DNA of 64,000 nt from an uncultured Candidatus Rokubacteria bacterium (GTDB lineage Bacteria; Methylomirabilota; Methylomirabilia; Rokubacteriales; DASRDR01). The notes beneath the pieces were generated by a model, which saw nothing but the letters and a program-made list of their open reading frames with translations, made no database searches and was not told where the DNA came from. The position numbers and the translations under genes were made by a program. Of this stretch, positions 1-64,000 are shown piece after piece; within the stretch, counting starts at the first letter, position 1, and every line of letters begins with the position of its first letter. The stretch spans positions 416,001 through 480,000 of the forward strand of contig CAWDVE010000016.1 in the NCBI GenBank assembly GCA_963805625.1, in the 5' to 3' direction.

Positions 1-230
1 TCGCTCTCGCAGCGCGCCGAATCCACCTCGTATTCCGCCAGGAGCACGTCCCGGACGGCCCGGACGCTCCGGGGTGTCTTGAGCAGCTCCCAGATGCGGG
101 CGCCGACCGGGTCCAGACCGTAGTAGACGCCAGCCTTCAGATGGACGATCGCGACCTCGTCCTCCAGGCTGCAGGACGCCTGGTCCTGCGAGGCCACGAC
201 GACCGTGTCCAGCGAGATGGCAGCATCCAT
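1..230 (-). CDS. PqqD-family / RiPP recognition element (lasso B1-like) protein, 3' end beyond window
   Basis: Hand translation from ATG at 230: MDAAISLDTVVVASQDQASCSLEDEVAIVHLKAGVYYGLDPVGARIWELLKTPRSVRAVRDVLLAEYEVDSARCES; YYGLDxVGARIWELL and LLAEYEVD are typical PqqD motifs. Absent from the ORF track. Confidence 0.85.
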   Translation of the reverse strand, partial: MDAAISLDTVVVASQDQASCSLEDEVAIVHLKAGVYYGLDPVGARIWELLKTPRSVRAVRDVLLAEYEVDSARCES

Positions 231-367
231 GGCGTCACGCGCCCCCCGGCGTGACGAGAGCTCGGCTCGCCCGCCGGCCGGAGCCGGTCCGGGTCCGATC
301 CTACTCGACACGCCCGCCCGCGACAATCATCCGCGCGCCGGAAGCGGGGCAGGGACGACCCGAGGGC

Positions 368-1570
368 TCAGGCCGTGCGGTGGAACTCTTCCTTTGCCGC
401 CCGGAGCGCGGCCGGCTCGGCGAGGAGATCGAGGGCGGTCAGGGCCAGCGCCTTGGCGCCGGCCACCATGCCCGCGCGCGCCAGCGGCGTGGCATTGTGC
501 TCCGCAAACTCGCGTGAGTGGCCCGGAACGCCGTCGGGCGCGGTGCGGATGTAGGGATGGATCGTGGGGATCGCGTGACTCACGTTGCCGGCGTCGGTCG
601 AGCCGTAGCCCGCCTGCCCGTCGTCGGGGTCCTCGGGGAAGTCGATGCGCCCGAGGTTCTGCTCGAAGAGCGCCGCCATCGCGGCGTTCGGCTTGAGCGG
701 ATCGTGGATCCGCGGATCGATGGTCACCTGGGCGCGGCACCCCGTGGCCGTGGCGACGCCTTCCACGGCCGCCTCAAAGCGGCGCCGCACCTCCTGGAGG
801 TAGACCTTGTCGAGCGAGCGCAGGTAGAAGTCCGCCGCGGTGTACTCGGGAATGATATTGGGCTGCTGGCCGCCGACCGTGATCACGCCGTGGATCCGGG
901 CGTCCGGGCGGAGCTGCTGGCGCATCGCGTCGAGCGCGTTGAAGAGCCCGATGACGGCGTTCAGGGCGTTGACGCCCCGCCACGGCCAGGACGACGCGTG
1001 CGCGGCCTTGCCGAAGTACTCGACCTTGGCCTTCATGAGACCGAGCGTCGGCCGCCAGACCTGCGTCCCGCAGCGCGGGTGGATCATCATCGCGGCGTCG
1101 ACGTCGCGGAACACACCGGCGTCCAGGAGCTTGACCTTGCCCGCGCCGCCTTCCTCCGCGGGCGTCCCCACCACGGTGATCCGACCGTTGAAGGGGAGAC
1201 GTGCCCCGGCGAGGCTCCTGGCGACGACCGCGAGCGCGGCGCCCGCCCCCGCCCCCGCCGTCGCGATGACGTTGTGGCCGCACGCGTGGCCGATGCCGGG
1301 GAGCGCGTCGTACTCCGCCATCACCGCGATCGTCGGGCCGTCCCCCGCCCCGGGCACCTCGGCGCGAAACGCGGTCGGCAAGCCACCCACACCACGCTCG
1401 ACGCGGCATCCCCGGCGCTCGAGGAACTCGGTCAGCCAGGCCGCCGCCTGCTCCTCCTTGAAGGCCAGCTCCGGGTGGGCGTGGATCCGGAGCGCGAGGC
1501 TCCACAGATCCTCGGCCATCCGATCGACGGCCTCGGTCACCTGAATCTTGAGGCGGTCCAGGTCACTCAT
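368..1570 (-). CDS. M20 family amidohydrolase (ACY1L2/AbgB-like)
   Basis: HPELAFKE, AEYDALPGIGHACGHN, GTPAEEGGAGK, GSTDAGNVS motifs; GGAGG upstream of ATG 1570. Confidence 0.9.
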   Translation of the reverse strand: MSDLDRLKIQVTEAVDRMAEDLWSLALRIHAHPELAFKEEQAAAWLTEFLERRGCRVERGVGGLPTAFRAEVPGAGDGPTIAVMAEYDALPGIGHACGHNVIATAGAGAGAALAVVARSLAGARLPFNGRITVVGTPAEEGGAGKVKLLDAGVFRDVDAAMMIHPRCGTQVWRPTLGLMKAKVEYFGKAAHASSWPWRGVNALNAVIGLFNALDAMRQQLRPDARIHGVITVGGQQPNIIPEYTAADFYLRSLDKVYLQEVRRRFEAAVEGVATATGCRAQVTIDPRIHDPLKPNAAMAALFEQNLGRIDFPEDPDDGQAGYGSTDAGNVSHAIPTIHPYIRTAPDGVPGHSREFAEHNATPLARAGMVAGAKALALTALDLLAEPAALRAAKEEFHRTA

Positions 1571-1684
1571 CGCGAGCCTCCAGGGGAAACGGTCAGGCGA
1601 CGGCGCGATCATGGGGCCACCGCGGGGGCAGGCTCCCATGCCCATCGCGGAGGTGTCAAGGCAGCCGGTGGCGCGCGACGCTCG

Positions 1685-2842
1685 TCACGGAGCGGCGGCG
1701 AGCCGCGCCCCCGCAGCGCGCCCGGTGGCGATCCTTGCCTCGAGGGAGGGGTGCGTCGCGAAGAGGAGCTCCCGCAGGCGGCCCGGGCGCCGTTCGGCGA
1801 GATTGAGCCGGCCGAGCCGCTCCATGGCGGCGACGAAGGCATCGGGCGCGCCGCTGACGTCGAGGGCCACGCGATCGGCCTCGCGCTCGAGTCGGCGCGA
1901 CCATGCCGCGACGATGGGCGTGGTGAGTAGCCCGACGGCGGTCAGGACCAGGGCCAGAAGGGGGAGGCCGGCGGGATCCGCGGACCCGGCGAGACCGAGG
2001 ACGCCCGCACCCGCGCGGAGGGCCCGATCGGCGACCCACAGCGCGCCCACGATGAGGATACTCTGGAGCAGAAGCCCCTTCGCCACGTGGCTCCTGGCGT
2101 GGTGCCCGAGCTCGTGCGCGAGGACCACCTCGACCTCCTCGACCGGGAACTCGCGGAGGAGCGTGTCACTCACGAGGATCCGCCGGGTGCGCCCGAGGCC
2201 GACGACGGCCGCGTTCGCGACGCGCCCCTTGCGCGAGAAGTCCGCGACGACGACCTCGGCCGCCCGCACCCCCATGCGGGCGGCGAGGGCGAGGATCCGG
2301 GCGCGCAGCGCCGGGTCCTCGAGCGGCGTCAACCGGTAGAAGAGCGGGACGAGCCAGATCGGGACCACGGCGGCCAGGACCACGATCCCCGCCGTCAGGA
2401 CACCGCTCGCCCAGAGCCACCACCGGTCCGGACTCCACCGGAGGAGACCGTAGACGATCTCGACCGAGAGTAGCCCGAGGAGGCCCCCGATGGCGAGCGC
2501 CTTCGCGCGATCGCCGAGCCAGCTACCGAGGCTCTGGGTGAGCAAGCCCGCTCGGCGGGGGAGGACGAAGCCGGCCACGACGTCGAGCGGAACAGTCAGG
2601 AGAATCTGCGAGGCGCCGATCGCCAGGGTGATGGCCGCGAGGACCGCCGCGGGGGAGTGAAGCCGCGTTTCGAGGACCGCGGCCAGGCCCGCCGCGGCGC
2701 CGCTCCAGCTCCACCACGCCAGGAGGACGACGCCGAGAGTGAGGTCGACGAGCGTCAGCGCGAACTGGCGTCGGTGGTACCGCCGGGCTCGATCCTCGTC
2801 CCCGTCGGTCGCGTGCATCGCTTCCAGCGTATCGCGGGCCAT
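1685..2842 (-). CDS. M48 family (Ste24/CAAX-like) membrane zinc metalloprotease
   Basis: Multiple TM segments, ANAAVVGLG, LAHELGHH (HExxH), EREAD, THPS; start uncertain. Confidence 0.85.
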   Translation of the reverse strand: MARDTLEAMHATDGDEDRARRYHRRQFALTLVDLTLGVVLLAWWSWSGAAAGLAAVLETRLHSPAAVLAAITLAIGASQILLTVPLDVVAGFVLPRRAGLLTQSLGSWLGDRAKALAIGGLLGLLSVEIVYGLLRWSPDRWWLWASGVLTAGIVVLAAVVPIWLVPLFYRLTPLEDPALRARILALAARMGVRAAEVVVADFSRKGRVANAAVVGLGRTRRILVSDTLLREFPVEEVEVVLAHELGHHARSHVAKGLLLQSILIVGALWVADRALRAGAGVLGLAGSADPAGLPLLALVLTAVGLLTTPIVAAWSRRLEREADRVALDVSGAPDAFVAAMERLGRLNLAERRPGRLRELLFATHPSLEARIATGRAAGARLAAAP

Positions 2843-2947
2843 CGAGCGCGACCACCGCGGCCTCCCGCGCCGGGTGTGCGGGTAGGGCTGCCGATCCGCC
2901 CCCGATCCGCCCAAGGTGTCCGAAACCCCGGTGGTACGATGGCTCGC

Positions 2948-4186
2948 GTGACTCGACCGCCTCCCGCCGAGCCCCGGGCGCCCGACGTGGCCGACACGCT
3001 CCCGGCCGGCGGCGCCGCCGCAGCGCGGGTCCTCCCCAACACCCGCGTGCTTGGCCTCCTGGCGCTGGGTCACCTCGTCGTCGACATGAATCAGGGGTCA
3101 CTGGCCCCCCTGCTCCCGTTCCTCAAGGCTGTCTTCGGTCTGTCCTACGCCACGTCCGGGGCGATCCTGCTCGTCGCCACCATGACGTCGTCGGTCGTCC
3201 AGCCGGTGTTCGGTTACCTGGCGGACCGGGCGACGCGGCGGTGGCTCTTGCCGTGGGCGGTGCTGCTGTCGGCCACGGGGGTGGCCCTGGCCGGTCTCGC
3301 GCCCTCGTACTGGGGACTGCTCGCGCTGGTCGTCGTATCGGGCCTCGGCGTTGCCGCCTACCACCCGGAAGGCTACCGGACCGCGAATCAGGTCGCCGGA
3401 GATCGGAAGGCGACGGGCCTCTCGCTGTTCTCGATCGGCGGGAACATCGGGATCGCCCTGGGGCCTCCCGCCGTGACCTTTCTCGTGCCTCGCTTCGGCC
3501 TTCCCGGAACCCTGGGCCTTCTGGGCCCCGGTCTGCTCGTGGCCGCGCTGCTCGCGACCGTTCTGCCGACGCTCATCACGACGCCGGCCAAGGGCGCGGC
3601 GGCGCGCGTGGCGCGAGAGGGCGGCCGGGACATGGACATGCGCGGGGCGATGGCGCTCCTGATCGGGGTCGTGACCGTGCGGTCGTGGACGCAGCTCGGC
3701 CTCGTGACCTACGTGCCCTTCCTGTACGTCGACCTTCTGGGCAAGGATCCGCGCCTCGTCGGACCGCTCCTGTTCCTCTTCCTCGGGGCCGGCGCCGTGG
3801 GCACGCTCGCAGGTGGTCCGATCGCCGATCGCTGGGGGTCTCGCCGCTACATCGTCGCGAGCTTTCTCCTTTCCGCCCCGCTCATCGCGATCTTCCTCTG
3901 GCGCCCGGGGGGCTGGCTCGCCGTGGCGGCGCTGGCCGCGACCGGCTTCGTGCTGGTCTCGTCGTTCTCGATCACCGTCGCTCTCGGCCAGGCGTACCTC
4001 CCACGAAGCCTGGGCATGGCCGCCGGGCTGATCGTGGGCCTGGCCATCGGCACGGGGGGCATCGGCGTGACGATTCTCGGCTGGGTTGCGGACCACTGGG
4101 GCCTGTACGCCGCTCTCCACCTGATCGCGGTCCTGCCGATCGCCGGGCTTGCCGTCGCGCTCTGCCTGCCCGAGCCGCGCGCGTGA
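2948..4186 (+). CDS. MFS transporter (Fsr fosmidomycin-resistance-like)
   Basis: GHLVVD, QPVFGYLADR, AAYHPEG, GGNIGIALGP; about 12 TM; start is GTG 2948 or ATG 2939. Confidence 0.85.
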   Translation: MTRPPPAEPRAPDVADTLPAGGAAAARVLPNTRVLGLLALGHLVVDMNQGSLAPLLPFLKAVFGLSYATSGAILLVATMTSSVVQPVFGYLADRATRRWLLPWAVLLSATGVALAGLAPSYWGLLALVVVSGLGVAAYHPEGYRTANQVAGDRKATGLSLFSIGGNIGIALGPPAVTFLVPRFGLPGTLGLLGPGLLVAALLATVLPTLITTPAKGAAARVAREGGRDMDMRGAMALLIGVVTVRSWTQLGLVTYVPFLYVDLLGKDPRLVGPLLFLFLGAGAVGTLAGGPIADRWGSRRYIVASFLLSAPLIAIFLWRPGGWLAVAALAATGFVLVSSFSITVALGQAYLPRSLGMAAGLIVGLAIGTGGIGVTILGWVADHWGLYAALHLIAVLPIAGLAVALCLPEPRA

Positions 4187-4300
4187 GGTATCATGTGGGC
4201 TCGTGCCGGAGGCCGCGGGTCGCGTGAGGGCGACCCCGTCGGGGACGCCGCCGGCCAGGCGGGCCCCGGGGCCACAGCCCCAATAGCTGAGGAGAAGGGC

Positions 4301-5212
4301 ATGTTCGCGTCCGTCGAAGAGGTCCAGGAGCGGTTCCGCGCGAGCCGGTACATCGCGAGCCGCCGCATCGCCACCGTCTTCTATCTCGCGAGCCGCATGA
4401 ACCGGCCGGTCCTCGTGGAAGGCCCGGCGGGGGTCGGGAAGACCGAGCTCGCCAAGGTGCTGGCCGAGACCACGGGACGCCCGCTGGTGCGGCTCCAGTG
4501 CTACGAGGGGCTGGACGAGGCCAAGGCGCTCTACGAGTGGAAGTACGCGAAGCAGCTCCTGTACACGCAGATGCTCCGGGAGCGGATCGGTGAGCTGATC
4601 TCCGACGCGCCCACCCTGCTCGAAGCCGTCGACCGCATCGCCCGGCAGGAGGACGCCTTCTTCTCGCGCCGGTTCCTCTCGCCGCGTCCCCTTCTCGGAG
4701 CGATCCTGGCCGACGAGCCCGTCGTGCTCCTGGTCGACGAGATCGACAAGGCGGAGGTCGAGTTCGAAGCCTTCCTGCTGGAGGTGCTGTCCGACTGGCA
4801 GGTCTCGGTGCCGGAGCTCGGCACCATCAAGGCGCGCCACATCCCGCTCGTCGTGCTGACCTCCAACAACGCGCGCGAGCTGACCGACGGGCTCAAGCGC
4901 CGGTGCCTGCATCTGTTCATCGACTTCCCGAGCGTCGGCGAGGAGCTGGCGATCATCCGGCTCAAGGTGCCCGAGGCGTCGGAGCAGCTCGCCCGGCAGG
5001 TCGTGAGCGCGGTGCAGAAGATCCGGGCGCTCGAGCTCCGGAAGGCGCCGTCGATCTCGGAGAGCCTCGACTGGGCGCGGGCGCTCGTGATCCTGAACGC
5101 CGACCGGCTCGATGCTGCCCTCGTCGAGTCGACTCTCACGCTCGTCGTCAAGCACGAGCGCGATCTCGAGCGGGTGAAGGCGAGCCTCGACAAGGTCCTG
5201 GCCGACTCGTAG
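4301..5212 (+). CDS. MoxR-family AAA+ ATPase (CoxD-like)
   Basis: EGPAGVGKT Walker A, RLQCYEGLD, LLVDEIDKAE Walker B, LTSNNAREL, LKRRCL. Confidence 0.9.
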   Translation: MFASVEEVQERFRASRYIASRRIATVFYLASRMNRPVLVEGPAGVGKTELAKVLAETTGRPLVRLQCYEGLDEAKALYEWKYAKQLLYTQMLRERIGELISDAPTLLEAVDRIARQEDAFFSRRFLSPRPLLGAILADEPVVLLVDEIDKAEVEFEAFLLEVLSDWQVSVPELGTIKARHIPLVVLTSNNARELTDGLKRRCLHLFIDFPSVGEELAIIRLKVPEASEQLARQVVSAVQKIRALELRKAPSISESLDWARALVILNADRLDAALVESTLTLVVKHERDLERVKASLDKVLADS

Positions 5213-5452
5213 CCCCACCGCCCGGATTCGTCGTGGCGCTGCTCTCGCCCGCCGAACTTGTCGCTGGGGTCCGGTTTGCCGCGCGCTTGCCCGGCCTGCT
5301 CCACGGCCTCTGGATCTCGAAGCCGCCCGATCCACCCTCGATAGGCGGCTGCGCGAGCGCGAGGCTGACTTTCTTGCGCGCGTGCGGGACGCCGCCCTTG
5401 GCCAACCCACCCGCTCGGGCCGGGATCGACGGGCCTCTGATAGGCTGGAGGG

Positions 5453-6874
5453 GTGGACGACCGGATCCTCGAGTTCATCGGCGACCTCAGACGGGCGGAG
5501 GTGCGCGTCTCGACCACCGAGGCGCTCGACGCGCTCCAGGCCGCCCAGGCGGTCGGGCTTCATGACCGCGACGACTTCCGTCACGCGCTCGCCGCGACCC
5601 TCGTCAAGGAGACGCGCGACCTCGTCACGTTCGAACGGATCTTCGACCTCTACTTCTTCGACCTGAAGGGGCTCGGGGCGGAGGCCGCCAAGGCCCTCGG
5701 TCGCGAGGATCCGTGGGCGCGGGCGCTCCTCGAGCGTCTGCTCGAGCAGGACAGCGACCTCGATGTGGACCCCCTGGCGGAGATGCTGCTCCTGTCCGAT
5801 GCGTCCTCACTCGAGCTGGCGGTGCGACAGGGCGGGCGGGGCATCGGGCTCGAGCGCCTCTTCTACTTCCTCCAGGTCGGCTACTTCACCCGCAAGATCT
5901 GGGATCAGTTCCCGTGGCAGGAGATCGAGGCGGATCTCGAGGCCCTGCTGCGCGCCGCGGAAGAGCAGGGGATGGACCCGGGCGCGCTCGCTCGTCTCCG
6001 CACCTACATGGAGCTCCGGCTCGAGGCGTTCCGGCGGCTCGTCCGCCAGCACGTCGAGCGGGAGCTGGCGCGCCGGGGACACGGCCAGGCCGACCGCCTC
6101 CGGCGGGACCTCCTGGCCGAGAAGCCGCTCTTCACGCTGTCGGCCGACGAGGTCGCCCAGATGCAGGCCGTGGTCGCCCGGCTCGCCCGGCGGATCAAGG
6201 ATGCGCTCGCCCTCCGGCAGCGGCGGGAGCAGCAGGGCAAGCTCCACATGCAGCGCACCCTGCGCGCGAGCCTCCCGTACGGCGGGGTACCGATCGAGCT
6301 CCGGTGGCGCCGCCGGCGCCGGGAGAAGCCGCGTCTGGTCACGCTCTGCGACGTGTCCGACTCCGTGCGGAACGCCTCGCGCTTCATGCTCCAGCTCGTC
6401 TGGAACCTGCAGGAATGCTTCTCCAAGGTGCAGAGCTTCGCCTTCGTCTCGGAGATCGCCGAGGTGTCCGAGTCGTTCCGGACGCTCCCCGTGGAGCGCG
6501 CCGTCGAGTACGCGCTCGGGCACGCGCCGATCGACTACCATAGCCGCTCGGACTTCGGCTACGCGTTCGCGCGGTTCTGCCGGGAGTCGCTCGATCGGCT
6601 CGACCGGAAGACGACACTCCTGATCCTGGGGGACGCGCGAAACAACTACAACGACCCGCAGGCCTGGGCGCTCCGGCTCATGCGCGAGCGCGTGAAGGGG
6701 ATCATCTGGCTGAACCCCGAGGGGCAGTGGGGGTGGGGGGTGGGCGACTCCGTGATGCCGCTCTACGCGCCCCACTGCGACCTCGTGCGCGAGTGCCGCA
6801 CGCTCACCCAGCTGGCGGAGGTCGTCGACGGCCTCGTCCAGGGGTGGTGGCGCCGCCGCGGCGCCGTGCGGTAG
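5453..6874 (+). CDS. CoxE-like VWA domain protein
   Basis: LCDVSDS MIDAS-like motif, LILGDARNN, WLNPE, GDSVM; follows the MoxR gene. Confidence 0.88.
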   Translation: MDDRILEFIGDLRRAEVRVSTTEALDALQAAQAVGLHDRDDFRHALAATLVKETRDLVTFERIFDLYFFDLKGLGAEAAKALGREDPWARALLERLLEQDSDLDVDPLAEMLLLSDASSLELAVRQGGRGIGLERLFYFLQVGYFTRKIWDQFPWQEIEADLEALLRAAEEQGMDPGALARLRTYMELRLEAFRRLVRQHVERELARRGHGQADRLRRDLLAEKPLFTLSADEVAQMQAVVARLARRIKDALALRQRREQQGKLHMQRTLRASLPYGGVPIELRWRRRRREKPRLVTLCDVSDSVRNASRFMLQLVWNLQECFSKVQSFAFVSEIAEVSESFRTLPVERAVEYALGHAPIDYHSRSDFGYAFARFCRESLDRLDRKTTLLILGDARNNYNDPQAWALRLMRERVKGIIWLNPEGQWGWGVGDSVMPLYAPHCDLVRECRTLTQLAEVVDGLVQGWWRRRGAVR

Positions 6875-6895
6875 CCACCTCTGCCGCTCCCGCGC

Positions 6896-8005
6896 TCAGC
6901 GCAGGACGGCGATCTTGCGACGCTCGATCAACTCGGAGTCGATCCGGGCCCCGAGTCCCGGGCCCCTCGGGGCGTGGACGAGGCCCTGGCCGTCGACCTC
7001 GACGTCCTCGACCAGCCCGTACTTCTGGGCGCCGGCGGGCAGCAGCACCTCGAAGAACTCACAGTTCCGGATCGCCATGATGACGTGGAGGTTCGCCACA
7101 TTGTTGAGCGAGTTGCCGCCGTGGTGCACCTCGTAGTTCATGTGGAAGGCTTCCGCGAGGTGGGCGGCCTTGACGCACGCCGTGATCCCGCCCTTGACCG
7201 CCACGTCGCCCCGGAGGAAGTCCGTCGCCCGCGCGAGGAGCCACGGGGCGTAGGCGGTGAAGCCGCCCGGCGAGTACTCGGTGGCGAGGATGGGGATGCG
7301 GAGGTGCTGCTTGAGTTTGACGTAACTGTAGAGATCGTCGTCGGCGAGCGGATCCTCGTACCAGTGGTACCCGAGCGCCTCGATGGCCTCGCCGACCCTG
7401 AGCGCAGTCGGGTAGTCGTAGGCCCAGCTCCCGTCCAGCATCACCGTGAACCCGTCCCCGACCGCACGACGTACGGCGCGGCACACCGCGATGTCCGTCG
7501 CTGGATCAGTCGGCGGATGGATCTTGTACGCGGTCCAGCCGTCGGCCTTGAAGCGTTCGGCCTCGTCGCCGTAGGCCTCGGGTGAACTGAGCACGGCGGA
7601 ACTGGCGTACGCGCGGACGCGGTCGCGGTACGAGCCGAGCAGGCGATGGACCGGCAGCCCCGCGATCTTGCCGGCAAGGTCCCAGAGCGCCACGTCCACG
7701 GCGCCGATGGCCCGCGCCGTGGTCGACCGGCTCCGCTGCCAGAGGGCGTGGTAGAGCCGCTCGCGCTCGAGCGGATCCTGGCCCAAGACGACGGGCTTCA
7801 GCACCTCGACCAGGGAGACCGCGTCGAGGTGCGCGCCGCGCATCGCGGAGCCCAGGAAGGCCTGCCCCTCGACACCGTCATCCGTCGCGAGCGTGAGAAG
7901 GCCGAGCTGGCTCTCGCCGCCGAACCGGCCGGTGTGACGGCCGTAGGTCGTCGGGGGAATGCCCGGCCAGGCGAACAGCGTGAGTGTGATGTCGGTGATC
8001 TTCAT
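6896..8005 (-). CDS. Mandelate racemase/muconate lactonizing enzyme (enolase superfamily)
   Basis: AVDVALWDLAGK, YKIHP, WYEDP, GPGLG. Confidence 0.88.
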   Translation of the reverse strand: MKITDITLTLFAWPGIPPTTYGRHTGRFGGESQLGLLTLATDDGVEGQAFLGSAMRGAHLDAVSLVEVLKPVVLGQDPLERERLYHALWQRSRSTTARAIGAVDVALWDLAGKIAGLPVHRLLGSYRDRVRAYASSAVLSSPEAYGDEAERFKADGWTAYKIHPPTDPATDIAVCRAVRRAVGDGFTVMLDGSWAYDYPTALRVGEAIEALGYHWYEDPLADDDLYSYVKLKQHLRIPILATEYSPGGFTAYAPWLLARATDFLRGDVAVKGGITACVKAAHLAEAFHMNYEVHHGGNSLNNVANLHVIMAIRNCEFFEVLLPAGAQKYGLVEDVEVDGQGLVHAPRGPGLGARIDSELIERRKIAVLR

Positions 8006-8281
8006 CGCTCGCCTCGGGCTCGGGGTATCGGCGAGCCGGGCACCCGACACACCGCGGGAACGCCCGGCGGCGCCCGGGGAGATCGTACACCGCCCCGATC
8101 CCGCCCGCCGCCGTCCGCTACAATGGCGATGCTGGAGCGCCGTTGTGGCGCCGTTGGCGGTGACGCTCGCCCGTGCTGTTTGCCCTCGAGACTCTAGAGT
8201 ATCGAGGGAGGGCGGTCAAACCACGGCGGCCCCGCTGGTGCCGGGGGCCCGTTCGGGGAGCATCCGCCCGGCGTGGCTGAC

Positions 8282-8977
8282 TCAGACCGCCAGCAGCGTC
8301 CCGGTCACGTCCGCGGCGGCGTCGCTCGCCAGGAACAGGATCGCTCGCGCCACCGACTCCGGCGTCACCCAGCCGCGCCGGTCCGCGGTCGGCATGGCGC
8401 GCCGGTTCGCCTCGGTGTCCATCGTGCTGGGCAAGACCGCGTTGACGGTGACGCCGCGTCCCCGGACCTCCTCGGCGAGCGCCTGGGTCAGCGCGATCAC
8501 GCCGGTCTTCGCCACGGTGTAGGCGAGAAAGCCCCCGGCGGGCGGGACGACGGAGCGGGACGCGACATTGACGATGCGGCCACGGCCGGCGGTCAGCATC
8601 GCGGGGAGCGCCGCGCGGCAGCAGAGGTAGGCGCTGCGGAGGTTCACGGTGAGCATGGCGTCCCAGGCGCGCTCGTCGGTGGCCAGGAGATCGCCCGCGG
8701 CGAACGCGCCGACAGCGTTCACGAGGGCGTCGAGCCGCCGGTGGCGCGCCGTCACCTCGTCGACGAGCCGGCGGACGCTCTCCCCATCGGTCACGTCGGC
8801 CTGGACTCCGTGGAGGCGTTCCCGAGCCGACAGGGAAGCGCGCCCGGCCAGGGCGTCCCGGTCGCGCGCGTCGCGGTAGGTCACGACGGTCGTCGCACCA
8901 GTCTCGAGGGCGCCGAGCGCGACGGCGACGCCCAGCGCGCCCGTTCCCCCCGTCACGAGCACCACGCGGTCTCGCAT
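8282..8977 (-). CDS. SDR oxidoreductase
   Basis: TGGTGALG, YTVAK (YxxxK), NAVLPSTMDT. Confidence 0.9.
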   Translation of the reverse strand: MRDRVVLVTGGTGALGVAVALGALETGATTVVTYRDARDRDALAGRASLSARERLHGVQADVTDGESVRRLVDEVTARHRRLDALVNAVGAFAAGDLLATDERAWDAMLTVNLRSAYLCCRAALPAMLTAGRGRIVNVASRSVVPPAGGFLAYTVAKTGVIALTQALAEEVRGRGVTVNAVLPSTMDTEANRRAMPTADRRGWVTPESVARAILFLASDAAADVTGTLLAV

Positions 8978-8996
8978 CGCGTCCTCCAGGCGGCAC

Positions 8997-9503
8997 TCAG
9001 GCCGGGAGCCGCCAGAGCGGCGCCGCCGATGGCTCCCCCGTGAGGCGGAACTGCGGAAGGGCCCCGTCGGGGCCGAGGCGCTGGAAGCAGACCTCGACCC
9101 GCGCGCCGATCGCCACGCGCTCCTCCCGCTCGGGCTGGAAGTCGTGGGTCACGAGGTTCGTGACGAGCCGGATCCCGTCGTCGGGCGTCGGCGCCCCGCG
9201 CTGCTCGTCGAGCTCGACCACGACGACCGGATAGGGGGCCCAGTCCCGGAAACCGGGCTGGATCGCCTGAACGACGATCACGTACGAGTGGATCACGCCG
9301 CGCCCGCTCACCGCCGTCCATGTCCAGGCCAGCGAGGCGCACCACGGGCAGCCCGCACCGGGCGGATAGCGGAATCGCCGGCAGTCCGCGCACCTACGGA
9401 TCACGAGCCGCCCTTCCTGCGCGGCCTGGAAGTAGCCGTGCCATTCCGAGTCGGTCTCCGGCACGTTCAGCGCCATGCCGCGGTAGACGACGGGCTCAGG
9501 CAC
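8997..9503 (-). CDS. DUF35 Zn-ribbon/OB-fold protein
   Basis: CADC..CPWC zinc ribbon, SGRGVIHSY, PYPVVVVELDE; overlaps the thiolase-like gene. Confidence 0.9.
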   Translation of the reverse strand: MPEPVVYRGMALNVPETDSEWHGYFQAAQEGRLVIRRCADCRRFRYPPGAGCPWCASLAWTWTAVSGRGVIHSYVIVVQAIQPGFRDWAPYPVVVVELDEQRGAPTPDDGIRLVTNLVTHDFQPEREERVAIGARVEVCFQRLGPDGALPQFRLTGEPSAAPLWRLPA

Positions 9504-10716
9504 GGTGGGACCCGAGGATGAGGGCGCTTCCGGTGGCGGGAGAGGCCCAGCCCATGTTCATGGCGATCCGGGCATCGCGCACCTGGCGGCAGCGCCCCGG
9601 CCGGTAGTCGTACGTGTGGACGCCCTCGCTTCCTCGCGGGCAGTAGTCGTCTACCGTCCCCCGGAGCTGGCGCACGTTCTCGATCACCATGCTCATGCCG
9701 TGGGTATAGCCCTCGCACAGGTGGCCACCGCTGGTGTTGTTCGGCCGCCGGCCGCCGAGCTCGATGGCGCCGCTCGACACGTAGTGGCCGCCGGCCCCTT
9801 GCTCGCAGAACCCGAAGGCCTCGAGCTGGAGCATCGCGGTGAAGGTGAAGGCGTCGTACGCACCGGTCACGTCGACGTCCTCGGGCCCGATCCCGGCGGC
9901 CGGGAAGACGAGCTCCCGGGCGTGGACGCCCGCGACGGTCGTGTAGCGCCCCTGGTAGAAGTAGTCGGGGCGCTCCCGGTTCACGCGCCCGGCGGCGGCC
10001 AGGATGCGGACCGGAGGATGGCGACCGTCCCGGGCCCGGTCGGCCGAGGTGACGACGAGCGCCGTCGCGTTGTCCGTCTCGAGGCAGCAGTCGAGGAGGT
10101 GGAGGGGCTTGACCACCCAGCGTGACGCGAGGACCTCCTCCACGCTCACGGGCGTCCTGACGAGGGCCTTGGGATTTGCCGCCGCATGCCGGGAGTGCGC
10201 GGCCTTGACGTGGGCCACCTGGGCCGAGGTCGTCCCGTACTCGAACATGTGGCGCATGAAGACCGGGGCGAAGCGTTGGCCGGCGCTCAGCATACCATAG
10301 GGCCGGTCGGCCAGCTCGAGGCCCCGCACCGGCGTCGCCGCGCGGGCGCCGGTGCCACCGATCCGGAACTCGCTGTATCCGTTCATCGCCCGGAAGATCA
10401 CGACAGCGCGGCAGAGCCCGATCTCGAGGAGGCCCATGGCGTAGGCCACGAGCCCCTCCGTGCTGCTCCCGCCGCCGATGACGTCGGCGTACGTGTTGAG
10501 GCGGATCCCGAGGTCGGCGGCGATGGCGACGGACGGCGTGGAGTCGTTCGAGTGATACGAGAGCATGCCGTCGATGTCGCGGGGGCTGAGCCCGGCGTCC
10601 ATGATGGCGAGACGCACCGCCTCGACACCCAGCGCCCGGGTCGACCGGCCGGACGCGCGGCTGTACTCCGTCTCGCCGACGCCCACGATGGCGTGACGTC
10701 CGCGGAGGTCGCGCAC
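9496..10716 (-). CDS. Thiolase-superfamily protein (SCPx/Ltp2-like)
   Basis: AIVGVGET, PLHLLDCCLETD, YDAFT, NTSGGHLCEGYTHGM, VRQLRG. Confidence 0.88.
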   Translation of the reverse strand: MRDLRGRHAIVGVGETEYSRASGRSTRALGVEAVRLAIMDAGLSPRDIDGMLSYHSNDSTPSVAIAADLGIRLNTYADVIGGGSSTEGLVAYAMGLLEIGLCRAVVIFRAMNGYSEFRIGGTGARAATPVRGLELADRPYGMLSAGQRFAPVFMRHMFEYGTTSAQVAHVKAAHSRHAAANPKALVRTPVSVEEVLASRWVVKPLHLLDCCLETDNATALVVTSADRARDGRHPPVRILAAAGRVNRERPDYFYQGRYTTVAGVHARELVFPAAGIGPEDVDVTGAYDAFTFTAMLQLEAFGFCEQGAGGHYVSSGAIELGGRRPNNTSGGHLCEGYTHGMSMVIENVRQLRGTVDDYCPRGSEGVHTYDYRPGRCRQVRDARIAMNMGWASPATGSALILGSHRA

Positions 10717-10749
10717 GTCAGGCCGCGCCGGAGGCCCGCTGGCGCACGG

Positions 10750-12480
10750 TCAGCGCCGGAAGAGGTCGAACGCCTGGACCCGCCGGGCGCGGGCCAGGGC
10801 GTTGGGTGACCGATCGGCCAGGATATTTGCGAGGTGCTCGGCGCTCAGCACCGACGGCACCATCACGTAGTCGGCGCCGGCGACGTAGAGCTCCCGCGCG
10901 CCCTCGGCCGTGTCGCCGGTCACGATGATGCGAGCGGTCGGCGCGAGCGAGCGCACCAGGCGCAGGATCTGCAGGTTGCTCGTGCCCTTGAGGAACCAGT
11001 CGGAGATCCCGGAGATCACGATGGCGGCCCGCCCGATGCCCGCGTGCTCGAGCGTCGCCATGTTGGCGATGTCACCGTAGTGATGCTCGACGCCCTCGGT
11101 GCGGAGCCGCTCCAGCATCTCCGGGTTGAAGTCGACCGCCACGATCCGGTCCTTCAGGGCGGGCGCCGTGCGGGCGACGTGTTGCACGAACGCGAGCCCT
11201 TCGCGCGACACGCCCAGCAGGAAGACGTCGCGGCCCGACTCCTCGTCCTTCTCCGCGCCCGACTCGGCGGCTCCACCGGCGGGTGCCGCGGGCGCGACCC
11301 CGAACCACCGCCGGAGGCCCAGCGCGCTCAGCAGGCCCGCCAGCCACGTCGCGATCGCGTGGTTGTAGAGGATCCCGTAGGTCGAGATGACCGCGGTCAG
11401 GAGCACCGTGTACAGGATCATCGAGTTCGCCGCCGGACTGATGTGCTTGTAGGTCACGCCGAGCGAGAAGATGACGAGCGCGAACTCGCTGATCTGCGCC
11501 AGGTTGATTGCCACCACGCCGGCCGTCCGCGTGTCGAGCCGCAGGAACGCGAAGAGCGGGTACATGGCGAGGAACCGGCTCAGGACGACGAACACAACCC
11601 CGCCGAGCGCCGCCAGCACGGCGGGCCCCGACGGCTCCGGGATCTTGAGGCCGAGCGCCACGAAGAAGAGGGTGAGGAAGAAGTCCCGGACGCCACCCAC
11701 CCGCGAGATGACCTCGGTGCCGTACGGATAGGACGCGATGACGACCCCCGCGATCAGGGCGCCCATCTCCTTCGAAAGACCCGCCCATCCCGCGACCCCG
11801 GCCACCAGGAAGCACCACGCCATCGCGCTGACCACCACGAGCTCGGAGGACTTCGCGATGACGCGAAAGTAGGCGGGCAGGACGAAGCGCGCCATGAGCC
11901 AGGCCCCGCCCACGAGGCCCACGCCGGCCACCAGCGAGCGCAGCAGGAGCATCGCCTGCAGGTTCTGAAGGTTGGGCTGGATGGCCAAAAAGGCGATGGC
12001 GTAGAGATCCTGGAAGATCAGCACTCCCAGCGTGACCCGCCCGCCGAAGGTGCTCAGCTCGAACTTGTCGGACAGAAGCTTCACCACGATGAGCGTCGAC
12101 GACAGCGCGCTCGCGAAGGCGAGGTAGAGGCGGTCGAACTGGCCGCCGGTCGACGCCACGACGGGGCCGAGCACCAGCCAGGCCAGCCCGGCGCAGATCG
12201 GGACCTGGAGGAGGCCCGTGGCCGTGATCGCGCGACCGGCTTGCAGGAGGCGGGGGAGGCTGATCTCGAGGCCGATCAGGAACAGGAGCAGGATCAGCCC
12301 GATCTCGGCGATCAGCTCGATGCTCGCCTCGTCCGCAACCACATGGAAGCCGACGTGGGGGCCGAGGACGGCGCCCGCCAGGATGTAGCCGAGGATCAGC
12401 GGCTGGTTCAGGCGGCGCGCGAGGAAGGCAAGGATGGCGGCAACGATGATGCTGAAGCCGATCGAGGTCAGCAGGTCCAT
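10750..12480 (-). CDS. CPA2 cation:proton antiporter with C-terminal KTN/RCK domain (KefB/C-like)
   Basis: QPLILGYILAG, LLFLIGLE, LSSTLIVVK, LIFQD, AQISEF; C-terminal VDFNPE..YGD. Confidence 0.88.
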   Translation of the reverse strand: MDLLTSIGFSIIVAAILAFLARRLNQPLILGYILAGAVLGPHVGFHVVADEASIELIAEIGLILLLFLIGLEISLPRLLQAGRAITATGLLQVPICAGLAWLVLGPVVASTGGQFDRLYLAFASALSSTLIVVKLLSDKFELSTFGGRVTLGVLIFQDLYAIAFLAIQPNLQNLQAMLLLRSLVAGVGLVGGAWLMARFVLPAYFRVIAKSSELVVVSAMAWCFLVAGVAGWAGLSKEMGALIAGVVIASYPYGTEVISRVGGVRDFFLTLFFVALGLKIPEPSGPAVLAALGGVVFVVLSRFLAMYPLFAFLRLDTRTAGVVAINLAQISEFALVIFSLGVTYKHISPAANSMILYTVLLTAVISTYGILYNHAIATWLAGLLSALGLRRWFGVAPAAPAGGAAESGAEKDEESGRDVFLLGVSREGLAFVQHVARTAPALKDRIVAVDFNPEMLERLRTEGVEHHYGDIANMATLEHAGIGRAAIVISGISDWFLKGTSNLQILRLVRSLAPTARIIVTGDTAEGARELYVAGADYVMVPSVLSAEHLANILADRSPNALARARRVQAFDLFRR

Positions 12481-12584
12481 GAGGCTCCGTCAGTATAGCA
12501 TCGCGCTTTTTGCGGATTTCGGCGGCGCGACGGTGCCGATGATGGAACCGATGCCAGTAAGAGCATCGTGAGGCCTGCCTCCGT

Positions 12585-14537
12585 TCATCGAGGATCGTCC
12601 TCCGCGGCGCTGGCCGTGACCAGCGCGTCGATCTGGGCGGGGAGCCCGAACACCCGCAGACGGTCGCCCGCCCGCAGGATGGTGTTGGCCGGCGGGTTGA
12701 CAACGAGGGAGCCGTCGAGGCGCGTGGTCGCCACGACGGTCACGCCGAAGCGCTCCCGGATGTGGGTGTCGCGCAGCGTGACGCCATCGAGGAGCCCTGC
12801 GGGGAGCTGCACCTCGCGCACCTCCGGGAGGCCAGGCTCGGACCCCGGGTGCGGCGGGCTGCCGGCACTCATCGCCTCGCGGAATCGCTCGAGGTACACG
12901 GTGAGCCGCTCGTCCGGCAGCGCGAGATGGTGGAGGGCGTGCCGGATGAACGTGGCCGCCGCCTCCAGCTCGGGCTCGACGACGACCGTGGCGCCGGCCG
13001 CGCGCAGCGCGTCTCCGATGGCGCGGCGGTGCGCGCGGGCGAGGACCGGCACACGCGGGTTGATTGCCCGGACGCGCGCCACGGCCAGCCGGGCATGGTC
13101 GGCGTCCGGGACGGTCATCACGACCAGCGCGGCATCGGCGGCCCCGGCCGCCCCCAGGAGGTGCGGGTGGGCGGCGTCGCCGTAGAGGCATGGCACTCCG
13201 CGGGCGCGCAGCGCGCGCACGACGTCCGGATCGGTCTCCACGGCCACGTAGCGAATGCCGAACGTCTCCAGGGCCTCGCCGACCGCGCTGCCGATCCGCC
13301 CGAACCCGCACAGGACCACGTGGGCGGCCCCGCCGTCCCGCGGGCCGTCGATCTGGCCCAGCGCGCGGTCCGGGGCCGCGCGGCTCAGCCAGCGCGGCGC
13401 GAACCGGACCAGGGCGGCGTTGGCGAGGATCGTCACGAGCGCGGTCGCCAGGGTGGCGTTGTAGACGTCGGCGCCGACCAGCCCGGCGTCGCGGGCGGCC
13501 TGGACGAGGATGAACGAGAACTCACCGATCTGCGTGAGGCCGACGCCGACCAGGAGCGCCGTCCACAGGGAATAGCCGAAGAGCGCGACGACCCCCGTCC
13601 AGAGGATCAGCTTGCCCACGAGCACGAGCCCGATCATGACGGCCAGCAACGGCAGGTTGGACAGGGCGACGCGCGGATCGATGAGAGCGCCGAGAGTGAC
13701 GAAGAAGAGGGCGACGAAGGCATCCCGGAGGGGCAGCACCCGAGCAAGCGTCTCGTGCGCGTAGTCCGATTCGCTCACGAGCAGCCCGGCCAGGAATGCG
13801 CCGAGCGCCAGCGACAGCCCGGCCGCCTGGGTGAGCGCGGCGGTCCCGATCGCGATCGCCAGCACGACGAGAAGGAACAGCTCGGGGCTCCGCGTGCGCG
13901 CCACCCAGGTGAGCACGCGCGGCATCACGCGTGACGCGAGCAGCCAGAACGGCACCAGGATGGCACCGGCCCGGAGCAGGGCGAGGCCGACCGCGCCGAG
14001 GCCCTCTGTCCCTGGCGCGGCCAGCGCGGGCATCAGCACGATCAGGATCACGACGGCGAGGTCCTCGACGAGGGTGATCCCGATCATCACGCGGCCGTGG
14101 CGCGTGTGCAGCTCGCCCCGGTCGATCAGGAGCCGGGCCAGGACCATCGTGCTCGCGACGGAGATCAGGATGCCGACGACCAGCCCCTGGCTTGGCGGCC
14201 ATCCGAGAGCCCAACCCGCGGCCAGGCCGAGGCCGATCGACAGGAGAATGCCGATCGGCGCGCCCAGCAGGGCGACACGCCGGACCTGGAGCAGGTCGCG
14301 AAGGGAAAACTCGAGCCCGATCGAGAACATCAGAAGGACGACCCCGATCTCGGCGAACAGCTCGAACGTGTGCAGGTCGGACACCGAGGGCCCGGGCGTG
14401 AGGGGGCTGACCAGGATCCCCCCGAGGACGTAGCCGAGGATCAGAGGCTGGCGCGTGAGCCAGGCCAGACCGCCGCCGAGGACGGCGGCGGCGAACACGT
14501 AGGCCAGGTCACGGAATACCAGCGGCTCGGTCACCAC
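12585..14537 (-). CDS. CPA2 antiporter with TrkA-N and TrkA-C domains (YbaL/RosB-like)
   Basis: LMFSIGLEFS, ASTMV, LVED, LRDAFVALFF, TQIGEFSF, CGFGRIG, C-terminal NPPANTILRAGD. Confidence 0.88.
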   Translation of the reverse strand: MVTEPLVFRDLAYVFAAAVLGGGLAWLTRQPLILGYVLGGILVSPLTPGPSVSDLHTFELFAEIGVVLLMFSIGLEFSLRDLLQVRRVALLGAPIGILLSIGLGLAAGWALGWPPSQGLVVGILISVASTMVLARLLIDRGELHTRHGRVMIGITLVEDLAVVILIVLMPALAAPGTEGLGAVGLALLRAGAILVPFWLLASRVMPRVLTWVARTRSPELFLLVVLAIAIGTAALTQAAGLSLALGAFLAGLLVSESDYAHETLARVLPLRDAFVALFFVTLGALIDPRVALSNLPLLAVMIGLVLVGKLILWTGVVALFGYSLWTALLVGVGLTQIGEFSFILVQAARDAGLVGADVYNATLATALVTILANAALVRFAPRWLSRAAPDRALGQIDGPRDGGAAHVVLCGFGRIGSAVGEALETFGIRYVAVETDPDVVRALRARGVPCLYGDAAHPHLLGAAGAADAALVVMTVPDADHARLAVARVRAINPRVPVLARAHRRAIGDALRAAGATVVVEPELEAAATFIRHALHHLALPDERLTVYLERFREAMSAGSPPHPGSEPGLPEVREVQLPAGLLDGVTLRDTHIRERFGVTVVATTRLDGSLVVNPPANTILRAGDRLRVFGLPAQIDALVTASAAEDDPR

Positions 14538-14652
14538 GGTCGAGCTCCCTCATCGAAAGGTGCCGGCTCCGGGCGGGAGTCCTGCCCTCGTCGGATGCCG
14601 ATGCGAGACTTGACGGACGCGCGACCCGCCGGGTCGCACGGAGGGACGCGGG

Positions 14653-14967
14653 CTAGTGGTCCTCGGCGGCGCTCGTCGCGCCCCGGAGCGTGTCGATCGA
14701 ACCGCGCGGGCGACCCGCTGCCGACCGGGGGGATGAGCGGTCGAAGCTCTCCGTCGTTGGGCGCGGCGGCGTCAAGGCGACCTCGGCGAAGCGCGCCGGT
14801 TCGGGCGGCCGGGGCAGGGTGCGGGTGGGCCGCTCGTCGGTCCGGGAGCGCTCGGCCCTCAGCGCGTGAACCGACTCCTCCTCACCGAAGCGGACGACAC
14901 CCGGCAAGAGGGGATTGGAGAAGTCGATGCCGAGACACGTGAGGAGAGCCAGGGTGAGCGCCCACAC
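14653..14967 (-). CDS. Small hypothetical protein with N-terminal hydrophobic segment
   Basis: GTG 14967: VWALTLALLTCLGIDFSNPLLPG...AAEDH; fills the gap on the same strand as neighbours; TACAGT -10 six nt upstream. Confidence 0.55.
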   Translation of the reverse strand: MWALTLALLTCLGIDFSNPLLPGVVRFGEEESVHALRAERSRTDERPTRTLPRPPEPARFAEVALTPPRPTTESFDRSSPRSAAGRPRGSIDTLRGATSAAEDH

Positions 14968-15105
14968 GCGAATACTGTATCCCGGGTCGCGGGCGACGGA
15001 AAGCGTCCTTCCACCCGGGTGCCACCCGCTGGCCACCGCTGGCGATGCCGCGAGCGACCCCGCTGGCGATCCAGCCGGGCCGTGGTGGAGACTGCCACGG
15101 CCCGG

Positions 15106-16308
15106 TCAGCGCGGGCGGGATGCCGGAGAGCGGGCCAGGAGGGCAAAGACCAACGCCAGGAGATTCAAACCGGCGCCGAGTCCGAACGCGGCCACGTAGG
15201 AGCCGGTCGTGTCGAAGAGCCAGCCGGCGAGGACCGGGCCGAGCCCCCCGGCCGGACCCGCGAGACCGAAGATCAGTCCCACCAGGCTGCCGGCGTGCGC
15301 GGGGCCGTAGAAGTCCGTGACGAGCGCCGGCATGAGGGCCGAGATCGCGCCGTAGGCGAAACCGAACGCGGCCGCCGCGGCGAAGAGGGTCGCGGTTCCG
15401 GCGGCCCCGGCCAGGCCGAGGAAGGAGAGCGTCTGGAACCCGAGCGCGATCATCAGCGTGGGCCGGCGACCGATCGCATCGGAGACCGCGCCCATCCCGA
15501 GGCGGCCCACCAGCGACCCGGCGCCGAGCGCGGAGAGCGCGGTCGCGCCCACCACGGGGGAGAGACCCAGGTCGCGGGCGAGGGGCACCAGATGGACGGG
15601 CGGCATGAAGACCGGAATCCACGTCGTCGTGTAGACCGCGACCAGGAGCGCGAACGAGGGATGGCGAACGACACGCCGGATCGGCCAGCCCTCCAGGAGT
15701 GCCACCGCCGACGCGGTGCGCGGGACGGCGCCGTACGGGAGGAGGTCCCGGTCCCGGGGATCGCGCACGAAGAGACCGGCGAGGAGCCCGAGCGCAATGG
15801 CGAGGCCCGCGCCGAGTAGCACGTATGCGCGCCGCCAGCCGACCTCCGCGATGAGCAGCGCGACGAGGGGCGGCCCGGCGAACGTTCCGGCGCTCGCGCC
15901 GCTGAGCCCGAGGCCGACGGCGAGGCCGCGGCGGGCCTCGAACCAGCGGGCCACCGTCGCGTTGCACGGCACGTACGCCGAGCTCATGCCGACGGCCGCC
16001 AGGAGGTACGTCGCATAGAGGGGCGGGAGAGCCCGGATGCCTCCCGACAGCGCGAGTCCGAGGCCGAGGAAGGCGCCGCCGAGCGCGATGACTGCCCGCG
16101 GTCCCCAGCGGTCGGTGAGCCGGCCGGCAAAGAGACCGAGGAAGGAATAGGCCGCGGCGTAGAGGGAGAAGACGCCGGACAGGCTGGCCCGGCTCCAGCC
16201 GAACTCCTCCGTCAGCGCGGTGAAGAAGAGACCGAAGGAGTACTGGACCCCGTAGGCGAGAAAGAGGACGGTGAACGCCGCCCCGACCACGATCCAACCG
16301 TAGTGCAA
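15106..16308 (-). CDS. MFS transporter (MCT/OFA-like)
   Basis: YGWIVV, GRLTDRWGPR, WFEARRGLAVG, SDAIGRR, DTTGSY. Confidence 0.88.
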   Translation of the reverse strand: MHYGWIVVGAAFTVLFLAYGVQYSFGLFFTALTEEFGWSRASLSGVFSLYAAAYSFLGLFAGRLTDRWGPRAVIALGGAFLGLGLALSGGIRALPPLYATYLLAAVGMSSAYVPCNATVARWFEARRGLAVGLGLSGASAGTFAGPPLVALLIAEVGWRRAYVLLGAGLAIALGLLAGLFVRDPRDRDLLPYGAVPRTASAVALLEGWPIRRVVRHPSFALLVAVYTTTWIPVFMPPVHLVPLARDLGLSPVVGATALSALGAGSLVGRLGMGAVSDAIGRRPTLMIALGFQTLSFLGLAGAAGTATLFAAAAAFGFAYGAISALMPALVTDFYGPAHAGSLVGLIFGLAGPAGGLGPVLAGWLFDTTGSYVAAFGLGAGLNLLALVFALLARSPASRPR

Positions 16309-16372
16309 GGGCGATCCGTCGATCTCGATGGAGCCGGCGCCGGGCTCGGCGGCCGCGGCAGCCGGCGGCGCG

Positions 16373-19207
16373 TCAGCCCCGGGCCCGCCGCGGGGCGGGC
16401 CGCTCGCTCGCGCGACCGTCCTTGAGGAAGTCCTGGAGGTACTTGCCAGTGTACGAGGCCGCGACCTGCGCGACGGCCTCGGGCGGTCCCTCGGCCACGA
16501 GCTCCCCGCCCGCGTCGCCGCCCTCGGGCCCGAGGTCCAGGATCCAGTCCGCGCACTTGATCACGTCGAGGTGATGCTCGACCACGAGCACGGTGTTGCC
16601 GGCGTCGACCAGGCGCTGGAGCACGCCGAGGAGCCGCCGCACGTCGTCCAGATGGAGCCCGGTGGTGGGCTCGTCGAGGATGTAGAGGACGTTATGGCCC
16701 AAGCGGGCACCCAGCTCCGCGGCGATCTTGAGGCGCTGGGCCTCGCCGCCCGAGAGGGTGGTCGCGGGCTGGCCGAGGCGGAGGTAGCCGAGTCCCACGT
16801 CCTGGAGCACCTGGAGCCGCCGCATCAACCCCGCCGTGGCCGCGAAGAACGGGATGGCCTCGTCGACCGTCATCTGGAGCACCTGGCTGATATCGCGCCC
16901 CTGGTAGGCGACCTGCCGGACGTCCGGACGATAGCGGCGCCCCTCGCACTCGCGGCAGGTGACGTAGACGTCCTCGAAGAAGTACATCTCGAGCTTCTCG
17001 AAGCCGTCACCCTGGCAGGTCTCGCAGCGGCCCCCGGGGACGTTGAACGAGAAGTGGCCCGGCCCGAGCCCGAGGGTCTTTGCCCTCGGCAGGCCCGCGA
17101 ACAGGCGCCGGACGTCGTCGAACGCCTTGATGTACGTGACCGGGTTCGACCGCGGGGTCCGGCCGATCGGCTCCTGGTCGATGAGCCGCACTCCGCGCAG
17201 ATGCTCGAGCCCCAGGAGCGCATCGTGGGCGCCCGGCACCTCGAAGGCGGTCTTGAACGCGCGCGCCACTGCCCGGTAGAGCGTGTCGTGAACCAGCGTC
17301 GACTTCCCCGAGCCGGAGACGCCCGTGACGCAAGTGAGCGTCCCGAGCGGAATGCGCGCCCTGACGTTCCGGAGGTTGTGCTCGCGCGCCCCGACCACGG
17401 TGAGCCATCGCCCGTCGCCCTCGCGCCGCCCGGCCGGCAGCGGAATGCTCTCGCGGCCCGAGAGGTAGCGTGCGGTGAGCGTGCGCATGTCCCGGAGGAA
17501 CTCGTCGCGCGGCGCCGCGAGCACGATCTCGCCCCCACGCTCGCCCGAGCCGGGCCCGAGCTCCACGCAGTAATCAGCGGCCTCGATGAAGGTCCGGTCG
17601 TGCTCCACCACCACGACCGTGTTGCCCGCGTGGGCCAGCTCCCGGCACAGCTCGGCCAGCCGCGTGACGTCGCGCGCGTGGAGCCCGATCGATGGCTCGT
17701 CCAGGACGTAGAGGGTGCCGACCAGCTGAGCGCCGAGCTGGGTTGCAAGCGCGATGCGCTGGGCCTCGCCGCCGGAGAGCGTCCGCATCTGCCGCTCGAC
17801 CGTCAGGTAGCCGAGGCCCACGCGGCGGAGGAACGAGACCTTCGCGGAGAGACGCTCCAGAACCTCGCGCCCGACCTCGGCCTCCCACGCCGTGAGCGGC
17901 AGCTCGGCGAGCCATCCGGCGAGGTCCTCGATGGCCAGGCGAGCGACCTCCGCGATGCTCCGCCCGGCCACCGTGACGGCGAGCGCCTCGGGCTTGAGGC
18001 GGGCGCCGCCGCAGGTCGGACAAGGGACCTGGCTTCGGTAGCGCGAGAGGAAGACCCGCACGTGGAGCTTATACCGGTAGCCCTCGACTTCCTCGAAGAA
18101 GCCTCGGATACCGCAGAAGTCCTTGTCCCCATCGGATACCCAGCGCCGGACCGTCTCGGGCAGCTCCGCATAGGGCCGGTGCACGTCGATCTTGCGGCGG
18201 CGGGCGACCCGGAGCAGCTCCTTCTGGTACCACTCGCCGGACGGGTGCCGCCAGGGCTCGACGGCGCCGCCGGCGAGCGAGGCCCCGGGATCCGGGATCA
18301 CGCGCCCCTCGTCGTAGCGCAGGAGGTTTCCGAACCCCTTGCACTCCGGACATGCCCCGAGCGGGTGGTTGAAGGAGAAGAGCAAGGGCTGGGGTCGCTC
18401 AAGCGCCGTCCCGCAAGCCTGGCAGCCGAACTGCTCGCCGTAGCGGCGCACCTCGGAGGGACGGCCTTCCCGCTGGATCTCCACCACCGCCCGGCCACCG
18501 CCCTCGCGAAAGGCCTGCTCGAAGGAGCCGGCCAGCCGCGTCTGGGCGTCGGGGCGCAGCAGGAGGCGGTCGAGGATCACGTCGATCGTCTCGCGCCCGG
18601 CGAGATCCAGGTCCGGAAGCGGGGACAGCGGAAGCACGTCGTCCCCGACCTTGACGCGGGCAAAGCCGCGGGCGACCAGCCGGGCGAGCAGGTCCCCGAC
18701 CCGGTCGGCGGCGGGCACCGGCAGCGGGAACCCGACCAGCACGCGGGTGCCGGCCGCCTCGGCGAGCAGGGCGTCGGCTACGCGATCCGGCGCCGCCGAG
18801 CCGGCCGGGCGGCCGCAGCGCGGGCAATGGACGCGGCCGATCTTGGCGTACAGCAGCCGCAGGTAGTCGGCGAGCTCGGTGGCGGTGCCGACCGTCGAGC
18901 GGGCCGTCCGCACGGGGTTCTTCTGCTCGAGCGCGATCGCGGGCCGGATGTGCTCGACGAGATCGACGTCGGGCCGGTCGATCCGCTCGAGGAACATCCG
19001 CGCGTAGCTCGACAGCGACTCGATGAAACGCCATTGGCCTTCGGCGAAGATCGTGTCGAACGCGAGGGAGGACTTCCCGGAGCCCGACACGCCCGTGACG
19101 ACCGTGACGCGGTCGTGAGGGATGGCGACCGAGACGTTCTTGAGGTTGTTCTGCCGGGCTCCGTGGATGCGGAGCCAGTCAGGGCGCGGCACGGGACGAG
19201 GCTTCAC
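16373..19207 (-). CDS. uvrA: Excinuclease ABC subunit A (UvrA family)
   Basis: GARQNNLKN, two GVSGSGKS Walker A motifs, FSFNHPLGACPEC, two LSGGEAQR signatures, LDEPTTGLH, DLGPEGG. Confidence 0.93.
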   Translation of the reverse strand: MKPRPVPRPDWLRIHGARQNNLKNVSVAIPHDRVTVVTGVSGSGKSSLAFDTIFAEGQWRFIESLSSYARMFLERIDRPDVDLVEHIRPAIALEQKNPVRTARSTVGTATELADYLRLLYAKIGRVHCPRCGRPAGSAAPDRVADALLAEAAGTRVLVGFPLPVPAADRVGDLLARLVARGFARVKVGDDVLPLSPLPDLDLAGRETIDVILDRLLLRPDAQTRLAGSFEQAFREGGGRAVVEIQREGRPSEVRRYGEQFGCQACGTALERPQPLLFSFNHPLGACPECKGFGNLLRYDEGRVIPDPGASLAGGAVEPWRHPSGEWYQKELLRVARRRKIDVHRPYAELPETVRRWVSDGDKDFCGIRGFFEEVEGYRYKLHVRVFLSRYRSQVPCPTCGGARLKPEALAVTVAGRSIAEVARLAIEDLAGWLAELPLTAWEAEVGREVLERLSAKVSFLRRVGLGYLTVERQMRTLSGGEAQRIALATQLGAQLVGTLYVLDEPSIGLHARDVTRLAELCRELAHAGNTVVVVEHDRTFIEAADYCVELGPGSGERGGEIVLAAPRDEFLRDMRTLTARYLSGRESIPLPAGRREGDGRWLTVVGAREHNLRNVRARIPLGTLTCVTGVSGSGKSTLVHDTLYRAVARAFKTAFEVPGAHDALLGLEHLRGVRLIDQEPIGRTPRSNPVTYIKAFDDVRRLFAGLPRAKTLGLGPGHFSFNVPGGRCETCQGDGFEKLEMYFFEDVYVTCRECEGRRYRPDVRQVAYQGRDISQVLQMTVDEAIPFFAATAGLMRRLQVLQDVGLGYLRLGQPATTLSGGEAQRLKIAAELGARLGHNVLYILDEPTTGLHLDDVRRLLGVLQRLVDAGNTVLVVEHHLDVIKCADWILDLGPEGGDAGGELVAEGPPEAVAQVAASYTGKYLQDFLKDGRASERPAPRRARG

Positions 19208-19243
19208 AATCTACCATTCTACCGCGGGGATTGCGGGTCGTGC

Positions 19244-19272
19244 TTGACAGCCTCCCGGCTGTCGGGAACGAT
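19244..19272 (+). promoter_or_regulatory. Putative sigma70 promoter for the cytochrome c gene, with overlapping inverted repeat
   Basis: TTGACA (19244-49), 17 nt, AACGAT; perfect palindrome GACAGCC-tccc-GGCTGTC at 19246-19263. Confidence 0.45.
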
Positions 19273-19351
19273 GGCCCCGCAACCGCGCGCGGCTGCGCGC
19301 GGCGATCGTGCCCGCGGACCGTCGGCCCGCGGCGGCCGGCCGGGAGGTCCC

Positions 19352-19675
19352 ATGCTCGACCACCGTAGTCTCGCCGTGATCGCACTCGCCGCCGCCCTGA
19401 CCGGCTGCTCCGGTCAGGGGAGCTCCTTGAGCCCCGAGGCCGAGCGCGGCCGCCAGGTGTTCGTCGCCCAGTGCACCTCGTGCCACTCGAGCGATCCGAC
19501 GCAGAACGGCCCGCTCGGTCCTGCGGTGAAGGGCGCGTCCCGGGAGCTCCTCGAGGCCCGGCTGCTCCGGGGCGCGTATCCCCCTGGCTACACGCCCAAG
19601 CGCCCGAGCGCGATCATGCAGCCGATGCCGCATCTCGCGGGGAGTCTGGACGACCTCGCGGCCTACCTCCGGTAG
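19352..19675 (+). CDS. Monoheme cytochrome c, predicted lipoprotein
   Basis: GGAGG then ATG; lipobox LTGC; CTSCH (CxxCH); distal MQPM; 107 aa. Confidence 0.88.
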   Translation: MLDHRSLAVIALAAALTGCSGQGSSLSPEAERGRQVFVAQCTSCHSSDPTQNGPLGPAVKGASRELLEARLLRGAYPPGYTPKRPSAIMQPMPHLAGSLDDLAAYLR

Positions 19676-19809
19676 GCCGGTCCTGGCGCCGGAGACTGAT
19701 CGCGGCGCTCCGGCGATGGGGTCCGCGGGGCTGACCTCGGCTCGACGCGCGTCGGGCCCGGGAAGGCCCGGGCCCGACGGCGAACGGTGTGCGAGTCGAT
19801 TCCGGCCGG

Positions 19810-20508
19810 CTAGCGCATCCCCTCGAACCACGCGTAGTAGACGACGGCGAGGATGAAGCCTGCCCAGAGCGTGCCCTTCACCGTGGCCAGCGGCTTGGCC
19901 AGACCCTGCCCGGGCATCCCCTTGAGCGCGTTCACCTCGATCACGAACATCACCAGCAGCGCGACGACCCAGAACGCGAGTCCATTGCGAGGCACGGGCA
20001 GGGTGAGGTGGCTCGCCGCGCCCATGAAGAACAGCATCGGGATCGAGAGCAGCGTGTTCGTGCGGGAGGCGAGGCCCCCGCGCGCGCCGGCGCCGGCCGC
20101 GGCCGGGTTCGCGGGGCGCCCGGCGGCCGTATCGATCGCGTTCTGGATGACTACCTTCTGGTTGGGCCAGATCACGAACCAGACGTTGGCCCACATGAGG
20201 GTTCCGAGGAGGCCGCCGAGGAGGATCGCCCAGCCGTACGAGCCGGCGAAGAACCCGCCCTGCCCCCATCGGTGGAGGATGATGAGCCAGCCAGAGAGGA
20301 AGGTGAACATCGCGCCCCAGCGGAACCACCAGAGCGCCCGGGGCACGAGCTTCTGGATCGCGCCGCTTCGCACCGGGGCCTCGGTCTCGGCGAAGAACGG
20401 GGTCTGGACGAAATTGAAGTAGTAGAGCAGGCCAATCCAGGTGATCCCGGCCAGGAAGTGAATCCACCGCAAGAGGAACAGCCAGCCTTCACTACTTGCC
20501 AGCGCCAT
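19810..20508 (-). CDS. PuuD-like (Urate_ox_N / DUF989) integral membrane protein
   Basis: RWIHFLAGITWIGLLYYFN, WWFRW, MWANVWFVIWPNQK, SRTNTLLSIPMLFFM. Confidence 0.8.
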   Translation of the reverse strand: MALASSEGWLFLLRWIHFLAGITWIGLLYYFNFVQTPFFAETEAPVRSGAIQKLVPRALWWFRWGAMFTFLSGWLIILHRWGQGGFFAGSYGWAILLGGLLGTLMWANVWFVIWPNQKVVIQNAIDTAAGRPANPAAAGAGARGGLASRTNTLLSIPMLFFMGAASHLTLPVPRNGLAFWVVALLVMFVIEVNALKGMPGQGLAKPLATVKGTLWAGFILAVVYYAWFEGMR

Positions 20509-20671
20509 ACCGTGCCTCCCTGTAGGTGTGGGTCAGACGCGGAAGCAGACGGACTCTGGCGGCCACCCCCATGGGCCCACGGGCGGCCGCGCCCCGAGAA
20601 ACGACCGAGCTGCCCGAAGCCCGCATGCCCTGCTCCCGCGGGACGGCGCGATTGCCTTGCCGGCCAGGTCG

Positions 20672-20701
20672 ATTAGATCCGGCCCCTCTGGGCAGTGTCA
20701 A
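20672..20701 (-). promoter_or_regulatory. Putative sigma70 promoter for the PuuD-like gene
   Basis: Minus strand TTGACA, 18 nt, TCTAAT. Confidence 0.45.
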
Positions 20702-20827
20702 GCCCGGTCCGGGACGGCGTACGAATGCGGGCAAGGCCGTGAGCGATCGGGAGGTCCGCGGTGACCGGGTCCAGCAGCCTTCACGCTCGGACTGAGCGAC
20801 GGACCGCGTGGCCTTCGTGGAGCCTTC

Positions 20828-21253
20828 TCACCCAAGCTCTCGCCAGCAACACACCTCGATTCGTGTCACGGGATGAACCTCCCATGGGGCGCTCCGGCCC
20901 TCGTCATCCTGGTGGGGTGAGTCGTAGAACAACCAGCCAGTCAGGCGGATCTGCGTCGCCGCCCCACAGAGGTGGACCAACGCCTCCCACGTGTAGTTGG
21001 GTCTGCGAGATCGAACACCCGGGGTCAGCTCCGTAATGAGCCGGTCGGGGGTATCGCCTCCGAGGCACCGCGCCGGCGCGCCGGCGGTGATCTGGATGTG
21101 GTAGTCGCCGTCGCCCATCTGAAGAAGGCGCGCCACGTAGCCGACGACGACTGCCCCCCGCGACTCGATGGCCGTGATCTCGTCGAGCTGGGCTCGCGTA
21201 ATAAGGCCGCGGCCGCGCGCATGGTGGCGCCGTATCGCCGCAAAGTCAGCCAC
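20828..21253 (-). CDS. Hypothetical protein, possibly N-terminally truncated OB-fold-like
   Basis: Conserved-looking motifs DGDYHIQI, ITELTP, LTGWLFYDSPH, WEVHPVTRIEV; starts about 50 nt past the tRNA 3' end. Confidence 0.6.
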   Translation of the reverse strand: MADFAAIRRHHARGRGLITRAQLDEITAIESRGAVVVGYVARLLQMGDGDYHIQITAGAPARCLGGDTPDRLITELTPGVRSRRPNYTWEALVHLCGAATQIRLTGWLFYDSPHQDDEGRSAPWEVHPVTRIEVCCWRELG

Positions 21254-21302
21254 ACTCCGCGCGGCGGGCGGAGAATGACGACCCGTAAGTCCGGATAAGA
21301 AA

Positions 21303-21377
21303 TGGTGGCGGTGGGAGGAATTGAACCTCCGACACGGGGCTTATGAGACCCCTGCTCTGCCGCTGAGCTACACCGCC
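21303..21377 (-). tRNA. tRNA-Met(CAT), probably elongator
   Basis: GGCGGTG TA GCTC AGCGGCA GAGC A GGGGT CTCATAA GCCCC GTGTC GGAGG TTCAATT CCTCC CACCGCC ACCA; complete cloverleaf, encoded CCA; G1-C72 pair argues against initiator. Confidence 0.95.
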
Positions 21378-21389
21378 CGAGCATCCGCC

Positions 21390-21418
21390 ATGGTAGGGCC
21401 TGCCTCCACGAGCGTCAA
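21390..21418 (-). promoter_or_regulatory. sigma70 promoter of tRNA-Met
   Basis: TTGACG, 17 nt, TACCAT just upstream of the tRNA. Confidence 0.6.
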
Positions 21419-21507
21419 GCAACGGACCCCCCGGCCACGTCCCCCGTGACACCGGAAGGCTCGGCGACGTTTGGCCGCGTGACCCGATCTTGCGCGTCCG
21501 ACCCCTC

Positions 21508-21516
21508 TGCTATAAT
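21508..21516 (+). promoter_or_regulatory. Extended -10 promoter of the acidic microprotein
   Basis: TGcTATAAT at 21508-21516. Confidence 0.6.
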
Positions 21517-21552
21517 CGCCACCGTTCGAGCATCATCCGTCAGGGAGGTCGT

Positions 21553-21759
21553 ATGGATCTGGAGCCGCGCTCGAAGATCGACGACGAAGAGAATCCGCAC
21601 TACGTCGACGACGACGAAGAGGACGAGGACGAGCTCGAGGACGCCGACGACGAAGACGAGGTCATCGAAGCCGACGTCGAGGAGGATGACCTCGACGACG
21701 ACGATGACGACGACCTCGACGACGACGACCTCGACGAGGACGACGACGACGACGACTGA
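21553..21759 (+). CDS. Highly acidic 68-aa protein
   Basis: GGGAGG SD then ATG; MDLEPRSKIDDEENPHYV followed by a D/E tract (47 of 68 residues D/E). Confidence 0.7.
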   Translation: MDLEPRSKIDDEENPHYVDDDEEDEDELEDADDEDEVIEADVEEDDLDDDDDDDLDDDDLDEDDDDDD

Positions 21760-21959
21760 GACCCCGGTCTCGGTCCCCCCGTTCTCGGATACGTCGCCGC
21801 GCTCGGTTCACCTCCGCGGGCTGGGCGCCGCCGGGGACGGGATCGGCCGGCTGTAGGCGGGATGGTTACCGGATGGGACTCGACTCGCGGACCGGGGGCG
21901 ATCCAACCACGGGCCGAATGCCGTCCACAGGACAGGCCGGAGGACGGAAAGGCGGCCCA

Positions 21960-22745
21960 GTGAGCGACGAGATCCTGGTCGAGCGGCACGGCCACATCGC
22001 AACGGTCGTGTTCAACCGCCCGCAGGTGCGGAACGCCTTCAACCTCGCGATGTGGAGTGCGCTGCCCGGGGTGGTGGAGGGACTGGTCCGCGACCCGGGA
22101 GTGCGCGCGATCGTATTCCGCGGGGCGGGCGAAGAGGCATTCGCGTCGGGGGCCGACATCTCCGAGTTCCGGGAGAACCGGAAGGACCGTGCCTCGGCGG
22201 AGGCCTACAACGCTCGCACGGCAGCGGCGGCCCACGCGATGGAGACCTGCCCCAAGCCGACGGTCGCGATGATCTACGGCTACTGCATGGGCGGGGCGGT
22301 CGCGACCGCAATGGCGTGTGACCTCAGGTTCTCGGCGGATACGGGCAAGTTCGGGATCCCGGCGGGTCGACTCGGCATCATCTATGGTCTCCACGCCGTT
22401 AAGCGGCTGGTGAGCCTGGTCGGCCCGGCGACCGCCAAGGACATCCTGTTCTCCGCGCGGCTCCTGGACGCCCAGGAGGCGCTTCGCGTGGGATTCGTCC
22501 AGCGGGTGGTGCCGGCCGCCGAGCTTTCGGCCTACACCTACGACTATCTCGGCCGCGTCGCCGACAACGCGCCGCTGACCGTTCAGGGCGCGAAGATGAT
22601 CGTCGAGGCCATCGTGGAGGACGGGGGCGTCGCGAAGCAGGACGACATCGCGCAGCTCCAGCTCCGGGCCTTCGAGAGCGAAGACTACAAGGAAGGTACG
22701 GCCGCGTTCCTCGAGAAGCGGCGGCCCCGGTTCGTCGGCCGGTAA
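21960..22745 (+). CDS. Enoyl-CoA hydratase/crotonase family
   Basis: FNRPQVRNAF, AFASGADISEF, CPKPTVAMI, CDLRF, EGTAAFLEKRRPRF. Confidence 0.92.
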   Translation: MSDEILVERHGHIATVVFNRPQVRNAFNLAMWSALPGVVEGLVRDPGVRAIVFRGAGEEAFASGADISEFRENRKDRASAEAYNARTAAAAHAMETCPKPTVAMIYGYCMGGAVATAMACDLRFSADTGKFGIPAGRLGIIYGLHAVKRLVSLVGPATAKDILFSARLLDAQEALRVGFVQRVVPAAELSAYTYDYLGRVADNAPLTVQGAKMIVEAIVEDGGVAKQDDIAQLQLRAFESEDYKEGTAAFLEKRRPRFVGR

Positions 22746-22753
22746 TCCCGCGC

Positions 22754-23896
22754 GTGGTCGCGGGGCTCGCTCTCCCCGCCGCGCTCTTCCTCGCTCCCGC
22801 GCTGTGGCGTCTCGGGCGTGTGGTGGCGGTCCTCCGCGGGCGCGCCCGCCTTCCCCGTGCGAGCGACGCACCAGTGTCCCGCGGGCAGGCCCTCGTCAGC
22901 GTGCTCGTTCCGGCCCGCAACGAGGAGCGCAACGTCGGCGCCTGCCTCGCCTCCCTGTCGGCGCAGACCTGCGCCAGCCTCGAGATCATCGTCGTGGACG
23001 ACGGCTCGACGGACGGGACGCCGGCGATCCTCGCTGACGCCGCCCGGCGGGACCCGCGGGTGCGGATGCTCCGTGTGGATGGTCCGCCGGCGGGGTGGAC
23101 CGGCAAGAGCTTCGCCCTCGATGCCGGCGTGTCCGTCGCACGCGGAAGCTGGCTCTGTTTCACGGACGCCGACACGGTTCACGCCCCCGAGTCGATCGCG
23201 CGCGCGGTGGGATTCGCGGAGACGCATGGCATCGCGCTCCTGTCGCTGACGAGCCGGCAGCTCACGCGCTCGTTCTGGGAGCGCGTGGTTCAGCCAGTCG
23301 TCTTCGGCCTCCTCGATCAGTGGTTCCCGCTGGCGACGGTGAACGACCCCGCGTCCCCGCTCGCCGCCGCAAACGGGATCTTCATTCTGGTCGCGCGTGA
23401 CGCCTACCAGGTCGCGGGTGGTCACCGTGCGGTGGCCGGCGAGATTCTCGAGGACGTCGCGCTCGCGCGACGGGTGAGGGCGGGCGGTGGGCGGATTGCG
23501 TTCGTCGACGGGGCCGACCTCGTCGCCGCCCGGATGTACACGGACCTCGCGGCGATCCGACGCGGTTGGACGAAGAACCTCTACCGCCTCCGCGGCCGGC
23601 GGCCGCTCGCCGCGCTGGCCTCGCTCCTCGAGCTCGGGGTGACCCTGGTCTGGCCGGCGGTGGGCTGCGTCGTGGCGCCGCTCGGGGGCGCGGCCGGGTC
23701 CGGCTGGCTGGCCGCCCTTGGCCTCGGGCTGGTCCTCGGGGCGGAGGTCCCCTTCCGGGCCTGGCGGGGGGAGGACCCCCGCTGGAGCCCCACCGTGCCG
23801 CTCGGCGCCGCGCTGGTGGCCCTTTTCCTTCTGGAATCGGCCGTTCGCGACTGGCTGGGGCTGGGCGTCCGCTGGAAGGACCGCCGGTATACTTGA
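22754..23896 (+). CDS. GT2 glycosyltransferase with TM segments (CrtQ/HpnB-like)
   Basis: VLVPARNEE, VVDDGSTD, PAGWTGK, FTDAD, ILEDVALAR, RMY. Confidence 0.88.
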   Translation: MVAGLALPAALFLAPALWRLGRVVAVLRGRARLPRASDAPVSRGQALVSVLVPARNEERNVGACLASLSAQTCASLEIIVVDDGSTDGTPAILADAARRDPRVRMLRVDGPPAGWTGKSFALDAGVSVARGSWLCFTDADTVHAPESIARAVGFAETHGIALLSLTSRQLTRSFWERVVQPVVFGLLDQWFPLATVNDPASPLAAANGIFILVARDAYQVAGGHRAVAGEILEDVALARRVRAGGGRIAFVDGADLVAARMYTDLAAIRRGWTKNLYRLRGRRPLAALASLLELGVTLVWPAVGCVVAPLGGAAGSGWLAALGLGLVLGAEVPFRAWRGEDPRWSPTVPLGAALVALFLLESAVRDWLGLGVRWKDRRYT

Positions 23897-23948
23897 GGCT
23901 GCGACCCTGCCGGGTCGCGACCCCTCTAAAGATGAGATGCCCGAGGCT

Positions 23949-24374
23949 ATGAAGACGCCAGGCTCCCCCCCGGTTGCCGTCACGCGGCGGTTCACCTTCT
24001 CGGCGGCGCACCGCTACGCGCGTCCCGAATGGTCTGACGCCGAGAACCGCGCTCACTTCGGCCCACTCGCATCGATCCACGGGCACACCTATACCCTGGA
24101 GGTGACCGTCCGCGGGCCGGTCGATGCCCGAACGGGCATGGTCGTCGATCTCGAGGAGCTCAAGCGGGTCGTCGGCGAGACCGTGCTCGCGCGCTTCGAC
24201 CACACCTTCGTCAACGACGATCCCGCATTCCCGCCCGGCGTCCTGCCGACCACGGAGAATCTCGTGCGCGTCGCGTGGGACCTGCTGGTCGCGAAGCTCG
24301 GCGCCGAGCGGCTCGCGAGCCTCCGCCTCTGGGAGGACCCGACGCTCTACGTCGACTACCGGGGCGAGGCCTGA
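23949..24374 (+). CDS. 6-pyruvoyl-tetrahydropterin synthase/QueD family, copy 1 (no active-site Cys)
   Basis: FSAAHRY, IHGHTY, GMVVD, FDH, PTTENL, LWED. Confidence 0.85.
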
Positions 24375-24383
24375 GGGCTGGCC

Positions 24384-24797
24384 GTGGCGACGATGGAGCT
24401 GACCAAGGTCCTCCGTTTCTCGGCGGCCCACCGTCTGATGAGCCCGGCGCTCTCCCGGGCGGAGAATCGCCGGCTCTACGGCGCGTGCGTCCGCAGCCAC
24501 GGTCACAACTACGCGCTCGAGGCGACCGTGCGGGGAGTGGTGGATCGGGACGGGATGGTGATGGATGCCGTCGTTCTCGAGCAGGCGATGCGGACGGTCA
24601 TCGACCTCGTGGACCACCGGGATCTCACCCGGGACGTCCCCGCGCTTGTCGGCACGGTCACGACGGGCGAGAACCTGGCCGCGACGTTCTACCGAATGAT
24701 CGACCGGGCCTTGTCCCCGGGGCGACTCGTCCGGGTGGCCGTCGTCGAGACGGAGAACAACCGCTTCGAGTACGAAGCGACGGGGGAGGCGCCATGA
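24384..24797 (+). CDS. 6-pyruvoyl-tetrahydropterin synthase/QueD family, copy 2
   Basis: [16 protein letters not shown] (CX3HGH), VDHRDL, TGENLA, ETENN. Confidence 0.88.
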
Positions 24798-25354
24798 AGG
24801 AGCTGATCGAGGGCATCCTGCGCGAGCTCGGGGAGGATCCGAAACGCGAGGGACTCGAGAAGACCCCGGCGCGTGTGGAGTCGATGCTGCAGTTCCTCAC
24901 GTCCGGATACCAGCAGGACGTCGAGGAGGTCCTGAACGGTGCGGTCTTCGCCGAGGACCACTACGACCAGATGGTGCTGGTGAAGGACATCGACTTCTAC
25001 TCGCTGTGCGAGCACCACCTGCTGCCGTTCTTCGGCAAGGCGCACGTTGCGTACGTCCCGGATCGGAAGATCCTGGGGCTGTCGAAGCTCGCGCGTCTCG
25101 TCGAGATGTTCAGCCGCCGGCTCCAGGTCCAGGAGCGGCTCACGACCCAGGTCGCGCAGGCGCTCCACGACGCACTCCTGCCGAAGGGTGTCGGCGTGGT
25201 GATGGAGGCGACCCACCTCTGCATGCTGATGCGGGGGGTCGAGAAGCAGAACTCGAAGGCCGTGACCTCCGCGATGCTCGGAAGCTTCCGGGACTGTCCG
25301 ATGACGCGCAGTGAGTTCGTGGAGCTGCTCAAGGGCCGGAGCTCCCTCATTTGA
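24794..25354 (+). CDS. folE: GTP cyclohydrolase I
   Basis: [51 protein letters not shown]. Confidence 0.96.
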
Positions 25355-26067
25355 GGCTCGCCGGCCAGGTCGCGCTCGTCAGCGGGGCGAGCCGCGGCAT
25401 CGGGCGGGCCGTGGCGCTCGCCTTCGCCCGGGAGGGTGCCCGGGTGGCCCTCCTGGCTCGCGGGCGCGGAGATCTCGAGCTGGTGGCCCGGGCGATCGAG
25501 AGTAGCGGAGGCTCGGCACTGGTGGAGCCGGGCGATGCCGCGGAGGAGGACACCGCGCGCCGGGCGGTCGAAAATGCCCTCGCGCGGTTCGGACGCCTGG
25601 ACTGCCTCGTCACGGCGCAGGGCGCGGGCGCGTTCGGGCCCCTCGAGGCGTCTCGCGTCCAGGACTGGGACGCGATGCTGCGGGCCAACCTGACCGCGAC
25701 GTATCTCCTGTGCCGGGCGGCGCTCCCGGCGATGCTGGCGGCGGGTCAGGGGACCATCGTCGCCCTGGTGTCGCTGGCGGCCGTGCGGGCGATCCCCGGG
25801 TGCGCGGCGTACACCGCGTCGAAGGCGGGTGTGCTCGGGCTGGTGCGAGCCCTTGCCGCCGAGGTGCGAGGTCGGGGGGTGCGGGTGGCCGCGCTGTCCC
25901 CGGGGGCCGTGGACACCTCCTTTTGGGACCAGATCCCGAGCTCGCCGGACCGTAGCCGGATGCTCAGGCCCGAAGCCGTCGCCGAGGCCGCCCTCCTGAT
26001 CGCCGCCCAGCCCCCCGGGGCGTTCGTCGAGGAGATCGTCCTCGCTCCCACGCCGGGGGTGCTGTGA
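25351..26067 (+). CDS. SDR oxidoreductase overlapping folE
   Basis: [24 protein letters not shown]; 4-nt overlap with the folE stop. Confidence 0.88.
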
Positions 26068-26110
26068 TTCTTGGTTCTGAGGAGCCCGGCCCGGCAGGCG
26101 CCCGTCCATT

Positions 26111-26119
26111 TGCTATAAT
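26111..26119 (+). promoter_or_regulatory. Extended -10 promoter upstream of iscA/erpA
   Basis: TGcTATAAT. Confidence 0.55.
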
Positions 26120-26183
26120 GCAACCTGATCACCGCGATTGCCGTGTGGCGCGGGTTCGCGTAACAACTAGAGGAGGCCTTGGA

Positions 26184-26507
26184 ATGGTCACGTTGACGGA
26201 AACAGCCGCCAAGAAGGTCGAGACGCTCCGACTCGAGGAGGGCAAGCCCGAGTGGGGCCTGCGGCTTCGCGTAGTGGGGGGCGGGTGCTCGGGCTTCTCG
26301 TACGAGCTCGGGTGGGAGGATGCCGCCCAGGAGGGCGACCAGGTCGTCGAGGCCAGCGGCGTTAAGGTCTACGTCGATCCCAACAGCGTGCAGTACGTGG
26401 GCGGGGCCCAGATCGACTACGTCGACAGCCTGTACGGCTCCGGCTTCTCGATCAACAACCCCAACTCGAAGGGCAGCTGCGGCTGCGGGCACTCCTTCCA
26501 GGCCTGA
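26184..26507 (+). CDS. A-type Fe-S carrier (IscA/ErpA, HesB family)
   Basis: GGAGG SD; GGGCSGFSY, IDY, NPNSKGSCGCGHSF. Confidence 0.95.
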   Translation: MVTLTETAAKKVETLRLEEGKPEWGLRLRVVGGGCSGFSYELGWEDAAQEGDQVVEASGVKVYVDPNSVQYVGGAQIDYVDSLYGSGFSINNPNSKGSCGCGHSFQA

Positions 26508-26549
26508 TCGCCCTTCGCGGGAATTTAGCGGAAGTAGACGGGAGGCGGT

Positions 26550-26801
26550 GTGCGGGTCCCGGTCGCGCTCTTCGCGCGATACCGTGAGGCGGTCGGCCGC
26601 GGTCGGATCGAGGTGGAGGTGGCCGACGGCGCGACTGTCGAGGACGTCTGGACCGCCCTCGCTGCCGCGCATCCCACGCTGACCCCCTACCGGCCGCACA
26701 CCCTCTTCGCGGTCGGCACCGACTACGTCGAGGCGAGCCACCCCGTGCACGCCGGGGAAGAGGTCGCGTGCTTTCCCCCCGTCAGCGGCGGGGCGGCCTG
26801 A
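26550..26801 (+). CDS. moaD: Molybdopterin synthase sulfur carrier subunit
   Basis: LFARYREAVG ... EVACFPPVSGG(AA); coupled to moaE. Confidence 0.88.
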   Translation: MRVPVALFARYREAVGRGRIEVEVADGATVEDVWTALAAAHPTLTPYRPHTLFAVGTDYVEASHPVHAGEEVACFPPVSGGAA

Positions 26802-27253
26802 TGTACCGGATCGTCGAGGAGCCGCTCTCGGCCGACGCGGTCGCCCGCGCGGTCACCCTTCCCGAGGCGGGTGGCGTCGCTGTCTTCCTCGGCGTCGTGC
26901 GAAACCAGACAGCCGGCCGCCGGGTCATGGCGCTCGAGTACGAGGCGCACGTCCCGATGGCCGAGGCCAAGCTCAAGGAGATCGGCGAGGCGGTCTACGG
27001 GCGGTGGCCCGGGGTGCGGCAGGTGGTGATCCTGCACCGGATCGGGCGCCTCCTCGTTGGCGAGGCGAGCGTGGCGATCGGCGTCTCGGCCGCGCACCGC
27101 CAGGACGCCTTCGAGGCCTGCCAGTACGCGATCGACACGGTCAAGCGGATCGTCCCCATCTGGAAGCGGGAGCTGTTCGAGGATGGATCCGCCTGGGTCG
27201 GGCTTCAAGGCGAATCACCGCCGCCGGGGTGGAACGCCGGCGATGGTCGATGA
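26801..27253 (+). CDS. moaE: Molybdopterin synthase catalytic subunit
   Basis: FLGVVRN, LEYEAH, HRIGRL, AHRQDAF, VPIWKRE. Confidence 0.93.
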   Translation: MYRIVEEPLSADAVARAVTLPEAGGVAVFLGVVRNQTAGRRVMALEYEAHVPMAEAKLKEIGEAVYGRWPGVRQVVILHRIGRLLVGEASVAIGVSAAHRQDAFEACQYAIDTVKRIVPIWKRELFEDGSAWVGLQGESPPPGWNAGDGR

Positions 27254-28709
27254 CGGACGAGAACCGGAACCCTCGCCGTCGCTCCTGGTCACCGCCGTGC
27301 GAGACGTGGTGGTTGGCCGGCGGCTCCTCGATCCGGGAGACCACGTCCTCGTAGGCGTCTCGGGCGGCCCTGACTCGGTCGCCCTCCTGCACGCGCTCGT
27401 CCTCCTCCGCACCGACCACGCGCTCCGGCTCACGGTCTGCCACGTCCATCACGGGCTCCGGCCGGAAGCGGACCGCGATGCCGTCTTCGTCGAGGCGCTG
27501 GCCGCCCGGCTGGGTTGCGCCGCGCGCGTCGTCCGGGTCGAGGTACCGCGAGGCGGCGGCCGGTCCCCCGAGGAGGCCGCCCGCCTCGCCCGTCACGCGG
27601 CGCTGGCGCGCATCGCGCGAATGACCGGGGCGCGCCGCATCGCGCTCGGCCACACCGCGGATGACCAGGTCGAGACCGTCTTCATGCGGATCCTCGAGGG
27701 GGCCGGGCCCCGTGGCCTCGCGGGCATCCCGGTGCGCCGGGGCCGAATCGTCCGGCCTCTTCTCGACGTCGACCGCGCGACGGTCCAGGCGCACCTCGTT
27801 GCCCATGGGCTCGAGTCCGTCGATGACGCAACGAACCGCGATACGAAGTTCGTCCGGAACCGGGTGCGCCACGAGCTCCTGCCCCTCCTCGCCGCGCAGG
27901 CGGGCTTGCGCGTGCCCGCCGCGCTTCGCCGCGTGGCTCGGGCCTCGCGTGAAGCCGTGGAGGCGCTTGATGCGCTCGTGAGACCCCGGCTGGCCGGGCA
28001 CCTCACGCGGACCCCCGTGGGCTGGCGGCTCGCTCTCGCTCCGCTCGTCGGTCTCCCCGTCGGCGCGGTGAAGGCGGCGGTGCGCCTTGCCCTCGTGGAG
28101 GTCGCGGCGGCCGACCGGCTCGGAAGCGGGCTGCGCGCGATCCACCTCGACGCGCTGGCCGCGCTGCTGGCCGCGGGGACCGGGGCGCGGGTGCGGCTGC
28201 CCCGCGGTGTCGTCGTCGAGCGCGGCCGGGATGCGCTCTGGGTACTCCGCCCGGCGGCGTCCCTCGAGCTGGCCGCGCTCACGGTCCCGGGACACCTGCA
28301 GGTGGGGGACATGGTCGGCGTGACGGCGGCGATCGAAGCCCCGCGGCCGGGTCGGCCGGACGATCCGGCCTGGGAAGCCTGGTTCGACGCCGAAGCGCTC
28401 GGCCTCGGCGCGGTCGCCCTCGGGTCACCCGCGGCGACCCTTCTGGTCCGGCCGCGCCGGCCCGGGGAGCGCATGGTCCCCTTCGGCGGCGCCGATCCCG
28501 TGCGACTCACGAAGCTCCTGGGCGCGGCCGGCGTGCCCCGGCAGGCGCGCGCCCGGTGGCCGGTCATCGCCCGCGAGGACGAGGTCCTGTGGCTCCTGGG
28601 CGTGCGACGGGGCGCCACCGCGCCGCTCACGGCGACGACGCGGACGATGCTTCGCCTCCATGCGGCGCCGGAGCGGCCCCCTGGTCTTCCGGACAGTGAC
28701 GCCGTATGA
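27243..28709 (+). CDS. tilS: tRNA(Ile)-lysidine synthase
   Basis: VSGGPDS PP-loop, HHGLR, LGHTADDQVET, RPLL, RNRVRH, C-terminal RPGERM. Confidence 0.93.
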   Translation: MVDDGREPEPSPSLLVTAVRDVVVGRRLLDPGDHVLVGVSGGPDSVALLHALVLLRTDHALRLTVCHVHHGLRPEADRDAVFVEALAARLGCAARVVRVEVPRGGGRSPEEAARLARHAALARIARMTGARRIALGHTADDQVETVFMRILEGAGPRGLAGIPVRRGRIVRPLLDVDRATVQAHLVAHGLESVDDATNRDTKFVRNRVRHELLPLLAAQAGLRVPAALRRVARASREAVEALDALVRPRLAGHLTRTPVGWRLALAPLVGLPVGAVKAAVRLALVEVAAADRLGSGLRAIHLDALAALLAAGTGARVRLPRGVVVERGRDALWVLRPAASLELAALTVPGHLQVGDMVGVTAAIEAPRPGRPDDPAWEAWFDAEALGLGAVALGSPAATLLVRPRRPGERMVPFGGADPVRLTKLLGAAGVPRQARARWPVIAREDEVLWLLGVRRGATAPLTATTRTMLRLHAAPERPPGLPDSDAV

Positions 28710-28833
28710 TACGGTCCCGTTTCCCCGGGGAGCTCCAGGCGTTCGAGTCCACCCACTCGCCGTAGGAGGGGCCTGGCGTGCACGCTTCCGTCGTGCTCGG
28801 CACCCGCTAGCGCCCGCCGGCCGTCCGCGTCCC

Positions 28834-30240
28834 TTGCCTCCCCGTTCCGATCCTCGCCCCGTTGTGCTCGTTGTCGACGACGAGCCCGGGGTCCGCACGT
28901 CCGTGAAGATGGTGCTCGATGGCGTTTGTGACGTGGTGGAGGCCCCCGACGGACCCGCCGCGATCGAGAGCGTCAGGAGCGGTGACGTGGACGTGTGCCT
29001 CCTCGACGTGCGGCTCCCCGGGATGGAAGGGATCGAGGTGCTGGAGCGGATCAAGCGCCTCGACGCCGGCCTGGAAGTGGTGCTCGTCACTGCGGTCCGC
29101 ACCGTCCGGACGGCGGTGGAGGCGATGAAGCTCGGGGCCTCCGACTACCTGACCAAGCCGTTCGCGGCGGACGACCTGCGGGGCGTGGTCAATCGTGCCC
29201 TGGAGCGCCGCGCGCTCCAGCGGGAGGTACGGTATCTCCGGGACGAGCTCGCACGGCACGAGGGCTTCGATCAGCTGGTCGGCCGATCTCCCGCGATGCG
29301 CCGCGTCTACGACCTCGTACGTCAGATCGCCGACACCACGGCCACCGTCCTCATCACCGGGGAGTCTGGCACCGGGAAGGAGCTGATCGCGCGCGCGATC
29401 CACCGGCAGGGCACCCGCCGCGACCGCCCCTTCGTGGCCGTGAACTGCGCCGCGTTGCCGGCCGAGCTACTCGAGTCGGAGCTGTTCGGGCACGAGCGAG
29501 GCGCGTTCACGGGCGCCCACGCGCGGAAGCTCGGGAAGTTCGAGGTGGCGCACACCGGGACGCTGCTTCTGGACGAGGTCGGGACGCTCCGGCTCGACCT
29601 CCAGCCCAAGCTCCTGCGAGCCCTCCAGGAGCGCGAGATCGAACGGGTAGGGGGAAGTCGCGCGATCCGGGTCGACGTCCGCATCGTCGCTGCCAGCAAC
29701 ACGGATCTGCGGCAGGCCGTGGCCGCGGGCCGGTTCCGGGAGGACCTGTTCTATCGGCTCCATGTGGTGCCGATCGCCGTGCCGGCCCTCCGCGAGCGCC
29801 GCGAGGATGTGGCGCCGCTCGCGCGACACTTCCTGGCGAAGTACGCTCGCCAGTTCGGGAAGGCGGTGACGGACCTCTCGCCGGGCGCGCTGGACGCTCT
29901 CGAGCGCTACCACTGGCCCGGCAACGTTCGCGAGCTCGAGAACATCATGGCACGCTCCGTCGCGCTCACGAGTGAGCCGGTGGTGCAGCTCGACCAGATC
30001 CGCCTCGACGTGGCCCTGGCCCCGGCCGAGGCCCCGGCCGAGGACCAGCTCAACCTCAGAGAGGCCCGGCACGAGGTCGAGCGGCTCCTCATCCTGCGCG
30101 CCCTCGACCGGGCCGGCGGCAACCAGACGGTCGCCGCGCGCCTCCTGGGGATGCATCGCAACACGCTGCTCGTGAAGCTCGCCCAGCTCGGGCTCCGCGC
30201 TCCCGAGCCGGGCGGCGCTCAGCCGGCCAGTAACTCGTAG
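28834..30240 (+). CDS. Sigma-54-dependent response regulator (NtrC/AtoC family)
   Basis: VVDDE and LLDVRLP receiver, GESGTGKE, ELFGHERGAFTGA, RFREDLFYRL, WPGNVREL, Fis HTH; start uncertain (TTG 28834). Confidence 0.92.
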   Translation: MPPRSDPRPVVLVVDDEPGVRTSVKMVLDGVCDVVEAPDGPAAIESVRSGDVDVCLLDVRLPGMEGIEVLERIKRLDAGLEVVLVTAVRTVRTAVEAMKLGASDYLTKPFAADDLRGVVNRALERRALQREVRYLRDELARHEGFDQLVGRSPAMRRVYDLVRQIADTTATVLITGESGTGKELIARAIHRQGTRRDRPFVAVNCAALPAELLESELFGHERGAFTGAHARKLGKFEVAHTGTLLLDEVGTLRLDLQPKLLRALQEREIERVGGSRAIRVDVRIVAASNTDLRQAVAAGRFREDLFYRLHVVPIAVPALRERREDVAPLARHFLAKYARQFGKAVTDLSPGALDALERYHWPGNVRELENIMARSVALTSEPVVQLDQIRLDVALAPAEAPAEDQLNLREARHEVERLLILRALDRAGGNQTVAARLLGMHRNTLLVKLAQLGLRAPEPGGAQPASNS

Positions 30241-31343
30241 CAGACGCTCCAGAGGCGCATCAGGTCGACCAGCCGATGCCAGGCCGGAGCCTGGCCCTCC
30301 ACGTGGCCAATCAGGTCCACGAGCACCAGCCGGGATCGGTCCGGGGCCGCGGCGGCCAGCCGTAGGCTCTCCGTGAACGGAATGGCGGGGTCCTCCTTGC
30401 CGTGGACAACGAGGAGCCGGGCTCGCGTGCGCCCGAGATGCCGCGCGGGTGAGAGCGCCTCGAGGAGGGCTCGCGTCTCCGGTGGGAGGGCGTCGAGCAG
30501 GGCATCCACGCGCGCGGGGTCGCGGTTCTCGAGGAGGGCCAGCACTGCTCGGGCCCCGGGGCCGGCGTCGGGGCCGGCGGGGCGACCTTCGAGCACACCT
30601 CCGACGGCGGTGCGGTCCCGCAGGTCGGGCACGAGGTCGAGGTTCCGGGCGAGGAAGCTCCCGGCGAGAGCCGGATCCACGACCGCCCGTCCCCCGGTCC
30701 CGTGGAAGGCGTACGCGCCGGTCGTGAAGTACCGGATCAGCTCCCGCGCATCCGCGTAGCCACCGAGCGCCAGCACGACGCGGACCCGCTCCGCCAGCGC
30801 GGGCTCATCGAGAGCCAGCGCGACCGGCGCGAGTCCCACGCTCACCGCGATGACCGCGACCGGCCCGGGCTGCACAGACGGGTGGGCGGCGAGGCGCTCG
30901 AGCGCGTCGCGGACCACCCGGGCGTCGTCCGGTCGGAGGCGCTGAGCCCGGAGGGCCGGAAGCTCGGGGACGGCCACCGCGAACCCAGCCCGGGCGAGGC
31001 GGTCCGCGGTCCAGGCGAGCCGGGCGTCGCGCTTCCCGTCGGGCGTGAGGCCGTGGATCAGGACGAGCCCGGGCCATGGGGCGTGCATCCTGTACCCGGG
31101 GCGCCAGAGGTCCGGCGGCGTGGCGTCGGGCACGCCCGGGCCCACGAGGGGCTCGACGACGGGCGGCGGTGTCGCGCGAGACAGCCAGGGGCGCCGGCCT
31201 TCGGTCAGGAACTCGACGAGGAAGCAGAGCCCGGTCACGCCCGCCCTGACGCGGATCCCCACCGGGCCTGCCAGGAGGATGACGAGCGCCGCCAGCGCCC
31301 AGGCGCTGAGGAGCCGGCCGACAGGCCGTCGGAGCGTCGTCAC
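30219..31343 (-). CDS. Alpha/beta-hydrolase-fold protein with N-terminal TM
   Basis: VLIHGLTPDG, AVSVG nucleophile-like elbow, HGKEDPAIP, GHV. Confidence 0.6.
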   Translation of the reverse strand: MTTLRRPVGRLLSAWALAALVILLAGPVGIRVRAGVTGLCFLVEFLTEGRRPWLSRATPPPVVEPLVGPGVPDATPPDLWRPGYRMHAPWPGLVLIHGLTPDGKRDARLAWTADRLARAGFAVAVPELPALRAQRLRPDDARVVRDALERLAAHPSVQPGPVAVIAVSVGLAPVALALDEPALAERVRVVLALGGYADARELIRYFTTGAYAFHGTGGRAVVDPALAGSFLARNLDLVPDLRDRTAVGGVLEGRPAGPDAGPGARAVLALLENRDPARVDALLDALPPETRALLEALSPARHLGRTRARLLVVHGKEDPAIPFTESLRLAAAAPDRSRLVLVDLIGHVEGQAPAWHRLVDLMRLWSVCYELLAG

Positions 31344-31424
31344 GCGAAGGGGCGGGCAGGATGCAGGCCCGCGCCGCGCGTCAGGCGGGATGGCCTCGTC
31401 GGGGGAAGTTGGCGCCCGGCGCGG

Positions 31425-32057
31425 TTATTGCGCCGGGTTGACGCACTTGACGAGGTGCCATCCGCGCAGCATGTTGACGCGGCGAACCACCTCGGGCGTG
31501 AGGCCGACGGTCTTCAGGAGCGGGGCCAGGGCGAGGTTGGTCTTCCAGCCGAGGTGTGCGCACACCGGCGCGAGCGCATCCTCGATCCGGCGCATCACGG
31601 GGTTCTGGCTCCGGAAGTGGTTCAGGATGACGATCGTGCCCCCGGGCTTCGTGACACGCCGCATCTCTCGGAGCACCGCCACGGGATCGGGGACCGCGCT
31701 GATCACGTAGGTCGCGAGCGTGGCGTCAAACTCCCCGTCCCCGAAGTCGAGCGCCGAGGCGTCCATCACCTTCAGGGTCACGCTGCCCATCCGGAGCTCC
31801 TGGACCTTGTCCTCTGCCTTACGGAGCATGCCCTCCGACAGGTCGATCCCGACGAGGTTGATGTCGCGCGGATAGAGCGGCAGGTTGAGGCCCGTGCCGA
31901 TCCCGACCTCGAGCACCCGCCCTCTGAGCTCCGGACCGACCATCCGCATCCCGGCGATCCGGCCCGGCTCGAAGATCTTCTTGAAGAGGAAGTCGTAGAC
32001 GGGCGAGTAGAAGTCGTACGCTCGCCGGACTTGTCCTTCCTCTAGCGAAATGTCCAC
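31425..32057 (-). CDS. Class I SAM methyltransferase (PmtA phospholipid N-methyltransferase-like)
   Basis: YDFLF, VLEVGIGTG, GIDLSEGML, VISAVPDP, PGGTIVILNHF. Confidence 0.85.
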   Translation of the reverse strand: MDISLEEGQVRRAYDFYSPVYDFLFKKIFEPGRIAGMRMVGPELRGRVLEVGIGTGLNLPLYPRDINLVGIDLSEGMLRKAEDKVQELRMGSVTLKVMDASALDFGDGEFDATLATYVISAVPDPVAVLREMRRVTKPGGTIVILNHFRSQNPVMRRIEDALAPVCAHLGWKTNLALAPLLKTVGLTPEVVRRVNMLRGWHLVKCVNPAQ

Positions 32058-32181
32058 ACTACCCCCTTCCGCGCCGCTCCGGACGCAAGACAGCGCAGTT
32101 CTATCACGCCTGTCCCGACCTGCCAAGGAAGAATTTTGTTCGTGGACACGGATACATCGACGATGTTACGGCCGCGCCTGG

Positions 32182-33540
32182 CTAGGACGGCCCCAGGAAG
32201 CGCAGGAACAGGGTGGCCAGACCCAGGAAGGAGAGGAAGCCCGAGCAGTCCGTGAAGGTGGTGACCACCACGCCGGTGGCCACCGCTGGGTCGACCCGAA
32301 GCGCCTTCAGCGCGACCGGTACCAGGGTCCCGGCCAGCGCGGCGACCAGCATGTTGGTGATCATCGCCACGCCCAGGATGAGCCCGAGCAGGGGATCGCC
32401 CTTCCAGAAGTAGGCGATCAAGCCGGCGACCGTCCCGGCCCCCACGCCGTTCGCGAGGCCGATCAGCACCTCCCGCAGGAGAATCTTGCGGGTATTGGCT
32501 AGGGTGAGATCGCCGAGCGCCATGGCCCGGACGATCACCGTGAACGTCTGGATGCCGGCGTTCCCGCCCATGCCTGCCACGATGGGCATGAACACGGCCA
32601 GGGCGGCCAGGGCCTGGATCGACGGCTCGAAGAGCCCGACGACGGTCGCCGCCAGCACGGCCGTCGGCAAGTTCACGAGGAGCCAGAACAGTCTTCGCCG
32701 GACGACCTTGCCCGCCGGGTCGAAGATCGTCTCGTCGGCCGAGACGCCGCCCAGACGATGGATGTCCTCGGTCGCCTCCTCGTGGATGACGTCGATCACG
32801 TCGTCGATGGTGACCGTGCCCAGCAGCCGCTGATTCCGGTCCACCACCGGTACCGCGAGGAGGTGGTGCTTCGTCGCCAGGCGGGCGACCTCCTCCTGGT
32901 CAGTGTCGGCGGTGACGCTCACGACGTCCGTCCGCCGGATGGCGTGCACCGCGGTCGACGGGTCGGCGGTGATGAGCCGTCGCAGCGGGACAAGGCCGAC
33001 CAGGTGGTCATGGTCGTCGACGACGTAGACGTAGAAGACGCCCTCGCGCGTCACCGACTTCCGCACGTGGTCCAGCGCCTGGCCGACCGTCATCTCCTCG
33101 TGGACGGCGATGAACTCAGGCGTCATGATGCCGCCCGCCGTCGACTCGCCGTACTGGAGAAGCTCCTGGATCTCCTCCGCCTCGGCCGGCGGCATCTCGT
33201 GGAGGATGCGGGAGGCTTGCTCCTCGGGCAGGGTCTCGACCACGTCCGCCGCCTCATCGGGTGGCATCTGGTCGAGGATGCGGGAGACCTCGCCCTGGTC
33301 GAGCGCCTCCATCAGAGCGAGGCGGCTTCCGTCGTCCATCTCGTAGAGGACGGTGCCCGCCGCCTCACGCGGGAGCTGGCGAAGCACGGTGACCTGCTCG
33401 GGGAGGTCCAGCTCCCGGAGTGCCACTGCGAGGTCCTCGGGGTGCGTCTCGACCAGGAGGGCCGCGAGTTTGTCCCGATCGCCGTCCCGGAGCTGCCGGC
33501 GGATCTCCTCGAGGAGCTGGCCGGAGTCCTGGACTTCCAT
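32182..33540 (-). CDS. mgtE: Magnesium transporter MgtE
   Basis: TAGGIMT, CBS pair, EEATEDI, MPIVAGMGGNAGIQ, DPAVA, TTFTD. Confidence 0.95.
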   Translation of the reverse strand: MEVQDSGQLLEEIRRQLRDGDRDKLAALLVETHPEDLAVALRELDLPEQVTVLRQLPREAAGTVLYEMDDGSRLALMEALDQGEVSRILDQMPPDEAADVVETLPEEQASRILHEMPPAEAEEIQELLQYGESTAGGIMTPEFIAVHEEMTVGQALDHVRKSVTREGVFYVYVVDDHDHLVGLVPLRRLITADPSTAVHAIRRTDVVSVTADTDQEEVARLATKHHLLAVPVVDRNQRLLGTVTIDDVIDVIHEEATEDIHRLGGVSADETIFDPAGKVVRRRLFWLLVNLPTAVLAATVVGLFEPSIQALAALAVFMPIVAGMGGNAGIQTFTVIVRAMALGDLTLANTRKILLREVLIGLANGVGAGTVAGLIAYFWKGDPLLGLILGVAMITNMLVAALAGTLVPVALKALRVDPAVATGVVVTTFTDCSGFLSFLGLATLFLRFLGPS

Positions 33541-33549
33541 CGCCCGGGT

Positions 33550-33828
33550 CTACGGGCGGAACTGGGTTGGAGCGCTCGGGGGCGGGGCGACCGGGGGGCC
33601 GGTCCGTGCCGAGGGCTTGGGCCGCCGGCTCCACTTCACTAAGCGGGCGGCCAGGCTGGCCAGCGCCGCGGCGAGCGCCCCGGTTGCCGCCGACGCGATC
33701 GTGACGACGGCGACGGACGCGGAGAGCTCCCAGTAGAGGAAGCGGACCGTGACCGCGTCGGGATTCTGGAAGGCGAAGACAGCAACCGCGAACAGGAGGA
33801 CCGCGACGACGGCGAGGAGAGCTTGCAT
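33550..33828 (-). CDS. LapA / DUF1049 family membrane protein
   Basis: AVFAFQNPDAVTVRFLYW plus a second TM. Confidence 0.8.
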   Translation of the reverse strand: MQALLAVVAVLLFAVAVFAFQNPDAVTVRFLYWELSASVAVVTIASAATGALAAALASLAARLVKWSRRPKPSARTGPPVAPPPSAPTQFRP

Positions 33829-33831
33829 CGA

Positions 33832-34458
33832 CTAAGAGCGGAGGAGGTCCTGCGCGCCGGCCGTGCCCCTCTTGACCAGCTCGAGCTGACCATCCGGGAA
33901 GGCGCCCTTGACGACTCCGAGCGCCGGCACCTGATCGGACACCCACACGGTGCCGTTCCGGTGGGGCGCCTTGACGGCGGTGAAGCGCCCCGCCGGCACG
34001 GTGACCTCCTCCGGCGCGCCCTGGACGCCCCCCTGGCGGAGTGGCCGGAGACCGCTCTCCGGGGTGGGGATCACGCCCTTCTTGTCCCGGATGACGCTCT
34101 TCAGGGTCTTTCCCGACGCTCGGTCCACCGTGATCTGGGTGACCGAGAGGGGCGTGCCGTCCGCCGTGGGCCGCGTCACCACCTGGAGCACGTAGCTCTT
34201 CGCGTCACCGCGGACGACCGAGTAGGTGACGAAAATGGGGCGGGGCGAGGACGCCTCACGGTCGACCGACCAGGTTGTAGCCCCGCTGGCGGCGGGCTGG
34301 CGAACGAGCACCGGGACATCGACCTTGGCTGCGGATCGCCATTCGTACGTCGCCCAGCCGCCGACCGCCGGACCTTGCGCGGCCGCCTCGACAGCCACGC
34401 CGAGCGCGAGGAGAACCATCAGCGCCATGCCGCGCGGACTGATCCCTGTTCGTCGCAT
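33832..34458 (-). CDS. Secreted hypothetical protein
   Basis: Signal peptide; EEVTVPAGRF and WVSDQVPALGVVK beta-rich motifs; coupled to the upstream Pal-domain gene. Confidence 0.7.
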   Translation of the reverse strand: MRRTGISPRGMALMVLLALGVAVEAAAQGPAVGGWATYEWRSAAKVDVPVLVRQPAASGATTWSVDREASSPRPIFVTYSVVRGDAKSYVLQVVTRPTADGTPLSVTQITVDRASGKTLKSVIRDKKGVIPTPESGLRPLRQGGVQGAPEEVTVPAGRFTAVKAPHRNGTVWVSDQVPALGVVKGAFPDGQLELVKRGTAGAQDLLRS

Positions 34459-36065
34459 CAGCGTGCCCTCACGAGGAAGTGAGCGCGCCGGTTGATGGCC
34501 CAGGCCAGCTCGTCGTGGCCGGCATCGACCGGCTGCTGCTCACCGTAGGAAATGGTGTCCACGCGACTCGCGTCCACGCCGAGTGCGACCAGATACGCCT
34601 TGGCGGCCTGGGCCCGCTGCTCGCCGAGCGCGAGGTTGTACTCGACGGTCCCGCGCTCGTCGGCGTGGCCTTCGATCGTGACGGCGAACTGCGGGTTCGC
34701 CTTGAGCGCCTGGCCCAACTCGTCGAGGGTCGCCTTCGCGTCGTCGGTGAGGGCGTACTGGTCGAACTGGAAGTTGACGTCCCGGAGCGCCGAGCGGAGC
34801 GACGGCGGGAGCGCGGCCGGGGGCAACCCGGCAACAGGACCTGGGGCGCCGGGAGCTCCGGGGGCTCCAGGCGTGCCAGGGGCCGCACCGGGAGCACCGG
34901 GCGCGCCTGGCGCCGTCGCGCCGGGAGCTCCGGGGGCCGCGCCCGGGGCGGCCGCACCTGGTGGGGCGCCGGGGGCGGCTCCGGCTCCTGGGGCGCCGGG
35001 AGCTCCGGGGGCTCCAGGCGTGCCAGGGGCCGCACCGGGAACACCGGGCGCGCCTGGCGCCGCCGCGCCGGGAGCTCCGGGGGCCGCGCCCGGGGCGGCC
35101 GCACCGGGGACACCCGGAGCCCCCGCCCTGGGTGCGGCGGCAGCCTTCGCGCCGAACGGCGTGCCGACGTTCATCTGATAGCTGACGAGGGCGAAGGCGC
35201 CCCAGTCAGGCGCGTCGTTGGTGAAGCCCTTGCGGCCCGCCAGGCTGATCAGGAAGTTGCCGAACCGGAGCCGCACGCCCGCGTTCATCCCTGCGATCCA
35301 GTCCGAGTGCCGGTCATCGTCTGTCCGCCAGTTGGTGTTCGCCGTACCCTCCGCGACGAGCGAGACGTGCGGCGTGACCACGTACTCGAGCCCGAGCCCG
35401 GAGATGAACTGGTCCTCGACCCGGGCAGCCCCGCGGCCGTTGTACTGGTAGCCTGCGCTGGCGAACGCGGTGAGCGGCCCGACGATCGTCTTGCTGGCGG
35501 CGAGGGCGGCGCCCCCGCTCCACTCGTTGGTCCCGAGTCCTTCCGAGCGCTCGGCCGTCGGCGCCACCGCGTATCCGATCACCGAGAGCGCCGGCCGCCA
35601 GCCGCTCTCGTCGAGGAAGCGATAGCCCAGGCCGAAGCTCAGGTCGTCAGGACCGCTGCCGTTGAAGTCTGACTTGTCCGCCTCGTACCAGGTGTACGGC
35701 ACCTGGAGGGAGAGCTGGAACCGTTCGGTCAGCGCGTAGCCGAGCGCGAGGAAGAGCGTGTTCTGATCGAAGACCCCTTCCTCTTGCTGGCACACGGACC
35801 GCTGACCGAGGTAGCCGAGCCCGATCGACAGGTCCCCGCCAGAGAGCGTGTTGGCGCCGGGCACGACGAATCCGGCCGTGCCGTTGATCGGAATGTGCGG
35901 GATGGGGTCGGCCAGGGGGCGGCCCCCGGGGAGCTGCGCGAGCCCGCCGGCGGTCGAGCCCGAGCCGCACGGTGAGAACGCCAACGCTGGCGTTGCGAGA
36001 GGGATCAGGGCAAGGACCGCGACCCCGAGGAGGGCCACCCACCTGCGGTGCGTTGTCACGCTCAT
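34458..36065 (-). CDS. Outer-membrane beta-barrel + G/A/P linker + OmpA/Pal peptidoglycan-binding domain
   Basis: Signal peptide; alternating beta-strands ending APDWGAFALVSY; about 120-aa G/A/P linker; VNFQFD, EGHADERGTVEYNLALGEQRA, ISYGE, NRRAHF. Confidence 0.85.
   Translation of the reverse strand: MSVTTHRRWVALLGVAVLALIPLATPALAFSPCGSGSTAGGLAQLPGGRPLADPIPHIPINGTAGFVVPGANTLSGGDLSIGLGYLGQRSVCQQEEGVFDQNTLFLALGYALTERFQLSLQVPYTWYEADKSDFNGSGPDDLSFGLGYRFLDESGWRPALSVIGYAVAPTAERSEGLGTNEWSGGAALAASKTIVGPLTAFASAGYQYNGRGAARVEDQFISGLGLEYVVTPHVSLVAEGTANTNWRTDDDRHSDWIAGMNAGVRLRFGNFLISLAGRKGFTNDAPDWGAFALVSYQMNVGTPFGAKAAAAPRAGAPGVPGAAAPGAAPGAPGAAAPGAPGVPGAAPGTPGAPGAPGAPGAGAAPGAPPGAAAPGAAPGAPGATAPGAPGAPGAAPGTPGAPGAPGAPGPVAGLPPAALPPSLRSALRDVNFQFDQYALTDDAKATLDELGQALKANPQFAVTIEGHADERGTVEYNLALGEQRAQAAKAYLVALGVDASRVDTISYGEQQPVDAGHDELAWAINRRAHFLVRAR
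34840..35105. repeat. Direct repeat in the Pal-protein linker (2 x 119 bp, period 147 bp)
   Basis: 34840-34958 matches 34987-35105 with two mismatches; built from GAPGA units. Confidence 0.85.
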
Positions 36066-36201
36066 CGTCCTCCGCCCGTGGACCACGGACCGTCTGCCTC
36101 GTACGGCCGACCCGAGCCCCCGAGGCCATCGGAGGCCCCGCCGCCACACCTGACGGCAGCATAGCATCGTACGCGCGGCGGGCAATAGCCCTCGCGCCGG
36201 C

Positions 36202-37608
36202 TCAGGGCGCCGTGACGCTACCGTCGAGGGCCCGGACGAAGCGGTTGACGATCGCGCGCCGCATCGCGGGCGCCTCGAGCGGCCCGACGCGTGCGGCCCA
36301 GGCGCTCGCGGGGATCACCGCCTTCGCGGCCGACCGGTGGCCGCCCGCGGAGCCGAGCTCGCCGAAGGCGGTCTGCACGACGTCCCCCGCCGCCCGGACG
36401 TAACCGACGTTGCGGACCGAGATGTGGACCTCGTCGCCCGTTAGACCGGAGACGACCGACCACTCGATACCCTTGACCTGGAGGCACAGGTCCGCGAACT
36501 GCGGGATGAGATCGGGCCGGCTGACCCGGCCCAGGTGGGCGAAGATGGCGTTCTGAAGGATCGTGCGGTGGACCAGGGCGTCGCCCAGCGCGTCGAGAGC
36601 GTCGAGCGGGAGCTCGGGGCGCTCGATCCGGCGCAGGATGTTGTGGTTGGCCAGCCCGTAGAGGTACGCGAAGGCATCCATGTCCGCCCGGGTGCCGCCA
36701 CGCTCGAGGTGGAGCGTGTCGGTCTTGATGCCGTAGAAGAGAGCTGTCGCGACCCGCTCCGTGATCTTCACCTCGGCCGCACGCAGGTACTCGGTCATGA
36801 TGGTCGACGTGGCGCCGTACGTTGGCCGCACGTCCCGAAATGGCGCGCGCCAGCCCTTCGCCTCCGGATGGTGGTCGATGACGACCGCGATCTGCGGGAG
36901 CGCCTCCTCGCAGAACGTGGGCTGGACGTCCACCATCGCCAGCGCGTCGTAGGCGCGGAGCCCCTCGGGGGTGATCTGGTCGACCTCGATCTCGAGCGCT
37001 TCCACCATCGCGAGGTTCTCCGGCCGCGTCACCCGGCCGAACGACAGGAGCGGGGCCGTCGCCCGCGTGCGGCCGAGCAGGGATCGGAGCGCGAGACCGG
37101 AGGCCATCGCGTCCGGATCGGGATCGTCCTGCAGGAGGATGCCGACACGGTCCTTCCCGGCGAGGAGGTGCCGCATCTGCTCGATACGAACGCGAAGAAG
37201 CGCGCGGTCCATCTCGGGACGCAGGACGTCCCGCATCGTGCGCCCGAGCATCACGGTGCTCACGTTCGGATGGTGCGGCAGGGACGGTGGCCGGGCGCCC
37301 TGGTGGACGACGAGGACGGGCACCTCGGGTACCACCTCGAGGATTGTCTCCAGGATCCGGACCAGGCTCGGGCCTCGCCGGGGTCGCTCCGGGGCCATCA
37401 GCATGACGAGATCACCCGCCGAGAGGTGAGCGCGCCGATAGAGGCCCGGGTCGTCCAGCGCGCCGGCCAGCGCGCTAGCGTCGTGGCGGGCCAGACCGGT
37501 GCGCGTTTTTCCGTCGCTCACGAGGAAGACCCAGGAGTCCGACTGGCCCGAGGTTCCCTGGAAGAGACGGAACAGGAAGTCGGTGGGACACACAACGACG
37601 CGCCGCAT
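36202..37608 (-). CDS. DHH-family phosphoesterase with degenerate N-terminal domain
   Basis: DPDPDAMAS, MVDVQP, VIDHH, YGIKTDT, AGGH. Confidence 0.88.
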   Translation of the reverse strand: MRRVVVCPTDFLFRLFQGTSGQSDSWVFLVSDGKTRTGLARHDASALAGALDDPGLYRRAHLSAGDLVMLMAPERPRRGPSLVRILETILEVVPEVPVLVVHQGARPPSLPHHPNVSTVMLGRTMRDVLRPEMDRALLRVRIEQMRHLLAGKDRVGILLQDDPDPDAMASGLALRSLLGRTRATAPLLSFGRVTRPENLAMVEALEIEVDQITPEGLRAYDALAMVDVQPTFCEEALPQIAVVIDHHPEAKGWRAPFRDVRPTYGATSTIMTEYLRAAEVKITERVATALFYGIKTDTLHLERGGTRADMDAFAYLYGLANHNILRRIERPELPLDALDALGDALVHRTILQNAIFAHLGRVSRPDLIPQFADLCLQVKGIEWSVVSGLTGDEVHISVRNVGYVRAAGDVVQTAFGELGSAGGHRSAAKAVIPASAWAARVGPLEAPAMRRAIVNRFVRALDGSVTAP

Positions 37609-37648
37609 GGGCGGACCTTAGTCTACACCCCTCGCCCGGGCTGACCGA

Positions 37649-38851
37649 TCAGGCGCCGTACTTGGTCAGGCGCAGGGCGTGGGCCAGGATGAGCGGCATG
37701 AGGTCGTGGGCCGGCAGGATCCCGAGGCTGCCCGCCCCGCAGGCCCGCTCGGAGAAGCGCTCCACGGCATCGGGCAAGGCGTACTGACCGGCCAGCGCGA
37801 CGGGCACCGGGTGCCAAGAATGGGCCCGGAGGACCGCGGGGGTCGCGTGGTCCCCGCTGACGACGAGGACGTCGGGCCTGAGCGCTTCGATCGCAGGGAG
37901 CGCGGCGTCGAGTCGTTCCAGCGCGGCCACCTTCCCCGGGAAGTCCCCGTCCTCCCCGGCCTTGTCGGTGTCCTTGTAGTGGAGAAACACGAAGTCATAG
38001 GCGTCCCAGTGGTCCTTGAGCGTCCTCACCTCGTCGGCGAACGTACTGCCGGTCTTGAGGACGTCCATGCCGACGAGGCGGGCGAGACCGCGGTACATCG
38101 GATACGCGGCGATCGCCGCCGCCCGGAGGCCGTACACCTCCGGGAAGCGCGGGAGGGCGGGCCGCTGATCGAAGCCCCGCAGGAGCACCATGTTCGCCGG
38201 CGCGGCGTCGGCCAGGAGGGGCCGTGCCTCCGCCACGAACCGGTTGACCACGTCGGCCGTGCCCTTGGCCTCCGGGGCCTGCGCCTGCACGGGCAGCGGC
38301 GGCTGGCCGGTGGTCTGGGGGTCCGTCTCGGACAGGTGGCCTGAGAGCCCGGGCCCGCGCAGCACCAGCACGAAGCGGTGTTCCTTCACCGGCTCGACGA
38401 GGAGCTCGACCCCCGGGATGCGGATCCCGCGGAGACGATCCACCAGGGCGGCGCACCGCTCCGTCGGGATCCGGCCAGCTCGCCGGTCGGTGATGCGGCC
38501 GGCCGCATCGAGCGTGCAGAAGTTCCCCCGCGCGGCGACGTCCCCAGGCCGGAGGTCGAAGTCGATCCCCAGGGCTTCGAGGACGCCGCGCCCCACCGGA
38601 TAGCGGAGCGGCTCGTAGCCGAAGAGGCCGAGGTGCCCGGGGCCGCTTCCGGGTGTGACGCCGGGGCCGACGTGACGGAGCAGGCCGCAGGCGGACCGCC
38701 GCGCAAGGGCGTCGAGATGGGGAATCCGGGCGGTCTCCAGCTCGGACAGACCCGTGGCCGGGTCCGGGAAGCCGCCCAGCCCGTCCGCCGAGAGGAGGAC
38801 GATCTTGGTGGTCCCGGGAACGACCAGGCTCCGAATCAGATCCAACTCCAT
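37649..38851 (-). CDS. apgM: 2,3-bisphosphoglycerate-independent phosphoglycerate mutase (ApgM type)
   Basis: [54 protein letters not shown]. Confidence 0.92.
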
Positions 38852-39044
38852 CGCGACCCGCCTCCTGCGGCTGCAGAGTCTAGCACGGCCAGCCGGCGGT
38901 CGGCGCAGCGGCCCGAGGGGCCTTCCCGCCAGCTCGATCCCGCCGTCCCTGGCGGCTCGAGGATCGGGTAGAATCCTTCCGGGCCGGGCGGCTGCGGAAA
39001 CCGGTCCCCCGGATTCCCAACCTCTCGACAACGCGAGGAGCGCC

Positions 39045-40997
39045 ATGCCGAAAGCCACGCGAGGCAGTGAGCCCATCGAGGCCCTCCTGAAGGAGGGGAG
39101 GAAGTTCCCGCCGCCGAAGCCCTTTGCCAGGGCGGCGCGGGTCCGGAGCGCGGCGATCTACCGGGAGGCGCGCCGGAACCCGGTCCGGTTCTGGGAGCGC
39201 CAGGCCAAGGAGCTCCGGTGGCTCAAGCCGTGGCGGAAGGCTCTCGAGTGGAAGCTCCCCTATGCGAAGTGGTTCGTCGGCGGGAAGCTCAACGTCTCCG
39301 ACAACTGCCTGGATCGCCACGTCGAGGGTTCGCGCCGCAACAAGGCCGCGATCATCTGGGAGGGCGAGCCCGGCGACAGTCGCGTGCTGACCTACCGGGA
39401 CCTCTGGCGCGAGGTCAACCGCTTCGCCGCCGCGCTCCGGCGCCACGGCGTCAAGAAGGGTGACACCGTCACCATCTACATGCCGATGATCCCGGAGCTT
39501 CCGATCGCGATGCTCGCCTGCGCGCGCATTGGCGCGCCCCACAACGTGGTGTTCGGAGGGTTCGCGCCAGAGTCGCTCCGCGACCGGATCAACGACTGCA
39601 AGGCCAAGATCGTGATCACAGCCGACGGCAGCTACCGGCGCGGCGGGATGGTTCCCCTCAAGAAGAACACGGATGAGGCCCTCAAGGAGTGTCCACAGGT
39701 CCACACGGTCATCGTCTACAAGCGTACGGGCCAGGAGATCGGCTGGGAGTCGGACCGCGACGTCTGGTGGGACGACTTCGTGAAGGGCGCGGACGCCCAC
39801 ACGAAGCCCGAGCCGATGGACTCCGAGGACATGCTGTATCTGCTCTACACGTCCGGGTCCACCGGCAAACCGAAGGGGATCATCCACACGACCGGCGGGT
39901 ATCTGACGGGCGTGACCGCGACCCACCGCCTGATCTTCGACCTCCGCGAGGAGGACGTGTACTGGTGCACCGCCGACATCGGGTGGGTCACGGGTCACTC
40001 CTACATCGTCTACGGGCCGCTCGCCAACGGCGCGACCACGGTCTTGTACGAGGGCACGCCCGACTGGCCCGACAAGGACCGCTTCTGGCGGATCATCGAG
40101 AAATACGGCGTCACCATCCTCTACACGGCGCCGACGGCCATCCGTACCTTCGTCCGCTGGGGTGACGAGTACCCGAAGCGCTGCGATCTCTCTTCGCTTC
40201 GGCTGCTTGGCACCGTGGGCGAGCCGATCAACCCCGAGGCGTGGGTCTGGTACTGGAAGACCATCGGCGGCGGGCGCTGTCCGGTGGTGGATACCTGGTG
40301 GCAGACGGAGACCGGCCACATCCTCATCTCGCCGCTGCCCGGGGTGACGGTGACCAAGCCGGGCTCGGCGACCGTGCCCTTCCCGGGGATCGAGGCCGAG
40401 GTCGTGAACGACAAGGGCGAGCCGGCCCAGGCCGGGTACCTCGTGATCCGGCGGCCGTGGCCGGGCATGCTCCGCGGCATCTACGGCGATCCCGAGCGCT
40501 ACCAGCGCCAGTACTGGAGCCAGATCCCCGGCGTGTACTTCACCGGGGACGGCTGCAAGCGTGACAAGGACGGCTACTTCTGGCTCCTGGGGCGGATCGA
40601 CGACGTCATGAACGTCTCCGGCCACCGCGTTTCCACCATGGAGGTGGAGTCGGCGCTCGTCGACCACTCGGCGGTCGCCGAGGCTGCGGTGATCGGGCGG
40701 CCACACGACATCAAGGGGCAGGCGATCGCGGCCTTCGTCACGATCAAGCACGGGGTCCCAACGTCGGACGCCCTCAAGGACGAGCTCAGGCAGCACGTCG
40801 CCAAGAAGATCGGGGCCCTGGCGCGGCCGGACGACGTGATCTACGCGGCGGAGCTTCCCAAGACGCGGAGCGGCAAAATCATGCGGCGGCTGCTCCGCGA
40901 CGTGGCCGAGGGGCGCGCCCTCGGCGACACGACCACGCTGGCCGATCCGGCCGTGGTCGCCACGCTCAAGCACCAGTACGAGGATCGCGAAGGCTAG
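39045..40997 (+). CDS. acs: Acetyl-CoA synthetase
   Basis: [47 protein letters not shown]. Confidence 0.97.
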
Positions 40998-41000
40998 CGG

Positions 41001-42194
41001 TCAGCGGCGGCCGCCGGCGAGCAGGGCGCTGTCGGGCAGCCGGCGGAGCCGCGCCATCGCGAGCGTGCCCAGGACGGGCCCGGGGGCCAGGAACGCGAAG
41101 GCCCACGGCCAGCCCCAGGCCTCGACCGCCCGAGGCACGAGCCAGGTCGAGACCAGCGTGAGCAGGAACCCCAGGCTTGTCTGGAGTGACAGCGCCGTTC
41201 CCACGTAGGCCGGCGGGGCGAGCTCGGTGACCGCCGCCGAGAACTGGGCCGAGTCGGCGACGACGGTGAAGCCCCAGACGAGGGCCACGAGGACGAGCCA
41301 CCCGGGGCGGTCGAACGTGAACCCGATCGCCGCGGCGCACGCGCCGCTTCCCGCCATTGCCAGCATGGTCACGGCCGTGCGGCCGATGCGGTCGGCCGCG
41401 TAGCCCGCCAGGACGCAGCTCACCGCGCCGACGCCGATCACGATCGCGGTGGCGATCGCCCCGAGCCGCGAGGCTGCGGGCAGGCCCGCCCGCGTGAACG
41501 CTTCGAGGAGGTAGAGCCCGATCCAGGTCCACATGGCGTAGAGCTCCCACATGTGGCCGAAATAGCCGAGGCTGGCCAGCACGACGCCGCGGGAGCGGAC
41601 GAGCTCCTGAATGCAGCGGGGGTTGAAGGGGGCCCGGGCCTGGACGTGGGGGCCGTCGCGGACGAGCGTCGCCACGACGCCGGCGGCCCCGAGCGCCGCG
41701 AGCGACGTCCCGCCGATCACCGGCGGCCACGCGAGCCCACCCGCGACGTTGATCAGGTGGGGGACGGCTCCCCCCAGGGTGAGCGCGCCCACCAGGCTGC
41801 CGACGGCCAGGCCGCGGTCCGTCACGAACCAGCTCGCGGCGAGCTTCATGGCCGGCGGGTAGGTTCCCGCCATCGCGAGGCCAGTGAGGAACCGGCAGGC
41901 GAGGACGAGGGGCAGGGACTCGATGACGGCCAGCAGCGCCAGGTTGACCAGGGCGCCGCCGATGGCCGTGAGGACGAAGAGCCGCCGGGCGCCCACGAAG
42001 TCGGTGAGGGTGAGGACGGCACTGGCGACGGTTCCCGCGACGAAGCCGAGCGTCACGGCCATCGAGAGCCAGGCCTGCGCCCCAGTCGACATCCAGGCCG
42101 TGTGGAGGGCGGGAACGACGGCGGTGGCGGAGAACCAGAGCGAGAGCGCGCCCAGCTCGGCGAGGCAGATCCACCCGAGCATCCGCCAGCGCAT
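41001..42194 (-). CDS. MFS transporter
   Basis: SLWFS, YPPAMK, GYFGHMWELYAMW, ADRIGR, ADSAQFSA. Confidence 0.88.
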   Translation of the reverse strand: MRWRMLGWICLAELGALSLWFSATAVVPALHTAWMSTGAQAWLSMAVTLGFVAGTVASAVLTLTDFVGARRLFVLTAIGGALVNLALLAVIESLPLVLACRFLTGLAMAGTYPPAMKLAASWFVTDRGLAVGSLVGALTLGGAVPHLINVAGGLAWPPVIGGTSLAALGAAGVVATLVRDGPHVQARAPFNPRCIQELVRSRGVVLASLGYFGHMWELYAMWTWIGLYLLEAFTRAGLPAASRLGAIATAIVIGVGAVSCVLAGYAADRIGRTAVTMLAMAGSGACAAAIGFTFDRPGWLVLVALVWGFTVVADSAQFSAAVTELAPPAYVGTALSLQTSLGFLLTLVSTWLVPRAVEAWGWPWAFAFLAPGPVLGTLAMARLRRLPDSALLAGGRR

Positions 42195-42200
42195 GCGCGG

Positions 42201-42230
42201 ACTCTAGGGAGGTCGCCGTCTGCCTGTCAA
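42201..42230 (-). promoter_or_regulatory. sigma70 promoter, leaderless MFS gene
   Basis: TTGACA, 18 nt, TAGAGT, then 6 nt to ATG with no SD. Confidence 0.6.
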
Positions 42231-42326
42231 GGCGCAGCGTGCGGCGCAGCGTGCGGCCGGGCCGGATAGAATTGGGACGCGGCCGCCAGGCGCCGGGCAC
42301 GACCCCCTGAACCGCCGACCGGAGAG

Positions 42327-42716
42327 GTGACGATGGGCCTGATCCCCTCGAGCTTTCTCCCGCCCCGAGCCCTCTGGCCCGAGCGGGTCTACACCCTGCC
42401 CGAGCACGCGAGCTACCCGGCGCGTCTGAACTCGACCGAGGAGTTGATCGACCGTCACGTCGAGGCCGGCGGCGGGGACCGCGTGGCGATCCTCTACGAG
42501 GACCAGCAGATCACTTACCGCCAACTCCAGAGTTCCGTCAGCCGGCTCGGCTCGGCGCTCCGGGCACTGGGGATCGGGGAGGAGGATCGGGTGCTCCTGC
42601 GGGCTCCCTCGATCCCACCGGCGCTCGTTGCCAACTTCGCGGTCATCCGGATCGGCGGCGTGATCGTGCCGACGTCGCCGCGCCGTGTCCTCCGCGACCA
42701 GGCCGGGCGCGCCTGA
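42327..42716 (+). pseudogene. Internally deleted aryl/acyl-CoA ligase (benzoate/2-aminobenzoate-CoA ligase-like)
   Basis: N-terminal 118 aa of an ANL ligase (LNSTEELIDRHV, GDRVAI, TYRQL, EEDRVLL, IGGVIVPTSP) joined to a ligase-type C-terminus RRVLRDQAGRA; lacks the AMP-binding loop. Confidence 0.75.
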
Positions 42717-42730
42717 GCGGGCCTCGGCGC

Positions 42731-43579
42731 GTGGAACGCTTCGCGGGCCGCGTCGTCCTCGTCACCGGCGCCTCGTCCGGCATCGGGACGGCGGTCGCGC
42801 GGGAGTTCGCCCGCCAGGGTGCCGACCTCGTCCTGGCCGCGCGACGTCTCCCTCGGCTCGTGGACCTGGCTGCCGAGGTCCGCGCGACTGGGCGTCGGGC
42901 TCTCGCCGTCTCGTGCGACGTGACGGAGGACGGGGCGGTCGAGCAGGCGGTGCGCCAGGCGCTCGAGGCATTCGGCCAGCTCGACGTCGCAGTGGCCAAT
43001 GCGGGGTTCGGCGTCGTCGGCCCGTTCGAGCGCCTGACGCTCGACGACTACCGCCGGCAGTTCGAGACCAATGTCTTCGGCGTGCTGCGGACGGCATCCG
43101 CCGCGCTGCCCGCGCTGCGGAGCAGCCAGGGCACGCTCGTGATCGTCGGTAGCGTGAGCGGCCACGTCCCGACCGCGGGCGCGTCGGCCTACGCCATGAG
43201 CAAGGCGGCGGTGCACGCGTTCGCCACGTCACTCAGGGGCGAGGTCCTGGCCGCCGGTGTGGGGGTGGTCCTGGTGAGTCCCGGCTTCGTCGAGAGCGAG
43301 TTCCGTAGGGTCGACAACCAGGGGGTACATCATCCCGACGCCCGGGCCGCCGTCCCGCGCTGGCTCGTCGTTCCCGCTGCCCGGGCCGCTCGCGCCATCG
43401 TGCGCGCCACCGCCCGTCGCCGGCGCGAAGTGGTCGTCACGGGGCACGGCAAGGTGATCGTGTGGCTGGCGCGGCACCTGCCCTCGGTCCTGGCGGTTGC
43501 TCTGGAGCGTGGGGTGTACCGATCCCGCGGTGAGCCTACCGGGCCTGGCTCAGTCCGGGGGCCAAGGCCGACCCCCTGA
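42731..43579 (+). CDS. SDR oxidoreductase
   Basis: TGASSGIG, NAG, YAMSK, SPGFVESEF. Confidence 0.9.
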   Translation: MERFAGRVVLVTGASSGIGTAVAREFARQGADLVLAARRLPRLVDLAAEVRATGRRALAVSCDVTEDGAVEQAVRQALEAFGQLDVAVANAGFGVVGPFERLTLDDYRRQFETNVFGVLRTASAALPALRSSQGTLVIVGSVSGHVPTAGASAYAMSKAAVHAFATSLRGEVLAAGVGVVLVSPGFVESEFRRVDNQGVHHPDARAAVPRWLVVPAARAARAIVRATARRRREVVVTGHGKVIVWLARHLPSVLAVALERGVYRSRGEPTGPGSVRGPRPTP

Positions 43580-43722
43580 CCGATGGTCATGCGGTTCTCA
43601 GTGACAATTTCTGGCACCGACGGGGGCCTTTTCGCTCCTACCGGGCGCGCCTGAACCGTCTCCAGTCCGACAATGCGAGGAATGACGGCAGTTTAGTCAA
43701 GGCAATCCCTGTCGGACTATCG

Positions 43723-43738
43723 TGGCACTGGCCTTGCT
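43723..43738 (+). promoter_or_regulatory. Sigma-54 -24/-12 promoter
   Basis: TGGCAC-TGGCC-TTGCT, an exact match to TGGCAC-N5-TTGCW, in a relatively AT-rich intergenic region. Confidence 0.8.
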
Positions 43739-43751
43739 ATTCCCTCCTACC

Positions 43752-45038
43752 ATGCAACAGTACGAGATTCGATCGAGTGGAGGTCTGGTAAACGGCGTGG
43801 AGGAAGCTCCGCCACCGCCAGTTCCGGAGGCACGCCGCGGCCTGCTCGGCGAGATCCTGATCCGCGAGGGCCTGATCGACGAGGGCCAGCTGTCGACGGC
43901 CCTGATGGTGCAGCGAGAGACCGAGCCCACGACTCCGCTGGGCCAGATCCTGGTGCGCCAGGGCGCGATCACCCAGCGCCAGCTCAACAGCGTTCTCGAC
44001 CGGTACCGCAAGAAGTACCGGCTGGGCGACATCCTCGTCGAGACCGAGACCATCACCGAGCACCAGCTTCAGATCGCGCTGGATCATCAGAAGAAGACGG
44101 GGCTCCGGCTCGGCGACTCCCTCCTCCAGCTCAACTTCGTGACGGAGGAGGAAGTCAACCAGGCGCTCTGCAAGCAGTTCGGGGTCACGTTCGTCGACCT
44201 GGACCGGCTGGTACTCGACAACAGCCTCGCGCTGGTGATCAACCGCGAGTATGCGGAGCGGCACCGCGTGATCCCGATCTCGAAGACCGATCGGGTGCTG
44301 GTGGTCGCCATGGACGACCCGTCGGACCTGGGCGTCGTGGCCGAGCTGGCGGGCGCCACCGGCTCGCGCGTCAACGTCGTGACGTCGACGCATGCTGCGT
44401 TCCGCCGTGCCTTCGCGCGCACCTATGGGGAGAGCGCCGAGGTCGGCCTCATCCGACGCGCCGAGCAGCTCGGGCGCGAGTACGAGATCCTCCGCGCCGA
44501 GCACGAAGCGAGCAAGGAGAAGTTCGCGGAGCTGCGGCGGGCGCACGAGGCCGTCCTGGCGGACCGCGAGGCGTCGACGCGGACGCTGGCCGAGCAGCGC
44601 ACGCGAAACGAGTGGAACGAGCAGGCCCTGACCGGCCTCCGGGAGGCCCACGCGGCGCTCCGGGCGGAATACGAGTCGACCCGGGCGACGCTCGAGAAGC
44701 TACGTCTCGAGTATGCGGAGAGCACCCGGATGCTCGGGGATCTGCAGGACGCCCACGAGGCGCTGACCACGGAGCAGGCGACGACCGCAGACCAGATGGC
44801 GGAGCGGCAGGCGCGAAACGAGTGGAACCTGCGGGTCCTCGAGGAGCTGCGGGCCGCCCAGCAGACGCTCCGAGCCGGACACGAGAGTCTTCGGAGCGAG
44901 CTCGCGCTCGCCCAGGACCGCGGTGCCGAGGCTGAGGCGCGCCTGGCGGAGCTTCGAGCGTCGCACGAGACACTCCTGACGGATCACGCGACGATCGTGC
45001 GGGAGATCGAGGCGGTCACGGACCGCCTGAAAGGCTGA
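43752..45038 (+). CDS. 4x MshEN-motif + T2SSE_N (GspE/PilB N-terminal) + coiled-coil protein, no ATPase (paralogue A)
   Basis: LLGEILIREGLI, PLGQILVRQGAI, RLGDILVETETI, RLGDSLLQLNFV; AERHRVIPI, VAMDDP; heptad tail; start ATG 43752 or GTG 43797. Confidence 0.85.
   Translation: MQQYEIRSSGGLVNGVEEAPPPPVPEARRGLLGEILIREGLIDEGQLSTALMVQRETEPTTPLGQILVRQGAITQRQLNSVLDRYRKKYRLGDILVETETITEHQLQIALDHQKKTGLRLGDSLLQLNFVTEEEVNQALCKQFGVTFVDLDRLVLDNSLALVINREYAERHRVIPISKTDRVLVVAMDDPSDLGVVAELAGATGSRVNVVTSTHAAFRRAFARTYGESAEVGLIRRAEQLGREYEILRAEHEASKEKFAELRRAHEAVLADREASTRTLAEQRTRNEWNEQALTGLREAHAALRAEYESTRATLEKLRLEYAESTRMLGDLQDAHEALTTEQATTADQMAERQARNEWNLRVLEELRAAQQTLRAGHESLRSELALAQDRGAEAEARLAELRASHETLLTDHATIVREIEAVTDRLKG
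44529..44978 (+). repeat. Five 35-aa (105-nt) periodic coiled-coil units
   Basis: xLxxAHxxL-like motifs begin at 44529, 44634, 44739, 44844 and 44949; RNEWN DNA 17-mer repeated at 44602 and 44812. Confidence 0.75.
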
Positions 45039-45049
45039 GGAGGCAGGAC

Positions 45050-46408
45050 ATGACGGCGGCGCACCTCAACGGAAGCTACGGCAACGGCCACGAGGCGGTC
45101 GCGCTGCCGCTGCTGGTCCAGCCGCATCGCGTCGCGTCGTCACCTCCCCGAACCCATCTCCTGGGCGAGCTGCTGCTCCGGGAGGGAATGGTCACGGAGG
45201 GACAGCTGACCAGCGCGCTCCGCGCGCAGGAGGCGAGCCTCGACGGCACCCCGGTCGGACAGCTTCTCGTGGAGCAGGGTGCCCTCTCCCCGGCCGATCT
45301 GGAGGCGGTGCTGCGCCGCTACCACAAGAAGTACCGGCTGGGCGACATCCTCGTCGAGACCAACGTGATCAGCGAGACGCAGCTCCAGCTCGGTGTCGAC
45401 CACCACCGACGCACCGGGCTCCGACTCGGCGATGCACTGCTCCAGCTGGGCTTTGTCAACGAGGAGATGCTCAAGCTGGCGCTGTGCACGCAGCTCGATG
45501 TCGTGTTCGTCGACCTCGATCGGTTCTCCATCGACCGCAGCCTCGCGTCGCTGGTCCCGAAGGCGTTCGCGCAGCAGCACCGGGTCCTCCCGGTCGCCCG
45601 GGTCGACGACGTCCTGACGGTGGCCTTGGCGGATCCGACGGACGGCTGGGTCGCGGAGAACCTCGAGGCGATGACTGCTTGCCAGGTGCGGCTGATCATG
45701 TCGACCGACGCCGCGTTCCAGCGGGCCTTCACCCGTGTGTACGGCGAGAACCCCGGAGTCGGTCTCGCCCGGCAGCACGAGCGACTCGAGCAGACTCACG
45801 CGGTTCTCACGCGCGAGTACGAGAAGGCGGCCCGGGCCCTGGGCGAGCTGCGTCAGTCGCACGAGGAGTTCCTCCGGGAGCAGGCCGATCTGCTCCGGAC
45901 GGCCGCCGAGCAGGCTGGCCAGCAGACGGAGCAGGAGCGCCGGCTCGCCGAGCTCCAGGCAGCGAACGCGACGCTTCGCGAGGAGCACGAAGCCCGGGGG
46001 CGGGCGCATGCGGATCTGTCGCGCGCGCAGGCGGAGACACTCGAGAGCCTCACCACGATCCGGCGCGAGCACGGGCGGCTGCTCGGCGAGCACCACGACC
46101 TGGGGCGCCAGCTCGTCGAGGAGCGGGAGCGAGGCGGCGAGCTGGCTCGGCGCCTGGTCGAGCTGGAAGCCGCGCACATCGTGGGTCGGCGGGAGCTCGA
46201 CGAACGCCTGACGGCGCTCACGGCGCTGGACGCGGCCTACGCGGAGACCACTCACGCGCTGGCCGGTCTCCGCGCGGAGCACGAGACCCTGCGAGGCGAG
46301 TACGAGCGGGTCTCCCGCGAGCTTGGCGAGCGGTGCCACGCCGCCGAGGGACGCCAGCAGCTGGCGATCCAGCAGCTCGAGACACTGCTCACGCGCCTCC
46401 GGCAGTGA
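45050..46408 (+). CDS. 4x MshEN-motif + T2SSE_N + coiled-coil protein, no ATPase (paralogue B)
   Basis: GGAGG SD; LLGELLLREGMV, PVGQLLVEQGAL, RLGDILVETNVI, RLGDALLQLGFV; AQQHRVLPV, VALADP; heptad tail. Confidence 0.88.
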   Translation: MTAAHLNGSYGNGHEAVALPLLVQPHRVASSPPRTHLLGELLLREGMVTEGQLTSALRAQEASLDGTPVGQLLVEQGALSPADLEAVLRRYHKKYRLGDILVETNVISETQLQLGVDHHRRTGLRLGDALLQLGFVNEEMLKLALCTQLDVVFVDLDRFSIDRSLASLVPKAFAQQHRVLPVARVDDVLTVALADPTDGWVAENLEAMTACQVRLIMSTDAAFQRAFTRVYGENPGVGLARQHERLEQTHAVLTREYEKAARALGELRQSHEEFLREQADLLRTAAEQAGQQTEQERRLAELQAANATLREEHEARGRAHADLSRAQAETLESLTTIRREHGRLLGEHHDLGRQLVEERERGGELARRLVELEAAHIVGRRELDERLTALTALDAAYAETTHALAGLRAEHETLRGEYERVSRELGERCHAAEGRQQLAIQQLETLLTRLRQ

Positions 46409-47102
46409 CGGCGTCGCCCGGCGGCTGCTTGCCGCCGACCCTGAGCTGGCCGCCGCTACCCAGCCGCCGGCCCAGGGTATAGACCCACCGTCCAGGGCTG
46501 ACCTCGAGCGCGGCCACGTCCGTGAAGCCGTTACGCGCATAGAAGGGCCGCGGTGCCGCGCCGCAGGAGAGGTGGATCCCGGGGATCCCGGCGGCGCCAA
46601 GATCCCGCGCGTACCGCTCGATCAGCGCGGCCCCGATGCCTCGCCGCCGGTACTCCGCCTCGACGTTCATGTGCAGATGGGCGGGGTGGGTCTCCGTGAA
46701 TCCCGCGGGCAGTCCCGGCGCGAGGCGCGATTCCACGCCGCGATGAAGCCGCAGGGCTAGCCGCACGGTCCGCCGGGCGTCGCTGTTCCACGCGTAGCGC
46801 CCGGAGGCGATCCCGATCAGCAGCGGGAGCGTGACCCGGAACCGCCGGGCGCGCCGGAACGCCGCGGTGTCCGGGCAGCCGGTGAGGTAGCCGACGACCC
46901 GGCCTTCCGTCTCCGCCACGTACGTCCACTCCGGCACCAGTCGCTGGTAGGCGCCGATCCAGAGCTCCGCGAACAGGGGCCAGCGGGCGCGGTCGATGGG
47001 GTCACCGTCGTTGCCGCTGCGGCAGCAGAGGCTCCGGACGGCCTGCCAGTCCGTCGGCGTCCTCGCCACGCGGACGAGCACCGGCGCGCCGGACTCCGTC
47101 AT
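46389..47102 (-). CDS. GNAT N-acetyltransferase
   Basis: VVGYL, HPAHLHMNV, RRRGIG, FYARNGF. Confidence 0.85.
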   Translation of the reverse strand: MTESGAPVLVRVARTPTDWQAVRSLCCRSGNDGDPIDRARWPLFAELWIGAYQRLVPEWTYVAETEGRVVGYLTGCPDTAAFRRARRFRVTLPLLIGIASGRYAWNSDARRTVRLALRLHRGVESRLAPGLPAGFTETHPAHLHMNVEAEYRRRGIGAALIERYARDLGAAGIPGIHLSCGAAPRPFYARNGFTDVAALEVSPGRWVYTLGRRLGSGGQLRVGGKQPPGDAVTAGGA

Positions 47103-48100
47103 CCCCCGGCTTCCTGATAGCAGCGCTCGGCCCAGGTCACCTCCTCCGCGCTGCCGATATAGAGCGGCGTGCGCTGGTGATAGTCGGTGGCGACCACGTC
47201 GAGGATCCTCGCGTGGCCTGTGCTCGCGCGTCCGCCCGCCGCCTCCGCCACGAGCGCGAGCGGAGCCGCCTCGTACAGGAGCCGGATGCGCCCTTCGGGC
47301 CGTCGCGTGTCCTCAGGGTAGAGGTAGATCCCGCCCTCGACGAGCGTCCGGTGGAAGTCCGCGACCAGGGCGCCCGAGTACCGGAGGGCGTAGGGGAGGT
47401 CCTTGTTTCGGGCCAGCCGAAGCCGTTCGACGAGCGCACGGGCGGCCGGCCGCCAGGTCGGCCAGTTCGCGTCGTTGACCGCGTAGGTCCGTCCGGCGGC
47501 CGGTGTGCGCGCGTCGGCCTGCGTGAGGCGGAATTGCCCGTCGACCGGGTCGAGGACGAAGGCGTGCACCCGAGCCCCCGCGGCGTAGACGAAGACGGTG
47601 GCGGGGCCGTAGAGGACGTAGCCGGCCGCGACCTGCCGCGTCCCGGCGCCCAGCACGGCCCGTGCGGGATCGGGCTCGCGCGGCCCGGGCCCCGGACGGA
47701 CGCCGAAGATCGTCCCGACCACCCCGGCCACGTCGGTGTTGAGGGAGCCGTCGAGTGGATCGAAGCACACCGACAGAGACTCCGCTGCGGCGGCGTGCGA
47801 CCACACGACTGGCGCCGCCAACTCCTCGGAGGCGGCGACCGACACGACGCCGGTGGCCTCGAGCGTCCTCAGCAGGAGGTCATTCGTCCGGACGTCGAGC
47901 CGGCGCACCCGGTCGCCGTGCGAGTTGACGTCGCCCGTCTCCCCCAGGTGACCGCTGAGAGCCGCCCCGGCGATCTCGCGCGCCAGCCCGGCCCCCGCCC
48001 CCGCGAGCGCCTCGAGGACGGTGACGAGGTTCCGTGCGAGCGGCGGGCTCCCGGCCGCTGCGGCCCGGAGGTGCTCGGCGAGTGTCGGAGGGGAGCTCAC
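47099..48100 (-). CDS. fbp: Class 1 fructose-1,6-bisphosphatase
   Basis: ASEE, FDPLDGSLN, AAGYVLYGP, RYSGALVADFHRTL, RLLYEAAP. Confidence 0.92.
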   Translation of the reverse strand: MSSPPTLAEHLRAAAAGSPPLARNLVTVLEALAGAGAGLAREIAGAALSGHLGETGDVNSHGDRVRRLDVRTNDLLLRTLEATGVVSVAASEELAAPVVWSHAAAAESLSVCFDPLDGSLNTDVAGVVGTIFGVRPGPGPREPDPARAVLGAGTRQVAAGYVLYGPATVFVYAAGARVHAFVLDPVDGQFRLTQADARTPAAGRTYAVNDANWPTWRPAARALVERLRLARNKDLPYALRYSGALVADFHRTLVEGGIYLYPEDTRRPEGRIRLLYEAAPLALVAEAAGGRASTGHARILDVVATDYHQRTPLYIGSAEEVTWAERCYQEAGG

Positions 48101-48111
48101 CCGGCCGGCCG

Positions 48112-49011
48112 TCACTCCCGGGCCCGGACGGCGTGGCCGCCGAACTGGTTGCGAAGCGCGGCGAGCATGCGATCGGCGAACGAGTCCTCCTCGCGGGAGC
48201 GGAACCGGGTGAAGAGGGCGGCCGTGATCGTCCAGGCCGGCACGGATTGATCGATCGCATCCTGCACCGTCCAGCGGCCCTCGCCCGAGTCCTCCACCCA
48301 CCCGCGGATCTTTCCGAGCGCCGGATCCTCCTCGAGCGCCCGGCCGGCCAGCTCGACGAGCCACGAGCGTACGACGCTCCCCTGCATCCAGAGGTTGGCG
48401 ATCCGCGGAAGGTCCAGGCCGTACGAGCTCTTGTGCATCAGCGCGAAGCCCTCGGCGATCGCCTGCATCATGCCGTACTCGATCCCGTTGTGGATCATCT
48501 TCACGTAGTGGCCGGCGCCGTGGGCACCCATGTGCCCGTATCCGTTCTCGGGGGCGAGCGTGCGGAAGAGAGGCTCGAGGTGGCGGAACACAGCCTCCTC
48601 GCCGCCCACCATGAGGCAGTAGCCGACCTGGAGCCCCCAGATCCCCCCGCTGGTCCCGACGTCCATGTAGTGGAGGCCGAGCGGCTTGAGCGCCTCGGCG
48701 CGCCGCACGTCGTCGTGGAAGTTCGTGTTGCCGCCGTCGATGACGATGTCGTCCCGATCCAGGTGGCGCACCACGGTGTCAATCATCTCCTGCGTGACAG
48801 TTCCGGCGGGGACCATGACCCAGACGGCCCGCGGGGGTTTCAGACGGGCCACGAGGTCCGCGACCGACGTCGTCCCGACAGCGCCGTGCCCTTCCGCCTC
48901 CCGCACCTTCTCGGGGCTCCGGTTGTACACGACGACACGGTGGCCGCCCTGCACCAGGCGGACGACCATGTTCATGCCCATGCGGCCGAGACCGATGAAT
49001 CCGAGCTCCAT
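48112..49011 (-). CDS. gnd: 6-phosphogluconate dehydrogenase (short, decarboxylating)
   Basis: GFIGLGRMG, IDGGN, DVGTSGG, YVKMIHNGIEYG, DSGEGRW, RNQFGGH. Confidence 0.95.
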   Translation of the reverse strand: MELGFIGLGRMGMNMVVRLVQGGHRVVVYNRSPEKVREAEGHGAVGTTSVADLVARLKPPRAVWVMVPAGTVTQEMIDTVVRHLDRDDIVIDGGNTNFHDDVRRAEALKPLGLHYMDVGTSGGIWGLQVGYCLMVGGEEAVFRHLEPLFRTLAPENGYGHMGAHGAGHYVKMIHNGIEYGMMQAIAEGFALMHKSSYGLDLPRIANLWMQGSVVRSWLVELAGRALEEDPALGKIRGWVEDSGEGRWTVQDAIDQSVPAWTITAALFTRFRSREEDSFADRMLAALRNQFGGHAVRARE

Positions 49012-49071
49012 CGAGGCGTCCTCCGTGGAACGAGTCGTGATGGTGGAACCGCTGGTGAACGTTGGCGGCCG

Positions 49072-49806
49072 TCAGCTGGTCGCCGGGCCCCCGGCACGCC
49101 GCAGAACCCGGATGGTCCCTTCCTCTGCCACCAGGACGCGCTCCGCGGTGCCGAGGAAGAAACCCGTGTCGATGACGCCGGGAATCCGGCGGATGTCGCG
49201 ATCGAGCGCGGCAGCGTCGTCCTGGGCCGCGATCCCGCAGTCGAGGATCCAGTTGCCGTTGTCGGTGACGAACGGCGCCGCACCCACCTCCCGGAGGAGG
49301 GGTTGGCAGCCGAGTGCGCGGAGCCGGCGGTCGCAGAGAGGCCGCGCGAACGGGACGATCTCTACCGGGAGGCGGCCCCGGGAGCCGAGGCGCGGCACGA
49401 GCTTCTCCTGGGTGACGAGGATGACCTGGCGCCGCGAGGCGGCGGCGACGATCCGCTCCCGGGTGAGCGCCCCGCCGTAGCCCTTGATGAGGTCGAGCCG
49501 CGGGTCGACCTCATCGGCGCCGTCGACCGTGATGTCGAGTGGGTCCGCGGTCAGCTCGGTGATGGCGAGGCCGAGCGACGCCGCGAGGGTCGCGATCGCC
49601 CGCGAGGTGGGGACCCCCTGGACGCCGAGGCCCTGAGCGGCCTCGGCGGCCAGCGCCCGCACGAACGCTTCCGCGGCCCGGCCGGAGCCGAGCCCGACGC
49701 GGACGGTCCGGCCCGCCTCGCGAACCAGCGCGACGGCCTGGACGGCCAGGCGGGCAAGATCCTCCGGACGCGGGGGGGGCAGTGGACTCGGGGACGCGCC
49801 GACCAG
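49072..49806 (-). CDS. rpiA: Ribose-5-phosphate isomerase A, probable CTG start
   Basis: GLGSG, VPTS, DGADEVD, IKGYGGALTRE, PVEI, TDNGN; the GLGSG motif lies upstream of the first in-frame GTG. Confidence 0.9.
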   Translation of the reverse strand: MVGASPSPLPPPRPEDLARLAVQAVALVREAGRTVRVGLGSGRAAEAFVRALAAEAAQGLGVQGVPTSRAIATLAASLGLAITELTADPLDITVDGADEVDPRLDLIKGYGGALTRERIVAAASRRQVILVTQEKLVPRLGSRGRLPVEIVPFARPLCDRRLRALGCQPLLREVGAAPFVTDNGNWILDCGIAAQDDAAALDRDIRRIPGVIDTGFFLGTAERVLVAEEGTIRVLRRAGGPATS

Positions 49807-49881
49807 ACCTGGCCTCCTCGGAATTGGGGAAGGCCCTAGTCAGACCTCACCCGCGGGCCTAGCATAGCAGGGAGAGTCGAC

Positions 49882-51600
49882 ATGCCGAACCCGCAGACCT
49901 GGGCCCTGCCGGCGGATCTCGAGGCTGCCGTCTCGGCCACCCTCCGCGAGTGGACCGAGCAGGGCAAGGTTGAGCGGCTCTGGGCGCGCGACGCCACCCT
50001 CTGGACGGGCGCCGATGAGGCGAGCTGGCTCGGGTGGCTCGGGATCGTCGACGAGCAGGTCGGGCGGGTGGGCGAGCTCCGGCGCATCGCCGAGGACGTC
50101 CGGCAGGCGGGCTTCACTCACGTCCTGCTTCTCGGGATGGGGGGCTCGAGCCTCTGTCCCGAGGTCCTCCGCATGACCTTCGGAACGCTCCCCGGATGGC
50201 CCGAGCTCTCCGTGCTGGACTCGACGGATCCGGCCCAGGTCCGGGCGTGCGAGGCCCGGGTGGATCTCGGGCGAACGCTGTTCGTCGTGTCGTCCAAGTC
50301 GGGCACGACCCTCGAGCCGAACATCTTCAAGCAGCACTTCTTCGAGCGGGTGAAGCAGGCCATCGGTCCTGGCCGGGCGGGTGACCGGTTCATCGCGATC
50401 ACGGATCCCGGCTCGAAGCTCGAGCAGGTCGCCAGGGCGGACGGCTTCCGTCACGTGTGCTTCGGGCTTCCGTCGATCGGCGGGCGCTACTCGGCGCTCT
50501 CTGACTTCGGCATGGTCCCTGCGGCCCTCATGGGGCTCGACGTCGCGCGGCTGCTCGGCGCGGCGCAGGCGATGGCACGCGCCTGCGGGGCCCGGGTGCG
50601 TGCCGAGGAGAATCCCGGAGCGGTGCTCGGGACCATCCTGGGCGTGCTCGGGAGCCGGGGCCGCGACAAGGTCACGCTGGTGGCCTCTCCGGGGATACAC
50701 GATCTCGGGGCCTGGCTCGAGCAGCTCCTGGCCGAGTCGACCGGGAAGGCGGGCAAAGGCTTGATCCCGGTCGACCGCGAGCCCTTCGGCCCCTCTGATC
50801 TCTACGGTCGGGACCGCCTGTTCGTCTACCTCCGGCTCCACTCGGCGCCGGCCGTCTCCCAGGACTGCGCGGTGGCGAGCCTCGAGGCGGCCGGGCAGCC
50901 CGTGGTCCGGATCGAGGTCTCCGCCCCTGACCAGATCGCGGCGGAGTTCTTCCGCTGGGAGTTCGCGACGGCGGTCGCGGGCGCGATCCTGGGGATCAAT
51001 CCGTTCGACCAGCCCGATGTCGAGGCCAGCAAGGTCGCGACGCGGCGGCTCACGGACGCGTTCGAGAAGACGGGACGCCTGCCGGCCGAGACGCCGATCC
51101 TGGAGACCGAGGGGATCCGGCTCTTCGCCGATCCGCGGAGCGCGGGCGAGCTGGCGGCGGCGGGAGGTCGGACGCTCGCGGGTCTTCTGCGGGCCCACTT
51201 CGGGCGGATCCGGCCCGGCGACTACGCCGCCCTCCTCGCCTACGTTGAGATGACGGCGGCGAACGAGGCGGCGCTCCAGGGGATCCGCACGCGCCTGCGC
51301 GATCGGTACCGTGTCGCCACCTGCCTCGGCTTCGGGCCGCGGTTTCTTCACTCGACCGGCCAGGCCTACAAGGGCGGGCCTAGCACCGGTGTGTTTCTCC
51401 AGATCACGTCCGACGACGCCCTGGATCTGCCCGTGCCCGGCCAGCGCTACACCTTCGGCGTCGTGAAGGCCGCACAGGCCCGGGGGGACCTCGAGGTCCT
51501 CGCGGACCGCGGTCGGCGCGCGCTGCGCGTGCACCTCGGCGCGGACGTCCTGGGGGGGCTTCGGACCCTCGGGAGGGCCGTCGAGCAGGCGGTCGGCTGA
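49882..51600 (+). CDS. pgi: Glucose-6-phosphate isomerase (PGI module of Tal-Pgi type, no transaldolase domain)
   Basis: [52 protein letters not shown]. Confidence 0.9.
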
Positions 51601-51670
51601 CGGAACGGGCGCCTCGAGACAGATCGTCCCGGCCGGGCCGAGACGCGAGCACAGCGAGAGAGGACCAGAC

Positions 51671-52018
51671 GTGCAGATCGGCATGATCGGGCTCGGCCGC
51701 AACGGGATCGAGTACGGGCCCATGCAGGCCTATGCCGAGGGCTTCGACATCCTGCTGAACGCGCGGTCGATGGACTTGCCGGAGCAGCCCCGCGACGATC
51801 TCTCGCTCCGCGACATCGCCGAGGTCTGGCGGCGGGGGAGCGTCGTCAGCTCCTGGCTCCTGGACCTCACGGCGGAGGCCCTCGTGGTCCCCGCGGACGT
51901 GCTCTCGGCCTCGCTCTTCGTCCGCTTCCGCTCGCGGCCGGACCACTCCTTCGAGCGGGTCCTGTCCGCGATGCGGCACAAGTTCGGCGGCCACGTCGAG
52001 CGGCCGTCGGGAGGGTAG
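51671..52018 (+). pseudogene. Internally deleted 6-phosphogluconate dehydrogenase remnant
   Basis: [10 protein letters not shown] fused directly to NGIEYG; retains [12 protein letters not shown] and MRHKFGGH; 115 aa versus 299 aa for the intact gnd. Confidence 0.85.
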
Positions 52019-52024
52019 GTTTCC

Positions 52025-53563
52025 ATGGAGGCGTCTCTCGGACAGGGGTCCCAAGCGCTGTCGGAGCCCGGCCGTCCCGCGCCTCCGTGCGCGGTCGTCA
52101 TCTTCGGCGCCGTCGGGGACCTGACGAAGCGGAAGCTCGTGCCGGCCCTCTACAATCTCAAGACGCTCGGGCTCCTGCCCCGGGAGTTCGCGATCGTGGG
52201 AGTTGCCCGGAGGGAGAAGACGCACGAGCAGTTTCGCGAGGAGCAGACACGGGATATCGGAGAGTTCGCGACGACCCGCGTGGACGGGACGCTGTGGGTG
52301 GAGCTCCGGGAGGCGATGTACTTCCAGGCCGGCGAGCTGTCCGACCCCGCCATCTACACGCAGCTCGCGGACCTCCTGGCCCAGATCGCCAAGCGTCACG
52401 GCACGGGAGGAAACGTGCTCTTCTACCTCGCCATCCCGCCGAGCCTCTTCGGGGAGGTCGTGCGCCGCCTGGGCGAGGCCGGGCTCATGCGGGAGGAAGG
52501 GGACGCCTGGCGGCGTGTCATCGTCGAGAAGCCGTTCGGCCACGACCTCGACTCCGCCCGGACGCTGAGCGCCGAGCTGGCCGGGGTCCTTCGCGAGGAG
52601 CAGATCTATCGGATCGATCACTACCTTGGGAAGGAGACCGTCCAGAACATCCTGGTCTTCCGCTTCGTGAACAGCCTGCTCGAGCCGATCTGGAACCGGA
52701 CGTACGTCGATCACGTCCAGCTGACCGTCGCGGAGACGGTGGGCGTCGAGGAGCGGGGCAACTACTACGAGACGGCGGGCGTGTTGCGGGACATGATCCA
52801 GAACCACATGTTCCAGCTCCTCTCGCTCGTCGCGATGGAGCCGCCGATCTCGTTCGCGGCCGACGCGGTGCGGGACGAGAAGGTCAAGGTGCTCCAGGCC
52901 ATCCGGCCGATGAGCCCGGAGGAGATCCTCGACCGGACGGTTCGCGGTCAGTACGGCGGCGGCGAGGTCGAGGGCCAGGTTGTCCGGGCGTATCGCCGCG
53001 AGCCCAAGGTCTCGCCGACCTCGACGACCGAGACGTACGCGGCGCTGAAGCTGTTCGTGGAGAACTGGCGCTGGGCCGGCGTGCCGTTCTATCTGCGGTC
53101 CGGAAAGCGGCTGGCCCGGCGCCGGACGGAGATCATGTTCGAGTTCCGGCGACCGCCGCTCCTCCTCCTCGATCGGGCCGCGATGCGTCACATCGACCCG
53201 AATCGGCTCGTCCTCCACATCCAGCCCGACGAGGGGATCGAAGTTCAGGTACAGGCCAAGCGGCCGGGCCCGACGGTGCGCATCGAGACTGTGAAACTCG
53301 ATTTCAGCTACAAGGACTTCGGCAACACGACCGCAGCGACCGGCTACGAACGGCTCCTGTACGACTGCATGGTGGGCGACAGCACCCTGTTTCACCGGAC
53401 CGACATGGTCGAGGCCGCGTGGCACATCGCGACGCCGATCCTGGACGCGTGGCGCGCCCTCCCGGCTCCCGAGTTTCCCAACTACGTGGCGGGCTCATGG
53501 GGACCCGAGACGGCGGACGAGCTCATCCACCAGGATGGCCGGCGCTGGTACACGGCCGAGTGA
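52025..53563 (+). CDS. zwf: Glucose-6-phosphate 1-dehydrogenase
   Basis: IFGAVGDLTKRKL, VEKPFG, RIDHYLGKE, RDMIQNH, WAGVPFYLRSGK. Confidence 0.97.
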   Translation: MEASLGQGSQALSEPGRPAPPCAVVIFGAVGDLTKRKLVPALYNLKTLGLLPREFAIVGVARREKTHEQFREEQTRDIGEFATTRVDGTLWVELREAMYFQAGELSDPAIYTQLADLLAQIAKRHGTGGNVLFYLAIPPSLFGEVVRRLGEAGLMREEGDAWRRVIVEKPFGHDLDSARTLSAELAGVLREEQIYRIDHYLGKETVQNILVFRFVNSLLEPIWNRTYVDHVQLTVAETVGVEERGNYYETAGVLRDMIQNHMFQLLSLVAMEPPISFAADAVRDEKVKVLQAIRPMSPEEILDRTVRGQYGGGEVEGQVVRAYRREPKVSPTSTTETYAALKLFVENWRWAGVPFYLRSGKRLARRRTEIMFEFRRPPLLLLDRAAMRHIDPNRLVLHIQPDEGIEVQVQAKRPGPTVRIETVKLDFSYKDFGNTTAATGYERLLYDCMVGDSTLFHRTDMVEAAWHIATPILDAWRALPAPEFPNYVAGSWGPETADELIHQDGRRWYTAE

Positions 53564-53625
53564 CCGCGTCCCGATGAGCGCGCCAATGAGCGCAATGGTC
53601 ACCGGCGTGCTCCCCCGGTGAACTG

Positions 53626-54615
53626 TTGATCCTCGCGGGCGACGTTGGCGGCACGAACACCCGCCTGGCGTGGTTCGAGGTCTCCGGGGGCCGCCTGGTG
53701 CCGGGCGTCACCCGTACCTATCCCAGCCAACGGCACACGAGCCTCGACGAGATCGTGGCGACGTTCCTGCGCGAGGCACCGGGGACGCTCTCGCACGCGT
53801 GCATCGGGATCGCCGGACCGGTGCGGGAGGGTCGAGTCGAGGCGACGAATCTGGCCTGGGGCGTGGACGCGCGGCCGCTCGCCGCGGGGCTGGGTCTGGA
53901 CCGCGTGATCCTGATCAACGACCTCGAGGCGAATGCGTGGGGACTCGCGGCGCTGCCGGACAGCGACTTCACCGTGCTCCAGCCCGGCCGTCCGGCGCCA
54001 ACGGGGAACGCGGCCGTGATCTCCGCGGGCACGGGCCTCGGCGAGGCCGGGCTCGTGTGGGACGGCCGGCACCACCGCCCGGTCGCCTCGGAGGCCGGTC
54101 ACGCCGACTGGGCGCCCCAGGACGATCTGCAAGGCGCCCTGTGGCGGTTCCTCACGGCCGAGGTAGGGCACGTCAGCGTGGAGCGCGTGCTGTCGGGCCC
54201 CGGCCTCTACAACATCTACCGGTTTCTCCGCGACGCGCGGGGCCTCGCCGAGCCGGACTGGCTCGCCGACCTCCTGCGGAGCGAGGCGCCGGCGCCGGTG
54301 ATCGGCCGGGTGGGACTCGAGGGGCGGGCTGAGATCTGTGTCCGGGCCCTCGGCCTGTTCGTGGCCATCTACGGCGCCGAGGCGGGCAACCTCGGGCTCC
54401 GCGTGCTGGCGACCGCGGGAGTGTACCTGGGAGGTGGGATCGCGCCCCGGTTGCTCCCGGCGCTCCAGGGCCGAACGTTCCTCGACGCGTTCGCCGCCAA
54501 GGGACGACTGCGTCCGCTCCTCGAAGCGATCCCGGTGCGCGTGGTCCTGAACGATCAGGCGGCGCTCGCGGGCGCGGCCCGGCGGGCCGCGCTCGAGGCG
54601 GGGCTCCTCCGGTGA
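53626..54615 (+). CDS. glk: Glucokinase
   Basis: AGDVGGTN, IAGPV, LINDLEA, AGTGLG, SEAGH, VLSGPG, GGIAP. Confidence 0.93.
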   Translation: MILAGDVGGTNTRLAWFEVSGGRLVPGVTRTYPSQRHTSLDEIVATFLREAPGTLSHACIGIAGPVREGRVEATNLAWGVDARPLAAGLGLDRVILINDLEANAWGLAALPDSDFTVLQPGRPAPTGNAAVISAGTGLGEAGLVWDGRHHRPVASEAGHADWAPQDDLQGALWRFLTAEVGHVSVERVLSGPGLYNIYRFLRDARGLAEPDWLADLLRSEAPAPVIGRVGLEGRAEICVRALGLFVAIYGAEAGNLGLRVLATAGVYLGGGIAPRLLPALQGRTFLDAFAAKGRLRPLLEAIPVRVVLNDQAALAGAARRAALEAGLLR

Positions 54616-54682
54616 GTCGCCGCTCGAGCCGTGCTACAGTTGATGCGAGTCAGAAATCCAGCAGTCTGATAGGAGAAGATCC

Positions 54683-54901
54683 GTGCCCGTTTACTCGAAC
54701 CTGACGACTTCCACTGGGTCCGAAGGCGGGCCTAGCACGATACTCGTGCGCTTCCTGCAGCAGTACGATCGGCAGCTCCCTCTGGACTTCGTCGCCATGG
54801 TCTTGGGACGGACGCGAACGGAGGTCGAGCGTGAGGTCGAAGGGCTGGAGCGGCAGGGTGTGGCAAAGCGTCTCGGCAACGAGGTAACGCTGGTTCGCTA
54901 G
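54683..54901 (+). CDS. Small hypothetical protein, possible winged helix
   Basis: AGGAG SD, TGcTACAGT upstream; VAMVLGRTRTEVEREVEGLERQGVA..VTL. Confidence 0.6.
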   Translation: MPVYSNLTTSTGSEGGPSTILVRFLQQYDRQLPLDFVAMVLGRTRTEVEREVEGLERQGVAKRLGNEVTLVR

Positions 54902-54920
54902 CTCGCGCCTCGAGGCTCTC

Positions 54921-55541
54921 TTGAAGGAGAGTTTCGGTCCAGCCGTCCTCGCCTCCGTCCTGGCCGTTGCCGTCTCGCTGTCCGAGCTCCTCACGACCCA
55001 GTACCCGCGGACATCCTTCCTGATCCTCGGGAAGTCCCGGGCTCTCCAAACCTATGCGCTGGCCTACGGGGTCATCGCCCTGCTCGTGATGCTCTTGCTG
55101 GAGATACTCACGGCCTCCGGGACCATTCAGCTGGAAGGTTTCGGCCTGTCCTCTCCGTGGATTCGAGCGATCGCGGTCGGGGTCACGGTCAAGGCGTTCC
55201 TGCATCTTCGGCTGTTCAACGTGAGCGTGGGCTCCCAGTCGGTGCCCGTGGGCCTCGAGACTCTCGTCCAGTTCTTCGAGCCCGCGCTGCTCCGGACGAT
55301 TCTGCTGGACGAGTTCACGGCGGTCCGCGCCTACGTCGCGGCGCGTGCCCACGGCTACCCGAGCCTGGACGCGGTCAAGGCGAGGGCGAAGGAGGAGATC
55401 CCGCCCACGTTACCGAACCAGGAGCGAGCCGCCTTCTCGAACGACATCGACCGGGCGACTAGCGTCGTCCAGGTGATGGAGCACGTTCTTCGTTTCCTGG
55501 GCCGCAAGAACCTCGATAGGGTATTCCCCGCGAAGGCCTGA
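54921..55541 (+). CDS. Hypothetical membrane protein (about 3 N-terminal TM + helical C-terminal domain)
   Basis: Hydrophobic helices, natural-looking composition; 19 nt after the upstream ORF. Confidence 0.75.
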   Translation: MKESFGPAVLASVLAVAVSLSELLTTQYPRTSFLILGKSRALQTYALAYGVIALLVMLLLEILTASGTIQLEGFGLSSPWIRAIAVGVTVKAFLHLRLFNVSVGSQSVPVGLETLVQFFEPALLRTILLDEFTAVRAYVAARAHGYPSLDAVKARAKEEIPPTLPNQERAAFSNDIDRATSVVQVMEHVLRFLGRKNLDRVFPAKA

Positions 55542-55724
55542 CGACGCCCGCTCGTCGTCAAGCGCTGGACGGTCGGTCCGTGAGACTTCGGGTTCGTGGC
55601 GCTGCTCGGCGCGCTCGACGACGAGGCCGGGTCGCCGGGGGAGCCCATCACACCAGCCTGACGCGCGATTCCAGCGTGCCAGGCAAGGGCCCCTTCGAGC
55701 CGTGCGACAGTGCCCGGCGAAGGG

Positions 55725-56738
55725 CTATTCCCACAGCTCCATGGCCGGCCGGAGCGGTGTGAACGCGCGGATCATCCCCGCTGCGTCCGCCATGATCTCC
55801 TCGATCCGGGCGACGTCCGCATCGGACAGAGCCAGCTGCGTCCCCGCGAGGTTGGCGTCCACCTCGGCCGGGTTTCGGGCGCCGACCAGAGCGGTGCTGA
55901 CCACGGGGTTCCGGAGCACCCAGGCGAGCGCGAGGCGACTCACGGGCACGCCCAGGGGCTCCGCCACCTCACGTCGGAGCCGGTCGACCACCTTCACGTT
56001 ACGGGCAAGGTTCTCCGGGGTGAAGATGGGCTGGCCGAAGGCGATACCCTTCGCGCGCCAGTCCGGCTCGAGGAATCGCGTCCCCGCGGTGAACGTGCCG
56101 GTCAGGAGGCCGTGGCCGAGGGGGCCGTAGCCCATGACGCCGATCCCGTGGCGCGCACAGTACGGGAACACGTCGCGCTCCATCCGGCGGTCGAAGAGGT
56201 GGTAGCCGACCTGCACGACGTCGATCCGTCGGACTCGCATGCAGGCTTCCATCTGCTCCACGGTGAAGTTCGACACCCCGACGAACCGCACCTTCCCTGT
56301 TCGCACGATCTCGTCCATCGCCGCGAACGCCTCTTCGAGGGGAGTCTCGACGTTCGGCCAGTGGATCAGGTAGACGTCGATGACGTCGGTCTGGAGCCGG
56401 CGGAGCGACAGGTCGACCTCGCGCCTGAGGCTTGCGGGCGTAGTGTCGCGGTGGATGGCGGGAGCCTCGGGGCTCCAGGCGAGCCCGCACTTGGTCACCA
56501 GGATCACGTGCGCTCGGCGACCCCGCAGGGCCTGACCCACGACCTCCTCGGCATGACCGAAGCCATAGGCGGGGGCAGTGTCGACGCAGTTCACCCCGGC
56601 ATCGAGCGCCCGGTGAATGGCGCGGATCGCCTCCGCATCCTCGATCGCGCCGTAGCGCTCGCCTCCGCTCATCGGCCAGCTTCCGAACCCGAGGGCCGAC
56701 ACGGCGAGACCGGTCCGCCCGAACGCACGCTGCTTCAT
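55725..56738 (-). CDS. Aldo/keto reductase
   Basis: GRTGLAVS, DTAPAYG, SLRRLQTDVIDVYLIHWP, GVSNF, LAWVL. Confidence 0.92.
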   Translation of the reverse strand: MKQRAFGRTGLAVSALGFGSWPMSGGERYGAIEDAEAIRAIHRALDAGVNCVDTAPAYGFGHAEEVVGQALRGRRAHVILVTKCGLAWSPEAPAIHRDTTPASLRREVDLSLRRLQTDVIDVYLIHWPNVETPLEEAFAAMDEIVRTGKVRFVGVSNFTVEQMEACMRVRRIDVVQVGYHLFDRRMERDVFPYCARHGIGVMGYGPLGHGLLTGTFTAGTRFLEPDWRAKGIAFGQPIFTPENLARNVKVVDRLRREVAEPLGVPVSRLALAWVLRNPVVSTALVGARNPAEVDANLAGTQLALSDADVARIEEIMADAAGMIRAFTPLRPAMELWE

Positions 56739-56782
56739 GGATCGCTCCTCTCGGCCCAGGGGGCAGAGTCCCGTTCTCGGCT

Positions 56783-57910
56783 TCAGCTGGCCGCCGTCGC
56801 CCGCGGGTCCGGGGAGAGCAGCCCGAGCGTGTTCTCCCGGAAGATGCGGCGGCGGTCCTCGGCAGGTAGGAAGCCCGCGTAGTCCCAGACGTATGCGAGC
56901 GCCTGGCGGTACGTGCAGTAGCGACCGACGTTCGGCATGTCGGAGCCCCACACGAGCTTTCGCGGACCGAATCGCTCGTAGGTCTGGCGGAAGTGCTCCT
57001 GCGCCCGCGCAAAGGGATAAGGCATCCGGCCGCCCCAGGCGATCGGGTAGAGCACCTCGGTCCACACAGGGCCGCGGTCGAGGAGATCGGCGACCTCGGA
57101 GGGCCATGCCACCCGGTCCGCATCGTTGGCGTACAGACCGGTCGGCACGCCGTGGACCAGCACGTGGCGGATCGCCGGGTGCCGGTCCACGATCCGACGG
57201 AGGCGGCGCATCTCGGCCAGGTAGTCGCCCGCCGGAGACTTGGCCGAGTGGACCCAGAAGACCGGAAGATCTAGACGCGCCACCACACGCCACAGCGGAT
57301 CGAAGCTCGGATCGTCCGGGAGGGTACGGTAGCCGTTACGGAAGAAGGCCGTCATCGTGAAGTAGAGGCCGCGCATCCCGAGGCGCTGGACCTGATCCTC
57401 GAGGGCCCGGAGCTCCGCGTCCCGGAAGGCGAATGGCTCGTCCACCTGCGCCAGACCGATGAACCGTCCCGGCCAGCGCCGCGCGGCCTCCGCGAAGTAC
57501 TCGGCGAGATGGCCGTAGATGTGATCGTTCTGGAGGACGGCGGTCCCGACCCCTGCGTAGTCCATCTCGACGACCATGCCCTCGGGGGGCGCGGCGAGAT
57601 CGTGCATGTGGGGCGGCAGGAACTGGACGTAGTAGCCCTCCCCGTTCAGCTCCCACTCGAAGCGGCCCGCCCGGCCCACGTGGAAGCGGACGTCCGTCGC
57701 CCGTCCGGCCTCCGAGGGGTCGTCGGACTGCCAGAGTGGCCGCTCCGTCACGACGACATGGTCGCGGAGTCGCCGGTAGGGCTGGTTGCCGTGGACGTGC
57801 ATGGCTCGCTGCTGGTGCACGAGGTGGTCCTCGGCCGTCGGGAAGCCCGATGCGCCAGCCAGCGGGGGGAAGATGTGGGCGTGACAGTCGACGACGGCGA
57901 AGTCGTTCAT
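56783..57910 (-). CDS. Amidohydrolase superfamily (Amidohydro_2)
   Basis: DCHAHIF, LPVFWVH, VHG, WGSDMP. Confidence 0.85.
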   Translation of the reverse strand: MNDFAVVDCHAHIFPPLAGASGFPTAEDHLVHQQRAMHVHGNQPYRRLRDHVVVTERPLWQSDDPSEAGRATDVRFHVGRAGRFEWELNGEGYYVQFLPPHMHDLAAPPEGMVVEMDYAGVGTAVLQNDHIYGHLAEYFAEAARRWPGRFIGLAQVDEPFAFRDAELRALEDQVQRLGMRGLYFTMTAFFRNGYRTLPDDPSFDPLWRVVARLDLPVFWVHSAKSPAGDYLAEMRRLRRIVDRHPAIRHVLVHGVPTGLYANDADRVAWPSEVADLLDRGPVWTEVLYPIAWGGRMPYPFARAQEHFRQTYERFGPRKLVWGSDMPNVGRYCTYRQALAYVWDYAGFLPAEDRRRIFRENTLGLLSPDPRATAAS

Positions 57911-57917
57911 GGGCTCC

Positions 57918-58754
57918 TCAACCGCGGTGCCGAGGATCGAGCCGATCGCGCAGCCCGTCCCCGAAGACGTTGAAGGCGAAGACCAGGAGCGAGATGGCGA
58001 CACCGGGCGCGACGACGAGGTGCGGCGCAACCTCGATAAACTCGCGGCCGCCGGAGAGCATCGTGCCCCACTCGGGCGCCGGCGGCCGAACGCCGAGGCC
58101 GAGGAAACCGAGCGCGGCCCCGACCAGGACCGCCTGGCCAGCGAGCAGGCTCGTCTCGATGACGAGGGTCGTGGTGGCGTGCGGCAGGATGTGGCGGGCC
58201 AGGATGCGCGTGTCGCGCAGTCCGGCGGCCACGGCGGCCTGGACGAAGTCCTCCTGCCGGACCTCCAGCACGCGGCCCCGGATCAGGCGGGCGAGGGGCG
58301 CCACGAAGCCCCCCGTCGTGGCGGCGATCAGGCCGGTCATCCCGGCGCCGACCACGCTGGCGATGGCGATCGCGAGAATGAGGTTCGGCACGGTGAGCAG
58401 CAGGTCGGCGAATCCCATGAGGACCGCATCGACCCGTCCACCGACATAGCCGGCGACGAGGCCCAGCGTTGCTCCGAGGGCCGCCGCGAGGGTCACCGAC
58501 ACCACGGCCGCCGTGAGGGTGAACCGCGCCCCCACGACGAGGCGTGACAAGAGGTCGCGCCCGATCTGGTCCGTCCCGAGCCAGTGCTCTCCCGAGGCCG
58601 GCGCGAGGACGCCGAGGAGATCCTGGTCGTTCTCGCCGTACGGGACCACCCACGGCCCGAGGGCCGCAAGGGTCAGGTAGGCGAGCAGCAGGCCGCTGCC
58701 GACCACGAGGTGGAGCCCATGCCGACGACGGACGTGGCCGCTCGGTTCAAACAC
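57918..58754 (-). CDS. Peptide/nickel ABC permease (DppC-like)
   Basis: HWLGTDQIGRD, HILP, LGFLGLG, PEWGTML. Confidence 0.93.
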   Translation of the reverse strand: MFEPSGHVRRRHGLHLVVGSGLLLAYLTLAALGPWVVPYGENDQDLLGVLAPASGEHWLGTDQIGRDLLSRLVVGARFTLTAAVVSVTLAAALGATLGLVAGYVGGRVDAVLMGFADLLLTVPNLILAIAIASVVGAGMTGLIAATTGGFVAPLARLIRGRVLEVRQEDFVQAAVAAGLRDTRILARHILPHATTTLVIETSLLAGQAVLVGAALGFLGLGVRPPAPEWGTMLSGGREFIEVAPHLVVAPGVAISLLVFAFNVFGDGLRDRLDPRHRG

Positions 58755-59667
58755 GGCGGAGCCGGGGATTGATGACGACGTAGAGCACCTCGACCGCCAG
58801 GTTGATCAGGAGGAACCCCGACACGAACAGGATCGTGATGGCCTGGACGAGCGTGTAGTCGCGCGCGCCGACCGCGTTGATCATCAAGTCGCCGACCCCA
58901 GGCCAGGCGAACAGCCGTTCGACGACCACGGATCCGCCGAGGAGGTATCCGGTCTGGAGGCCGATGACGGTCACCGTCGGGATCAGGGCGTTCCGGAGGA
59001 CGTGGCGGCCGACCACCGCCCGGACGGCGAGACCCTTGGCGTGGGCCGTGCGGACGTAGTCCTTGGCCAGTTCCTCGAGCATCACGCCGCGGGTCATGCG
59101 GGCGACGAGCGCGACGAGCCGCGCGGCGAGCGCGAGGGTTGGCATCACGAGGGAGGCCCAGCCCGTGAAGCCGAAGCTCGGGAGCCAGCCCCGGTCCACC
59201 GACAGGGCGACGATCAGCATGAGACCGAGCCAGAAGTTCGGGATCGCCAGAAGCCCCACCACGAGGAGTGACAGCAGATAGTCCGGCCAGCGGTTCTGCC
59301 GGACCGCGCCCAGCACCCCGGCCGGCAGCCCGAGCAGGACGGTGAGCGTGATGGCCGTGGCCATCAGCAGGAGCGTGGCCGGGAGTCGGGCGAGGACGTG
59401 GGGCAAGGGGTTCCCGCGGAAGGTCGACGAGTAGCCGAAGTCCCCGCGGGTGAGTCCGGCGAGCCGCGTCGCGTACTGCTCCACCAGCGGCCGGTCGAGC
59501 CCCAGGCGCACGCGCAGGAGATCGATATCCGCCTGGCTGGCCGTCCCGCCCGCCATGAGCGTCGCTTCGTCACCTGGCACCATCTTGAAGATCAGAAAGA
59601 TGATGGTCAGAACGCCGAGAGCGATCAGCGGAATCCGCGCGACGCGGATCAGAACGAACGAAAGCGT
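58747..59667 (-). CDS. Peptide/nickel ABC permease (DppB-like), apparent ACG start
   Basis: PGD, GLDRP, GDFG, RLPAT, DYVRTAHAKG, HVLRNA, FAWPG, RDY; TM1 lies upstream of the first ATG (59583). Confidence 0.88.
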   Translation of the reverse strand, partial: TLSFVLIRVARIPLIALGVLTIIFLIFKMVPGDEATLMAGGTASQADIDLLRVRLGLDRPLVEQYATRLAGLTRGDFGYSSTFRGNPLPHVLARLPATLLLMATAITLTVLLGLPAGVLGAVRQNRWPDYLLSLLVVGLLAIPNFWLGLMLIVALSVDRGWLPSFGFTGWASLVMPTLALAARLVALVARMTRGVMLEELAKDYVRTAHAKGLAVRAVVGRHVLRNALIPTVTVIGLQTGYLLGGSVVVERLFAWPGVGDLMINAVGARDYTLVQAITILFVSGFLLINLAVEVLYVVINPRLRRV

Positions 59668-59670
59668 GCG

Positions 59671-61281
59671 CTATGCCTCGACGCGCGCCCGCCGGGCAAT
59701 CGTGAACACGATCGGCCAGAGCTCGACACCCTTGACTCCCTTGCGGACGGCCGTGACGTTCTGGTTCACGTGGAGCCACACGTAGGGCGCATCCTCCCAC
59801 ACGATCCGCTGGGCCTCGCCCATCGCGGCGAGCTGCTTGGCTGGATCGGGGTTCGAGTTCGCTTGCGCCAGGAGCTCGTCGACCTTCGGGTTCCGGTAAC
59901 GTCCCATGTTCCAGACGGTGGGCCGCGCCGCGTCGTCGGCGTTCGACTTGAAGAGCGACTCGAGATGGTAGAGGCCCGAGGCGTTGGACGGGTTGAACCC
60001 AAACACCGCAAGGTCGAAGGTGAGCGCCGCCCGCTCCTGCCGGAGCGCGTCCCAGTATGAGCCGCGCTCGATCTTGCTGATCGTCACGTCGATCCCGATT
60101 TGCTGGAACGCACGCTGGGCGATCTCGGCAATGTTGACGTCACCGGGGAAGAGGCCGTCGGAGGCAAGGAGCGTCATCTTGAGAGGCTTCCCGTCGCGCT
60201 CGAGCTGGCCGTTCGCGCCTGGCTTGAAGCCGGCCTCGGCGAGAAGCGCCCTGGCCTTCGCGACCGAGTACTCGTAGGGGCGCTGCTTCTGGTAGCCCTG
60301 GGTGTCGAAGGCCAGCGGCGAGTCCGAGGCCTTGGCGAAGCCGAAGAACACCCGCTCGGCGATGGTCTCGACGGGGATCGCGTGGTTGAGGGCTCGCCGG
60401 ACCCGCGGGTCGTCATAGGGCGGCCGGGAGAGATTGATGGCCAGCCCCATGGGCCGGAGGCTCGGCCGGACGACCACGTCGAGGTTGGTCTCCTTCCGCA
60501 GCCCCGCCACCAGCTGGACCGGGACGGAGTCGATGACGTCGACGGAGCCGGTGCGGAGGGCGGCGATCCGGGTGGACGCCTCGAGGATGTACTTGAAGAC
60601 CAGCCGATCGGTGGCCGGCTTGCCGCCCCAGTAGCCGTCGAAGGCCCGGAGCACGACCTCCTGCCCCGACGTGAACGCCTCGAGGCGGTACGGGCCGGCC
60701 CCGACCGGGTTCTGGGCGATGCCCTTCTCGCCGTGCTTCTCGACTGCGGCGGGGGAGACCATGGAGCCGGAGCCGTGGGCCAGCGAGTTGAGGAGCTGCG
60801 AGAACGGCGCCTTGGTGCGGATCACGATCGTGTGCTCGTCCACGACGTCGGCTCCCACCACCGGGTCCCACAGCGGCCGGTTGGTCGGCGTCCGGGCCTT
60901 GTCCACCATCCGCTCGATGTTGAACTTCGCGGCCTGGGCGTTGAAAACGGTGCCGTCGTGGAACCGCACGGTCTTTCGGAGCCGGAACCGGATGGACTTG
61001 AGGTCGGGCGCCGCGTCCCAACCCTCCGCGAGCTGAGGGACGAACCGGAGGTTCTCGTCGAAGTCGACCAGCCGGTCGTAGAGGCAGTACGCGACTTCGT
61101 AGCCGGCCGGATAGGTGGCGAACGACCCCTGGGCGGGATCGAGCGCGGTCACCGCGCCGCTCTGCCCGTAGGTCAGGGTCCGCGCCGCCGTCGCCTGAGC
61201 GAGGGCGCGCAGGGGGGAGCCGAGCGTCAGCGGCGATGCGGCGGCGGTGGACAGGAGGGCGAGGGCCGTCCGACGGTTCAT
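59671..61281 (-). CDS. ABC substrate-binding protein family 5 (DppA-like), Tat-like signal
   Basis: GGAGG SD; MNRRTALALL; LDP, LAE, FHDG, PVGAGPY, VRRALNHAI. Confidence 0.93.
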   Translation of the reverse strand: MNRRTALALLSTAAASPLTLGSPLRALAQATAARTLTYGQSGAVTALDPAQGSFATYPAGYEVAYCLYDRLVDFDENLRFVPQLAEGWDAAPDLKSIRFRLRKTVRFHDGTVFNAQAAKFNIERMVDKARTPTNRPLWDPVVGADVVDEHTIVIRTKAPFSQLLNSLAHGSGSMVSPAAVEKHGEKGIAQNPVGAGPYRLEAFTSGQEVVLRAFDGYWGGKPATDRLVFKYILEASTRIAALRTGSVDVIDSVPVQLVAGLRKETNLDVVVRPSLRPMGLAINLSRPPYDDPRVRRALNHAIPVETIAERVFFGFAKASDSPLAFDTQGYQKQRPYEYSVAKARALLAEAGFKPGANGQLERDGKPLKMTLLASDGLFPGDVNIAEIAQRAFQQIGIDVTISKIERGSYWDALRQERAALTFDLAVFGFNPSNASGLYHLESLFKSNADDAARPTVWNMGRYRNPKVDELLAQANSNPDPAKQLAAMGEAQRIVWEDAPYVWLHVNQNVTAVRKGVKGVELWPIVFTIARRARVEA

Positions 61282-61303
61282 GGGACCTCCTCTCGGCGGA
61301 TGG

Positions 61304-62380
61304 TCAGGACTGACCGCTGGGGACGCCGGCCCCCTCGTCGATCCACAGGTGGCTCCAGGTGAAGATGGCAGGGGCGCCGCCAGTGTGGACGAAGATCGCC
61401 GTATCGTCCCGGGTGAGGCGACCCTCGCGGGCGTGGGCAATCAGGGCGGCGGCGCACTTCCCAGTATACACGGGGTCGAGGATGAGGCCTTCGGTGCGCG
61501 CGAACAGCCGAACCGCCTCCGTGCCTGCCGGGCTGGGCCGGCCGTAGCCGGGGCCTACGAAGTCGTCGAAGTTCACGACGTCCTCGGGATGCACCCTTAC
61601 CTCGAGACCGAGCGTGACGGCCGTCTCGTTGGCGATGGCGGCCGTGCGAGCGGGCACGTCGTGCTCGCGGGTCGCCGTCACGCCGTGCACGCGGAAGCCG
61701 CCCCAGAGCTTCCGCGCCAGCTCGAGGCCGGCCTGGCCCTTGCCCGAGGACGACATGTAGAGGACGGTCGCCGCCGTGCCGGCAGCGCGGAGCTGCTCGA
61801 TCATCTCCATCGTCGTCTCCAGGTAGGCGATCGCCGAGGCGACGTCGAACATCGGATTGTCGTTCAGGATGTGCGGGCGCTCGCCCCGCTGCCGGCAGTC
61901 CTCCGCCAGGCGGTCCAGCATCCGTCGCTGCTCCGTCCGATCCGGCGCGAAGTGGATCTCGGCCCCCAGGAGGTAGTCGACGAGAAGGTTGCCCTGGACC
62001 TCGCGCGGCCGGGCGCCTTCGAGCACGAGCACGGTCCGGAGGCCGAGCCGGTTGCAGGCGCCCACCGTCTGTCGCGCCGAGTTCGACTGGAGATCGAGCC
62101 CGACGAGCACAACATCGGGCTGCTCGGCCATCGTGCGCGCCAGCCGGAACTCGAGGTTGCGGAGCTTGTTGCCGCCGAGCGCGACCCCGGTGAGGTCGTC
62201 GCGCTTGACGAAGATCCGGGGCCCGGCGAGCGCCCGGGTGAGGTTCGGGGCCTCGACCATCGGCGTAGGTCGGATGGCGATCGGCACCCGAGGAATTCGC
62301 GCGATCTTCGCCCGGATGTCGGCAAAGCTCGTTGCGGCCAGCGGCGCCGCAGCCGCGGCGGACCGGGCGGGAGTGCTCAT
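61304..62380 (-). CDS. PLP enzyme of the ACC deaminase / D-cysteine desulfhydrase family
   Basis: PTP, FVKRDDLTG, GGNK, QSNSAR, GPGYG, ILDPVYTGK, FVHTGG. Confidence 0.88.
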   Translation of the reverse strand: MSTPARSAAAAAPLAATSFADIRAKIARIPRVPIAIRPTPMVEAPNLTRALAGPRIFVKRDDLTGVALGGNKLRNLEFRLARTMAEQPDVVLVGLDLQSNSARQTVGACNRLGLRTVLVLEGARPREVQGNLLVDYLLGAEIHFAPDRTEQRRMLDRLAEDCRQRGERPHILNDNPMFDVASAIAYLETTMEMIEQLRAAGTAATVLYMSSSGKGQAGLELARKLWGGFRVHGVTATREHDVPARTAAIANETAVTLGLEVRVHPEDVVNFDDFVGPGYGRPSPAGTEAVRLFARTEGLILDPVYTGKCAAALIAHAREGRLTRDDTAIFVHTGGAPAIFTWSHLWIDEGAGVPSGQS

Positions 62381-62511
62381 GCGGTCTCCTCGACGGCGAT
62401 CGGGGCGTCGGCGGCACGCCGGTGGATGCCGACGTTCATACGGCTGAGCCGGAGGGCTCGCGGCCGCCCGCGGCGCGGCAGGGCTCGATCGCGGCCATCA
62501 CGATGATCGGA

Positions 62512-62540
62512 AAGTTACGCAATCTCGCCAGAGGAGTCAA
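62512..62540 (-). promoter_or_regulatory. sigma70 promoter for the deaminase-dpp operon
   Basis: TTGACT, 17 nt, TAACTT on the minus strand. Confidence 0.55.
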
Positions 62541-62627
62541 CCGATGGCGCCCATGCGCGGCGGCAGCGTGGTGCGTGACGTCGACACCGAGATCGGCCGT
62601 GCTCCGGCGCCACTCGGCGCCGGCCCG

Positions 62628-63491
62628 CTAGCCCTTCAGGCCCGTGAGGGCGACCGACTCCATGATGCGGCGCCGCAGGATGATGAAGGCGATCAGCATC
62701 GGAACGGTATTCAGGACGGCGGCCGCGCTCAGGAGGTGGTAGTCCACCGTGAACCGGAACTGGAACGTGGAGAGCCCCAGCTCCATCAGGTACATGCTCC
62801 GGTTGGTGGCCATGAGGAGCGGCCAGATGAAGGCGGACCACGCCTGGATGAATGCCAGGATGCCGATGGCGCCGATGGCTGACGAGCAGAGCGGCACGAT
62901 CACCTGAAGGAAGATGCGCAGCTCGGACGCCCCGTCGACCCTCGCGGCGTCAACGAGCTCGTCGGGGATGCCGTGGGCGATGTGCTGCCGCATGAGGAAG
63001 ATCCCGAAGCTCATGATCAGGTAGGGTGCCGCGATGCCCTGGTAGGTGTTGATCCAGCCGAACGACTTCATCGTGAGGTAGAGCGGAATCATGTACGTCT
63101 CGAACGGAAACATGGCGGAGGCCAGGATCACGAGGAACAGGAGCTTCTTGCCCGGGAACTGGTACTTGCCGAAGATGAACCCGGCCAGCAACGACGTCGC
63201 GATCACCATCAGCGTGGAACCCACCGCGACGATGACGCTGTTGAGGAAGTAGCGGATGAAGGGTGCCGCCTCCATGACGGCCGGGTAGTTCGCCCAGGTC
63301 CAGTGGATCGGGAGCACCCGAGGGGGCCACAGGAGGGTCTCGTCCGCCGGCTTGAAGGACGTCCCGACCATCCAGAGATACGGGAAGAGCATCACGGCGC
63401 AGCCGGCCAGGAGGACCAGGTGGGTCAGGAGCGGCACGCCGGTCCGGCGCCACCAGGTTTCGCGCGCCCGTCGAGCTGGCACCGGGCTCAC
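62628..63491 (-). CDS. Carbohydrate ABC permease (MalG/UgpE-like)
   Basis: FLNS, IPLY, FLMRQ, IPDELVDAARVDGASE (EAA loop), FIWPL. Confidence 0.92.
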   Translation of the reverse strand: MSPVPARRARETWWRRTGVPLLTHLVLLAGCAVMLFPYLWMVGTSFKPADETLLWPPRVLPIHWTWANYPAVMEAAPFIRYFLNSVIVAVGSTLMVIATSLLAGFIFGKYQFPGKKLLFLVILASAMFPFETYMIPLYLTMKSFGWINTYQGIAAPYLIMSFGIFLMRQHIAHGIPDELVDAARVDGASELRIFLQVIVPLCSSAIGAIGILAFIQAWSAFIWPLLMATNRSMYLMELGLSTFQFRFTVDYHLLSAAAVLNTVPMLIAFIILRRRIMESVALTGLKG

Positions 63492-64000
63492 TCCCCGTCG
63501 AGCCGGATGACGCGGAACTGGATTAGCGTCAGCGTGAGGATGATCAGCGTGAGGACCACGGCCTCCGCCGAGGCGTATCCCATCTTGAAGAACTGGAAGC
63601 CGTTCTGGTAGATGTCGAAGACCAGCACGCGCAGCGACGCCCCCGGGGCCGCCTGGGAGCCCTGCGTCATCACGTAGACCTGGGTGAACACATTGTAGGC
63701 GTTGATGGTCGAGACGACGATCACGAAGAGGAGGATCGGCCGGAGCAGCGGCAGCGTGATCCGCTGGAACATCCGCCAGCCGAAGGCGCCGTCGATGGCC
63801 GCCGCCTCGTAGAGGCTGGCCGGGATGTTCTTGAGCCCGACGAGGAGGAGCACCATGTTGTAGCCGAGCACCTTCCAGACACTCATGATGATGATCGACC
63901 AGATGGCGACCTCGGGCGACGTCAGCCATCCGACCGGCGGGACCCCGAACCAGGACAGGAGGTAGTTCAGGATCCCGACGCGGGCGTCGAAGATCCACTT
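63488..64000 (-). CDS. Carbohydrate ABC permease (MalF/UgpA-like), 5' end beyond window
   Basis: GILNY, WKVLGYNM, LYEAAAIDGA, ITLPLLRP, MGYASA. Confidence 0.92.
   Translation of the reverse strand, partial: KWIFDARVGILNYLLSWFGVPPVGWLTSPEVAIWSIIIMSVWKVLGYNMVLLLVGLKNIPASLYEAAAIDGAFGWRMFQRITLPLLRPILLFVIVVSTINAYNVFTQVYVMTQGSQAAPGASLRVLVFDIYQNGFQFFKMGYASAEAVVLTLIILTLTLIQFRVIRLDGE

Follow-up and report, generated by a model that had tools for sequence, protein, structure and literature searches.

The window, by which we mean the whole stretch of 64,000 nucleotides that was analysed, contains two tandem genes, A and B, which are intact, under selection and encode an MshEN fold followed by a heptad tail. 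Among proteins that do bear the ATPase, those nearest to A and B are PilB/GspE proteins with four motifs, encoded by genes that stand alone. We propose that A and B are c-di-GMP receptors that act in trans, as a scaffold or adaptor in dimeric form, to regulate extension and retraction of type IVa pili, a reading to which we give a probability of about 0.5. New in this analysis is genomic support for a possible link between the pair and type IVa pili. The first-pass annotation had guessed at such a tie, which is now backed by loss of Gly3 from PilB, by a cyclase gene in the pilus cluster and by co-loss of the pair with pilus-regulatory genes.

Organization of the locus

The two genes and their control region are arranged as follows.
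43723-43738, plus strand: sigma-54 (-24/-12) site, consensus TGGCAC-N5-TTGCT
43752-45038, plus strand: gene A, 428 aa from its ATG, (MshEN_N)2 - N1 - coiled coil
45039-45049, plus strand: A/B spacer, 11 nt, with ribosome-binding site GGAGG as read from the sequence
45050-46408, plus strand: gene B, 452 aa, architecture as A, converging on a GNAT gene

A and B are 42% identical. The sequence TGGCAC-N5-TTGCT occurs once in the window, against 0.02 matches expected, and is present upstream of A at all 12 pair loci although the flanks have diverged; rpoN was recognized in the genome by motif. This agrees with the original description of sigma-54-driven tandem paralogues 11 nt apart. Position 43723, originally taken as the start, does hold the sigma-54 site, but it is not the start of a gene. 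Given that the ATG of A lies only 13 nt past the -12 element, the message of A would be nearly leaderless; a GTG start further on is possible. Neither a sigma-70 promoter nor a terminator was found in the sequence search. An upstream word resembling CACTTT(A/G), seen by eye, is common to the 12 promoters.

The pair has a fixed position between SDR and GNAT/FBPase genes in 11/11 relatives that have it. As noted at first reading, no pilus or T2SS genes are nearby: the gene calls of the window include no pilin and no PilB/PilT-type gene, and the pilus and T2SS clusters of the genome are on contigs other than that of the pair. Unlike typical assembly ATPases, A and B are thus not encoded within a pilus or T2SS operon. 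Synteny with the flanking carbon-metabolism genes is conserved. A functional tie to these genes was considered and rejected, because the pair has its own promoter, the downstream genes are convergent and the pair is lost separately.

The heads contain four MshEN motifs and a predicted c-di-GMP site

The head regions can be divided as follows.
43842-44006, plus strand: A module 1 (MshEN_N), motifs 1-2 LLG and PLG; motif 2 ends in Tyr; weaker predicted site
44019-44177, plus strand: A module 2 (MshEN_N), motifs 3-4 RLG..RLG, 5-aa spacer, both terminal Gln; best predicted c-di-GMP site
44178-44438, plus strand: A MshEN_C / N1, Pfam PF05157, E 2.5e-18, alpha/beta fold in the model
45158-45322, plus strand: B module 1 (MshEN_N), LLG and PVG; motif 2 ends in Tyr
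45335-45493, plus strand: B module 2 (MshEN_N), RLG..RLG; in motif 3, Leu21 is Val and Gln24 is His; predicted weaker than A
45497-45748, plus strand: B MshEN_C / N1, Pfam PF05157, E 3.9e-19

The four 24-aa motifs are located at residues 31-54, 62-85, 90-113 and 119-142 of A and at residues 37-60, 68-91, 96-119 and 125-148 of B, with a spacer of 7 aa in the first pair and of 5 aa in the second, and the PF05157 matches cover residues 143-229 of A and 150-233 of B. Motifs 3-4 of both proteins are the tandem RLG motifs with 5-aa spacer that characterize MshEN, and NCBIfam NF053729 (MshE-type c-di-GMP motif) matched two stretches per protein (112.7 and 89.6 bits, cut-off 38). Motif reading and both profiles are therefore in agreement with the initial reading of four 24-aa motifs in each protein (LLG and PLG/PVG, then RLG..RLG) joined to the GspE/PilB N-terminal subdomain. 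The AlphaFold2 model of A (pLDDT 87.3) shows the four-helix MshEN_N bundle followed by the alpha/beta MshEN_C, and its best structural match is c-di-GMP-bound MshE, 5HTL (rmsd 1.7 A over 137 columns; Foldseek TM(target) 0.89).

The proteins depart from the MshEN consensus at position 10 (motif 3 of A and B, motif 4 of A), at position 17 (Val in motif 4 of A) and at positions 21 and 24 (motif 3 of B, which ends V..H in place of L..Q). In addition, motif 2 has Tyr as its last residue where the consensus has Gln, in A and B themselves and in every orthologue of either. A missing Gly in motifs 3 and 4 had been a worry of the first-pass annotation. The absent residue is that of position 10, however, whereas the guanine-binding Gly of position 3 is intact in both motifs, together with the Leu of position 2, in 12/12 A and 12/12 B orthologues. 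In MshE these two residues bind guanine and their loss is the most damaging (Wang 2016, PMC5013675, Suppl. Table 1). NfrB, too, has another residue in place of the position-10 Gly, in its motif 1 (Wang 2016 Suppl. Fig. 3c, PMC5013675), and binds at ~1 uM (PMC8669469), and GSPII-B of PilF, a 6 nM binder, has Lys or Leu at the Arg1 position (PMC11731258). In motifs 3-4 of A, R1, L2, G3 and Q24 are kept in 12/12 orthologues and L21 in 11-12/12. From these sequence features we consider it likely that c-di-GMP is bound in the MshE fashion by the RLG..RLG module, best in A.

The tails are long coiled coils

44460-45035, plus strand: A coiled coil, 27 heptads unbroken; 35/70-aa repeat; all 7 His in one heptad position; conserved basic amphipathic end-helix
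45776-46405, plus strand: B coiled coil, 30 heptads, register as in A; conserved end-helix

The tails are 192 aa (A) and 210 aa (B) long, as first estimated (about 190-210 aa). A period of 3.5 is dominant in them (power 17.7 in A and 22.2 in B; next best 2.0 and 5.2), and AlphaFold2 models the tail of A as a single 199-residue helix. Also in line with the first reading, neither A nor B contains GxxxxGK[ST] (Walker A) or a membrane segment, the peak 19-residue hydropathy being 1.31 and 1.17. Across the coiled-coil family, tail length ranges from 85 to 586 aa. The end-helix pattern, which was drawn from these same sequences, occurs in 36/42 tails versus 22/6,676 genome proteins. The tail is very probably a parallel two-stranded coiled coil of ~28-31 nm with the heads side by side. 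The hetero-oligomer suggested at first is unsupported as an obligate A/B assembly: some members, in other genera, occur as single copies, and a third paralogue has no partner beside it.

A and B form a family without ATPase

This third paralogue, C, is encoded in the same genome as A and B, and no sigma-54 site was found upstream of it. PF00437, the T2SSE ATPase domain, is absent from A and B, and TIGR02538 gave them 77 and 67 bits versus 676, which indicates that they are not assembly ATPases. In the tree the A and B heads form their own clade beside the orphan four-motif PilB/GspE ATPases; a quick tree contained 150 rows after 12 near-duplicate A/B rows had been dropped, and a careful one contained 54 of 83 locus rows, 29 being left out as redundant, partial or frameshifted. 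Some family members have the same module fused to Ser/Thr kinases. A search across all species genomes gave mostly ordinary PilBs among the matches listed, and the range outside the phylum is sparsely sampled by it; the clusters retrieved by an Atlas search were all MshEN 'hypothetical' ones (top 0.91). The literature searched describes no system with this architecture, consistent with the first-pass annotation, which knew of none.

Homologues that are fragments of ATPases had been named at the outset as what would refute the proposal. That the pair consists of broken remnants or mis-called pieces of longer ATPase genes might be suspected because ATPase-bearing relatives are close (41-56% head identity) and because one genome has only a 169-aa remnant. 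However, length and stop are unchanged in 11 relatives, Walker A is found in 0/45 family-level matches, the search for longer forms gave a single protein, without T2SSE domain, and the promoter is conserved. Moreover, head and tail are both under purifying selection: dN/dS over 6 orthologues is 0.04-0.08 (A) and 0.11-0.18 (B) in the heads and 0.21-0.49 (A) and 0.16-0.29 (B) in the tails, and A heads are 95-99% identical in 10/11 relatives while the tails change faster. These results rule out the fragment explanation.

Genomic evidence for a link with type IVa pili

PilB proteins were compared at the best 30 loci of 55 genomes with a match. Gly3 of motif 1 of the pilus-operon PilB is Leu in 16/16 host-family genomes and in 0/14 others of the order, 13 of which keep Gly3 in both PilB motifs, the exception (G022) having Ser in motif 2. 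Because this change matches MshE G11L, which abolishes c-di-GMP binding (Wang 2016, PMC5013675), the host-family PilB is predicted no longer to bind the ligand; the PilB of the genome is still above the NF053729 cut-off (44.9 vs 38), and 'blind' stands on the single-residue rule. Wang 2016 (PMC5013675) counts the PilB of P. aeruginosa and that of Xanthomonas among the non-binders, and FimX acts on PilB in trans (PMC11656802).

A GGDEF cyclase gene adjoins pilD in 9/9 host-family genomes with that place covered (G000, G001, G004, G005, G008, G009, G013 and G014, with G019 and G020, of other genera, counted as one line), but in 0/7 clusters of the other large family. GGDEF domains are encoded by all 21 host-family genomes. 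Sigma-54-type sites were read by eye at pilA and at the accessory PilT operon.

The pair is lost or eroded in place in G004 (95% complete) and G008 (92% complete; 7% contaminated and full of frameshifts). These two genomes, perhaps sisters (AU p 0.126), also lack REC - Walker-A-less PilB - PilT - PilU and, from the pilus cluster, the genes for HEAT, HD-GYP-type and hybrid-kinase proteins, loci that were examined after the first case had been noticed. The seven pilus-regulatory genes absent from G004 and G008 are all present in G002, G003 and G009, and as a control only 1/82 genes common to the latter three is absent from both. Core pilus genes and T2SS genes stay where the pair is lost, and paralogue C survives in G008. 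Frameshifts in pilus genes of G008 and G004 were discarded as signs of decay, T2SS genes and G014 being frameshifted too.

The altered PilB, the inserted cyclase gene and the coiled-coil family all map to a single lineage and count as one event, not as independent tests. Erosion of PilB motif 2 is already seen in two neighbouring families (G022 and G023; 73% and 84% complete), in which the search yielded no member with a coiled coil. A rival candidate for the receptor is the Walker-A-less PilB, which has an intact MshEN and is encoded next to pilT/pilU. It is present in 15/20 genomes of the host family, in 1/1 and 1/1 of the neighbouring families and in 0/37 of the other large family, and tracks PilB erosion as well as the coiled-coil pair does or better. 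G010, G014 and G017, which are incomplete or fragmented, keep a coiled-coil member and gave no match to the Walker-A-less PilB. When the A head (28-232) was modelled in complex with the PilM of the genome, the prediction scored 0.02 (mark 0.32), which by the rule of the tool counts neither way. On the gene content and residue changes described here, we lean towards the type IVa pilus as the pathway that the pair would serve.

Proposed mechanism and alternatives

We propose that a PilB/GspE motor head was placed on a coiled-coil tail that replaced the ATPase. The tail would pair two heads side by side, as A/A, B/B or A/B, and the RLG..RLG module would take up c-di-GMP as in MshE. The end-helix and rod would anchor the protein, probably at the pole; the coiled coil of FrzS is enough for polar targeting (PMC9811614). 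Ligand-loaded heads might then recruit or release motor components via N1/MshEN surfaces, candidate targets being PilB, the accessory PilT/PilU pair with the Walker-A-less PilB paralogue, and PilZ-type adaptors. Provided that the type IVa pilus is the pathway, the chances that end-helix and rod anchor the protein while the heads recruit or release motor parts are about even. The role would be modulatory, since core pilus genes persist after loss of the pair. More tentatively, the family may have split the c-di-GMP switch off the motor: PilB lost its Gly, the pilus cluster gained a cyclase and a phosphodiesterase, and the sensing head of an accessory PilB, rid of its ATPase and set on the 30-nm A/B rod, would be a positional regulator that passes the signal to the extension and retraction motors. 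If true, this would add a third solution, made from the motor's own N-terminus, to direct binding of the MshE type and to FimX/PilZ, and would be a model for MshEN-coiled-coil scaffolds as a class.

Two other readings accept the heads as functional and give them another job. A and B might be decoys that occupy PilM or GspL, both encoded in the genome, through an N1 that is intact and strongly selected (see the dN/dS of the A head); EpsL/XpsL are indeed bound by T2SS ATPases through the N1 domain (PMC6325625). However, for type IVa systems the N1-PilM contact is deduced from homologues in T2SS (PMC11656802), and Thermus can do without it, no GSPII domain being essential to PilMN binding there (PMC6325625); a decoy needs neither a 30-nm rod nor a conserved end-helix, and T2SS genes stay in both pair-less genomes; we regard decoys as unlikely. 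Alternatively, the pair might form a c-di-GMP rod or filament with a non-pilus job, such as a scaffold in cell shape, division, the nucleoid or secretion, in which case the correlations with pili would reflect shared ancestry. The absence of pilus genes nearby, the plain unbroken coiled coil of such variable length and the kinase fusions would fit this reading. Co-loss with seven pilus-regulatory genes against 1/82 controls does not, and a clean deletion of the pair is possible, unlike that of a core shape or division protein, so that we hold it to be unlikely as well.

The remaining readings concern the ligand. The heads might bind c-di-GMP weakly or no more and be protein-interaction modules only, considering the Tyr that ends motif 2, the L21V and Q24H changes in motif 3 of B and the lack of the position-10 Gly in motifs 3 and 4 of A; in MshE, L29V costs 4-fold in binding and Gln-to-Ala ~10-fold (Wang 2016, PMC5013675). 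This is rather improbable, since all 24 orthologues have G3 and L2 intact and keep RLG in motifs 3-4, and since two NF053729 stretches lie far above the cut-off. A sink or buffer, that is, a sigma-54-induced multivalent sponge that lowers free c-di-GMP, would be in keeping with up to two modules per chain (four per dimer), an own inducible-type promoter and three paralogues in the genome, but would leave N1, rod and conserved end-helix all needless and the second module degenerate instead of optimised; we find it quite improbable.

Comparison with known systems

Vibrio cholerae MshE (5HTL, PMC5013675; 34% identity) likewise has tandem 24-aa motifs with a 5-aa spacer, then N1/MshEN_C, but it has one module, a C-terminal ATPase and a pilus operon, whereas A and B have a second module and, where the ATPase would be, a tail of 27-30 heptads. 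The architectures in Wang 2016 Suppl. Table 4 (PMC5013675) include no MshEN-coiled-coil entry. GSPII-B/C of Thermus thermophilus PilF (PMC11731258; 8PDK, 6F8L), the best sequence match among solved structures, also has several motifs before one N1 (three in GSPII-C) and tolerates non-Arg at position 1; unlike A and B, with their four motifs, single N1 and coiled coil, PilF forms a hexameric ATPase and contains three complete GSPII domains. The orphan four-motif PilB/GspE ATPases, themselves undescribed (Rokubacteriales, with one Acidobacteriota genome among the matches listed) have a head 41-56% identical to that of A, stand alone outside pilus operons and have a sigma-54 site within 500 nt in 9/27 cases. 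They keep the ATPase, however, and none was found in the host family (0/45 matches there), where the coiled-coil form replaces them. P. aeruginosa PA3740, which binds c-di-GMP and is tied to swarming (Wang 2016, PMC5013675), and cyanobacterial (MshEN_N)2 (Wang 2016 Suppl. Table 4) are MshEN receptors without ATPase too, but with another domain order and no long coiled coil listed.

Other systems would be alike in working only. FimX/FimW of Pseudomonas and Xanthomonas (PMC11656802) is a separate c-di-GMP receptor over a PilB listed as a non-binder; it has no homology with A and B, in which none of its REC-PAS-GGDEF-EAL Pfam domains was found, and its contact with PilB is shown. Myxococcus xanthus FrzS/AglZ (PMC9811614) are paralogues with a signalling head and an extended C-terminal coiled coil, which A and B have as well, but their head is a pseudo-receiver and not MshEN, and A and B have no Response_reg match. 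FrzS places a pilus activator at the pole (PMC9811614), and A and B are likened to it in role only. A simple pattern search of the genome, which is a weak test, found no MglA, CheA, CheW or chemoreceptor motifs.

How c-di-GMP binding by the PilB N-terminus affects pilus assembly is said to be little understood (PMC11656802), in our view because sensor and motor share one protein. The pair would offer a head that is soluble and motor-free by nature and whose surfaces are under selection, along with a matching PilB that is predicted to be ligand-blind, and partners of A and B would reveal the signal-carrying surfaces of MshEN/N1. If the pilus link holds, this is a first hint of surface-motility control in Rokubacteria, an uncultured soil lineage; should it fail, A and B would still be a predicted, undescribed c-di-GMP receptor family.

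An identical block in the two genes

44009-44045, plus strand: 37-nt block, exact copy at 45325-45361

The first-pass annotation had singled out this block. Its exact identity is confirmed, but it is nothing special: over the block, A and B differ on average by 1.8/36 nt within a genome (11 genomes) and by 2.0/36 nt between genomes. Concerted evolution was rejected as its origin, the two values being alike, and protein constraint plus codon bias would explain it, with at most short local gene conversion, which we allow for because G014 and G011 each share a synonymous change in both copies. One database protein, P0104, joins the start of B to the remainder of A at the block, and is best read as a misassembly or a rare recombinant.

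Genes A and B encode MshEN proteins with a coiled-coil tail and no ATPase domain

The locus has the following features, the genes being called with our own codon model:

43723-43738, sigma-54 site, a perfect match (0.02 expected by chance)
43752-45038, + strand, gene A, 428 aa
45050-46408, + strand, gene B, 452 aa

The two genes (the pair) are separated by 11 nt and their products are 42% identical. Each protein opens with a short disordered stretch, followed by four 24-residue MshE-type motifs, an N1/MshEN_C domain (PF05157) and a helical tail. The NCBIfam c-di-GMP motif model matched two stretches in each protein, far above its cut-off, and no ATPase family model scored anywhere near its own. 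The tails show a clean heptad period over 192 aa (A) and 210 aa (B), an internal repeat of 35/70 aa, and histidines placed mostly in one heptad position (7/7 in A, 9/12 in B). At a coiled-coil rise of 0.15 nm per residue, they would be about 28-31 nm long. AlphaFold2, run for A on a 77-sequence alignment, gave eight short helices, an alpha/beta domain and a single 199-residue helix (pLDDT 87.3, pTM 0.52); the closest structural match of this model is MshE with c-di-GMP bound (5HTL, rmsd 1.7 Å). The sigma-54 site is retained at 12/12 pair loci, where flanking sequence diverges. The first-pass annotation had described a sigma-54-driven tandem of four-motif paralogues with coiled coils of about 190-210 aa and no ATPase, all of which is borne out. 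By every testable feature, A and B are members of the MshEN domain family and are not PilB/GspE ATPases.

By eye, most of the 12 promoters share a CACTTT(A/G)-like word ∼30-40 nt upstream of their sigma-54 site (window 43683-43695 and the equivalent place in the related loci L002-L012); it is a possible protein-binding site.

Distribution and integrity of the family

The pair was found in the source genome (G000) and in 11 of the 14 other genomes of its genus, always with an SDR gene on one side and a GNAT/FBPase/pentose-phosphate block on the other. Two shortened genes were seen in the window: an acyl-CoA-ligase-like gene (42333-42716; 127 aa as against 552 aa in several relatives, with a truncated copy in the related genomes G005 and G006 too) and a second 6-phosphogluconate-dehydrogenase-like gene (51671-52018; 115 aa versus about 327 aa in relatives). 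A third copy, paralogue C (G000:C10:1680731-1681924, minus strand, also L021:8732-9925; about 397 aa), is solitary on another contig, and its genomic position differs among relatives. Its motifs start FLG/LLG/LLG/PLG, without Arg, and it has a Pro-rich linker, a shorter coil and the same end-helix.

Among 251 genomes of the phylum, 71 matched the four-motif head at E<=1e-30: 19/20 in the family of the source genome (f1), 49/159 in the other large family of Rokubacteriales (f2), and two elsewhere. Walker A was absent from all 45 matches in f1 and G000, and 42 of them have a coiled-coil tail of 85-586 aa, the other three being short or frameshifted-looking. A common basic amphipathic end-helix terminates 36 of these 42 tails versus 22 of 6,676 G000 proteins, by a pattern derived from the same tail sequences that were counted. 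As weak further evidence, a search for longer forms turned up one protein, which lacks an ATPase domain. In six orthologue pairs per gene, dN/dS was 0.04-0.18 for heads and 0.16-0.49 for tails. Together, these dN/dS values, the missing Walker A and the absence of an ATPase-bearing longer form from that search show that A and B are working genes, and dispel the earlier concern that the homologues are fragments of longer ATPases. An 804-aa member (L024:6882-9296) has a tail built almost perfectly of 35/70-aa units in tandem, which suggests that rods lengthen or shorten five whole heptads at a time; similarly, in the f1 genome G003, gene A carries an internal duplication of 45 aa.

Predicted c-di-GMP binding

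According to the accessible part of Wang et al. 2016 (PMC5013675), the position-3 Gly and the Leu at positions 2, 17 and 21 of the MshE motif matter most: binding is not detectable for G11L, and the effect of G40I is 72-fold. The position-10 Gly is termed structural there and does not appear in the mutant table. In motifs 3-4 of A, R1, L2, G3 and Q24 are retained in 12/12 orthologues; position 10 is Glu (motif 3) or Asn (motif 4), and Val mostly occupies position 17 of motif 4. The conserved Gly that the first-pass annotation had found missing from these motifs is that of position 10, and G3 is kept. NfrB, with Gln at position 10 of its motif 1 (PMC5013675), binds c-di-GMP at 1.0 µM (PMC8669469, in the part available). 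We predict with good confidence that A binds c-di-GMP. Binding by motif 3 of B should be weaker because of its Val21 and His24. PilF GSPII-B still binds at 6 nM without Arg1 (PMC11731258, likewise), so the LLG/PLG module formed by motifs 1-2 of A stays a candidate site, although its motif 2 ends in Tyr. G000 has seven GGDEF domains, and each of the 21 family genomes at least one.

A probable link to the type IVa pilus

G000 encodes a full type IVa pilus cluster and a T2SS, both on contigs other than the pair's, in agreement with the earlier remark that no such genes lie nearby. In 30 PilB loci, out of 55 genomes with a match, position 3 of motif 1 in the pilus-operon PilB is Leu in 16/16 f1 genomes and Gly in 14/14 others; the motif-2 Gly is kept in 3/16 and 13/14, respectively. 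A GGDEF gene directly follows pilD in every f1 cluster whose DNA reaches that place (G000, G001, G004, G005, G008, G009, G013, G014, G019 and G020), and a GGDEF survey placed one after pilD in G003 too; this was seen in 0/7 f2 clusters. An HD-GYP-type gene and a hybrid kinase are also present in the G000 cluster.

In the f1 genome G004 the pair is cleanly absent between its usual neighbours, and in G008, also of f1, a 169-aa remnant without promoter is left. Both also lack, at its usual place, a REC - Walker-A-less PilB - PilT - PilU operon, as well as three pilus-cluster genes (HEAT, HD-GYP-type and kinase), and G004 additionally lacks pilS/pilR; core pilus genes are still present in both. 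The f1 genomes G002, G003 and G009 retain the pair and all of these operon and cluster genes. As a control we used the genes of five other stretches common to these three genomes (30+11+14+9+18 = 82, counted by hand from BLAST coverage): only one is absent from both G004 and G008, namely the acyl-CoA-ligase-like gene adjoining the pair, already truncated in G000. The PilB change, the GGDEF position and the co-loss point to the type IVa pilus as the pathway.

The pilus cluster (G000:C17:390218-401893, L344) has HEAT-repeat, HD-GYP-type, GGDEF and hybrid-kinase inserts around pilD and the minor pilins. The cyclase has hydrophobic N-terminal segments, and the kinase (921 aa) a long EVVREVPV-type repeat. 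At G000:C17:235096-236115 lies a 339-aa protein that opens with an actin-like phosphate-1 motif and may be MreB/MamK-like.

Several observations weigh against this link. All the lineage-level traits amount to a single event. Erosion of PilB motif 2 is already seen in G022 and G023, incomplete genomes of neighbouring families in which no coiled-coil member was found. The G000 PilB passes the motif-model cut-off (44.9 versus 38; f2 PilB, 69.1). The Walker-A-less PilB beside pilT/pilU, whose MshEN is intact, could alone carry the c-di-GMP signal and is a second candidate trans-acting receptor for pili. The best pilB+pilM tree does not pair G004 with G008, although sisterhood of the two is not rejected (AU p 0.126). 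Paralogue C is retained in G008. Among incomplete or fragmented genomes, G010, G014 and G017 keep coiled-coil members and gave no match to the Walker-A-less PilB; G012 shows the reverse, the pair's entire locus not being found there. The REC-PilB-PilT-PilU operon (G000:C19:551659-555562; L345:7660-11563), which has a sigma-54-type site, occurs in 15/20 family genomes, in both neighbouring families and in 0/37 f2.

A proposed receptor rod and its alternatives

We propose, with a probability of about 0.5, that A and B form a pole-held c-di-GMP receptor rod for pilus motor components. The proteins would dimerise via their tails, giving a rod whose two heads lie together at one end, opposite the conserved end-helix. 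c-di-GMP, made partly by the pilus-cluster cyclase, would be bound by the RLG..RLG module (motifs 3-4), and the rod would keep both heads at the pilus pole; recruitment of motor components there may depend on their ligand state. The genes, their fold class, the selection on them, promoter conservation and distribution are established by the data; dimer, ligand, pathway, localisation and partner are inferred. Sigma-54 control of the pair would match that of pilA and the accessory PilT operon, both of which have sigma-54-type sites by eye.

A scaffold with no role in pili is unlikely. A stator decoy is about equally so: in the part of PMC6325625 available, PilMN binding in Thermus does not require the GSPII domains, which makes a decoy less likely. 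A module that binds weakly or not at all, for which the position-10 residues of A might speak and the retained R1, L2 and G3 against, seems slightly less probable, and a mere c-di-GMP sink is improbable. That the pair is a fragment of an ATPase gene is hardly credible, with 0/45 Walker A matches and the dN/dS values of heads and tails.

The receptor rod would resemble in role FimX, a stand-alone c-di-GMP receptor serving a PilB that is listed as a non-binder (PMC11656802; PMC5013675 Suppl. Table 3, both as far as accessible), and in shape FrzS/AglZ (PMC9811614, likewise); neither is homologous. As the first-pass annotation surmised, full-text literature searches, mostly outside subscription papers, brought up no account of these genes or of any protein joining MshEN to a coiled coil, and the accessible part of Suppl. 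Table 4 of Wang et al. 2016 (PMC5013675) has no such entry. In the Atlas, Gaiellales and Hydrogenedentota contribute MshEN 'hypothetical' clusters. The family is real and, in the literature covered, undescribed. Its value is that the pilus motor has apparently passed c-di-GMP sensing on to copies of its own head that carry no motor, an idea that purified domains could test cheaply. Tentatively, one family may have split the c-di-GMP switch off the pilus motor, the coiled-coil-mounted head becoming a dedicated positional regulator.

Relatives of the four-motif head

In f2 the same head occurs on stand-alone PilB/GspE-type ATPases away from pilus operons, with a sigma-54 site in 9/27; loci with orphan four-motif ATPases of this kind are L033, L035, L038, L186-L203 and L094. 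A second ATPase-less f2 form has the head and a conserved 40-aa tail (L036:8572-9483, L085, L170-L182, L204 and L205), and is its own clade beside the f2 orphan ATPases. A careful tree of 54/83 locus rows placed 23/24 f1 rows in one clade (support 100/97) with zero ATPases inside, and grouped the short-tailed f2 form with the f2 ATPases (100/99). A larger quick tree agrees (60-row clade, SH-aLRT 99), two coiled-coil lineages falling outside. As the trees are midpoint-rooted, the direction of change is inferred; the simplest reading is that the ATPase was lost twice, since PilB/GspE ATPases are far more widespread. In some members a Ser/Thr kinase domain precedes the head. A kinase-like N-terminal domain, four-motif head and short coiled coil are combined in L023:5655-7454 and in the database proteins P0129, P0147, P0190 and P0195; Pfam Pkinase, not detected in P0129, was detected in P0147, P0190 and P0195.
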